Of a DNA stretch of 39,759 nucleotides, positions 1-39,759 are shown in pieces (the first letter of the stretch is position 1; each line of letters starts with the position of its first letter). Location: positions 1 through 39,759 of the forward strand of contig JBFEXS010000005.1 in NCBI GenBank assembly GCA_041562555.1, read 5' to 3'. Source of the DNA: Sulfurimonadaceae bacterium. Its GTDB lineage: Bacteria; Campylobacterota; Campylobacteria; Campylobacterales; Sulfurimonadaceae. A program made the translations under genes and the position numbers. Below the pieces are notes generated by a model. That model saw nothing but the letters and a program-made list of their open reading frames with translations. It was not told where the DNA came from and did not search any database.

Positions 1-195
1 AAGGAGATGAAAGCCTTTTTATTCGGTATAGCGGACTCCTTACAAAAATGGCGACAAGAGGTCTTAGTCGCACAATCAGCTGCAGACATCCACTTTCTTG
101 ACAGTTCCATCATCAGTGACTGTTTGCAAACCGAGAGCATGCTTTCAGGAGCTTCGAATGGAGAGGATAAAGATCTGGATGATCTTTTCTTTTAA
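1..195 (+). CDS. 3' end of a protein truncated by the window edge (conserved hypothetical with acidic C-terminal tail)
   Basis: The frame is open from base 1 (AAG GAG ATG...) to TAA at 193-195. The 'LQKWRQEVLV...AADIHFLDSS' segment resembles C-termini of Campylobacterota proteins I recall being annotated as Hpt/phosphorelay proteins (unverified). Confidence 0.55.
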   Translation, partial: KEMKAFLFGIADSLQKWRQEVLVAQSAADIHFLDSSIISDCLQTESMLSGASNGEDKDLDDLFF

Positions 196-644
196 AATCC
201 CCGTCCTGCCAAACCTTTGTTAACGGCCTCATCAATCTCTAATACATACTTCGGGTTCTTGGCTTTTAACTTTTGATCAAGGGCGAGAATAAGGTCCTTA
301 TCCGCCGTAGGATTCTTGGATAGATCAATGACCAAAGTCATATATCGTTTAAAATCGGGATGGGGAAGGTCGCCCAACTTGGCATGAATCTTTCCGTGAT
401 GGCGGACCAACTGCTCTATCGCCTCCTTTAACTCTGCCTTTGAACTAGAGCTTTGCGCAAAGATACGCGCAATCCTCTCAAAACTCATGGAACCTTCGAA
501 TACCTCTTCTTCCTGCGGAGCCTGTGACGATTGAACGGCAAGCTTCTTCTCCTCTTCATCCGGAAGATACCAGTATGATAGTAACAAAGGAATCAACACT
601 AAAGTTAAAATACCTAATATCCAATAAAGTGTACTCTCCGACAT
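192..644 (-). CDS. Hypothetical protein with N-terminal transmembrane anchor
   Basis: 150-aa ORF, hydrophobic helix at about aa 6-27, TATAAT -10 and AAGG RBS upstream. Confidence 0.8.
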   Translation of the reverse strand: MSESTLYWILGILTLVLIPLLLSYWYLPDEEEKKLAVQSSQAPQEEEVFEGSMSFERIARIFAQSSSSKAELKEAIEQLVRHHGKIHAKLGDLPHPDFKRYMTLVIDLSKNPTADKDLILALDQKLKAKNPKYVLEIDEAVNKGLAGRGF

Positions 645-797
645 AACCCGCCTTCATGTATTGGAGAATTATAACATAAGAAAAATATGATATTTTAAAC
701 GCTTAAGAGTGGGGTTCCCCCTACAGAAGGGGAAGAGGAACGGAATAGATTCTATTACTAAATATACTGCTAAATTAGATGCAGATTGCCCCTAAGA

Positions 798-2027
798 CTA
801 GAACTTTAAAATGACGTCCAGCTGTACACGATTGTATTCCGGTTCCATTCCGCTTGTTTTACTGTTACTCTCATACAACTTATTGAAGAACCAGTTACCC
901 GCAAGGTATGTCTTCTTACCAAATTTGTATTTTGCTCTGATTGCATGCCCTTTAGAAGCGGTACCGCCACCGAAGTTATCAGAATCAGAATATGCTCCGT
1001 AAGTCGCATCTTCTTGAAGATCAGTATAGGAGTATTTTACCTGCCAATCATTTACCTTTTTAGCCTTACCTATTTGAAAAGCCAGATCATATCCAAAGTT
1101 ATTTTCGTTTGCACCAAGGTTATACACAACGCCCGCTGCAACTTTAAACGGTTGACCAAATACTTTTTTAAACTGAAGTTCACCAAACCCTTCTACCATA
1201 TGATAATCATTTTCATACAAACCGTTTGCGCCCAAAGTATTTCCTTTTCTTGAACCAAAAAGAGGTATATTTCCCTTGAGCCCGTCATAATAATATATAC
1301 CCGTACCCAGATTAAGTTTGGTACTCTCTAGTTTTGTTTTATGTACATATTGTGCTATATAAAGCTCAACATGATCTGCATCATCCGAAGCTTTTTCCTC
1401 CAAAGTCGGTTGGTTCGCACCCAAAGTGATGATATGTGCATCATCTTCATACTGATAATTCGCCCCGTTTAATGAGATATCATTATCCCATACAAGTTGA
1501 GATTTGATAGGTCTGTACATCATATACGGTTGTCTACCTACTTTGTACGTAGAGTTATCTGTCTTGTATGTCAAACCTAACACATTGACTCTAAGAGACT
1601 GGAAAAAATAGTCATTCAGATTTTCATCAGTATAGAATGTCTGGTTTCCTGAAGTCGGGTTTGCAAACCCCGATCGCATACCAAATTCAAAATTCAGGTT
1701 ATCTGTAAGGTCAGCCACTGCACCCAATCTTAAACGGTATCTATTTCTATAGTCATTATCCGCATCAGGCGTATCTTCTCTTTCGATGCTCTCATATCGT
1801 AGTCTTAAGTCACCTTTGAAATGAAACCTGTCGAAGAGAGTTTCTTCCTTCTGAGCAGCTAGCTCGGCTTTCATCTTAGCCAACTCAGCTTCCGTATGTT
1901 CAATGTTCTTTTGTAACTCTTCTTTGCTTGTCTCTTTCTTTTCTTCTATCCTGTCGTGTGGGTGGTCAATGTCCACGGCCATTGCCACTGTCGCTAGTAC
2001 AGCTAGTGATGCTACAATCTTTTTCAT
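798..2027 (-). CDS. Putative outer-membrane porin (Porin_5 / 'putative porin' type), probably phosphate-starvation induced
   Basis: Signal peptide, N-terminal coiled coil, KGDLRLRYE / RYRLRLG / NPTSGNQT / LVWDND motifs, amphipathic beta-strands, C-terminal Phe. Pho-box-like repeat upstream. Confidence 0.8.
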   Translation of the reverse strand: MKKIVASLAVLATVAMAVDIDHPHDRIEEKKETSKEELQKNIEHTEAELAKMKAELAAQKEETLFDRFHFKGDLRLRYESIEREDTPDADNDYRNRYRLRLGAVADLTDNLNFEFGMRSGFANPTSGNQTFYTDENLNDYFFQSLRVNVLGLTYKTDNSTYKVGRQPYMMYRPIKSQLVWDNDISLNGANYQYEDDAHIITLGANQPTLEEKASDDADHVELYIAQYVHKTKLESTKLNLGTGIYYYDGLKGNIPLFGSRKGNTLGANGLYENDYHMVEGFGELQFKKVFGQPFKVAAGVVYNLGANENNFGYDLAFQIGKAKKVNDWQVKYSYTDLQEDATYGAYSDSDNFGGGTASKGHAIRAKYKFGKKTYLAGNWFFNKLYESNSKTSGMEPEYNRVQLDVILKF

Positions 2028-2056
2028 TTTTACTGCCTTAATATTTTATTGGCGGA

Positions 2057-2090
2057 ATGATAGAGAAACTTGGTTACATTTTGATTACAG
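2057..2090 (-). promoter_or_regulatory. Pho-box-like tandem repeat plus -10 for the porin
   Basis: Minus strand reads CTGTAAT-CAAA-ATGTAAC, then 10 nt, then TATCAT. Same geometry as the pstS, phoU and pstC promoters. Confidence 0.7.
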
Positions 2091-2100
2091 TATGTAATAT

Positions 2101-2129
2101 TTGTCATATATTTGTAATCAATATGTAGT
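2101..2129 (+). promoter_or_regulatory. Additional Pho-box-like half-sites with 11-bp period, opposite orientation
   Basis: TTGTCAT-ATAT-TTGTAAT-CAAT-ATGTAGT. Confidence 0.5.
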
Positions 2130-2229
2130 AAATATATTCATATATAAGCCGTCAAAATGCTAAACAGAAGCAAAACCGTGATATTCCTATCGTGATCTAA
2201 TATGTGTATGGTGAAAAAAATAATGGAAG

Positions 2230-2249
2230 AGAAAGCCTAAAGGCTTTCT
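2230..2249 (-). terminator. Probable intrinsic terminator downstream of the DUF2892-like gene
   Basis: Perfect inverted repeat AGAAAGCCT-AA-AGGCTTTCT with a T-rich tract shortly downstream on the minus strand. Confidence 0.6.
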
Positions 2250-2279
2250 GAGGAAAGAAGGAATAATGTGCTTAAATGC

Positions 2280-2483
2280 TTAGCACTTCTTACACTCTTC
2301 TTTAAAGACCTTTTTAAACGTCCATAATGAAGGACAAAAGTCAAAAACAGCCCATATTGAAATCATGCCGATCATGAAGCCCATTAGATAGTTGGCTAAT
2401 GCCATTTCTTGCGTATTGTATAAATATAAGATTATCATTAACATAATTCCCATCATCACACGTTGTAGTCTTTCACTAATCAT
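2280..2483 (-). CDS. Small two-TM membrane protein, DUF2892/YgaP-like (67 aa, MISERLQR...)
   Basis: AGGAG RBS before ATG 2483; two hydrophobic helices, 'ER..R' and 'FCP' motifs typical of DUF2892. Confidence 0.7.
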   Translation of the reverse strand: MISERLQRVMMGIMLMIILYLYNTQEMALANYLMGFMIGMISIWAVFDFCPSLWTFKKVFKEECKKC

Positions 2484-2511
2484 AAAATCTCCTAGTTTTT
2501 TAATATGTACC

Positions 2512-2545
2512 ATTTTACAGAAAATGTGTTACAAAATCGTTGCAT
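2512..2545 (-). promoter_or_regulatory. Pho-box-like repeat plus -10 for the DUF2892-like gene
   Basis: Minus strand reads ATGCAAC-GATT-TTGTAAC, then 10 nt, then TAAAAT. Confidence 0.55.
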
Positions 2546-2568
2546 TTTATATCAATTATCAGATACAG

Positions 2569-3822
2569 TTATAGTAATCCGATTAAAGCAACGAAGAGTA
2601 CTACAGGGGTGATTATCAACCCCACTTTCATATATTCACCCCAGCCGATCTTGACACCCTTTTGTGCCAACACGTGAAGCCATAACAAGGTTGCCAAAGA
2701 ACCTATGGGTGTCATCTTTGGTCCAAGGTTACAGCCAATTATATTCGCATAAGCAAGCTCCATATAGGCTGTCTGTTCAATAGCGATATCCATGATCATG
2801 ATCGTTGGCATATTGTTCATGACCGAACTCAGCAAGGCAGCCAAGAATCCTGTCCCGATTATCCCCGCCGTACGGTCAAAATTATTCATCGCTTCGATCA
2901 CTACCGCCAGGTATGAGGTCATACCTGCATTTTTAAGACCATAAACAACGACATACAAACCGATACTAAACCATACGACCTGCCAAGGTGCTGTCCTGAT
3001 CGTCATAAGCGGTTTGGTCGCCTTATAATAGGTAGCGATACCTAGGAAGATCAAAGCTCCTCCCAAGGCAAAGAGTGAAACAGGCAACTGATAATAATCT
3101 CCAAGAAAATAACCGATCATCAATAATGCTAAAAAGTACCATGACAATTTGAACATCATCTCATGCTTGATTACAGATTCGGGAGTTGCAAGTTCATCCA
3201 CATTGATATGTGCCGGAATATCCTTTCGAAAATAGACCCACAAAACAAGAATAGAGGCTGCAATGCTCAAAAGATTGGGTAAGAACATCTCCTTCGCATA
3301 CTCCCAGAACCCTATACCGAAATAGCCGGCCGTGACGATATTGGTAAGATTTGAGATCACTAAAGGATTAGAGGCCGAATCGCCGATAAAGCCACCCGCC
3401 ATCAAAAAGGCAAAAACAGCGACAGGGTTCATCTTAAGATGCTTCATCTTTGCCAGAAGGATAGGCGTCAAAATCAATGCAGCACCATCATTGGCAAAAA
3501 AAGCAGCGACCAAGGCTCCTAATAACAGGATATAGACAAACATGAGGTGTCCATTTCCCTTTGACAAGCGTGCCATCTTCAGTGCCGCCCACTCAAAATA
3601 ACCGATCTGATCCAGAACCATGGAGAGGATGATTATCCCGATAAATGCGAGTGTCGCATCCCACACTATACCTGTGACGGTCCAGACATCCTCCAAGGAG
3701 ACAACCCCCGTAAATAAAGCAAGAGATGCCCCGATGACGGCTGTCGTACCGATCTGTAGACCCTTAGGCTGCCAGATCACAAAGATCAATGTTAAAAGAA
3801 AAACACCAAAAGCGATTATCAT
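2569..3822 (-). CDS. arsB: Arsenite efflux pump ArsB
   Basis: WQPKGL, FFANDGAALILTP, NPLVISNLTNI, MNNMPT, GCNLGPKMTPIGSLATLLW motifs; ATGA overlap with the arsC stop. Confidence 0.95.
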   Translation of the reverse strand: MIIAFGVFLLTLIFVIWQPKGLQIGTTAVIGASLALFTGVVSLEDVWTVTGIVWDATLAFIGIIILSMVLDQIGYFEWAALKMARLSKGNGHLMFVYILLLGALVAAFFANDGAALILTPILLAKMKHLKMNPVAVFAFLMAGGFIGDSASNPLVISNLTNIVTAGYFGIGFWEYAKEMFLPNLLSIAASILVLWVYFRKDIPAHINVDELATPESVIKHEMMFKLSWYFLALLMIGYFLGDYYQLPVSLFALGGALIFLGIATYYKATKPLMTIRTAPWQVVWFSIGLYVVVYGLKNAGMTSYLAVVIEAMNNFDRTAGIIGTGFLAALLSSVMNNMPTIMIMDIAIEQTAYMELAYANIIGCNLGPKMTPIGSLATLLWLHVLAQKGVKIGWGEYMKVGLIITPVVLFVALIGLL

Positions 3823-4223
3823 TCGCACAACTCCTTCTCTATTACAGGTAGAAGCTGAGTCTCGATCTCAAACATTGTCTGTACAAAGGCTTCAGGCCCT
3901 TTACCATCGGGATCTTCAAACCCGATATGAATCGTTTTTACAGGCTTTGGAAAACTTGGACACGTCTCTTCGGCATGTGAACATACCGTGACGATCAGAT
4001 CAAAATCAATGTCCATCACACTTTCGATAACCTTGGAATGGTATTCATCTCTCCACATATCATGCTCTTGTAGCAGCTCTTTGGCATGAGGATTTACACG
4101 TCCACTTGCTTTCACTCCCGAACTATAGGCCTCTATACATCGATCCAGTTTGGCATTGATCAGTGCTTCTGCAATAATCGAGCGACAGGAGTTTCCCGTA
4201 CATAAGATCAATACTTTTTTCAT
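3819..4223 (-). CDS. arsC: Thioredoxin-type arsenate reductase (LMW-PTP fold)
   Basis: CTGNSCRS P-loop, VC...ETCP and FEDP motifs; ATGA overlap with the arsR stop gives start 4223. Confidence 0.93.
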   Translation of the reverse strand: MKKVLILCTGNSCRSIIAEALINAKLDRCIEAYSSGVKASGRVNPHAKELLQEHDMWRDEYHSKVIESVMDIDFDLIVTVCSHAEETCPSFPKPVKTIHIGFEDPDGKGPEAFVQTMFEIETQLLPVIEKELCE

Positions 4224-4540
4224 AGGATACACCCCTCTTTTTCTATTTTTTTCAATGCAGGCAGATCGATCTGTAAATGCCGGATCTCTTCAATTGCATT
4301 GAGACGAAACTTATCCAAAGGGGTACGGATGCTATAATAGGCCCATGTCCCCCTTCTATCTACCCTAAGGAAACCACCCTCTTTCAATATCTTCAGATGC
4401 CGTGAAAGACGTGATTGGATCATGTCCAAAGACGACTGCAGATCGCACACGCATAAGGCCCCGTGTTCGTCCAAAAAACGAAGGATCAGTATCCGTGTCT
4501 CGTCATTCAACGCGGCTACCGTATTCAGAAAGATATCCAT
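4220..4540 (-). CDS. arsR: ArsR/SmtB transcriptional repressor
   Basis: True start MDIFL at 4540; LCVCDL metalloid site, QSRLSRHLKIL helix-turn-helix, RRGTWAYY wing. Confidence 0.93.
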   Translation of the reverse strand: MDIFLNTVAALNDETRILILRFLDEHGALCVCDLQSSLDMIQSRLSRHLKILKEGGFLRVDRRGTWAYYSIRTPLDKFRLNAIEEIRHLQIDLPALKKIEKEGCIL

Positions 4541-4541
4541 A

Positions 4542-4994
4542 TCAACACGAACCTGTGGACCACTTGCCATTGGCAGAGAAACTTGGTTCACAACACCCAC
4601 TTCCTCCGGTAAACTCATCTCCGCCAAAGTACTCAATCTGCTCCATCGTATGATAGTTTTCCCAGATGATGTTTTGCGGATCCTGTACCCAATACTTTTT
4701 GGATGTCGCGTAACAACACTGTGCTTCTTCCTGCTTCTGTCCACTGACTTTCGCATCCAATAGACGCTGTTCCACCTCAACCAGAGCTTCATCACTATCC
4801 ACCTGGAGTCCAAGATGATTCAACCCGATTTTGTCACGTCCGGAAGAGATCGCCATATTGACCGCAGGATCATCAACGAGCCACTGCACATAATCCTCTT
4901 TTTCCTTGGTCGGTTCCATACCGAAAAGGGCACTATAAAACCGTTTACTCTCCTCAAGATCCTTCACCGCAATATGAATATGTAGTCGTTTCAT
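4542..4994 (-). CDS. arsI: ArsI/CadI family VOC metalloenzyme (putative C-As lyase)
   Basis: HIHIAVKDLE, NHLG, vicinal CCYA, WVQDP..WE motifs; first gene of the ars operon with AAGGAG RBS. Confidence 0.82.
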   Translation of the reverse strand: MKRLHIHIAVKDLEESKRFYSALFGMEPTKEKEDYVQWLVDDPAVNMAISSGRDKIGLNHLGLQVDSDEALVEVEQRLLDAKVSGQKQEEAQCCYATSKKYWVQDPQNIIWENYHTMEQIEYFGGDEFTGGSGCCEPSFSANGKWSTGSC

Positions 4995-5043
4995 CTACTC
5001 TCCTTGAATACTTTGTGACATAGTAACCAAATTACTTTAATAT

Positions 5044-5059
5044 ATCAAGATATATTGAT
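5044..5059. promoter_or_regulatory. Putative ArsR operator
   Basis: Palindrome ATCAA-N6-TTGAT upstream of the ars operon -10 (TACTAT); matches the ATCAA(N6)TTGAT motif described for some ArsR repressors. Confidence 0.7.
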
Positions 5060-5162
5060 TTAATAGAAAGTGTAACACATCCGAATTATAATTTTTTTTC
5101 ATAACAATTCTTTAACATAAAAATCGCATAATTATCCTATAATAAAATAAAAAAGGATTGGA

Positions 5163-6041
5163 ATGTATAAGATAGTTCTATCAATACTGACGCTTATGAC
5201 ACTTGTTTTCAGTGGCTGTTCAACAAAAGAAGTAGTTGCCGGGTATACGGGACCAAAAGAGGTCAGCACCTACGTAATTGCTCCACTTGCGAGTACTGAA
5301 GAGGTAAAAGCGGCATTGACTTCACAAGGTTTTGAGATTGTCTCAGTATCAAAGGTGACCAAGGCGAAGATGGATACGATTGTCTTTACCCACCCCCATC
5401 TAAAAGCACTTGCAAACAAGCCTGGACGCGGTTTCTTAGCCGGTTCAATGCGTGCACTTGTCAATACCGAAGGAAAAGAAGTACGTATCACAAACCCTCG
5501 TTATTTTGTCCGTGCTTTCTTACAGGATGACTACAAACTCAATGATGAAGTTCCTCTCTTGGATGCACTTAACAAAGCCTTCCCTCAGCTAACACCATCT
5601 GCTGACAAATGGGAATTCGATGCACTGCCAAATTATCAGTTCATGATCTCAAGACCTTATTACCAGGACGTCATCGAGATCAATGAGGGAAATCTTGCTG
5701 AGCTTCAAGCAAAACTTGAGAAAAAAGCGAAAAAGAACCTGATCTTCAAACTCGAACTTGACAAAGACCGTGTCCTGTATGGTGTTAACCTTGGTAAGCG
5801 TACGATGAAATTTCCGGACAAGATCGGTGTACAAAATGCCGGACTGCTTCCTTGGATGGTATTGATAGAGAATCATACGGTGAAAAAAGACGGCAAAGAA
5901 AGTGTTGTAGCAAAAGCGACGGCGATGAGAGCCGATTATTATATCGCGATCTCCTATCCTCTTCTTGATCTTATGGGATTTGCTACGATCATGACCGTTC
6001 CGGGTGCTGTCATCAAAGATCTGGAAAAATATCTGAAATAA
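5163..6041 (+). CDS. Conserved hypothetical lipoprotein (possibly DUF302-like domains)
   Basis: Lipobox VFSG-C, AAGGA RBS, TATAAT upstream; the 'AGLLPWMVLIE' segment is reminiscent of DUF302. Confidence 0.75.
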   Translation: MYKIVLSILTLMTLVFSGCSTKEVVAGYTGPKEVSTYVIAPLASTEEVKAALTSQGFEIVSVSKVTKAKMDTIVFTHPHLKALANKPGRGFLAGSMRALVNTEGKEVRITNPRYFVRAFLQDDYKLNDEVPLLDALNKAFPQLTPSADKWEFDALPNYQFMISRPYYQDVIEINEGNLAELQAKLEKKAKKNLIFKLELDKDRVLYGVNLGKRTMKFPDKIGVQNAGLLPWMVLIENHTVKKDGKESVVAKATAMRADYYIAISYPLLDLMGFATIMTVPGAVIKDLEKYLK

Positions 6042-6066
6042 GTTTTTGGTCTAGAGAGATAGATCT

Positions 6067-6849
6067 CTAGATCGTCTCATGAACCTCTTGGAAGGATTGA
6101 CCTTTTTTAAAGGCTACTTCCACAAACTGCATATCGATATGCAGCACTTCACCCTCATGGGTTTTGAATGTCTTCTTCATGATCGTATCCACGCCGTCCA
6201 TACAGATCTTACTTGCTTTAACCGCCACTCTATCCTTCGCAACTGCGACAAACTGTACTCCCATGTAACGGACAAGATGTATGCCCATGTTCTTAAGGCT
6301 GTTCTGAAACACTTTACTGACGAACTTCAACACTGTGTCACCCGCCTCATGTCCGTGTTCATGATTGAGCTGAGAAAAGTTATTGACTGTGATGTGCAGA
6401 AGGACTCCATCGGTTTTAAAACAACCCTCTGGATCCAACTCCTGATTCATCAAAAACTTGCGGTTATAGATCCCTGTGACATCATCGGTATAGATATCTT
6501 TTTCCAACTCTTGAATGCGTGCTTCATAACTCTTAAGCTGGTTGTAGGCACTCTTTAAACCGCCTGCATCATTATTATCGATAGCCGTCATTGCATCTTC
6601 TGTACTCTGCTTGATATCCGAAACACTCTGTGCCACATCCTGCATGGTCTTATCAAAGTCACCGTAACCCTTGAACTGTCTAAAAACAAGTCCTTTAAGC
6701 TTTTCCTCGCTCAAAACATTCGTATCCTTGGAAAGAGCCTTCACAAAAGTATCAAAAACATCTACACTGGTAATATTCTGATCTACTTCAAAATGCTCAT
6801 TCATCTCTTTTATAAAAACAGCTTTTTTGATAGACAGGAGTTCAGACAT
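6067..6849 (-). CDS. Degenerate GGDEF-domain protein
   Basis: TDDVTGIYNR and NHEHGHEAGDTVL are present, but the active site reads RYMGVQF; N-terminal coiled coil. Confidence 0.85.
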   Translation of the reverse strand: MSELLSIKKAVFIKEMNEHFEVDQNITSVDVFDTFVKALSKDTNVLSEEKLKGLVFRQFKGYGDFDKTMQDVAQSVSDIKQSTEDAMTAIDNNDAGGLKSAYNQLKSYEARIQELEKDIYTDDVTGIYNRKFLMNQELDPEGCFKTDGVLLHITVNNFSQLNHEHGHEAGDTVLKFVSKVFQNSLKNMGIHLVRYMGVQFVAVAKDRVAVKASKICMDGVDTIMKKTFKTHEGEVLHIDMQFVEVAFKKGQSFQEVHETI

Positions 6850-6926
6850 GCTACAACCTCATTAGAAATTTCACCTATTATACATTCCTCTATCCAAAAA
6901 AAAGCTTATCGATACATTCTAAATGG

Positions 6927-7682
6927 CTATTTTAGGACCGTCTCCTTTTGACTAAGCCCTAATACACCGACAAGTGTTGTCAATGCTCCAACGAAGACTA
7001 TCGTATATCCCGTAGGAAGATCATAAGAGTAGGAGATAAAAATAGCGATCAAAGAGAATATCCATCCATACAGATATGCGAAACCTAACCGGCCCATCTT
7101 ATCTTGCATACTTGCAAGCAAAATTGGTGCGACTAAGAGTACAAAAACGACCAGAACCCCGGCCAACTGGACAGAAGAGGTCACAGTGATCGCCAACATG
7201 ACAAAAAACAGCAGATCTTTACTGAAACCCTCAAGCCTTGGATAGACTTTCCAAATGATGAGTGCCAATACCAGGTATATCCCTGTACTGTATCCAATAT
7301 CTTCCAAAGGAGTGAATAGGATATCCGTTGCCAGCAGTGCTTTAAAATGCTCCATGCCTTCTGCTGAATCAGCTAAAACCATCATAATACCGCTTGCTCC
7401 CAATACATATAGAATACCGATGAAAGCTTCCAGCTGTACATTGCGATAGGAAGCTAAAGAGATCAGCAAAGCACTTAAAAGGGCAAAGCCCAACGTTAGC
7501 ACATAGATATATTCCGAATGCAGATATCCCAAGCTTACGGCGGAACCCAGGGCAGCAAACTGTGAGATCGCCAGGTCCGTAAAGATCACACCTCTTTCAA
7601 GTACGCCCTTTCCAAACCAGGCATGGATCATGACCAGGACGATCACCAAAAAGATAGGCGGTAAAAAGATATCAATCATCAT
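6927..7682 (-). CDS. Metal ABC transporter permease (ZnuB/MntB family)
   Basis: Polytopic membrane protein with RGVIFTDLAISQ and SSVQLAGVLVVF motifs; overlaps the binding-protein stop. Confidence 0.88.
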   Translation of the reverse strand: MMIDIFLPPIFLVIVLVMIHAWFGKGVLERGVIFTDLAISQFAALGSAVSLGYLHSEYIYVLTLGFALLSALLISLASYRNVQLEAFIGILYVLGASGIMMVLADSAEGMEHFKALLATDILFTPLEDIGYSTGIYLVLALIIWKVYPRLEGFSKDLLFFVMLAITVTSSVQLAGVLVVFVLLVAPILLASMQDKMGRLGFAYLYGWIFSLIAIFISYSYDLPTGYTIVFVGALTTLVGVLGLSQKETVLK

Positions 7683-8553
7683 GCACCGCCTCAGTCATAT
7701 AATCAAAAAGCCCTACCAGACTCTCTACCGACTCCAAAGCACCGATATCATGGGGCATCAACACCAGCTTGATATCTGTCTTGTCCACTAAATACTCTGC
7801 CGTCGAACTCGCGTGGTAAACATCATGCAAAATGTATGAAGGCTTCTGCTCCCGGATGATCTGCATAAGTCTCAATGTGTGCCGTGATGAAGGCGGTATT
7901 CCGGGAAGCGGCTCAATCGTGGCAATGCTTGTAATCCCGAACGCCTTATTGAAATAGGCAAGGTTATCATGGAACTGAATTACCTTCATCCCCTTTTTAT
8001 CGGCCATCCGAGCTTCCCACCGCTTTATATGCTCACTCCATTTTGTCTCAAAAGTATGAAGGTTTTGTTCAAACATCTGTGCATTGTCCGGGTCCAAACG
8101 ACTCAAAAAACCTGCAATACTTTGTGCCAAAACAATCATATTGTACGGATCCAAGTGGAAATGTGGGTTTCCATCGGGATGGACATCTCCCAAAGAACGA
8201 TCCACAGACTGAGGCTTTTGAATCAGTTCCAACTGGTGGGAAAGATTTAAAAAACTCTGTGCATTGGGACTGATCTTTGTATTTGCCGCCCGTCTTATCA
8301 GTGGCGGAAGCCATCCGATCTCCAACTGTGCCCCGTTGATGATCAAGGCGTCTCCCCGACGGAGTTTTGCGATCAACGAGGGTCGGGGAACCACAAAATG
8401 CGGGTCCCAGTTTCCCTTTGCCAGAACAGTAATATCGACTCTGTTTTGAGAGATCTCTTCCGTCAGAGCGCCTATATAGGGGTAAGAGACACAGACGTTC
8501 AGCTTAGCCCAAAGAAGATACGGCAGACACAATGTAACGATAATACGCTTCAT
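7672..8553 (-). CDS. Metal ABC transporter substrate-binding protein (ZnuA/TroA family)
   Basis: DPHF, NGAQLE.GW, DVHPDGNPHF, FHD and EPLPGIPPS motifs. Start 8553 best fits RBS spacing; 8559 is the alternative. Confidence 0.9.
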   Translation of the reverse strand: MKRIIVTLCLPYLLWAKLNVCVSYPYIGALTEEISQNRVDITVLAKGNWDPHFVVPRPSLIAKLRRGDALIINGAQLEIGWLPPLIRRAANTKISPNAQSFLNLSHQLELIQKPQSVDRSLGDVHPDGNPHFHLDPYNMIVLAQSIAGFLSRLDPDNAQMFEQNLHTFETKWSEHIKRWEARMADKKGMKVIQFHDNLAYFNKAFGITSIATIEPLPGIPPSSRHTLRLMQIIREQKPSYILHDVYHASSTAEYLVDKTDIKLVLMPHDIGALESVESLVGLFDYMTEAVHDD

Positions 8554-8568
8554 ACGCATCCTTTTTTC

Positions 8569-9858
8569 TTAAAAATCATGGGCACCATGAGCACCGATAG
8601 ACAGGTTGATAGATAAAAGCACTGAATCAACATCCTCCGATGCAAAGCCATTTGCCGTCTCCTTGTACAAAGCATTATTATGGATGTATTCCAGACGAAG
8701 TCGGCTGAACTCACTGAAATGGTACTCTCCCATGAGGGTATAACGCTTATATCGATCCGAAGGTAAGGCCTCTTCTAAAAATGCGTACTCGTTCTTATAA
8801 ATACTCTCATAACGCGCTCCAAAGCGTAGATTACTGTTATGTGCATAGACCAACTGTGAATAATAGCCTTCTTGCTTGATCTTTTGTGCAAACACTTCTA
8901 CCGGGTTGGCACCTTCTATATGATACTCGTCTCCACTCTTCTCAAGATACATCCACTCAGTTTGCCATGCGAGAAAGCTATAGGAATCAAAATAGTGTTT
9001 GATCGTCAATTCGACGTTATACAGCTCACTTGAACCATCAAAGGCGACTTCATGTCCTCCGTGGTCATGATAAAGCCGGCTCTTCCCATACACATAGGAG
9101 ACACCCGGCATGACCGTCATATCACCGATGTCAAATGAGGTCTTCAGGTATCCCACTGCCATTGACGGAGCATCTGCACCTTTTATCTCTGTGGAGACAT
9201 TGTTGTCATCCTGTAGTGTGATGGTGTCATTTCCAAAGGTCTTCGCATTATCTCCCTGAAGAAGCTCCAAGCCGATCATCACATACTCGTCAAGAGGCAA
9301 GGTATACTGAAGCTGGACCCCTACCTCATTCAGATGGTCATATCCCAAAAAGCCCTCATAGACCAAAGGAGCCTCATTAAAATCCCAAAAGTGCGGGTGC
9401 TGCTTATTCAGGCGTCCAAAATCACTCAAAAACTTCCCACCGCGTAGACGCAGTCCGTCTGCCATGGTTGTATTGGTGAAATAGGCCTCTTCTACACCCA
9501 CCGTGTCTTCTTCGAAATGTAAAACAGCATCCAGGGAGAAGCTTGGGTCCACATTGGCAGACAAGATCAATTCGGCATAGTTAAAATTAAAGCCGTTATC
9601 CGAGCTATATGCCGAATGGGCATGACCATGACCGTCATCACCTTGGGAGAAGACATCCTCGCTGATTCCCGGAATGCTCAGGCCTTCTAATTCGTCTTGG
9701 TCTTTATTCCGACTGACATAGGACGCATCCATGATCAAAGAGATATCAGGGATAAACTGGGATTGAGCAAAACTTCGTTGTTCAATAGGTTTGATGGCAG
9801 GTGCCTGCGCATAACTAAGGGTACTCGCACATAGTGCTATATAAATAGATTGTTTCAT
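8569..9858 (-). CDS. His-rich outer-membrane beta-barrel metal porin/receptor (family associated with Zn uptake clusters)
   Basis: Signal peptide, IPDISLI, GHGHAH, EEAY, FGRLN.QHPH.WDF, FSEFSRLRLEY and C-terminal GAHGAHDF. Confidence 0.8.
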   Translation of the reverse strand: MKQSIYIALCASTLSYAQAPAIKPIEQRSFAQSQFIPDISLIMDASYVSRNKDQDELEGLSIPGISEDVFSQGDDGHGHAHSAYSSDNGFNFNYAELILSANVDPSFSLDAVLHFEEDTVGVEEAYFTNTTMADGLRLRGGKFLSDFGRLNKQHPHFWDFNEAPLVYEGFLGYDHLNEVGVQLQYTLPLDEYVMIGLELLQGDNAKTFGNDTITLQDDNNVSTEIKGADAPSMAVGYLKTSFDIGDMTVMPGVSYVYGKSRLYHDHGGHEVAFDGSSELYNVELTIKHYFDSYSFLAWQTEWMYLEKSGDEYHIEGANPVEVFAQKIKQEGYYSQLVYAHNSNLRFGARYESIYKNEYAFLEEALPSDRYKRYTLMGEYHFSEFSRLRLEYIHNNALYKETANGFASEDVDSVLLSINLSIGAHGAHDF

Positions 9859-9910
9859 CTTGTTTCCTAAAAAATATAATAAAGTGTGTTATCTGGTTTT
9901 AGGAAAAAGA
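9858..9910 (-). promoter_or_regulatory. Anti-Shine-Dalgarno hairpin linking the uORF 3' end to the barrel gene RBS
   Basis: mRNA UCUUUUUCCUAAAA (9910-9897) pairs with UUUUAGGAAA(C)AAGA (9872-9858): 14 bp with one bulge, covering AGGA and the A of AUG. Confidence 0.65.
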
Positions 9911-10162
9911 GGGAGGGGCACGGGAAAGCGTGTATTTGAATACCTTAGAAACATACGTTTCTTGTACATATTGCGGTGCAGTGAAACAACATTCGATTGC
10001 TTCAAGTACAAAGGGATGAGCTATATCAGCACTGCTCAGATTATGCTGGATAATACAGACCTGACACTCATCACTGACATGTCCATCGCTATGTTGGTGA
10101 AAACTCGATAAGAGTGTTCCAACGACGATAAGGGCAAGAATAAAATGTCGATAAAATTTCAT
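9899..10162 (-). CDS. DUF2946-like (CruR/CutF-type) secreted uORF peptide with CxxC and C-terminal RAPP motif
   Basis: 87 aa from ATG 10162: signal-like N-terminus, HQH..GH, CQVC, C-terminal SRAPPSFS; TATAAT upstream. Confidence 0.8.
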   Translation of the reverse strand: MKFYRHFILALIVVGTLLSSFHQHSDGHVSDECQVCIIQHNLSSADIAHPFVLEAIECCFTAPQYVQETYVSKVFKYTLSRAPPSFS

Positions 10163-10248
10163 ACCCCAAGCCTTGTTTTTTCGCAATTATAGCACAAGCC
10201 TATTATCCGAACCATCCAGATAAAACATATTGTCAATAAAAGAAAAAT

Positions 10249-12519
10249 CTAATCAGCAGCGACAACTCTGTTTTTGCCACTCCCTTTGGCCTTATACAAG
10301 GCGTCATCAGCACGTGTAATCAGCTTATATACACTCGGTTCCTGTGCATACTCGGCCACACCGAAACTTGCCGTGACATTGATATCGCCAGCGTGTAATT
10401 CTTTATCTATCATGGAACAGAGTAATTCTGCCAAATGCCTTGCCCCTTCCATCTTCGTATGCGGACAGATGATCAGGAACTCTTCACCTCCCCATCGTCC
10501 GACAACATCATTTTCCCTTGAGTGCTGTTTAAGCACCTTTGATATCGATATCAGTACCTTATCGCCTTCATTGTGTCCAAAAGTATCATTAATCTCTTTA
10601 AAGTCATCGATATCCAGCAGTATGATCGAAAAAGGCGTCTCATAACGTTTGGCAAGCTCCAAAACACTTGCAAGGCTCTTATCCAGATGGCGTCGATTAT
10701 ACAGTTTTGTGAGAGCATCAAGGATTGAAAGCCGGGTAAGCTCCTCATTATGCTTACTCAGGACACGATAACGATAGATAAAGAAGATTGAAATAATGAA
10801 AAAAAGAGCGATGATCTCATTCATGAGCTTATAATCGACGATCTCTTCGTACTCGACACTCAGCCAACGCTGCTTAATCATACGTTTTTGCTCTTCGCTA
10901 ATTGAATTGAGCACCTTATCGATGATCCCTGCCAAAAGCACATCATCTTTTCTTACAGCCATATACGCCTTCATGTCTGCGCCAAAACGTCCCGAGATCT
11001 TCATACTTTCGACATAATCGTTCTGGACCGCATAACTCGTGGAGAACAGATCTCCAAAAAACCCGTATATTTCACCCTTATCGACCGCTTCAAGCCCCTC
11101 TTCTTTCGTCGTAAACTCAATAAGCTCAATTCCCAGATCCATGGCCCGTAATTCCTCCGCTGCCACTGTACCCGATTGGATACCGACTGTTTTTCCTTCA
11201 AGATCAGCAAGATCGGCAATGAAGCTTTGCTCTTTTTTTGTTGCTATGACCAAAGCGCCTTTTGCATAAGGCTGTGTGAACCTCATCAACTTTTGTCTGT
11301 CACTGTTCTCCCGTATCAAGGGTATCAGATCACACTCACCCCTTTGAAAGCGACCCATGATCTCATGCATGCTCTCATGTCCGAGAACATTCAGTCTCAG
11401 ACCGGTCTTTTCACTGATAATCTTTAAATAATCGGAGACAATTCCTGTATCCTTATCTCCCTCGACGCCATGCAAAGGCATGAAGTTCGAAAAAGTACAC
11501 ACATTAATCTCTTCTTTTTCCTCAAGATATCCACGCTGACCTTTTGTAAAACTTGGAGTATTTAGTTCTTCAGGTTTAAGATAGAACGTATCGATATCTA
11601 TCTCATTTTTGATCAGTCCCATCACATTATATACGTTATAAAGTCCTGTTAGCTTGTGCTCTTCCAGCTCACCCAGCTTGGCATGTTTGTAATAGGCAAG
11701 TTTCTTAAGCGTCCTGCCCTCATAGATATAGGCATCCAGGGACTTCTGCTGCCCGTTATATTTCTCATAGATAAGCCTTGCCGTCTCTTCAATATGATCA
11801 AAAGCGTACTTCCATCCCCGTAAAGAGGCCTGCGTAAAGTTTCGTGCCCGTCCTTTATGATGCGTAAGCTCATATTGACAGGTAAAAAGGATGTCTCCGT
11901 AAAAATCAAACCCATGTTCTTTTGGATCGAAGATAATATAATCTATTCCTTTGTTATTCAATTGATACGGTTCATTTGAGAGATAGGAAGCCATAAGATC
12001 CGTCTTGCCTGTGATCAGGTCATTCAAATCAGAGCTGTGATTGAGGACCGTCATCTCCTCCAAAGAAATACCTGCCTTGTTCATCATCGCCCGAATAGCG
12101 ACCTCAGCTTCGACGGAACCTGTCATCATGACTGATCTACCGCGAAAATCCGACACACTCTGTATACCCGAATCTTTACGCGCTAACAATACGGAAGGGG
12201 AAGACTGCAAGATAGCTGCTAGAAGGACGACCTCCTTACCCTTTCCTTTTTCCACAAACAGGGATGAACGCCCGATTCCATAGGTCGCCTTTTCCTTTAG
12301 TATATCCTCTAAAGGATCGATTCCGACTTGAAATTTTTTGATATCGACATCGAGTCCCGCCTCTTCATAAAAGCCTTTTTCCTTAGCCACATAATAGCCT
12401 GCAAACTGGAACTGGTCCAGCCAGTTTAATTGCAGGGACACCTTCTCAAGGGGGTCTGCGATAAGCGAGGATGCGTATAACAATATTACAAATATATAAT
12501 CTGTTCTTATCTTAGTCAT
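10249..12519 (-). CDS. Diguanylate cyclase with NMT1/THI5-like and amino-acid-binding-protein-like periplasmic sensor domains
   Basis: QFQFAGYYVAKEKGFY (NMT1), a second SBP domain, one TM helix, intact RWGGEEF with RxxD I-site (REND). Confidence 0.92.
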   Translation of the reverse strand: MTKIRTDYIFVILLYASSLIADPLEKVSLQLNWLDQFQFAGYYVAKEKGFYEEAGLDVDIKKFQVGIDPLEDILKEKATYGIGRSSLFVEKGKGKEVVLLAAILQSSPSVLLARKDSGIQSVSDFRGRSVMMTGSVEAEVAIRAMMNKAGISLEEMTVLNHSSDLNDLITGKTDLMASYLSNEPYQLNNKGIDYIIFDPKEHGFDFYGDILFTCQYELTHHKGRARNFTQASLRGWKYAFDHIEETARLIYEKYNGQQKSLDAYIYEGRTLKKLAYYKHAKLGELEEHKLTGLYNVYNVMGLIKNEIDIDTFYLKPEELNTPSFTKGQRGYLEEKEEINVCTFSNFMPLHGVEGDKDTGIVSDYLKIISEKTGLRLNVLGHESMHEIMGRFQRGECDLIPLIRENSDRQKLMRFTQPYAKGALVIATKKEQSFIADLADLEGKTVGIQSGTVAAEELRAMDLGIELIEFTTKEEGLEAVDKGEIYGFFGDLFSTSYAVQNDYVESMKISGRFGADMKAYMAVRKDDVLLAGIIDKVLNSISEEQKRMIKQRWLSVEYEEIVDYKLMNEIIALFFIISIFFIYRYRVLSKHNEELTRLSILDALTKLYNRRHLDKSLASVLELAKRYETPFSIILLDIDDFKEINDTFGHNEGDKVLISISKVLKQHSRENDVVGRWGGEEFLIICPHTKMEGARHLAELLCSMIDKELHAGDINVTASFGVAEYAQEPSVYKLITRADDALYKAKGSGKNRVVAAD

Positions 12520-12572
12520 GGGCCTATTGTAGCTTAAAAAATGAAAAAGAATTGTAAAAAAATATATTTAGT

Positions 12573-12926
12573 TTATTCCGAACTCCCGCATTTTCCCTCT
12601 CCGCATTTCATGACTGGTTCTTTGGTATCGGTGCCACACTTGGTAGAAAGCTTTCCTGTCCTCGGGTCGCGCACACAGTTATATACAGCTTTCGTGGTCT
12701 CAGCTTTAAGGACACACTCTCTTCTGGGATCATCCTGGCGCATCTGAGAAAGGATGTTCTTCTTTTTATTTGCCAAAGCCGTATTACCGTCAAACATATT
12801 CGCACCGCATTTGCCTGCCCCGCACTTCATATCTGAGGCGCCCTTTTGCCCGCGATCTTGATCTTTATCGCCACATCCTCCCAAAACAATGAGACTCATG
12901 ATGATCACTGCATATCCTTTGATCAT
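12573..12926 (-). CDS. Small Cys-rich lipoprotein with KCGxGKCG repeats (HvfA-like)
   Basis: Lipobox LGG-C; MKCGAGKCG, TKCG and MKCGEGKCG; ATGA overlap with the cusA stop. Confidence 0.75.
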   Translation of the reverse strand: MIKGYAVIIMSLIVLGGCGDKDQDRGQKGASDMKCGAGKCGANMFDGNTALANKKKNILSQMRQDDPRRECVLKAETTKAVYNCVRDPRTGKLSTKCGTDTKEPVMKCGEGKCGSSE

Positions 12927-15900
12927 TGCTCCACCTCCCTACGCGCATATAATTCAAATAGTACCGGAATGATAACCAGGCTTAGGATTGCCGAACTGAT
13001 CACTCCTCCCAACATCGGTGCGGCGATACGCTGCATCACTTCTGAACCGACACCGCTGATATACATGATCGGCGTCAAACCTGCCAGAATAGAAAAGACC
13101 GTCATCAGTTTTGGCCGAACCCTCTTGACCGCCCCCTCATACACCGCATCGTTCAGTATTTTTAACGTCAACCCATCCCCATGTATCTGCTTTGCCTCTT
13201 TGAGTGCCTCTTGTAAATAGACAATCATGACAATCGCCGTCTCTGCAGCAACGCCTAACAGTGCTAAAAATCCTACGATAACAGCAACACTCATGGAAAA
13301 ATCAAGCAAATAGACATAGATCACACCCCCAAGAAGCGCAAAAGGAAGTGTACAAAAGACAATCAATGTCGGGACAGTCTCCTTGAGTGCAAGATAGATA
13401 AGTACCAGAATGCTTATCAAAACAAGAGGAATGATCCAAATAATCTTGGCCATTGCTGCTTCGAGATATTCACTCTGTCCTGCCCACTCGATATGATATC
13501 CCGGTTCAAAGGCTATCTTTTCCATCAAGGCTTGTGCGCCCTCTTTATATTCTGAAGCGCTGATACCCTCTTTTGGTGTGATGTAGATAAGTGTCACCGG
13601 TTTTGCGGTCTCTGACTTGATGACCGAGGCACTCTGTCGATAAGAAACCTCGGCAAAGGTACTCATGGGGACAAACCCTAGTTTGGTCTTGATCTGCAGA
13701 TCCTTGATACTCTGAATCGATTGGCGTTCATGTTCATCCAGACGCAGCGTAATGGGATAACGTTCAAGCCCCTTATACATCGTGGAGACCTTCATCCCAC
13801 CGATGGCTAACGAGGTATATTCCAAAAGAGCATCTTTCTTCAGACCATAACGCTGCAATGCTTCCTCGTCTATCTCTATATCGATGTAATATCCCGTACC
13901 TGCCTGATCTGCAAAGACTGTTTGCGTCTTGCCGTAGTTACGTAAGATCTCCTCGATCTGCTTACCATATCTCTGGAGTCCATCGGTCGTCTGGCCATAC
14001 AGTTTGATACCAAGAGGTGTACGTATCCCGCTTAGAAGCATGTCGATGCGGCCCCGAATAGGATACGTCCAGGAGTTTACAAGTCCCGGGATTTGCAAAG
14101 CGTCCTCCATCTCGGCCTTGAGTCTTTCATAGCTCATTCCCTCACGCCATTGATCTTTATCCTTAAACGTAATGATCGTCTCAAGCATTCCCAACGGAGC
14201 AGGGTCTGTAGCGGTGTTAGCCCTTCCACCCTTCCCAAAGACGCTATCCACCTCGGGAAATGATTTCAAGATCTTGTCCGTTTTCTGTGTCAATTCCTTG
14301 GACTGATCAATGGAGATACCATACGGTGTCACCGGCATATACATCAGACTCTGCTCATTAAGCATCGGCATAAACTCCCATGAAAGACTCTTGTACAAAG
14401 GGTACATCGATACAAGAGAGACCAATACCAGACTCAAGACCAGATATTTGAAACGCAGACTCTGTACCAATATAGGACGATAGATCCAGATAAAAAACCG
14501 GTTCAAAGGGTTTGCGTTCTCGGGACGTATCCTTCCCTTGATGAAAAAGACCATCAAAGCAGGCACCAGAGTGACACTCAAAAGTGCACCTGCTGCCATG
14601 GCAAAGGTCTTCGTAAAGGCCAGTGGCGTGAACAAAAGCCCTTCTTGATCCGTAAGTGCAAAAATAGGCAAGAAAGAAACGACGATCAAAGCCAGGGCAA
14701 AAAATATCGGCCGCCCGACTCGCTGAGAGGTACTTGTCAATATCGACAACCGTTCTCGATACTCCGGGGCTCTGCCCTCCTCTTGCTCAAACTTCTGCAT
14801 GCCCTTGTGGGCATTTTCGATCATCACAATACTCGCATCGACGATTGTACCGATCGCAATGGCAATACCCCCCAGAGACATGATATTTGAGCCGATATCA
14901 AACAGATACATCAACAAAAAGGTACTGCCAACCGTCAAGGGAAGCACGATCAATACGATCAGTGAAGAACGTATATGCAGCAAGAACAGCCCGATGATCA
15001 AGACAACGATGATACTCTCTTCTATCAGGGTGTCGCGCAGGGTGTCGATCGCTTTTTCAATCAGATCAGATCGATCATATACGACCGTGACGTCCACATC
15101 ATCCAGCTTGAGTGTCTGCATCTTCTCCTTGATACGCTTGATGGCTGCATACACGTCTTCACCATATCGAAGCAGTACGATCCCGCCTACGACCTCCCCC
15201 TCTCCGTTCAGATCCGCGACCCCCCGTCTTGCAGCAGGAATCAGTTCAACACGGCCAATATCCCCGAGGGTAATCTGAATACCCGCCTGTTCACCTACCA
15301 CCAGTCGGCGGATCTCTTCAAGACTTTTGACATACCCTTTGGCCTGTACCATCCATTCAAAACCGTTCTCGATGATGATCCGTCCACCGGTATCATTGTT
15401 GTTCGCCCGAAGAACCTTGGCAACATCATTGATACTCAAGCCGTACCGTACAAGGTTATCATTATTTACACTCACCTGATATGTCGGGATAAATCCGCCG
15501 ATAGAAGCGACTTCACTGACTCCGTCAACACCCATCAGTGCATATTTATAATGGTAATCCTGAATACTCCGAAGTTCCGCCAGGTTTTTCGTCTTGGAAC
15601 TCAGTGCATACTCATATGCCCATCCTACGCCCGAGGCATCCGGCCCTAGAGAGACTTTCATCGATGAAGGCAACTGGGACTGTACGACAGAGAGCTGTTC
15701 CAAAACACGGCTTCGTGCCCAATAAAGATCCGTTCCCTCCTTAAAGATGATATAGATAAGCCCGTTCTCATAGGTCGAATACCCCCGAACCGTATCAATA
15801 TCGGCAATCGAAAGAAACTGTGATACGAGAGGATATGTTCCCTGAGCTTCGATGATCTCCGGAGATTGCCCCGGCCAGTTGATCTGTACGATGGCTTGCG

Positions 15901-16033
15901 GCGGAGAGAGATCAGGAAGCGCATCCAAAGGGGTGTGTTTCATCGCATAATACGAGCCGAATATCAGGAACAGACTTGTGATCAGAACAAAGAGCCTATG
16001 TTTGATACTAAATGCTATTAACTTCTCAACCAT
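12923..16033 (-). CDS. cusA: CusA-type heavy-metal efflux RND permease (Cu+/Ag+)
   Basis: DALPDLS, YWARSRVLE, GPDASGVGW, NIMSLGGIAIAIG, RVRPKLMT; Met triad equivalents YMP / LGMLET / RIDML. Confidence 0.95.
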   Translation of the reverse strand: MVEKLIAFSIKHRLFVLITSLFLIFGSYYAMKHTPLDALPDLSPPQAIVQINWPGQSPEIIEAQGTYPLVSQFLSIADIDTVRGYSTYENGLIYIIFKEGTDLYWARSRVLEQLSVVQSQLPSSMKVSLGPDASGVGWAYEYALSSKTKNLAELRSIQDYHYKYALMGVDGVSEVASIGGFIPTYQVSVNNDNLVRYGLSINDVAKVLRANNNDTGGRIIIENGFEWMVQAKGYVKSLEEIRRLVVGEQAGIQITLGDIGRVELIPAARRGVADLNGEGEVVGGIVLLRYGEDVYAAIKRIKEKMQTLKLDDVDVTVVYDRSDLIEKAIDTLRDTLIEESIIVVLIIGLFLLHIRSSLIVLIVLPLTVGSTFLLMYLFDIGSNIMSLGGIAIAIGTIVDASIVMIENAHKGMQKFEQEEGRAPEYRERLSILTSTSQRVGRPIFFALALIVVSFLPIFALTDQEGLLFTPLAFTKTFAMAAGALLSVTLVPALMVFFIKGRIRPENANPLNRFFIWIYRPILVQSLRFKYLVLSLVLVSLVSMYPLYKSLSWEFMPMLNEQSLMYMPVTPYGISIDQSKELTQKTDKILKSFPEVDSVFGKGGRANTATDPAPLGMLETIITFKDKDQWREGMSYERLKAEMEDALQIPGLVNSWTYPIRGRIDMLLSGIRTPLGIKLYGQTTDGLQRYGKQIEEILRNYGKTQTVFADQAGTGYYIDIEIDEEALQRYGLKKDALLEYTSLAIGGMKVSTMYKGLERYPITLRLDEHERQSIQSIKDLQIKTKLGFVPMSTFAEVSYRQSASVIKSETAKPVTLIYITPKEGISASEYKEGAQALMEKIAFEPGYHIEWAGQSEYLEAAMAKIIWIIPLVLISILVLIYLALKETVPTLIVFCTLPFALLGGVIYVYLLDFSMSVAVIVGFLALLGVAAETAIVMIVYLQEALKEAKQIHGDGLTLKILNDAVYEGAVKRVRPKLMTVFSILAGLTPIMYISGVGSEVMQRIAAPMLGGVISSAILSLVIIPVLFELYARREVEQ

Positions 16034-16059
16034 CTTGTACGCCTTTAATCCTATTCATA

Positions 16060-17058
16060 CTAATACAGGTCATTTATCTGCGCATCCGCGTCCATCATGA
16101 ACATCGCATTGTTCACCACCTCATCCCCGACATGAAGTCCTTCAAGGACGATATAACGCTGTGCATCCAATGCTTTTACCCTGATTTCCCTAGGTTCATA
16201 TTCGCCTTTGAAGTCTCCCACCATAAAGACATAATGCTTACCGTTCTTTCGGATCACCGCCGTACTTGGAAGCAGCAGATGTTCTGCGGTATCGTTGAGT
16301 GAGATGACACTGGCATACATTCCCGGAAAAAGCTCATGCTGAGGGTTTTTCACTCTCAGACGCAGCGTCATCGTCGCTACCTTCGGATCAAGTCTTGGAT
16401 ACAAAAGTGCATTGTTGGTATGATAGGTCTTGTCTATCCCTTTGAAACTCAGCTCATACCCTTTGGTTGTGGAGAGTCGCGCCCGCTCCTCCTCAAAGAG
16501 TTTCGCTTCCACCCAGACCTCATCCAGATTGACGATCTCGAAGAGCTTCTGCTTTGCATTAAAGGCCGTTCCTTTTTGAATTCCCTTCATAAAGAGATAT
16601 CCGTCTACAGGTGCATAGATCGTAGTATTTGGAAGTGCTTTCTCGCCGGATATGACCGCATCGATCTCCCTTTTAGAGATCCCCAACAGCTCAAGTTTCA
16701 GACGGGCACTTGAAAGCATTCCCTGACTTGGCCGTTTTTTCGTATATTTATACGTGTTGAGATACTCATCCTTGGCCTTGAACACTTCGGGAGAGTAAAC
16801 TTGGACAAGGGCTTCGCCCTTTTTTACCCTCTTATATATCTTATCGGCGTACAGCTCCACCACATATCCCCCGAAACGGGGCGAGATATCATAGATTCGG
16901 CTCTCATCACGCATCACAAACCCATAGTTCTTGATACGCTCAGACACCTTCTGTTTGCTGACCTTGACCGTTTGCACACTAAAAAGCTGCTCTACCGTTT
17001 CTACCTGCCCTAACAATGGAAAAGCCATCAACAAGGCTACTATTATTTGTCGTTTCAT
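16060..17058 (-). CDS. cusB: CusB-type RND periplasmic adaptor
   Basis: V.KGE.L..VYSPE, LELLGIS, YPRLDP and L.PGMY motifs; lies between the TolC-like gene and cusA. Confidence 0.9.
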   Translation of the reverse strand: MKRQIIVALLMAFPLLGQVETVEQLFSVQTVKVSKQKVSERIKNYGFVMRDESRIYDISPRFGGYVVELYADKIYKRVKKGEALVQVYSPEVFKAKDEYLNTYKYTKKRPSQGMLSSARLKLELLGISKREIDAVISGEKALPNTTIYAPVDGYLFMKGIQKGTAFNAKQKLFEIVNLDEVWVEAKLFEEERARLSTTKGYELSFKGIDKTYHTNNALLYPRLDPKVATMTLRLRVKNPQHELFPGMYASVISLNDTAEHLLLPSTAVIRKNGKHYVFMVGDFKGEYEPREIRVKALDAQRYIVLEGLHVGDEVVNNAMFMMDADAQINDLY

Positions 17059-18233
17059 TCTACCTCTCCTGACAGGGCAGCTATCCTCGCATCGGCACGG
17101 CTATAATTAGCTACCGCTCGAATACGCTTTTGCTCCAGTTTCAGTTTTTTGACCAACAGATCGATATACTTGAAAAGATCTCCTCCCGTCGCGATGGAAG
17201 AACTTGTCAACTCGAACATGTGCTCGATCTGCGGCAAGGCTTCATCCTCGATGATATGATAGATCTCATAGGCCGACTTCATCTGTGCATAGGTGCTTTT
17301 AAACTGCATCTTCACATCCATCCGGAGATCCTCTTTCATATGTTCGGCGGAAAGTGCCTTCTTACGTGCAGCCTCTTCAAGGTGATCCTCCTTGCCATAC
17401 AGGGGCAGACTCATCCCCACCCCTACACTCCAGTAATCATCAAAGTTCTCTCTATAGGAGTAACCTGCCAACAGGGTAAGATCAGGATAATTGTTCAATG
17501 CTGCTTTCTGCACCAGCAGATGCTGCTTATCGACCTCTTTTTGCTTCACTGCCAGTGCCCGGTTATTTTCAAGTGTCTCCTTGAGACGATCATCCTCGGG
17601 AAGATCCCACACTGCCAAGTCCAGCTGTAGGTCCTCGACCTCAAAAGCCGCCAAATAAGAGAGTCGTGTATATGCCGAGGCGATCTGTGCCTTGAGTTTG
17701 CTCTCTTGAATACGAAGATCCGAGCGGGTCAACTCCGCCGACATGATCCCCATATGTTGATTATCCGTTGTAGATGTGTAGGACTCAAAAAGTTCGATGT
17801 TTTGCCGGGTAAGATCAACATAGGTATGAATACTCTTATACAGCTCTTGCAGTTCCCAAATGGTATACGCCTGCTGTTTGATAGCATAGACCAGATCGAC
17901 TTTAGCCTGCGCCAGTCTCTCCTGCATGAGTGCCTCATCTGCCTGAGACACTTCCTCCTCTGCGTCGCGTTTTCCAAAATAGAAAAGTTTCTGTTTTAAG
18001 GTCAGTATCTTTTGGCTCATCGGTTCACTCGGATCAAGACTGTTTTGGATATACGAGAGTTCAGGATTCGCGAAACGTCCGGAGGCTTCACTCATAGAGG
18101 CACTCGCCTCGATACGCTCGGAGATCGACTCCAAAGAGGGGTTTGTATTCACCGCTCTGTCTATAACCTCTTTGAGCGTAACTGCCTGTAGACTCAAAGA
18201 CAACAGAATAGACAACAATAAACCATACTTCAT
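17055..18233 (-). CDS. TolC-family outer-membrane efflux protein (CusC/CrdB-like)
   Basis: Signal peptide, helical OEP repeats, YPDLTL..GY..R and VGVGMSLPLY. Confidence 0.88.
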   Translation of the reverse strand: MKYGLLLSILLSLSLQAVTLKEVIDRAVNTNPSLESISERIEASASMSEASGRFANPELSYIQNSLDPSEPMSQKILTLKQKLFYFGKRDAEEEVSQADEALMQERLAQAKVDLVYAIKQQAYTIWELQELYKSIHTYVDLTRQNIELFESYTSTTDNQHMGIMSAELTRSDLRIQESKLKAQIASAYTRLSYLAAFEVEDLQLDLAVWDLPEDDRLKETLENNRALAVKQKEVDKQHLLVQKAALNNYPDLTLLAGYSYRENFDDYWSVGVGMSLPLYGKEDHLEEAARKKALSAEHMKEDLRMDVKMQFKSTYAQMKSAYEIYHIIEDEALPQIEHMFELTSSSIATGGDLFKYIDLLVKKLKLEQKRIRAVANYSRADARIAALSGEVE

Positions 18234-18252
18234 AGATATCCTTGTTTAAATG

Positions 18253-18612
18253 CTATTTTTTGACTTTGAGGTCTCTATACTTCTTCACATAAAAACTTTG
18301 CTGGGTATCGCAATATTGTGCGCGGCCCGTGATATCGAGATTGATCTCGGAACACCCCAGTTTCTTCTCAGCCTTGGGCTGAATGATCATAATGATCTCT
18401 TTTCTTTTTTTTGGGGAAGTACCGCTCTGCCGGGTACGCACCAGCGTCACCTTCTGTGCCTGTAGATTGGGATTCTCGATGATATACATCACCCCGTCAC
18501 AACCACACTCATTCACATGTTTCGTATAGATAGCGGGGTAATTTCCACCTAGACCGATACCCTCACAGCCCACAAAAACAAAGGCCAGTGTAAGTATAAA
18601 AAACGACTTCAT
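18253..18612 (-). CDS. Hypothetical Cys-containing lipoprotein, probable first gene of the cus operon
   Basis: Lipobox FVG-C; GGAG RBS 6 nt before ATG 18612 (18624 is the alternative); TATAAT upstream; 19-nt gap to the TolC gene. Confidence 0.65.
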   Translation of the reverse strand: MKSFFILTLAFVFVGCEGIGLGGNYPAIYTKHVNECGCDGVMYIIENPNLQAQKVTLVRTRQSGTSPKKRKEIIMIIQPKAEKKLGCSEINLDITGRAQYCDTQQSFYVKKYRDLKVKK

Positions 18613-18730
18613 CTGCATCTCCATTTACCCTATTATAGCAGTTTATCCGTTGAGTATTTGTGTAGCGGCCGGCATCCGCATTCCCCTATCGTCATTTGTG
18701 CTGTATAATTCGCTCGATAAAAGGAAGGCA

Positions 18731-19603
18731 ATGACCCAAGAACGCGAAGGCGAACTCTATATGATCGGTGTTTCACTCTTTGAAAGCTGGTTTCCTATCC
18801 TCTCTATCATCTCCCTTGCCTCGATAGGGGCCTTGCATACCTATGCCTTTGCTCTGTTGATCTCTCTGTTCTTCTTTGGTTTTATCATTATAAAAAAAAG
18901 ACTTTTACCCGAGCTCAACAACAAAGCTGCCTATAAACCGCTCATCCTCACAAGCCTTTGGATCACAACTCTCTTTGTATTGATCTTTGTCGGTATACGC
19001 TATACCACTGCGGGAAACATGTCCGTTATCATCTTCTTGCAACTCTTTTTCTCTTATCTCTATTTTAATATCTTGGGCAAGGAGAAGATGCGCCTTGTGC
19101 ACTCTTTTGGTGCCTTCTTCATGGGTGTCGGGGCGATGATCGTACTCTTTCCCGACAAATGGGAGTTTAATCAGGGGGATCTTATCATCCTCATTGCCGC
19201 CGCCATCGCGCCCGTTGCCAATCTCTACTCCCAGAGGGCGCGAAAGTTCTGTTCTTCAGAACTCGTACTGGGCGTGCGGACCCTTCTCGCCCTTCCGGTC
19301 GTATCTTTACTCGCATGGCTTTTCGAGCCAGAACTCACTCTTGAAAACCTGCAGACCGCCCTGCCTTATGTAGCTGTCATCGGTCTGTTTATCTTTGGTC
19401 TTTCAAAAATATTTTGGATGGAAGCCCTGCATCGCATCTCCATCACCAAGGTAAGCGCCATGGTCGCCCTTGTACCCCTATTGACGCTGATATTTGCCTA
19501 CTTCTATCTGGGAGAAGTACCTGAGCTTAGAAAACTTATCGGGGTGATTCCTATTTTGATAGGGGGTTGGCTTTTGACAAAACCCATGAAAGACAATACA
19601 TAA
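18731..19603 (+). CDS. DMT/EamA family transporter
   Basis: About ten TM helices, GIRYTTAGN and YFYLGE motifs; AAGG RBS before ATG 18731. Confidence 0.9.
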   Translation: MTQEREGELYMIGVSLFESWFPILSIISLASIGALHTYAFALLISLFFFGFIIIKKRLLPELNNKAAYKPLILTSLWITTLFVLIFVGIRYTTAGNMSVIIFLQLFFSYLYFNILGKEKMRLVHSFGAFFMGVGAMIVLFPDKWEFNQGDLIILIAAAIAPVANLYSQRARKFCSSELVLGVRTLLALPVVSLLAWLFEPELTLENLQTALPYVAVIGLFIFGLSKIFWMEALHRISITKVSAMVALVPLLTLIFAYFYLGEVPELRKLIGVIPILIGGWLLTKPMKDNT

Positions 19604-19606
19604 TCA

Positions 19607-22108
19607 TCATTTACGCACCATATTCTTCTTCGTCTTAGCCGTTGCAATGGCCTCCAAGGGATCATCGGGCCAATAATGCTTTTTGTACTTCCCTCGTAAC
19701 TCTTTTTTCACCTCGTCATAGGTGTTCTTCCAAAAACTCTCCAGATCCCGGGTCATCTGCATCGGACGGTGGGCGGGAGAGAGCAGGTGTATCATCAGTT
19801 TTACCTTGCCATCCAGCACCGCAGGGGTTCTTTGCGTGCCGAACATCTCCTGCAGCCGCACTGCCAATACCGGATTGCAAGCGTCCGTGTAATCAATAGA
19901 AATATTGGAACCGCTGGCTACCGTCACTTTTTCCGGTGCAAGTCTCTCCAGCTCCTGCATCTGTTCCCATGTGAGCATCGCCGAGAGGATTCCGTAGAGA
20001 TCCAGGTCTTGCAGGGATTTAAAAGAGTTCTTCTCCCTGATGTAAGGCAAAAGCCACTCATCCAGTTGGGCCAGAAGAGTCTCTTCACTCAGATCGGGAA
20101 AGTGATCCCTTTGATGGGTATTGACAAAATTCACGCGCGCTACAAAGGCACTGCTTTTTTTGCTCCATGGCAGTACCTTTGATCCCGTTTCCCGGATAGC
20201 CTCGATGAGGACTCCCGCACTTTCAGCGTCTTTTGGTATGGGCATGGTCTGCTCTTGCAGCCTGATAGCACCCAGATCCCTGACTTTACGTGCCTCTACC
20301 CGTTGCTCCTGGGCGTTCCATCGCAAAAGCTCTCTCTCTTCTGTCAGATCGCTGAGATCCTCTTCGATCTGTGCCCTGGAAAGCGCACAAGCCCTATAGA
20401 TCAGTGCCGACTCCGCGCGCCCGTCCAAGTCCGATACGACTAAAAACTCCGAGCGTACCAGGGCATCCTCTTTATGTATAAAAGCACCCTTTCCATTGGC
20501 AAGCAGATAAGAGGTGCTTTTGGCATCGCGTATCTGGGCGATGCGCTCAGGATAGGCGAAGGCCAGCAATATCCCTATCTTCTCCATATCGATATGCTCC
20601 TTGGGTTTTGCCTCAAGGCGTCTGGCATTTTGCAGTAGACTCCTGCAATGTTGCAGATTCACACCACTGCCTTTGTATCCTTCATTTTGTTTGATACCAT
20701 GCAGTATGCCGACTCTCTCCCGCATGTCTGTAGACAATGTCCTATCCCTATAGACATCCTTCTCACTGATCAGGACTGCAAGGAGAGAGGCCTCATAAGC
20801 AAGGCCCATTTCCCTGGCCCTTATCATCATGTGCGCCAGTCTCGGATGCAGACCAAAACGGCTCATCTGCTCGCCATGCTCCGTTATCTTGCCCCGTGCA
20901 TCCAGAGCACCGAGCCGGGACAGAAGTTCTTTGGCATGTGTAAGTGCGTGCTCAGGCGGCCTGTCCATCCAGGAGAGTTCATCAATATCCTCATTTCCCC
21001 AAACAGCCAATTCCAATTGCAATTGGATAAGATCCGCTTCCAGGATCTCCGGCGTATCATGCTTGATCAGACCCTTTGCCTTATGCCAGATATGATAGGC
21101 TTTTCCTTCGGAAGTTCTACCGGCCCTTCCGGCACGCTGTACAGCGGAATCCTGTGAGATAAAACGGCTAACAAGACGGTTCATCCCCGAACTGGCATCA
21201 AACACAGAGGCGTTACTCAGTCCCGAGTCGATAACGATTCTGATTCCTTCGATTGTGAGGGATGTTTGGGCTATGTTAGTACTTAAAACAATTTTTCTAA
21301 CCCCTTTTTTTGGGGCCTTGATCGCTTTATCCTGCTCTTGCTTGCTCAGGCTTCCAAACAGGGAAGAAACATAGGTGTTCTTCAAATCACTCTGTTGGAG
21401 TTTCGCTTCGAGCTGCTTGATCTCTCTAACACCGGGCAAAAATACCAGGATGTTTCCCTCCTCTTTGTCGAGTATCTCGCGCAACAGCTTATAGATAAAA
21501 AGAGGCAGCTCTTCTTTACTTGGCTGGGGTGTTTTAGCATCCAGATATACAGACTCAACCGGGTAAGCCCGACCCTGACTCTCTATCAACGGTGCATTTG
21601 CCAGAAGCTGTGAAATAGCCGAGGTATTGAGCGTAGCCGACATCACGAGGAGTTTAAGGTCATCTCGCAAAAGTGCTTGGGATTCCAGACTCAGCGCCAA
21701 AGAGAGGTCCGCGTGGATAGAACGCTCATGAAACTCATCAAAGATGATCAAAGCAAACTCTTCCAGTGACGGGTCTGCTTGAAGCTTTCGGGTCAGTATC
21801 CCTTCGGTGACGATAAGTATCTTGGTCTTCTCACTCTGCACCGAGTCCATCTTGATCTGATAACCGATACGCTCACCTACCTCTTCACCCAACATCTCAG
21901 CCATGCGCGCCGCAGAGGAGCGCACTGCCAAGCGGCGGGGTTCAAGCATAATGATCTTTTTATCCTCCAGCCAGGGTTCATCCAACAGGGCCAAGGGCAA
22001 AGCCGTGGTCTTTCCTGCCCCCGGAGGTGCCTGCAGTACAAGACGGTTATGATGTAAAAGGGCCTTTTTGAGCTCGTCTAGGACCTCATGGATAGGAAGG
22101 GTGTTCAT
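19607..22108 (-). CDS. hrpB: ATP-dependent RNA helicase HrpB
   Basis: APPGAGKTT, DEFHER, MSAT, TNIAQTSLTI, QRAGRAGR and the HrpB C-terminus (VRLQEMFG...GKYKKHYWP). Confidence 0.96.
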   Translation of the reverse strand: MNTLPIHEVLDELKKALLHHNRLVLQAPPGAGKTTALPLALLDEPWLEDKKIIMLEPRRLAVRSSAARMAEMLGEEVGERIGYQIKMDSVQSEKTKILIVTEGILTRKLQADPSLEEFALIIFDEFHERSIHADLSLALSLESQALLRDDLKLLVMSATLNTSAISQLLANAPLIESQGRAYPVESVYLDAKTPQPSKEELPLFIYKLLREILDKEEGNILVFLPGVREIKQLEAKLQQSDLKNTYVSSLFGSLSKQEQDKAIKAPKKGVRKIVLSTNIAQTSLTIEGIRIVIDSGLSNASVFDASSGMNRLVSRFISQDSAVQRAGRAGRTSEGKAYHIWHKAKGLIKHDTPEILEADLIQLQLELAVWGNEDIDELSWMDRPPEHALTHAKELLSRLGALDARGKITEHGEQMSRFGLHPRLAHMMIRAREMGLAYEASLLAVLISEKDVYRDRTLSTDMRERVGILHGIKQNEGYKGSGVNLQHCRSLLQNARRLEAKPKEHIDMEKIGILLAFAYPERIAQIRDAKSTSYLLANGKGAFIHKEDALVRSEFLVVSDLDGRAESALIYRACALSRAQIEEDLSDLTEERELLRWNAQEQRVEARKVRDLGAIRLQEQTMPIPKDAESAGVLIEAIRETGSKVLPWSKKSSAFVARVNFVNTHQRDHFPDLSEETLLAQLDEWLLPYIREKNSFKSLQDLDLYGILSAMLTWEQMQELERLAPEKVTVASGSNISIDYTDACNPVLAVRLQEMFGTQRTPAVLDGKVKLMIHLLSPAHRPMQMTRDLESFWKNTYDEVKKELRGKYKKHYWPDDPLEAIATAKTKKNMVRK

Positions 22109-22130
22109 TAGAGCCGTCTGAGCTTAGACA

Positions 22131-22532
22131 TTACCAGTCATCATCCTCGTCATCATCTACGCCGAGGTTTTCACGCAGTTGTGCCGCAACAATCTGTGCT
22201 TTTTTATAAAACTTTTCCGCAATCTCAGGAGTGAACTTACTCTCGACCACTCCTTTAAAGATCTCCAACCAACGATCGAAACTCTCGGGGGTCAATTGTC
22301 CGATAAAAGCATGTGCCGGTGTAGGGTCTCCCTGATAGGTCGAGAAGCCCGTCATCATCAACAGCCAGAACTCATCCAATCTATGCAGATGTTCATGCCA
22401 TTTTCCCCCGTCAATGTCTTCACCAAGTACACGGGTGAACATCGGTCCGAGCAATTCATCCTTAAGCACAAGGGAATAGAAGTCATAGACCATCTCCCGA
22501 ACGCTCTCTCTATCGACTACATCATAGGCCAT
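22131..22532 (-). CDS. Group III truncated hemoglobin (trHbP/Ctb-like)
   Basis: FY (B9-B10), LGPMF, WHEH...FW, YQGDP..AH and FDRWL motifs. Confidence 0.9.
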   Translation of the reverse strand: MAYDVVDRESVREMVYDFYSLVLKDELLGPMFTRVLGEDIDGGKWHEHLHRLDEFWLLMMTGFSTYQGDPTPAHAFIGQLTPESFDRWLEIFKGVVESKFTPEIAEKFYKKAQIVAAQLRENLGVDDDEDDDW

Positions 22533-22969
22533 TATTTTTCCTTCTTATCAAACTTCATACCCCACGGGCCTTCCCCGGTGACTTGCAGCAGTGTCTCTTC
22601 CTCTTTTGTCCAAAGATAATGTCTGGCTTCCTTAGGGTTGATATAGAAACCGCCGGATTGAATACAGTTTCCCTTGGTGTAATCCACCTTTTCCGAGAAA
22701 CTGATGCAGATCTTCCCCTTAAGTACCGTTACCCGTTCATCTTTGAGATGCCAATGCGGCGGGATCTTCTTGAATGCCGGTACCTTTATTCTGAAAGTAT
22801 AGATGCCTTTTTTCAAAGGCTCTCCTTCCAAAAGCAGCATCTGCACGGGAGGAAAAGGCTTTTGTCCTTTTACAAAGGGCCGTTCTCCCTCGTTATACTG
22901 CACTGCTCCTTCCGGCAAAGCATACATCACGCTGACGGATACCCACAAAAGGACTAACAGATACTTCAT
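22532..22969 (-). CDS. Secreted cupin-domain protein (DUF4437-like)
   Basis: Signal peptide; PPHWH..DE..TVLKG and P...RHY cupin motifs; TAATG coupling to the globin. Confidence 0.85.
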   Translation of the reverse strand: MKYLLVLLWVSVSVMYALPEGAVQYNEGERPFVKGQKPFPPVQMLLLEGEPLKKGIYTFRIKVPAFKKIPPHWHLKDERVTVLKGKICISFSEKVDYTKGNCIQSGGFYINPKEARHYLWTKEEETLLQVTGEGPWGMKFDKKEK

Positions 22970-23038
22970 AATTCTCCTTGGACTTTATGGATGAAATAGT
23001 ACACTATTTTTACTGTACAGCGAGACTGTTTGAGCTGT

Positions 23039-23416
23039 TTAATCGTTTACATACCAGGATATACGCACCCTTCGTTTTCCCCACTGCAGTGCCGCTTTCC
23101 TGTCAAGACCCATGTAGATATCGATCTTGTTTTTCCAGCGTTTGTGCATCTTGTCAAGAACAGTATACTCACCTTCAAAGCCTTCTATACGGACTTTACT
23201 CCCGTGAGTCAGTCCCATCTGCATCAGGTCTCTCGAGATAGCGATGGACTTCATTCCCGGTTCGAGACGATCTCCCCATGCTGTGATAAAAGGTGTCGTG
23301 TCCGTCTGACCTTTCGTTGACGTATAGGCTGTTGCTGTCACTTCTATAGACTCTCGTGAACTACACCCGCAAAGGAAGAGTATGACAGTTATCATCAATA
23401 GCCATCTTTTGATCAC
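23039..23416 (-). CDS. 3D-domain (MltA-like) lipoprotein
   Basis: Lipobox LCG-C; VTATAYTS, IAISRDL, VLDKM and KIDIYMG motifs. Confidence 0.9.
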   Translation of the reverse strand: MIKRWLLMITVILFLCGCSSRESIEVTATAYTSTKGQTDTTPFITAWGDRLEPGMKSIAISRDLMQMGLTHGSKVRIEGFEGEYTVLDKMHKRWKNKIDIYMGLDRKAALQWGKRRVRISWYVND

Positions 23417-23961
23417 GACTGCTTCTTCTTTTGGTTATTCACTACGATCAACAGACCTGCTACCAGAAAGATGACTCCAAAAACGGTTAAGCCCATCTTG
23501 TGACGGGTGACGTTTGCTTTTAGGGTCAGTTCTGCCCCTTTGTATCGCAGGTTCTCGGATCGGATATCATAACTAAAAAGGATCTCCTGCTCTTCATCCA
23601 CATCAAAGGTCTGTAAAGAGGCATGATGCGTGTTGTTCACTACGCCCTTTTTATCGCTGTTGACCGAAGCACGTCCATCCTCTGTCCACAACACTCTTCC
23701 ATCCTCACCTTTAGCACTGACAACATATTCAATATAACGCTGCGCAATACTGTTATAGGCCTTTGTGCCATAGTCCATACTTATAAGAAGACGCATGGGG
23801 TTCATGTGCGGATCGACCCGGACACTATAGGTGTTCCCGTGCTTACCTTGCAAAGGAAAACCCTCTACATCACTGCCCGAAAAGAATACCGCCTTTAGAC
23901 TGATAGCCAAGGCCACCAGACCTGAAGCCATCAAAAGATACCCTGTCTTATTTGAACCCAT
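23413..23961 (-). CDS. Hypothetical membrane protein (N- and C-terminal TM helices)
   Basis: 182-aa ORF, AAGGAG RBS, GTGA overlap with the 3D gene. Confidence 0.78.
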   Translation of the reverse strand: MGSNKTGYLLMASGLVALAISLKAVFFSGSDVEGFPLQGKHGNTYSVRVDPHMNPMRLLISMDYGTKAYNSIAQRYIEYVVSAKGEDGRVLWTEDGRASVNSDKKGVVNNTHHASLQTFDVDEEQEILFSYDIRSENLRYKGAELTLKANVTRHKMGLTVFGVIFLVAGLLIVVNNQKKKQS

Positions 23962-23997
23962 AACTACTCCTTAGTATTGTACGCTCTCATCTAACCC

Positions 23998-24177
23998 CTA
24001 TTTGGATTGACGCATTTTTTCGGCCAGTTCCCTTGCCTCAGCCAACTTCTGCATCAATGCATCAAAAAGAGCCAAAAACGTGTCATCAAGGGCGAGAGTA
24101 CCGTCCTCTTTCACCATAGTATTCTGCAAATTGTTCAGTGCCAATTCCAGTTGCATGATCGTTAATGCCGGATTCAT
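23998..24177 (-). CDS. Small helical hypothetical protein (59 aa; not in ORF track)
   Basis: MNPALTIMQLELALNNLQNTMVKEDGTLALDDTFLALFDALMQKLAEARELAEKMRQSK; GAGGGG RBS; ATG directly follows the upstream TAG. Confidence 0.7.
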   Translation of the reverse strand: MNPALTIMQLELALNNLQNTMVKEDGTLALDDTFLALFDALMQKLAEARELAEKMRQSK

Positions 24178-24321
24178 CTAATACCCCCTCATTTCGCCTT
24201 CGAGTTGGTTGATCGAAAGTTTCAATGCCTCGATCACCGATACTTTTTGCTCCTGCAAACGTGCTTCGGCCAACACCTGAAGCCGCTGTATATACAGCGC
24301 TAAAAGCTCTTTATCATCCAT
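24178..24321 (-). CDS. Small helical hypothetical protein (47 aa; not in ORF track)
   Basis: MDDKELLALYIQRLQVLAEARLQEQKVSVIEALKLSINQLEGEMRGY; AAGGAG RBS 7 nt upstream; TGTTAAGAT extended -10. Confidence 0.7.
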   Translation of the reverse strand: MDDKELLALYIQRLQVLAEARLQEQKVSVIEALKLSINQLEGEMRGY

Positions 24322-24465
24322 CTGTCATCTCCTTAATTGCCATACAACATCTTAACACAAAAATATCTTTGACTTTTGAATCCTCAAATGGAAGGAGCTG
24401 ATCAAACCGATGACACATATACCGGAGAATGAAGATGGTTAACTGTGTACTGTAGATAGAAGGAG

Positions 24466-24494
24466 TTGAACGATCCGAAAAAAGGATCGCTCAA
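24466..24494 (-). terminator. Hairpin downstream of pstS (probable terminator or stabiliser)
   Basis: TTGAACGATCC-N7-GGATCGCTCAA inverted repeat 15 nt after the pstS stop. Confidence 0.55.
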
Positions 24495-24508
24495 GGAGAC
24501 AAGAAAGC

Positions 24509-25537
24509 TTACTTAAGTCCTTTATAGGCCCAATAAGAACGGATCATCTCTTTTGTCTCTTTTGGTAAAGGGATATATCCCAATTTAATAGCTGCCTCAT
24601 CCCCATGTGTGAAGGCATAATCATAAAATGCAAGCACATCTTTGTTCGTCTCTGCCTTTTCTACCGGAAGCAGGATGAAACTCGCTGCTACAATAGGGTA
24701 TGAGCTATCTCCCGGTTGAAGGGCCAAAAGGGCATAAAAATTATCTTCTTTTGTCCATGAGGCATATTTTGCTGCTGCTTTGAAGTTCTCATCACGGGCA
24801 CTTACCCATTTGCCGCTTGCTGTCTGAAGCGTTGCTCCTACAAGCTTGTTCTGCGTCTTATAGGCATTCTCAATATAACCGATAGAAAACGGTGTCTGCT
24901 TGACCAAGGAAGCCACTCCTTCATTTCCTTTTCCACCGATCCCCGAAGCCCAATCGATAGCCTTGCCCACGCCATAGTTGTTTTTCCAGTAGTCATTTGC
25001 TCCTGACAAATAATACGTAAAGTTATAGGTTGTCCCCGACCCGTCAGAGCGGTGACACACGATGATTCTTTCATCCGGAAGAGCGACGCCTGCATTATCA
25101 GCAAGGATAGCCGGATCATTCCATTTCGTTATTCTACCGGCAAATATATCAGCGACAACAGCATTTTTAAGCTTAAGCTGTTCATCCGCCACTCCCGGAA
25201 GATTAAGGACAACGACGATCGATCCGATAACAGCAGGAAATTGTATAAGTTTCTTCTTATGTAACTTAGCCGTTCTCAAGGGCTTATCCGAGGCACCAAA
25301 GCTTACGACGCGTTTGGAGACCTGTTTGATTCCCCCACCCGAACCAATGGATTGATAATTCACACGATTCTTCGTCTCTTTTTGATATTGATACGCCCAG
25401 TCATAATACAACGGTGCCGGGAAAGATGCTCCGGCTCCATTGATCTTTGCACCCATGATACTCGTTGTTACAACGGCTGCGATCAACAAACCTTTCATCA
25501 GCTTTATACTCAAGAAACTGTTTCCTTTCACATGCAT
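24509..25537 (-). CDS. pstS: Phosphate ABC transporter substrate-binding protein
   Basis: GAGASFPAPLY, YQSIGSGGG, FGASD, RSDGSGTT, GKGNEGVA, YPI. Confidence 0.97.
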   Translation of the reverse strand: MHVKGNSFLSIKLMKGLLIAAVVTTSIMGAKINGAGASFPAPLYYDWAYQYQKETKNRVNYQSIGSGGGIKQVSKRVVSFGASDKPLRTAKLHKKKLIQFPAVIGSIVVVLNLPGVADEQLKLKNAVVADIFAGRITKWNDPAILADNAGVALPDERIIVCHRSDGSGTTYNFTYYLSGANDYWKNNYGVGKAIDWASGIGGKGNEGVASLVKQTPFSIGYIENAYKTQNKLVGATLQTASGKWVSARDENFKAAAKYASWTKEDNFYALLALQPGDSSYPIVAASFILLPVEKAETNKDVLAFYDYAFTHGDEAAIKLGYIPLPKETKEMIRSYWAYKGLK

Positions 25538-25570
25538 ACTCTATTTCCTTCTCTTTGTTCTATTCTTGAA

Positions 25571-25604
25571 AGCTTAGACCAACTAGATAACATAAGAGTT
25601 ACAA
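25571..25604 (-). promoter_or_regulatory. Pho box plus -10 of pstS
   Basis: TTGTAAC-TCTT-ATGTTAT, then 10 nt, then TAAGCT. Confidence 0.7.
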
Positions 25605-25616
25605 TCTACTGTATCT

Positions 25617-25650
25617 GCGTAATCTTCTTGTTACAATGCTCTCTTAAAAT
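25617..25650 (+). promoter_or_regulatory. Pho box plus -10 of phoU-phoB-phoR
   Basis: GCGTAAT-CTTC-TTGTTAC, then 10 nt, then TAAAAT. Confidence 0.7.
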
Positions 25651-25679
25651 TCTGCCTATACAAACACAAAGGAATCTTG

Positions 25680-26348
25680 ATGCTTCCGCGTTATGAAAGC
25701 CAGATTAACGATATTCAAGAAAAACTTATCCGACTTATCTCCGAGGTTGTAGAGGCACATCATGCTGCTCTACGTGCATTCAAAGCAAAAAATGGCCAGG
25801 AATTCGATATAGTCAAGAACATCCTTAAAACCATTCAATCCGAAGCAAACCTCATCGATAATGAGATTGTCAAGACCTTCGCACTGTATGGTCCGGAGGC
25901 ACAAGAACTGCGACTTCTGATCTCATACCTGAAAATGACGAATGAGCTTGTTCGTATCGGTGAAGGTGCAAAGAAATACGCCCGCCGTATGAAGACCCAC
26001 ATCGAGAGCGACTGTAACCTCGATAGCATCTCTGACGTGATCATCAAACTTCACAGCTCATCGATCGCTGCTCTGCAGTTTATCGCGGACTGCTTTCACA
26101 ACCACTCCCAATGTGATTATGAAGATCTTTATCGTTCGGTAATGATTGAAGAGAGTAAATGTGATGATTTTCACTCCATCTTGGAAAAAGAGATACTTTC
26201 GCGTATAATTATAGAAGGTGAACTCTCTATCGAATATGTCAGAGTTCTAAGCACTCTGCGCAAGCTTGAACGCGCCTCGGATCACGCGATCAATATTGCC
26301 AAACTTATGGTCTACTCCAAAGAGGGTGGAGCAATCCAAAGTTATTAG
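25680..26348 (+). CDS. phoU: Phosphate signalling protein PhoU
   Basis: Two PhoU repeats (ELVRIGE; LERASDHAINIA); locus context. Confidence 0.9.
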   Translation: MLPRYESQINDIQEKLIRLISEVVEAHHAALRAFKAKNGQEFDIVKNILKTIQSEANLIDNEIVKTFALYGPEAQELRLLISYLKMTNELVRIGEGAKKYARRMKTHIESDCNLDSISDVIIKLHSSSIAALQFIADCFHNHSQCDYEDLYRSVMIEESKCDDFHSILEKEILSRIIIEGELSIEYVRVLSTLRKLERASDHAINIAKLMVYSKEGGAIQSY

Positions 26349-26388
26349 TGTCAGGTGACCTAAACAGAATTCATCCTAAAGGGTACCA

Positions 26389-27069
26389 ATGTCAAAAGCA
26401 CTTATCGTTGTTGTTGAAGATGAAGAAGATATTCTAGAACTCCTGGAATATAATCTGCAGAAAGAGGGATATGAGACCATTGGTTTTGTCAACACAAAGA
26501 ACGTTCCGCAACTTCTCGAAGAAGAGAATGTCGACCTTTTGCTGATGGATAGAAACCTTCCTTGCGTCGAAGGAAGTGAGTTTATCCAGGAACTGCGCGA
26601 CAAAGGGGTCCAGACTCCTGTGATCTACTTAAGTGCCAAGAACAAGGACAGTGACATCGAAGAGGGATTTGATCGGGGTGCCGATGATTATATCACCAAG
26701 CCTTTTAGCCCCAAAGAGGTCTCTATGCGTGTCAAAGCCGTCTTAAAACGTACCAAAGCCGGCTTTAACCAGGAGAGCATCTCTTATCGCGATATCATCA
26801 TGAACCCACAAACACGTGAAGTCAAGGCAGGTGATACCAATGTCGAACTCTCCAAACTTGAGTTTGATCTTTTATTGACCCTGATCAAGAATCAAAACAT
26901 CGTTCTTGACAGGGATTTTCTTCTTGAAAATGTATGGGGTGGTGATGAGATCTATCAAGACAAGACCGTCAATGTCGCTATCAACCGTCTTAAAGACAAG
27001 ATCGACCCACGTAAAGAAAAAGAGTATATCAAAACGGTACGGGGAGTAGGTTATACACTAAATGCTTAA
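26389..27069 (+). CDS. phoB: OmpR-family response regulator, PhoB-like
   Basis: VEDE, LLMD, GADDYITKPF receiver domain; winged helix ending TVRGVGY; pho context. Confidence 0.85.
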   Translation: MSKALIVVVEDEEDILELLEYNLQKEGYETIGFVNTKNVPQLLEEENVDLLLMDRNLPCVEGSEFIQELRDKGVQTPVIYLSAKNKDSDIEEGFDRGADDYITKPFSPKEVSMRVKAVLKRTKAGFNQESISYRDIIMNPQTREVKAGDTNVELSKLEFDLLLTLIKNQNIVLDRDFLLENVWGGDEIYQDKTVNVAINRLKDKIDPRKEKEYIKTVRGVGYTLNA

Positions 27070-28453
27070 ACTCCACCAGATATTTTTTCTCAACTTTTTA
27101 GCCATCTTTCTTGGTACCTTGATTATCTCTTCCCTTGTGGCATACCTCAGTATCAAAGACGCGACCATTCATGAAGATACTCACCAACTTCAAAAACAAA
27201 TCTCTATGCTGGAACTGCAGCTTCCCTATATTGACGATCTGGACCGTTTTGCCGCTGATATACATAAGGTGGCTAAGTTGCGTGTGACCCTGATCAATAA
27301 CGAAGGTCTTGTGCTGGCCGAGTCCAACAAGGACAAGACCACTCTTGACAATCACAGAAGTCGTCCTGAGATTATGGATGCTGCTGCCAATGAGTATGGC
27401 TCCATTACCCGTTATTCAGACACCATACACACCGATTTTTTATATGTTGCCAAAAAAGTCAACTATCGGGGCGAGATACTTTTCTTACGTCTGTCCATGA
27501 GCCTTGAAGCCGTGATGGAAGAGTTTTATGCTCTATGGTCGCGTCTGGCACTGGTATTTACCGTATTTGTCCTGATCAGTCTTATCATCGCCTATAAACT
27601 GAGTAAGAAGATTCACCATGACATCACACAGATCACCAATTATCTTAAAGAGATTTCGGGGAAAAACTACAAAGCAGTTATCAAACCCGAATATTTTTCC
27701 GAATTTCTGTATATCGCGCTCACGCTGAAAAACCTGGCCAAAAAACTCAACAACCGGGACAAACAGAAACGAAAATATACCGCAAGATTACGCCTTATCA
27801 ACAAGCAGCGAAATGACATCCTCTCAGCTATCAGCCATGAGTTTAAAAACCCTATTGCTTCGATTCAGGGATATGCAGAGACCCTGGTCGATGACCCTGA
27901 GGCAAACGAGAAGATTCGTACACGCTTTTTGAACAAGATCATGCAAAATGCCAAAAAGATCACAACCATGATCGATCGCCTCTCCCTTTCCGTTAAACTT
28001 GAGAATGAAGACCTCAGGGTAAAAATAAGCACCTTTGACATAGCCGAACTTACCCAAGAGGTCATCATGAACCTCGGGAAAAAATATAAGGACCGCATGA
28101 TCAGTTTCTCAGGGGAACACTATACCGTGAACGCCGATAAGACAATGATCGAGACCGTACTCATCAACCTCATCGATAATGCCATGAAATACTCTCAGGA
28201 TGACGTTACCGTCTCCATCATGGATAACAAGCTTATGGTCATCGACAAAGGTATGGGAATCGCCGAACAGGAGCTGGACAAGATCACCTCCAAGTTCTAC
28301 CGTGTACAAAAAAACACCTGGGATAATTCAATGGGATTGGGTCTGGCCATCGTCAGTTATGTACTCAAGCTTCACCACTCCGCGCTTATCATCGAGAGTA
28401 AGGAAGGCGAAGGTTCTCTTTTTGCCTTTGATTTAGAATCTCTGAAGGCATAA
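27062..28453 (+). CDS. phoR: Sensor histidine kinase, PhoR-like
   Basis: Two TM helices, DNH..RPE sensor motif, SHEFKNP H-box, NLIDNAMKY, D.G.GI and GLGL boxes. Confidence 0.88.
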   Translation: MLKLHQIFFLNFLAIFLGTLIISSLVAYLSIKDATIHEDTHQLQKQISMLELQLPYIDDLDRFAADIHKVAKLRVTLINNEGLVLAESNKDKTTLDNHRSRPEIMDAAANEYGSITRYSDTIHTDFLYVAKKVNYRGEILFLRLSMSLEAVMEEFYALWSRLALVFTVFVLISLIIAYKLSKKIHHDITQITNYLKEISGKNYKAVIKPEYFSEFLYIALTLKNLAKKLNNRDKQKRKYTARLRLINKQRNDILSAISHEFKNPIASIQGYAETLVDDPEANEKIRTRFLNKIMQNAKKITTMIDRLSLSVKLENEDLRVKISTFDIAELTQEVIMNLGKKYKDRMISFSGEHYTVNADKTMIETVLINLIDNAMKYSQDDVTVSIMDNKLMVIDKGMGIAEQELDKITSKFYRVQKNTWDNSMGLGLAIVSYVLKLHHSALIIESKEGEGSLFAFDLESLKA

Positions 28454-28476
28454 AAAACCCTTCAAAGCCCTTCTGC

Positions 28477-28510
28477 AGGTAACCTTGGTGTAATTATGTT
28501 TCAATAAACT
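28477..28510 (+). promoter_or_regulatory. Pho box plus -10 of pstCAB
   Basis: AGGTAAC-CTTG-GTGTAAT, then 10 nt, then TAAACT. Confidence 0.7.
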
Positions 28511-28598
28511 TCCCCTACAACATCCGTCTGGATCACGAAGGTCTGTGATCTCAACCGGTTGATCTCGTCTCTTTCATGAGCATACGGTAAGAAGTAAA

Positions 28599-29462
28599 AT
28601 GAACACAATACTGGACAGGTTTTTCCGTCTATCAACACTCTCTATTGCCTTATTGACACTCTTCGTAACAGGCTCTATTTTCGCTGTCTTGTTTCAAGAA
28701 GCTAAACCCGCCATCGACGCCTTCGGTTTCGGATTTTTAAGTGGAGATAAATGGGCACCGAACATTGAAAAGTTTGGTGCCTTTCCTGCTATTATGGGCT
28801 CCATTATGTCAACTGCTTTAGCCATGTTTTTAGCCATACCCATTGCTATCGGTATTGCAATATTCCTATCGGAGATAGCACATAAAAAACTCAAAGCACC
28901 TGTAGGTATCTCCATCGAACTGCTCGCAGCAATTCCTTCCGTGATCTATGGCATGTGGGGTCTGTTCTACTTTGTACCTATCATTCGCGATATGTTCGGC
29001 GGCCTGGGTATCGGATTACTGACGGCCGGTATCGTCCTTGCCGTCATGATACTGCCTTTTATGGCAGCGGTGACCAGGGATGCGATGAATACCACACCGG
29101 ATATCCTTAAGGAATCAGCCTATGCACTGGGGGGAACCAAATGGGATGTGATCAAAGACATTGTGATCCCCTATGCCAAAGCAGGGATCATCGGTGCTGC
29201 AATCCTGGCCCTTGGCCGTGCTATCGGTGAGACCATGGCCGTCACCTTTGTCATGGGCAATGTCCACAAGATACCTTCACTGATCACCGATCCCGCGACC
29301 TCTATTCCCGTTGCATTGGCAAACGAGTTTACAGAAGCAGATGAAGAACTCTATTTCTCCAGCCTCTTCTTCCTGGCACTGGTGCTTTTCCTGATCTCAT
29401 TCACCATTATCTCTTTTGCCAAGTTTGTCTTCTTGAAACGTGGTAAAAGGAGCAGACGATGA
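28599..29462 (+). CDS. pstC: Phosphate ABC transporter permease PstC
   Basis: ELLAAIPSVIYG, ESAYALG, GRAIGETMAV. Confidence 0.96.
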   Translation: MNTILDRFFRLSTLSIALLTLFVTGSIFAVLFQEAKPAIDAFGFGFLSGDKWAPNIEKFGAFPAIMGSIMSTALAMFLAIPIAIGIAIFLSEIAHKKLKAPVGISIELLAAIPSVIYGMWGLFYFVPIIRDMFGGLGIGLLTAGIVLAVMILPFMAAVTRDAMNTTPDILKESAYALGGTKWDVIKDIVIPYAKAGIIGAAILALGRAIGETMAVTFVMGNVHKIPSLITDPATSIPVALANEFTEADEELYFSSLFFLALVLFLISFTIISFAKFVFLKRGKRSRR

Positions 29463-30307
29463 CCCATACAGAAAAACGTATTCTTGTCAACAGAATCATC
29501 ATGGTACTCTCCACTGTTTCAGCCCTGATCGGTATCGGGTTTTTATTATGGATTCTCTCCATCCTTGTCCTAAACGGTATTGAAGCTATTAACTGGAATA
29601 TATTTATCTTCGAAGGAGCTCCTCCCGGATACGAGGAATCAGGTCTCAAACATGCGCTCATCGGACAGCTTTTACTCATCTGCATGGCCACGCTGATCGG
29701 TGTTCCATTGGGTGTACTGGGCGGAACTTATCTCAGCGAATACGGCGGTCTAAAATCCACCCTGGCCAATCTTGTGCGCGATATCTCCGATATCATGATG
29801 TCTGCACCCTCGATTGTCATAGGTTCTTTTGTGTATGCCATCATCGTCGCACCTATGGGAAATTTTAGCGGATGGGCAGGTATCACTGCACTTGTGATCA
29901 TCATGGTACCTATTATCCTTCGTACCACCGATGACATGCTCCAACTGGTCCCTTCCACCTTGCGTGAGGCAGCCTTTGCCCTTGGTGCTCCCAAATATAA
30001 AGTCATCCTGCAGGTCGTCTTGCGCGGTGCCAAGACAGGTATTTTAACAGGTGTCCTTCTCGGGGTTGCCAGAGTCTCAGGGGAAACAGCACCTTTGCTG
30101 TTTACCTCCTTTAATGACAACTTCTTGAATACTGATCTGTCTGAGCCTATCGCATCCCTGACAGTCACCATGTTCAACTATGCCACGAGTCCCTATGAAG
30201 ATTGGCAAAGGCTCGGATGGGCAGCTGCCTTCATCTTGTCCATGTTTATCCTCGGTCTTAATATCCTGGGCCGACTGCTGTTAATCACACGTAAAAAGAA
30301 ACAATAG
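29459..30307 (+). CDS. pstA: Phosphate ABC transporter permease PstA
   Basis: [28 protein letters not shown]. Confidence 0.96.
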
Positions 30308-30315
30308 GAATTACC

Positions 30316-31101
30316 ATGTCTACCATCATCGATATCCCCGAAGAAAAAGCACTGCAAGTCAAAAATTTTGAATTTACTTATGCCGGTGTCAGCGAGCCCA
30401 ATCTCAAAAATATCACTATGCCCATTGCAAAAAACAAGGTCACCGCACTGATAGGTCCCTCAGGGTGTGGAAAGACAACCCTTTTACGTTCATTCAACCG
30501 TATGCATGACCTCTATCCCGGTAATCAATATAGGGGAGAGATCATCTTTGAAGGACGTAATATCCTCAAAGAGAAAGAGGATATGATCAAGCTTCGTACG
30601 CAAATCGGCATGATCTTTCAAAAGCCGACCGCTTTTCCGATGAGCATTTTCGATAATGTTGCCTACGGTATGCGTCTAAAAGGTATCAAAAACAGGACCG
30701 AACTGCAGGACAGGGTTGAGAAGGCACTGCAAGATGCTGCCATATGGAAAGAGACCCAACACCGTCTCAAGGATGACGCTAACGGTCTTTCCGGAGGACA
30801 GCAACAGCGCCTGTGCATTGCCAGAGCTATTGCCGTTGAACCGGAAGTACTCCTGTTTGATGAGCCGACTTCAGCCCTCGATCCGATATCGACACAAGGT
30901 ATTGAAAGGCTCATCGTAGAACTCAAAGAGAAGGTCTCTATCCTTATCGTCACCCATAACATGCAACAAGCTGCACGGGTATCTGACTATACAGGATTTA
31001 TGTATCTTGGAAACCTTGTCGAGCTTGGTAAGACCGAGGAGCTTTTTGTCACACCGGCAGAAAAACTGACAGAAGAGTACATCACCGGAAAATTCGGATA
31101 A
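30316..31101 (+). CDS. pstB: Phosphate ABC transporter ATPase PstB
   Basis: [46 protein letters not shown]. Confidence 0.97.
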
Positions 31102-31187
31102 AAAGTAAATTACACAAAATCCTACAACGCCCTCGCCTTTTTATATACTTTTTGTTATAATCTATCATAATCAGGGGGGAGACTGCG

Positions 31188-32069
31188 GTGCGAGCTTTTT
31201 TATCACTTTTTTCTATGCTTATTTTTCTGGCATCTTGTAATGCACCCATTGAAAGCAAGCAGGTAAAGATCTCTGTCACGACATGGATAGGTTATACACC
31301 GCTCTTTTATGCAAAAGAGAAAGGGTGGCTTGAAAAGATCAATGTCAAATTGATCAATGTCGTCTCCTTAAGTGAGAATATGTATCTTTATCAAGCAGGG
31401 AACTCGGATGCCTACTGCGGCACCCAATACGAACACTCTATCCTCAAAAAGAAGATCCCTTCACTCGTACCTGTAATGCTTTTTGATCGCTCTAACGGTG
31501 GTGATATGATCATGGGAAACCATACCATCGAAGAGCTGCAAAAAAGTAACAAGAAAATTCATGTCTATCTGGAGATGGACTCTATCAACTATACCCTTTT
31601 ACAGGACTTCATTGCTAAATACGATATAGATGAAAGCCGTATCAACTATATCGACCGCGATCAGGCGGAGATCGCATCCTTACATAATACGGACAAAGAA
31701 AAGATTATGCTCATCGTGACCTATGTTCCCTTCGACTCCCGGCTGAAGAAAAACGGCTTCACGGAACTTCTGTCAACAAAACAGGGTCTTGATCTCTTTG
31801 TCATCGATGCACTTTTTACCAGGAAAGAGGAAGTCTTAGCGCATAAAAAACAGTTTACCACTCTGAAAAAAATGGTCGATAAGGCCATAGCAGAAGCACA
31901 AAAAGATCCCAAGAGCTTTTATGACGTTATCAAACCCTATCAAAATGATATCAGTTATGAAGAATTTGTAAACTCTTTACATGATATTACCTGGATCAAT
32001 CAAAAGCCTAGCGAAGAACTTATCAAACGCATGCAACAAGCCTCTCTTCCTACCAAAGATTTACTATGA
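31188..32069 (+). CDS. NMT1/SsuA-like periplasmic binding lipoprotein
   Basis: GTG start with GGAG RBS, lipobox LAS-C, WIGY.P.FYA.EKG and DRSNGGD motifs; no permease or ATPase adjacent. Confidence 0.85.
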   Translation: MRAFLSLFSMLIFLASCNAPIESKQVKISVTTWIGYTPLFYAKEKGWLEKINVKLINVVSLSENMYLYQAGNSDAYCGTQYEHSILKKKIPSLVPVMLFDRSNGGDMIMGNHTIEELQKSNKKIHVYLEMDSINYTLLQDFIAKYDIDESRINYIDRDQAEIASLHNTDKEKIMLIVTYVPFDSRLKKNGFTELLSTKQGLDLFVIDALFTRKEEVLAHKKQFTTLKKMVDKAIAEAQKDPKSFYDVIKPYQNDISYEEFVNSLHDITWINQKPSEELIKRMQQASLPTKDLL

Positions 32070-34051
32070 CCTTTACTGTCAAGCAGTTTATCCTCTCCCT
32101 TCTGTTGCTTGTCATGCTTATCTTGTATGGCCTCTTTATCAACTATTTCCTGCATCAACGAGAGCTGACCGCCAATGTTATTATGAATACCCTGCGCAAT
32201 GATCTTTCAGAACTTTCTTACGTGCTTTCAAAGCACATTAAAAAAGCGCCCATCAAGTCTGCGCGGGCTCTTCTTGATAGAAAAGCTGCCAATAATGCTT
32301 ATATCCGGGCCATTGCCGTCTTTGATGATGCCAAAATGCTCGTCAGTACGGACCAAACAGTTCTCAATACCAAAGATTCCCACCCTGCTTATCATACATA
32401 TAATGAAAGCATTTACGATCATCTCATGCATGCCGAAGTACTGGAGGAAGAGCTTCGTTATTATGAAGGCAAAGATCTAAAGTCCTATCGTCTTCTTTTT
32501 TATATCGAAAAAGATTACATCAGGGCCCATTTTGCTCAGAAAAAAAACCGGTTTATCCTGCTCTTTGTCTTTATTCCCATCATTATGATCACCCTCATGT
32601 GGATCAGTATACGCAAGTTCATCATCTTTCCCCTGGAAGCTCTTCGACGCTATGCCCATGAACAATCTCACGTTCCCGCCAAGATTCATATACGCGAACT
32701 TGAATATATACGTACCACTTTAGCAAAGACCTTCACCCGATTGGAAGAAGAACGCGAAGACCTTTACAAGCTCTCCCGCACCGATACCTTGAGCGGTCTT
32801 GCCAATAGAAACTACCTGCATGAGAAGGTTGATGAGATCATTGCACAGCATCAGCGTGAAGAAAAAGAGTTTGCACTGCTTTTTCTGGATCTGGACCATT
32901 TCAAGTCGATAAATGACTCCTTAGGTCATGATATAGGTGATGAACTTCTTAAAAAAATTGCACACGCCATACATAATATCCTTAGGGGAAACGATTTTGT
33001 TGCACGTATCGGCGGGGATGAGTTTGTTATCGTATTGACCCATTACGATGATGAGTTTGAACTCATTGAGATCGTCAAACGCATTCAAGAACAGCTTATG
33101 AAACCATGGCAAATCCAGACCTTTCCAATACACGTGACTTCGAGCATAGGTATCACTACCTATCCAAAAGACGGAAAAGATATGCTCACTCTCATGAAAA
33201 ATGCAGATATCGCTATGTATGAGGCAAAAGAGAAGGGCCGACAGGGATATCACTTCTTCACCAAAGAGCTTAACCAAAAGACCCAGGAGTATATTGAGCT
33301 CACCAACAACATGCGCGATGCCTTTAAAGACAACCAATATGAGCTCTATTACCAACCTCAAAACAGAGTCAAAGATTCACAGATTATTGGCGCAGAAGCC
33401 CTTATACGATGGAAGCATCCAGAGAAAGGCATGATCTCACCCTATATCTTTATTCCTATTGCCGAACACAACGGCTTTATCGTTGAGCTCGGGATGTGGA
33501 TACTTGAAAATGCATTGAAACAAAAAAAGGCCTGGGAAGACAAAGGGATCGAACTCAAGCTCTCTATCAACATCGCAGCAAAACAGATGCAACACGAAAA
33601 CTTTCTGCACGACCTAAGATCCCTGCTGAAGAAATATCCAGTGAATACCCGTCAACTGTACTTTGAGATCACTGAATATATATTCTTGCACAACAGTCAT
33701 GCCGTCATTAAAACATTTGAAGCCATCAAAGAACTTGGTATCAGTCTCTCCCTGGACGATTTCGGAACGGGTTATTCCTCTCTCTCCTATCTCAAAACCT
33801 TCCCTATCGATTCCCTCAAGATCGATAAAACCTTTATGGATGACTTTAGCAGCAAAAATGGCTCTGTCTTCATACAGACGATCATCAATATGGCTTCCAC
33901 CCTCAATCTCGAGGTCGTTTGCGAAGGTGTAGAGCTTCAAGAACAGGTAAATTACCTCAAAACCCTTCAATGTGAATATTATCAGGGATACATATGCAGT
34001 CCGCCTCTACCAATCGATGAATTTGAAGAACTTTATATGCAACAAGATTAA
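32066..34051 (+). CDS. Membrane GGDEF-EAL protein (diguanylate cyclase/phosphodiesterase)
   Basis: Two TM helices, HAMP-like linker, intact GGDEF, EAL and DDFGTGYSS; ATGA overlap with the binding-protein gene. Confidence 0.93.
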   Translation: MTFTVKQFILSLLLLVMLILYGLFINYFLHQRELTANVIMNTLRNDLSELSYVLSKHIKKAPIKSARALLDRKAANNAYIRAIAVFDDAKMLVSTDQTVLNTKDSHPAYHTYNESIYDHLMHAEVLEEELRYYEGKDLKSYRLLFYIEKDYIRAHFAQKKNRFILLFVFIPIIMITLMWISIRKFIIFPLEALRRYAHEQSHVPAKIHIRELEYIRTTLAKTFTRLEEEREDLYKLSRTDTLSGLANRNYLHEKVDEIIAQHQREEKEFALLFLDLDHFKSINDSLGHDIGDELLKKIAHAIHNILRGNDFVARIGGDEFVIVLTHYDDEFELIEIVKRIQEQLMKPWQIQTFPIHVTSSIGITTYPKDGKDMLTLMKNADIAMYEAKEKGRQGYHFFTKELNQKTQEYIELTNNMRDAFKDNQYELYYQPQNRVKDSQIIGAEALIRWKHPEKGMISPYIFIPIAEHNGFIVELGMWILENALKQKKAWEDKGIELKLSINIAAKQMQHENFLHDLRSLLKKYPVNTRQLYFEITEYIFLHNSHAVIKTFEAIKELGISLSLDDFGTGYSSLSYLKTFPIDSLKIDKTFMDDFSSKNGSVFIQTIINMASTLNLEVVCEGVELQEQVNYLKTLQCEYYQGYICSPPLPIDEFEELYMQQD

Positions 34052-34085
34052 CAAGTCATCCCTCAAAAGACAACACCTTATCCAG

Positions 34086-34772
34086 CTAGTCAATAAAGGT
34101 GACGACTTCTTCCATAGGAACACGTTCAGGCTGGTAGCTGTTTTGAATAGCAGACGTATCCTCATATCCTAAGACCACACTATACAGCAGTGCTAGATTA
34201 TCCGGAAGATCGAGCACTTTGGAAATTATCTTTCCATACTCAGTCGTCGATCCCTGGGGACATGAATCCACGCCATATGCCTGAGCAGCGAGCATAATAC
34301 TCTGCATATAGGCACCGCAATCAATAAAAGCTCCCTGAGCACCATCGATCAATGACATGTCTGTACATACAAAAAAGACGGTCTGTGCACCAAACCAGCG
34401 ATAGTTATCATACCAAAGCTCCTGACGACGCTCCTTGTCCTTACGATCAACACCCATCTTTTCGTATAAACCTACTCCTGTCTGAATACGGCGAAGTTTA
34501 TATGGGTTCTTCCATTTTAAAGGATAATACTGAATGAACTGATCCACATCTCCACCGGCATCGATATGCTTGATAATCTCATCACCTATCTTGTCAAGTA
34601 CCTCTTTATTTGAAATAGCATACACCACCCAAGGCTGCATATTCGCACCAGAAGGTGTCATCGCTGCTGCAGCTAAAATCTGTTCTTGTATCTCTTTTTC
34701 TACAGGTGTGTTTAAAAACTTTCTTTTTGATGAACGGTGTTTAATCGCATCAATTATTGATATGTTTTTCAT
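34086..34772 (-). CDS. Nitroreductase family protein
   Basis: RSSKRKF, PSGANMQPW, DCGAYMQSIMLAA, G..SCPQ. Confidence 0.92.
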   Translation of the reverse strand: MKNISIIDAIKHRSSKRKFLNTPVEKEIQEQILAAAAMTPSGANMQPWVVYAISNKEVLDKIGDEIIKHIDAGGDVDQFIQYYPLKWKNPYKLRRIQTGVGLYEKMGVDRKDKERRQELWYDNYRWFGAQTVFFVCTDMSLIDGAQGAFIDCGAYMQSIMLAAQAYGVDSCPQGSTTEYGKIISKVLDLPDNLALLYSVVLGYEDTSAIQNSYQPERVPMEEVVTFID

Positions 34773-34796
34773 CTTGATTCCTTTATCACATTTCGA

Positions 34797-35717
34797 TTAG
34801 TAGTCTATACTAAAACCAATTCCAAAATTATATCCTTCTAATCCTTCAGCTCTTACAGTACTCACTTCCGTATAAAACCGTCTTGCCCAGGAAGGAGACT
34901 CCGGCGTGTTCCAGTAAGCCACGGCTCCCACATTAAGATAGCGGCTCAAACCAACCACATCCATGATATCGCCATGCAGATAATTCGCCCTGATATAGCT
35001 CTCAAGACTTAGATAGTTTTGCTCATACCTTAGTAACGCAGGGGTTTCTGCTCCCAAGGAAACACTCGTCACATCTGATTGTGTTTTAAAACCACTTAAT
35101 ACGTCCAAGGTGAAGTCCGCCTTTGTCTCATAGGATTTGAATGCAGCCTTTGTATAGAGTCTGTATTGACGTATCTTCTTCTCATACTCTGCACTGAGCA
35201 TAATCTTATAGGAGATATTATTATTATATTCATCATCAAAGAAGTCTTCTATTGCTCCACCTATGTCATCTTTGGGCTTTACGCTGGTTCCGACACGAGA
35301 ATAGATAACACCCAGGCTCCCCATAAAATCTATACCGAGGTCACTTCGATACCGTAGTCCACCGCCAATACCTGCTGTATATGTCTGTAACTTGTTATCA
35401 TGGGTCAATTCAATATCTCCACTCGCTGTCCTTTGGACCGTTTGTGTATCCAAACGAGTGATAGAATATCCAAAACCTCCATTGATAAACCAATTCATAG
35501 TGTCATCAAAAGTCTCAAAATGACGTGTGAAGGGAAGAGTATATGTCTGCATCTTAAACTCTGAATTGGTAAAGCGGTAATGTCCTGAACTCAAGCCCGA
35601 TTCAGAGGTAAATATTAATAAGGCATTAATATTTGATAAATAGACTTTTTGCGCTGTCTCCTGAGGGGTCTGAGCAAGAAGCAGATTACATAAGGCTACA
35701 AGTAATAAAAATCTCAT
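34797..35717 (-). CDS. Outer-membrane beta-barrel protein (solitary autotransporter-barrel-like)
   Basis: Signal peptide from MRFLL, alternating beta-strands, C-terminal aromatic (GFSIDY), no passenger domain. Confidence 0.7.
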   Translation of the reverse strand: MRFLLLVALCNLLLAQTPQETAQKVYLSNINALLIFTSESGLSSGHYRFTNSEFKMQTYTLPFTRHFETFDDTMNWFINGGFGYSITRLDTQTVQRTASGDIELTHDNKLQTYTAGIGGGLRYRSDLGIDFMGSLGVIYSRVGTSVKPKDDIGGAIEDFFDDEYNNNISYKIMLSAEYEKKIRQYRLYTKAAFKSYETKADFTLDVLSGFKTQSDVTSVSLGAETPALLRYEQNYLSLESYIRANYLHGDIMDVVGLSRYLNVGAVAYWNTPESPSWARRFYTEVSTVRAEGLEGYNFGIGFSIDY

Positions 35718-35729
35718 GTGCCAGTATAC

Positions 35730-35810
35730 AAAAAAACCCATTAGAAAAATCTCTTCAAACAGGATGATCGCAGATAGCGTACAGGTCTGGTCTCTGATAT
35801 TTCCATTAGG
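35730..35810 (-). ncRNA. Possible small hairpin RNA or attenuator ending in U7
   Basis: CCUAAUGGAAAUAUC pairs with GAUUUUUCUAAUGGG (with G-U pairs) and is followed by seven U. Confidence 0.3.
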
Positions 35811-35883
35811 ATTATTTATATTTCTATACTTTGCTTTATGTTACACTATGTATACTGATTTATCTTAAATATAAAGGCACCCC

Positions 35884-36291
35884 TTGCCAACAGAAACAAC
35901 CCTTGAACAGACCTCATTTTTGGGAAAGTGTTATATCCATTGGAAAACACGACATTATGGTCGTAAGATTGAAGCTATCGCTTTACTGATAAGTGTCGCT
36001 ATCTATATGAACAAAAAAATATACGAGGAGGAGCTCAAGAGTGCTTCTCGATATCTTTTAAACCTTATGGAACATCCTGCTGATGTAGAGAACGTCATGG
36101 AATACGTCAAAATGAAACTAAACGCTTATCAAGAGGATAACGAGAGCTGGCTGGAAGATAGACAGGAGGCCTTTAATCTTATCATTAAAAATGAAGAACT
36201 CTATGACTGTATGAGTGACATCTTCAACTCGGACGAAAGTTTTGATGAGAGTGAAGAGATCTTTGAAGAGGCCTTGAAACGTCTCTTATGA
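35884..36291 (+). CDS. Hypothetical protein coupled to cca
   Basis: TTG start with AAGG RBS and TATACT -10; ATGA overlap with cca; helical and acidic. Confidence 0.75.
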   Translation: MPTETTLEQTSFLGKCYIHWKTRHYGRKIEAIALLISVAIYMNKKIYEEELKSASRYLLNLMEHPADVENVMEYVKMKLNAYQEDNESWLEDRQEAFNLIIKNEELYDCMSDIFNSDESFDESEEIFEEALKRLL

Positions 36292-37655
36292 AACTCAATC
36301 CCTCCATTCTCAAACTTTCCCAGACACTTCTAGATCATAATGCCCGACCTTTTATTGTAGGGGGCTTCGTACGTGATCATTATTTGGGTATTGAGAGCAA
36401 AGATATCGATATAGAAGTCTACGGAATCAGTTCGTTGGATTCCCTCAAATCAGCACTTGAAACCTTGGCACCTGTGCATGAAGTCGGTAAAAGCTTTGGC
36501 GTCCTGAAGATCTCTCTTGATGGATATGATATTGATATCGCCCTTCCGCGTACCGAGATAAAAACCGATAAGGGACATAAGGGCTTTCATATTCAGACCA
36601 ATGGGCATCTGGACTTTACCACTGCTTCAAAACGTAGAGACTTCACGATGAATGCTATCGGTTATGATATAAAGACTGATTTTTTCCTTGATCCCCATGG
36701 AGGAAAAGAGGATATTAAAAAAGGCATTATCCGCCATATTGACGACACGAGTTTTATTGAAGACCCCCTGCGTGTATTACGAGCCGTGCAATTTGCAGCA
36801 CGTTTTAACTTCAAACTAGAAGCTAACACCCTCAAACTTTGCCAGGATATGATTCGTCGACATATGCTCGATGAACTGCCTAAAGAACGTGTGTTTGAAG
36901 AATATAAAAAGCTTTTATTGAAGGCTAACAGGCCCTCACTGGGATTTGAGCTCCTCGATACCATGGGAGCCCTTGACCCTGAGCTAAAAGCCATTCAGGG
37001 AGTTGTACAAAACAAACAATATCATCCTGAAGGCGATGTCTGGACCCATACCATGATGAGTATTGACGCTATGGTAAAACTAAAGACCGGGGATACAAAA
37101 AGAGACCTGATCCTGATGCTTGCTGTCTTGTGTCATGACCTGGGAAAAGCTGAAACGACCCGGATTGTCGATAATAACATAGACTCTATCGGACATGAAA
37201 ATGTGCTTGAACCTACCTATTCTTTACTTTCAAGACTCAGTGATGAAAAACTGTTGTTTGAATCGATCACGCCACTTATAAGAGAACACCTTGTTCCTTC
37301 GCAGCTTTACGCTCAGAACGCAAAAGATGCTGCTGTTCGAAGACTTTCCACCCGTGTCAATATCGAAGATCTTGTACTGGTCAGCAAAGCTGATCATTTT
37401 GGACGTACAACACCGGAAGCAAAAAAAGAGGAGTTTCCTGCAGGAGACTGGCTTTTGACTAAGGCTGGAGAGCTCAAGGTGCATCAATCCAAACCAAACC
37501 CCATTTTACTTGGAAGAGATCTTATTGAAGAAGGAATGAAACCGGGTTCGGAGTTCAAAATAATTTTACAAGAAGCCTATGAGCAACAGCTCGAAGGTCA
37601 TATCACCGACAAAGACTCCGCAATACATTGGTTAAGATCTTACCTCAAATCCTAA
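36288..37655 (+). CDS. cca: CCA tRNA nucleotidyltransferase with HD domain
   Basis: VGGFVRD, DIDIE, RRDFTMNA, EDPLRVLR, HPEGDVWTH, HDLGK. Confidence 0.93.
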   Translation: MKLNPSILKLSQTLLDHNARPFIVGGFVRDHYLGIESKDIDIEVYGISSLDSLKSALETLAPVHEVGKSFGVLKISLDGYDIDIALPRTEIKTDKGHKGFHIQTNGHLDFTTASKRRDFTMNAIGYDIKTDFFLDPHGGKEDIKKGIIRHIDDTSFIEDPLRVLRAVQFAARFNFKLEANTLKLCQDMIRRHMLDELPKERVFEEYKKLLLKANRPSLGFELLDTMGALDPELKAIQGVVQNKQYHPEGDVWTHTMMSIDAMVKLKTGDTKRDLILMLAVLCHDLGKAETTRIVDNNIDSIGHENVLEPTYSLLSRLSDEKLLFESITPLIREHLVPSQLYAQNAKDAAVRRLSTRVNIEDLVLVSKADHFGRTTPEAKKEEFPAGDWLLTKAGELKVHQSKPNPILLGRDLIEEGMKPGSEFKIILQEAYEQQLEGHITDKDSAIHWLRSYLKS

Positions 37656-37658
37656 GGA

Positions 37659-38147
37659 TCATGTACCTTTTTTATCTTTTTTCTCTTGATGAACAGATAG
37701 TATCCAAAGCCAATTGACCAGATAGTAACCGCCAACTGAGAAGATGACTGAATAAAAGAAGGTTCCTACATATAAAGGAACAAAAATATTACCGATATTT
37801 TCCGTGAACCATTCCATGGTCAATTGAATGTCCCCAATCCCTTCTTGCATCAATAAAAAGTTTCCCGTAATATACTCGATATAGTAGATAAAAGGCATCG
37901 TAAAAGGATTGGTTATCCAGACAAGAGAGACCCCAATAGGGACATTGAAACGAAAAAACGGAGCAACAAGAATTACAGCCAGCATTTGCATAGGCATCGG
38001 GATCATCGCTATAAACATCCCTACCAGAATTGCACGCGAGACCATTCGTCTATTAACGCTCAATAGATCTTTTGGGATCTTGTACTTTTTCATAATAGCA
38101 TCGAGTTTAGGGTTTGATCTCTTTTTTTTAAAAACTTTTCGTATCAT
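37659..38147 (-). CDS. DUF2062 membrane protein
   Basis: IPMPMQM, N.PI...WITNPFT motifs. Confidence 0.88.
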   Translation of the reverse strand: MIRKVFKKKRSNPKLDAIMKKYKIPKDLLSVNRRMVSRAILVGMFIAMIPMPMQMLAVILVAPFFRFNVPIGVSLVWITNPFTMPFIYYIEYITGNFLLMQEGIGDIQLTMEWFTENIGNIFVPLYVGTFFYSVIFSVGGYYLVNWLWILSVHQEKKDKKGT

Positions 38148-38270
38148 ATCTACTATTTTTTATTTTTGATAATTATACCCTTTTAGTCCTTTTATCAGCA
38201 GATTTAAACCATAAGTTGCTAAAACTTCATCTTAATGTGACTATATCGCGTGAATTTAAGGGATTAATGC

Positions 38271-38413
38271 GCTTACACCTCGTGGGAGAATCGGTGTAAG
38301 CAATGAATTGGTTTTTAGGGAGAATGTACCTTTTAAACTGATAAAAGGTATCGGCTTTCGCCGAAAATGAATAGAAGAGAAAAGAAGCTTAGGGAAGAAC
38401 TTCTTCTCTTTCT
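38271..38413 (-). ncRNA. Candidate structured small RNA with repeated C/U-rich motifs
   Basis: TATAAT at 38425-38420, predicted start about 38413; four hairpins including a GAAA tetraloop; three UUCU(U)CCC motifs; no credible ORF. Confidence 0.6.
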
Positions 38414-38501
38414 GGGTGTATTATAAAGAGCAATTGTGTGAAGAATGTGTAAGTGTTATGAGATTGATCACTGAATGTCACTTTTTTTCAAATTTAAACG
38501 A

Positions 38502-38894
38502 TCACAGCTTTGTACTGTCAATCTCAACTACCGTGTGCACATTTCCACGGGGATTAAAATCTGCTGTGATCTTCATATATTTGGGTTTTAACTTTTTTTC
38601 CAAAACATCATAGATCTCATTCGCCGTATTTTCATGGGAGATATGTCTGTCTCTAAATGAATTAATATACAGTTTGATGGCTTTTAATTCGACGACATAG
38701 GCATCAGGTGTATACTCTAAATAGATCGTCGCATAGTCAGGGTATCCCGAACGCGGACACAAGCATGAAAACTCCGGAAGGGTCATCTTGATTAAATAGT
38801 TCTTTGAATGTTCGTTCGGCCAAATTTCCAAATCTTTCTCTACATCAAATTCACTGACGATCTTTTCACCATATTTCATATCTATTTCCTTCAT
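38502..38894 (-). CDS. queF: NADPH-dependent preQ0 reductase QueF (short type I)
   Basis: EFSCLCPRSGYPD, VELKAIKLY, SHE, FNPRG. Confidence 0.96.
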   Translation of the reverse strand: MKEIDMKYGEKIVSEFDVEKDLEIWPNEHSKNYLIKMTLPEFSCLCPRSGYPDYATIYLEYTPDAYVVELKAIKLYINSFRDRHISHENTANEIYDVLEKKLKPKYMKITADFNPRGNVHTVVEIDSTKL

Positions 38895-38909
38895 CTATAT
38901 TTTTTGTCT

Positions 38910-39759
38910 CTAGGCCATAGCTTCTTCAAGCTTGTCATACGTAACGATTTTTGAGATAATATTGCCTTGAATATAATCAATCTGCATCTGTTCAAATCTA
39001 TCTTGCAACACCTTTGAGTCTACCATCTTGATCCATGACTTGATCTTCATCTCATTACACAGGTTCACATACGAATGTAATATGGCTCTATAGCTTGCTT
39101 CATCACTATGCTTTGCAAATGACTTGTCAAAGCGAATTATATCCACTTCTAAACGTTTTAAATACTCGATAGAAGCATTAATGGAACCTACATTGTCCAG
39201 AACGAAACGGACGTTTAAAGCTCTGTACTCCTGTAAAAGATCATTATAACGCTTCATATTGGAGTAAACCTCATTCTCGGAAAGAATGATCACCAGACGC
39301 GAAAAATCCAAACTTTCCTTTTCAACCATCTGTTTGAAACGTTCGACAAAACGCCTGTTTCTGAGTACATTTGGGGAGATGTTAAAAGCAAAGGATACAT
39401 GATCGATCTTTTTGCATACCAAAAGGACTTTTTCCAGGAATATCTCATCAAATTCACGTTCGAAACCCAAACGCTTGATCACCGGCATAAAAGCCTTTTG
39501 ATGAATAATGCTTCCGTCTTTTCCCTTCAGTTTGACGCTGACCTGTGCGATCCTTTCATCTGCTTGTATCGGCTGGTACATCAATGAAAAGTCACGGTTT
39601 GCTATTGCATAGCGGATGTTCTCTTCCAGCTCAAAGATTGAGATATCATCCTCGGTAGGTGTCTTGATATTTTCCCCATCTTCCATCTCACTGTCTTTAA
39701 GTTCAAACAACCGTTCAATCAATGAGTTGACATCACTACTTAGACTCTTATCAACGATT
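38910..39759 (-). CDS. C-terminal part of a degenerate EAL-domain protein (5' end beyond the window)
   Basis: YQPI and NISP are present, but EAL is replaced (QVSVKL) and DDFG reads DNVG; the frame is open to the window end. Confidence 0.8.
   Translation of the reverse strand, partial: IVDKSLSSDVNSLIERLFELKDSEMEDGENIKTPTEDDISIFELEENIRYAIANRDFSLMYQPIQADERIAQVSVKLKGKDGSIIHQKAFMPVIKRLGFEREFDEIFLEKVLLVCKKIDHVSFAFNISPNVLRNRRFVERFKQMVEKESLDFSRLVIILSENEVYSNMKRYNDLLQEYRALNVRFVLDNVGSINASIEYLKRLEVDIIRFDKSFAKHSDEASYRAILHSYVNLCNEMKIKSWIKMVDSKVLQDRFEQMQIDYIQGNIISKIVTYDKLEEAMA

Follow-up and report, generated by a model that had tools for sequence, protein, structure and literature searches.

An RNA gene candidate between queF and a DUF2062 gene

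The window, by which we mean the whole stretch of 39,759 nucleotides of Sulfurimonadaceae DNA analysed here, carries on its minus strand queF (38502..38894; preQ1 synthase, TIGR03139 above cut-off) and, downstream of it, a DUF2062 gene (37659..38147; PF09835). The intergenic gap between the two holds the element studied here, also on the minus strand. A first-pass annotation had placed a small RNA (sRNA) in this gap, with a perfect TATAAT, four hairpins and repeated C-rich motifs. The −10 element TATAAT is present at 38420..38425 and is kept in relatives, the C-rich motifs stand on the minus strand at the positions given for them, and all four hairpins (38413-38373, 38364-38351, 38350-38327, and 38301-38271) were recovered from sequence and fold. 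For hairpin 1 (38373..38413) the bounds stood and the loop had to be redrawn, because the predicted fold gives CUUCCCUA (38397-38390) with the flanking UU/AG paired. In a 158-nt fold of the minus strand the MFE and centroid structures coincide (−47.2 kcal/mol, z = −7.97), and none of 200 shuffles folded as well.

Read in the direction of the putative transcript, the loop of hairpin 1 is the first of three C-rich sites (CCC in 30/39 members of the family described below) and is followed by AUUCAUUU (38365..38372), the anti-AUG half of the family seed in alignments A1 and A2. Then come hairpin 2 (38351..38364), which is UCGGC-GAAA-GCCGA with a GNRA loop, and the 9-bp hairpin 3 (38327..38350). 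C-rich site 2 is the unpaired anti-SD sequence AUUCUCCC (38318..38325), with [U/A]CUCCC in the middle region of 34/39 members; the unpaired stretch UUCUCCCUAA covers 38315..38324, and the unpaired linker UAAAAACCAAUUCAU (38303..38317) is complementary, at every position, to nt 1-15 of the pgpA coding sequence. The terminal hairpin (38270..38302), possibly a terminator, has a 9-bp stem (38301-38271) and presents C-rich site 3 in its loop GAUUCUCCCACGA (38292-38280), where UCUCCC is kept in 34/39 members. For TTCTCCC, the expected number per 170 nt of this genome is about 0.01; the stretch has two copies plus TTCTTCCC.

In 27 of the 37 members with the promoter box described below, the first run of purines starts 6 nt past the −10 element, from which we infer a start at about 38413. 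With a putative 3′ terminus near 38265, the predicted sRNA would be about 150 nt long (38265..38413). The tails beyond the last hairpin are weakly U-rich. Model R1 matches 38264-38415, its only match in the window and in the own genome (G000). The earlier statement that the RNA could not be assigned to a known family held: against Rfam 15 the best matches of the window element had E values of 2.5-10, far under the gathering thresholds, with nothing credible down to E = 10, and 11 loci from relatives and from a second RNA family gave 0 Rfam matches. We regard the element as a candidate RNA gene that, as far as the sequence can tell, is real, uncatalogued and structurally conserved.

Distribution and conserved core of the RNA family

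In a DNA search of 200 genomes of the taxonomic family, strong matches were confined to one genus. A covariance model built from 13 copies, with most genomes of the genus within its training set, matched G000, 9/11 genus genomes and 2/138 others. The two matches outside the genus (G129 and G147) were rejected as antisense to a coding region and without the box or the C-rich motifs. Once G082 and G094 are counted, the family is present in 12/17 genus genomes; it was not found with the covariance model in G029 (89% complete) and G076 (99% complete), and the DNA search, the only one applied to them, gave no match in G088, G114, and G122 (61-84% complete). Six of the ten genus genomes with model matches hold 2-3 copies, G118 also has a second copy, and G000 has one. 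In G118, the seed also matches exactly at a site that forms no ORF (G118:C127:5085-5154), probably another copy of the RNA family. A pattern scan of metagenomes returned 63 loci, 16 of which held 21 model matches; the other 47 were dropped for want of a convincing model match. The same pattern, which covers the 3′ half, occurred in 0/400 other genomes of the phylum; being exact, it would miss remote homologs.

Alignment A3 comprises 39 distinct members with 62% mean identity; its input of 33 loci left out L055, L058, L326, and L327 as identical or near-identical copies and L178 as weak. In the terminal helix 351/351 cells are paired, with double changes in 8/9 pairs and 24 G-U cells, and none of 500 shuffles nor the slid controls come near this pairing, a result that is favoured by the fitting of A3 to the covariance model. 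A strand-neutral count gave 22 G-U against 1 A-C in the 3′ helix and 24 G-U against 21 A-C in hairpin 1, which has 5 modelled pairs and is 87.7% paired in A3; an earlier count of wobbles pooled over both helices had given 37 against 25 (p = 0.16). The compensatory changes of the terminal helix and its 24 G-U pairs fix the minus strand as that of the RNA.

We regard a functional transcript of the plus strand, whether as a sponge for CsrA, with AGGGA/GGA motifs in its loops, or as a gene for a small peptide that uses GGGAG-AUG, as very improbable. That strand has ANGGA-type motifs, and csrA is present in the own genome. Its fold is weaker (z = −3.0), with disagreeing MFE and centroid structures and an unstable ensemble, and on it the terminal-helix G-U pairs would become A-C mismatches. 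The conserved promoter is directed along the minus strand, none of the 39 members has an inward TATAAT within 80 nt on the plus strand, and the plus-strand ORFs, compared in 28 members, run from 2 to 60 codons with no conservation of length. The GGA motifs thus lie on the strand opposite both the promoter and the G-U signal, unlike what a CsrB/RsmZ-type sponge calls for.

The C-rich sites are kept in loop 1 (30/39), the single strand (34/39) and the terminal loop (34/39). Hairpins 2 and 3 of the window copy are matched only in one copy of the closest relative, G063, where the counterpart of hairpin 2 has a different loop and that of hairpin 3 is shorter; at that position, a handful of the remaining members carry insertions with no relation to these. 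Because the two hairpins are thus a lineage-specific insertion, the family core consists of two hairpins. On these alignments the RNA represents a new family with one to several copies per genome in most of one genus. One paralog subgroup (L070, L071, L178, L320, and L331) has a longer, bulged hairpin 1 without the C-rich loop and precedes a lipoprotein gene; in G000, the lipoprotein gene precedes a second CrdR-like regulator.

Independence from the neighbouring genes

DUF2062 lies within 420 nt downstream in 19/39 members, as would be expected if the element were a 5′ leader or attenuator of that gene, and the weak terminator tail would make read-through possible. This reading, together with that of a 3′ element of queF, has little probability in our view, since 20/39 members lie elsewhere and the DUF2062 gene has a −10 element of its own (GGGTATAAT, 38172..38180, in the window). 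A TAYAAT within 60 nt of the DUF2062 start was found in 19/19 members followed by this gene, and it is also kept in G029 and G076, where the RNA is missing from that locus. Paralogs occur before other genes, two of them face a convergent downstream gene, and other genes often intervene between queF and the RNA. The nearest DUF2062 loci have 76-83% identity.

The first-pass annotation had taken the element for an RNA gene of its own on the minus strand, with unpaired C-rich seeds against SD sequences; covariation, the conserved promoter, the paralogs away from DUF2062 and the lack of an Hfq match in the 89%-complete genome support this part of its claim, and the target that it named within the window is not retained (see below). 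We also give hardly any weight to a non-transcribed or degenerate repeat, such as a mobile remnant or DNA-level element whose hairpins serve only as terminators. Copy number and position do vary, tandem duplications occur, and the last hairpin of one paralog ends 9 nt from the end of the convergent gene, all of which would suit such a repeat; against it, conservation of the loops and unpaired seeds goes together with covariation of the stems, and the duplicates, tandem copies included, each keep their own box and −10 element at fixed spacing.

Some side observations concern nearby genes. queF seems to be frameshifted in G006 and carries an internal stop in the G063 match (loci L044 and L033), which may be assembly error. 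Two ORFs of the window, at 35884-36291 (+, 135 aa) and 34797-35741 (−, 314 aa), have no Pfam or NCBIfam match, and the product of the latter looks like a secreted outer-membrane protein.

A direct-repeat promoter box and its proposed regulon

Upstream of the −10 element stands a direct repeat with an 11-nt period, ACAC-N7-ACAC (38436..38451, minus strand), a putative site of a CrdR-like OmpR-type regulator. This box occurs in 37/39 members, always exactly 10 nt before the −10 element, and in 21/21 of the metagenome model matches, which were found without using the promoter. A consensus promoter scan did not list the window promoter, which has no TTGACA-like −35 element. The motif has some likeness to a DnaA box, a reading that we did not keep, since what is conserved is the repeat at a fixed distance from the −10 element.

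A matrix for the box, whose training set was 22 promoter strings, all of them from relatives (two being shifted duplicates), ranks the window promoter first in the own genome, where it finds 10 sites above 17 bits, compared with 1 in the reversed genome. The high-scoring sites include those of a second RNA gene, a 130-aa protein without assignment, msrP, dsbD, and htrA, and weaker ones precede MoxR and a TerB/DnaJ protein. A pattern version of the box also finds dgkA, which opens an operon that further encodes an OmpR-type regulator and a kinase and lies about 3 kb from htrA; the dgkA box is a variant with 11-nt spacing that scores poorly with the matrix. In this operon (L128:10977-13140, G000:C2, −), TATAAT lies between the box repeats, an arrangement conserved in relatives, and the variant may reflect self-regulation of a different sign. 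One box site, on C82, was dropped as antisense inside a gene. The survey of the genus covered 30 loci and 60 further listed sites; among the clustered loci, own-genome loci included, the box precedes dgkA in 8 (with the own-genome locus counted twice), a Bax1-I gene in 8, MoxR in 10, and msrP in 6. The 130-aa protein (L131:1376-1768, G000:C32:12375-12767) has no Pfam or NCBIfam match and is boxed in 7 loci across the genus. Other high-scoring boxes precede ORFs that are short or were not called and that have good SD sequences (G000:C76:10441, C104:2452, C58:2212, C35:12565, and C19:24952), likely small proteins of the regulon.

A strict box pattern, applied to 5 genomes of other genera, had matches in two. 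In one of these, G001, a copper island holds five of the six sites; there the box precedes an efflux operon of the Cus type and, adjoining a multicopper oxidase, a CopZ-RR-HK operon. The best G000 matches of the response regulator and histidine kinase of the latter are the dgkA-linked pair (44% and 35%). Within the island (L311-L312, G001:C1:1910000-1949999), boxes precede an outer-membrane efflux protein and a CopZ zinc-domain gene, and an ATP:guanido phosphotransferase gene is also present. Two further boxed genes there encode what we take to be a DoxX-like protein and a small Cys/Lys-rich secreted protein. The accessible text on H. pylori CrdR gives its core site as AACACC-ATTT-CCACAA (10.64898/2026.06.29.735229) and has it controlling copper efflux (PMC9696931). 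The box found here resembles that site. With CrdRS, as far as the accessible text describes it, the present system would thus share an OmpR-type regulator acting on AC-rich promoter motifs and, in G001, a similar set of copper genes; it differs in that the boxed genes of this genus are mainly envelope quality-control genes, and in that the accessible parts of the two sources describe no sRNA in the CrdR regulon (10.64898/2026.06.29.735229, PMC9696931).

From these sites we infer a regulon that responds to envelope damage and is controlled by a CrdR-like regulator. As to its identity, we lean slightly towards the response regulator of 215 aa encoded in the dgkA-RR-HK operon (G000:C2:71114-71761), a candidate by association only; the paralog C10:8305-8979, with the same recognition-helix motif LRTYIKNLR, would be an alternative. 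A protein search with the regulator returned generic names, none of them CrdR or DccR.

The same box precedes a second RNA family in 16/17 genus genomes, represented in G000 by a stretch with box and hairpins (L132:122-256, G000:C58, +) and elsewhere by L141, L147, L159, L165, L169, L174, L181, L187, L189, L195, L196, L201, L203, L206, and L217. In this family a closing stem, GAAGUCAAAGAG/CUCUUUGACUUC, joins both ends around hairpins with CCCC loops; the RNA may be an RNase III substrate. The G000 and G063 copies have no inner C-rich hairpin, four other copies carry the pgpA seed described below, and three loci examined against Rfam gave no match. Boxed, ORF-free hairpin stretches with CUCCU were also seen in G076 (L176:665-864, −), G029 (L186:665-864, −), and G105 (L190:138-337) and are possibly more sRNAs of the regulon, G076 and G029 being the two genomes that lack the RNA family studied here.

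Complementarity to translation starts

In 20/39 members the single strand is UCAUUUAUUCUCC, which complements GGAG-5 nt-AUGA, and UCAU stands 2-6 nt ahead of xCUCC in 24/39 members. In the window copy these two halves are split by the insertion, hairpins 2 and 3 separating the anti-AUG segment from the anti-SD sequence. In statistics from 2002 crudely called genes of the own genome, 5 nt is the commonest SD-AUG spacing (134/483) and AUGAA the commonest start (447/2002). Because a seed that matches the commonest shape of a start region may hit many mRNAs, we treat the target lists as soft, and envelope-gene enrichment in the own genome is weak: GGGAG leaders belong to outer-membrane-like genes in 4/56 cases against 24/1218 (p = 0.03, uncorrected for ten motifs tried), and for all envelope classes p = 0.2.

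Exact GGAGAATAAATG starts gave 27 matches in the genus, namely 10 RNA genes, 2 non-ORF sites and 15 ORFs. Judged by their N-termini, 13 of these 15 ORFs look exported or membrane-bound; fadL appears among them three times, along with OprD-type porins, DUF3373, BatD, and a sulfur transporter. The comparison set, ten genomes from other genera, yielded 10 matches, 9 of them ORF-like, and of these 1/9 looked exported by eye over 20 codons.

A plain duplex ranking without accessibility proved unspecific and was discarded. When accessibility was taken into account, the ranks of the window RNA against 1944 start regions of the own genome were pgpA 1, ccoP 3, exbD 5, fadL 8, and OprD porin 10, and cytoplasmic genes were also among the top predictions. 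In G000, pgpA lies at C104:3274-3792, fadL at C66:9624 and the OprD porin gene at C3:25901-27403. We did not adopt exbD as a target, since its leader is the same in G029 and G076, where the RNA family was not found. ccoO and ccoP rank high among the predicted targets. Several cbb3 oxidase genes at G000:C12:9920-13411 and C50:2203-3636, ccoO and ccoP by Pfam and presumably ccoN and ccoG, have GGGAG leaders, which are present in only 68/2002 genes. The GGGAG leaders of the cbb3 oxidase genes are possibly targets or a habit of the lineage. The first-pass annotation had proposed as a target the G-run at 31174-31182. The run is there; it is absent from 11/11 orthologous leaders and ranks 168/1944, and we did not retain it as a target.

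fadL falls in the top 1% for 9/12 cognate seeds, scored against a background of G000 genes with related genomes that are not independent, and in the top 9% by a simple duplex score with the middle seed of the window copy. Its leader has GGGAGA in 9/17 genus genomes against 0/19 loci of other genera and GGAGAA in 11/17 against 7/19; in G029 it has GGGAG although the RNA family was not found there. The pairing with pgpA is a perfect 15-mer from the AUG, and pgpA holds the only other match of this 15-mer in the genome; shuffles equalled it in 9/2000 cases for the linker (0.45%) and in 20/500 for the whole RNA (4%). Across 17 genomes the 12-nt core of this pairing occurs 26 times, compared with 6 for a reversed control: 12 occurrences are pgpA starts, 7 are boxed RNAs (3 of this family and 4 of the second) and 7 lie elsewhere. 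The seven boxed copies thus come from two families in 6 genomes, and only 3/39 members of the family studied carry the seed. The pgpA start is identical in 4/5 other genera, and its conservation is therefore no sign of co-evolution. Comparison of targets between genomes covered fadL, pgpA, and the 31188 gene, the one with the G-run leader. We predict fadL, porins, and pgpA as the best targets.

The main alternative, which leaves the RNA and its promoter control unchanged, is a broad translation damper whose seed, mimicking the anti-SD of 16S rRNA plus an anti-AUG, would reduce initiation on many GGAG-AUG mRNAs, or else a decoy whose C-rich loops titrate a protein, with no specific envelope targets in either case. 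The fit of the seed to the commonest start-region geometry, the weak envelope enrichment in the own genome and the presence of ccoP, exbD, and cytoplasmic genes among the top predictions would suit it, and three redundant sites in several gene copies would suit titration. We nevertheless judge it unlikely, because exact seed matches fall mostly on exported proteins in the genus (13/15, against 1/9 outside) and the 12-nt seed specific to pgpA recurs in two RNA families.

Proposed function and comparison with known systems

Family, structure, strand, shared box, boxed genes and complementarity can be read directly from the sequences. The function that we consider probable is that of a stress-induced, Hfq-independent sRNA that would cover envelope mRNAs at their ribosome-binding sites and start codons; Hfq had no match in the own genome (89% complete). 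In this model, an OmpR-type envelope- or copper-stress regulator would bind the promoter box and have the RNA transcribed, the signal being periplasmic protein damage, possibly from copper. The RNA, with its three exposed C-rich sites, would anneal to fadL, porin, and pgpA mRNAs at their ribosome-binding site and start codon and block their translation. In the window copy the C-rich sites would act on the GGGAGAA leaders of fadL and the OprD porin, and the linker on the start of pgpA. The RNA would thus serve as a repressing arm that works without Hfq, so that fewer outer-membrane proteins would be newly made during repair of the envelope by htrA, dsbD, and msrPQ.

By analogy, the closest counterparts appear to be LhrC and the csRNAs rather than RepG or CJnc190. 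LhrC1-5 of Listeria monocytogenes is described, in the accessible text, as a multicopy sRNA of about 110 nt with two stem-loops, controlled by LisRK and pairing with SD regions (PMC4132741; Rfam RF00616), and its UCCC sites lie in loop A, a stretch that is single-stranded and the loop of the terminator (PMC4132741). The family here is likewise multicopy and about 110 nt long, with a two stem-loop core and UCCC-type sites in the same three places, all three being present in the window copy; two-component envelope-stress control and SD pairing would be further points of likeness and are predicted here. It differs in its Gram-negative host, its other box and the anti-AUG half of its seed, and the only own-genome match of the RF00616 model lies elsewhere (C9), at 21.4 bits compared with 110.

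The streptococcal csRNAs, in the accessible text of their description, are sibling sRNAs that follow a direct-repeat box, the site of an OmpR-type regulator with htrA also under its control; they hold anti-SD and anti-AUG sequences unpaired between two stem-loops, their gene context is variable, and the CiaR box is TTTAAG-N5-TTTAAG (PMC3091779). The present RNAs share with them a direct-repeat box that also precedes htrA, anti-SD and anti-AUG sequences between stem-loops, and a variable context. They differ in that the box is an ACAC repeat and not a CiaR box, there is no Rfam match, the family also has C-rich loops, and the predicted targets are outer-membrane proteins.

From the same phylum, H. 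pylori RepG targets a G-repeat and C. jejuni CJnc190 is processed by RNase III with an antisense partner, according to the accessible text of the two sources (PMC8687705, PMC8322730). The likeness, within those limits, lies in the phylum, a C/U-rich loop against G-rich leaders, and the lack of Hfq; in the same accessible parts, neither RNA is described as multicopy or under a CrdR-type box (PMC8687705, PMC8322730). Targeting of G-rich leaders would have its parallel in the predicted GGGAGAA leaders, and not in the unconserved run at 31174-31182. No homology to RepG or CJnc190 was detected with Rfam and an exact pattern in 400 genomes of the phylum, a search that would miss remote homologs. E. 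coli CpxQ is a single, processed, Hfq-dependent RNA. As far as the accessible text goes, it forms the non-coding arm of a two-component envelope-stress response and lowers FadL (10.1101/2024.10.18.618624); a FadL-lowering arm, co-regulated with degP-type quality-control genes, is what we would predict here too.

A wider hypothesis, which we put forward tentatively and with more doubt than belief, is that a Gram-negative lineage free of Hfq independently evolved a system of the LhrC/csRNA type, in which two or more unrelated families of C-rich sRNAs would answer to one CrdR-like regulator and turn off the synthesis of porins, FadL, and phospholipids (pgpA). The pgpA seed would then be a portable module, carried by a family that differs from genome to genome.

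RNA arms of envelope-stress responses are known elsewhere in CpxQ, LhrC, and the csRNAs. Our literature search found none for Campylobacterota and no sRNA study of Sulfurimonadaceae, although one review (10.1111/mmi.14850) could mention relatives. The rule of box plus spacing found RNA genes in 16/17 genus genomes and offers a direct way to seek CrdR- or DccR-dependent sRNAs in other Campylobacterota. If the proposed function is true, what the analysis provides is a box for a regulator together with its regulon, an RNA family, and specific target pairs open to reporter tests, and the system would be a clear case of convergent sRNA design between Gram-positive and Gram-negative bacteria.
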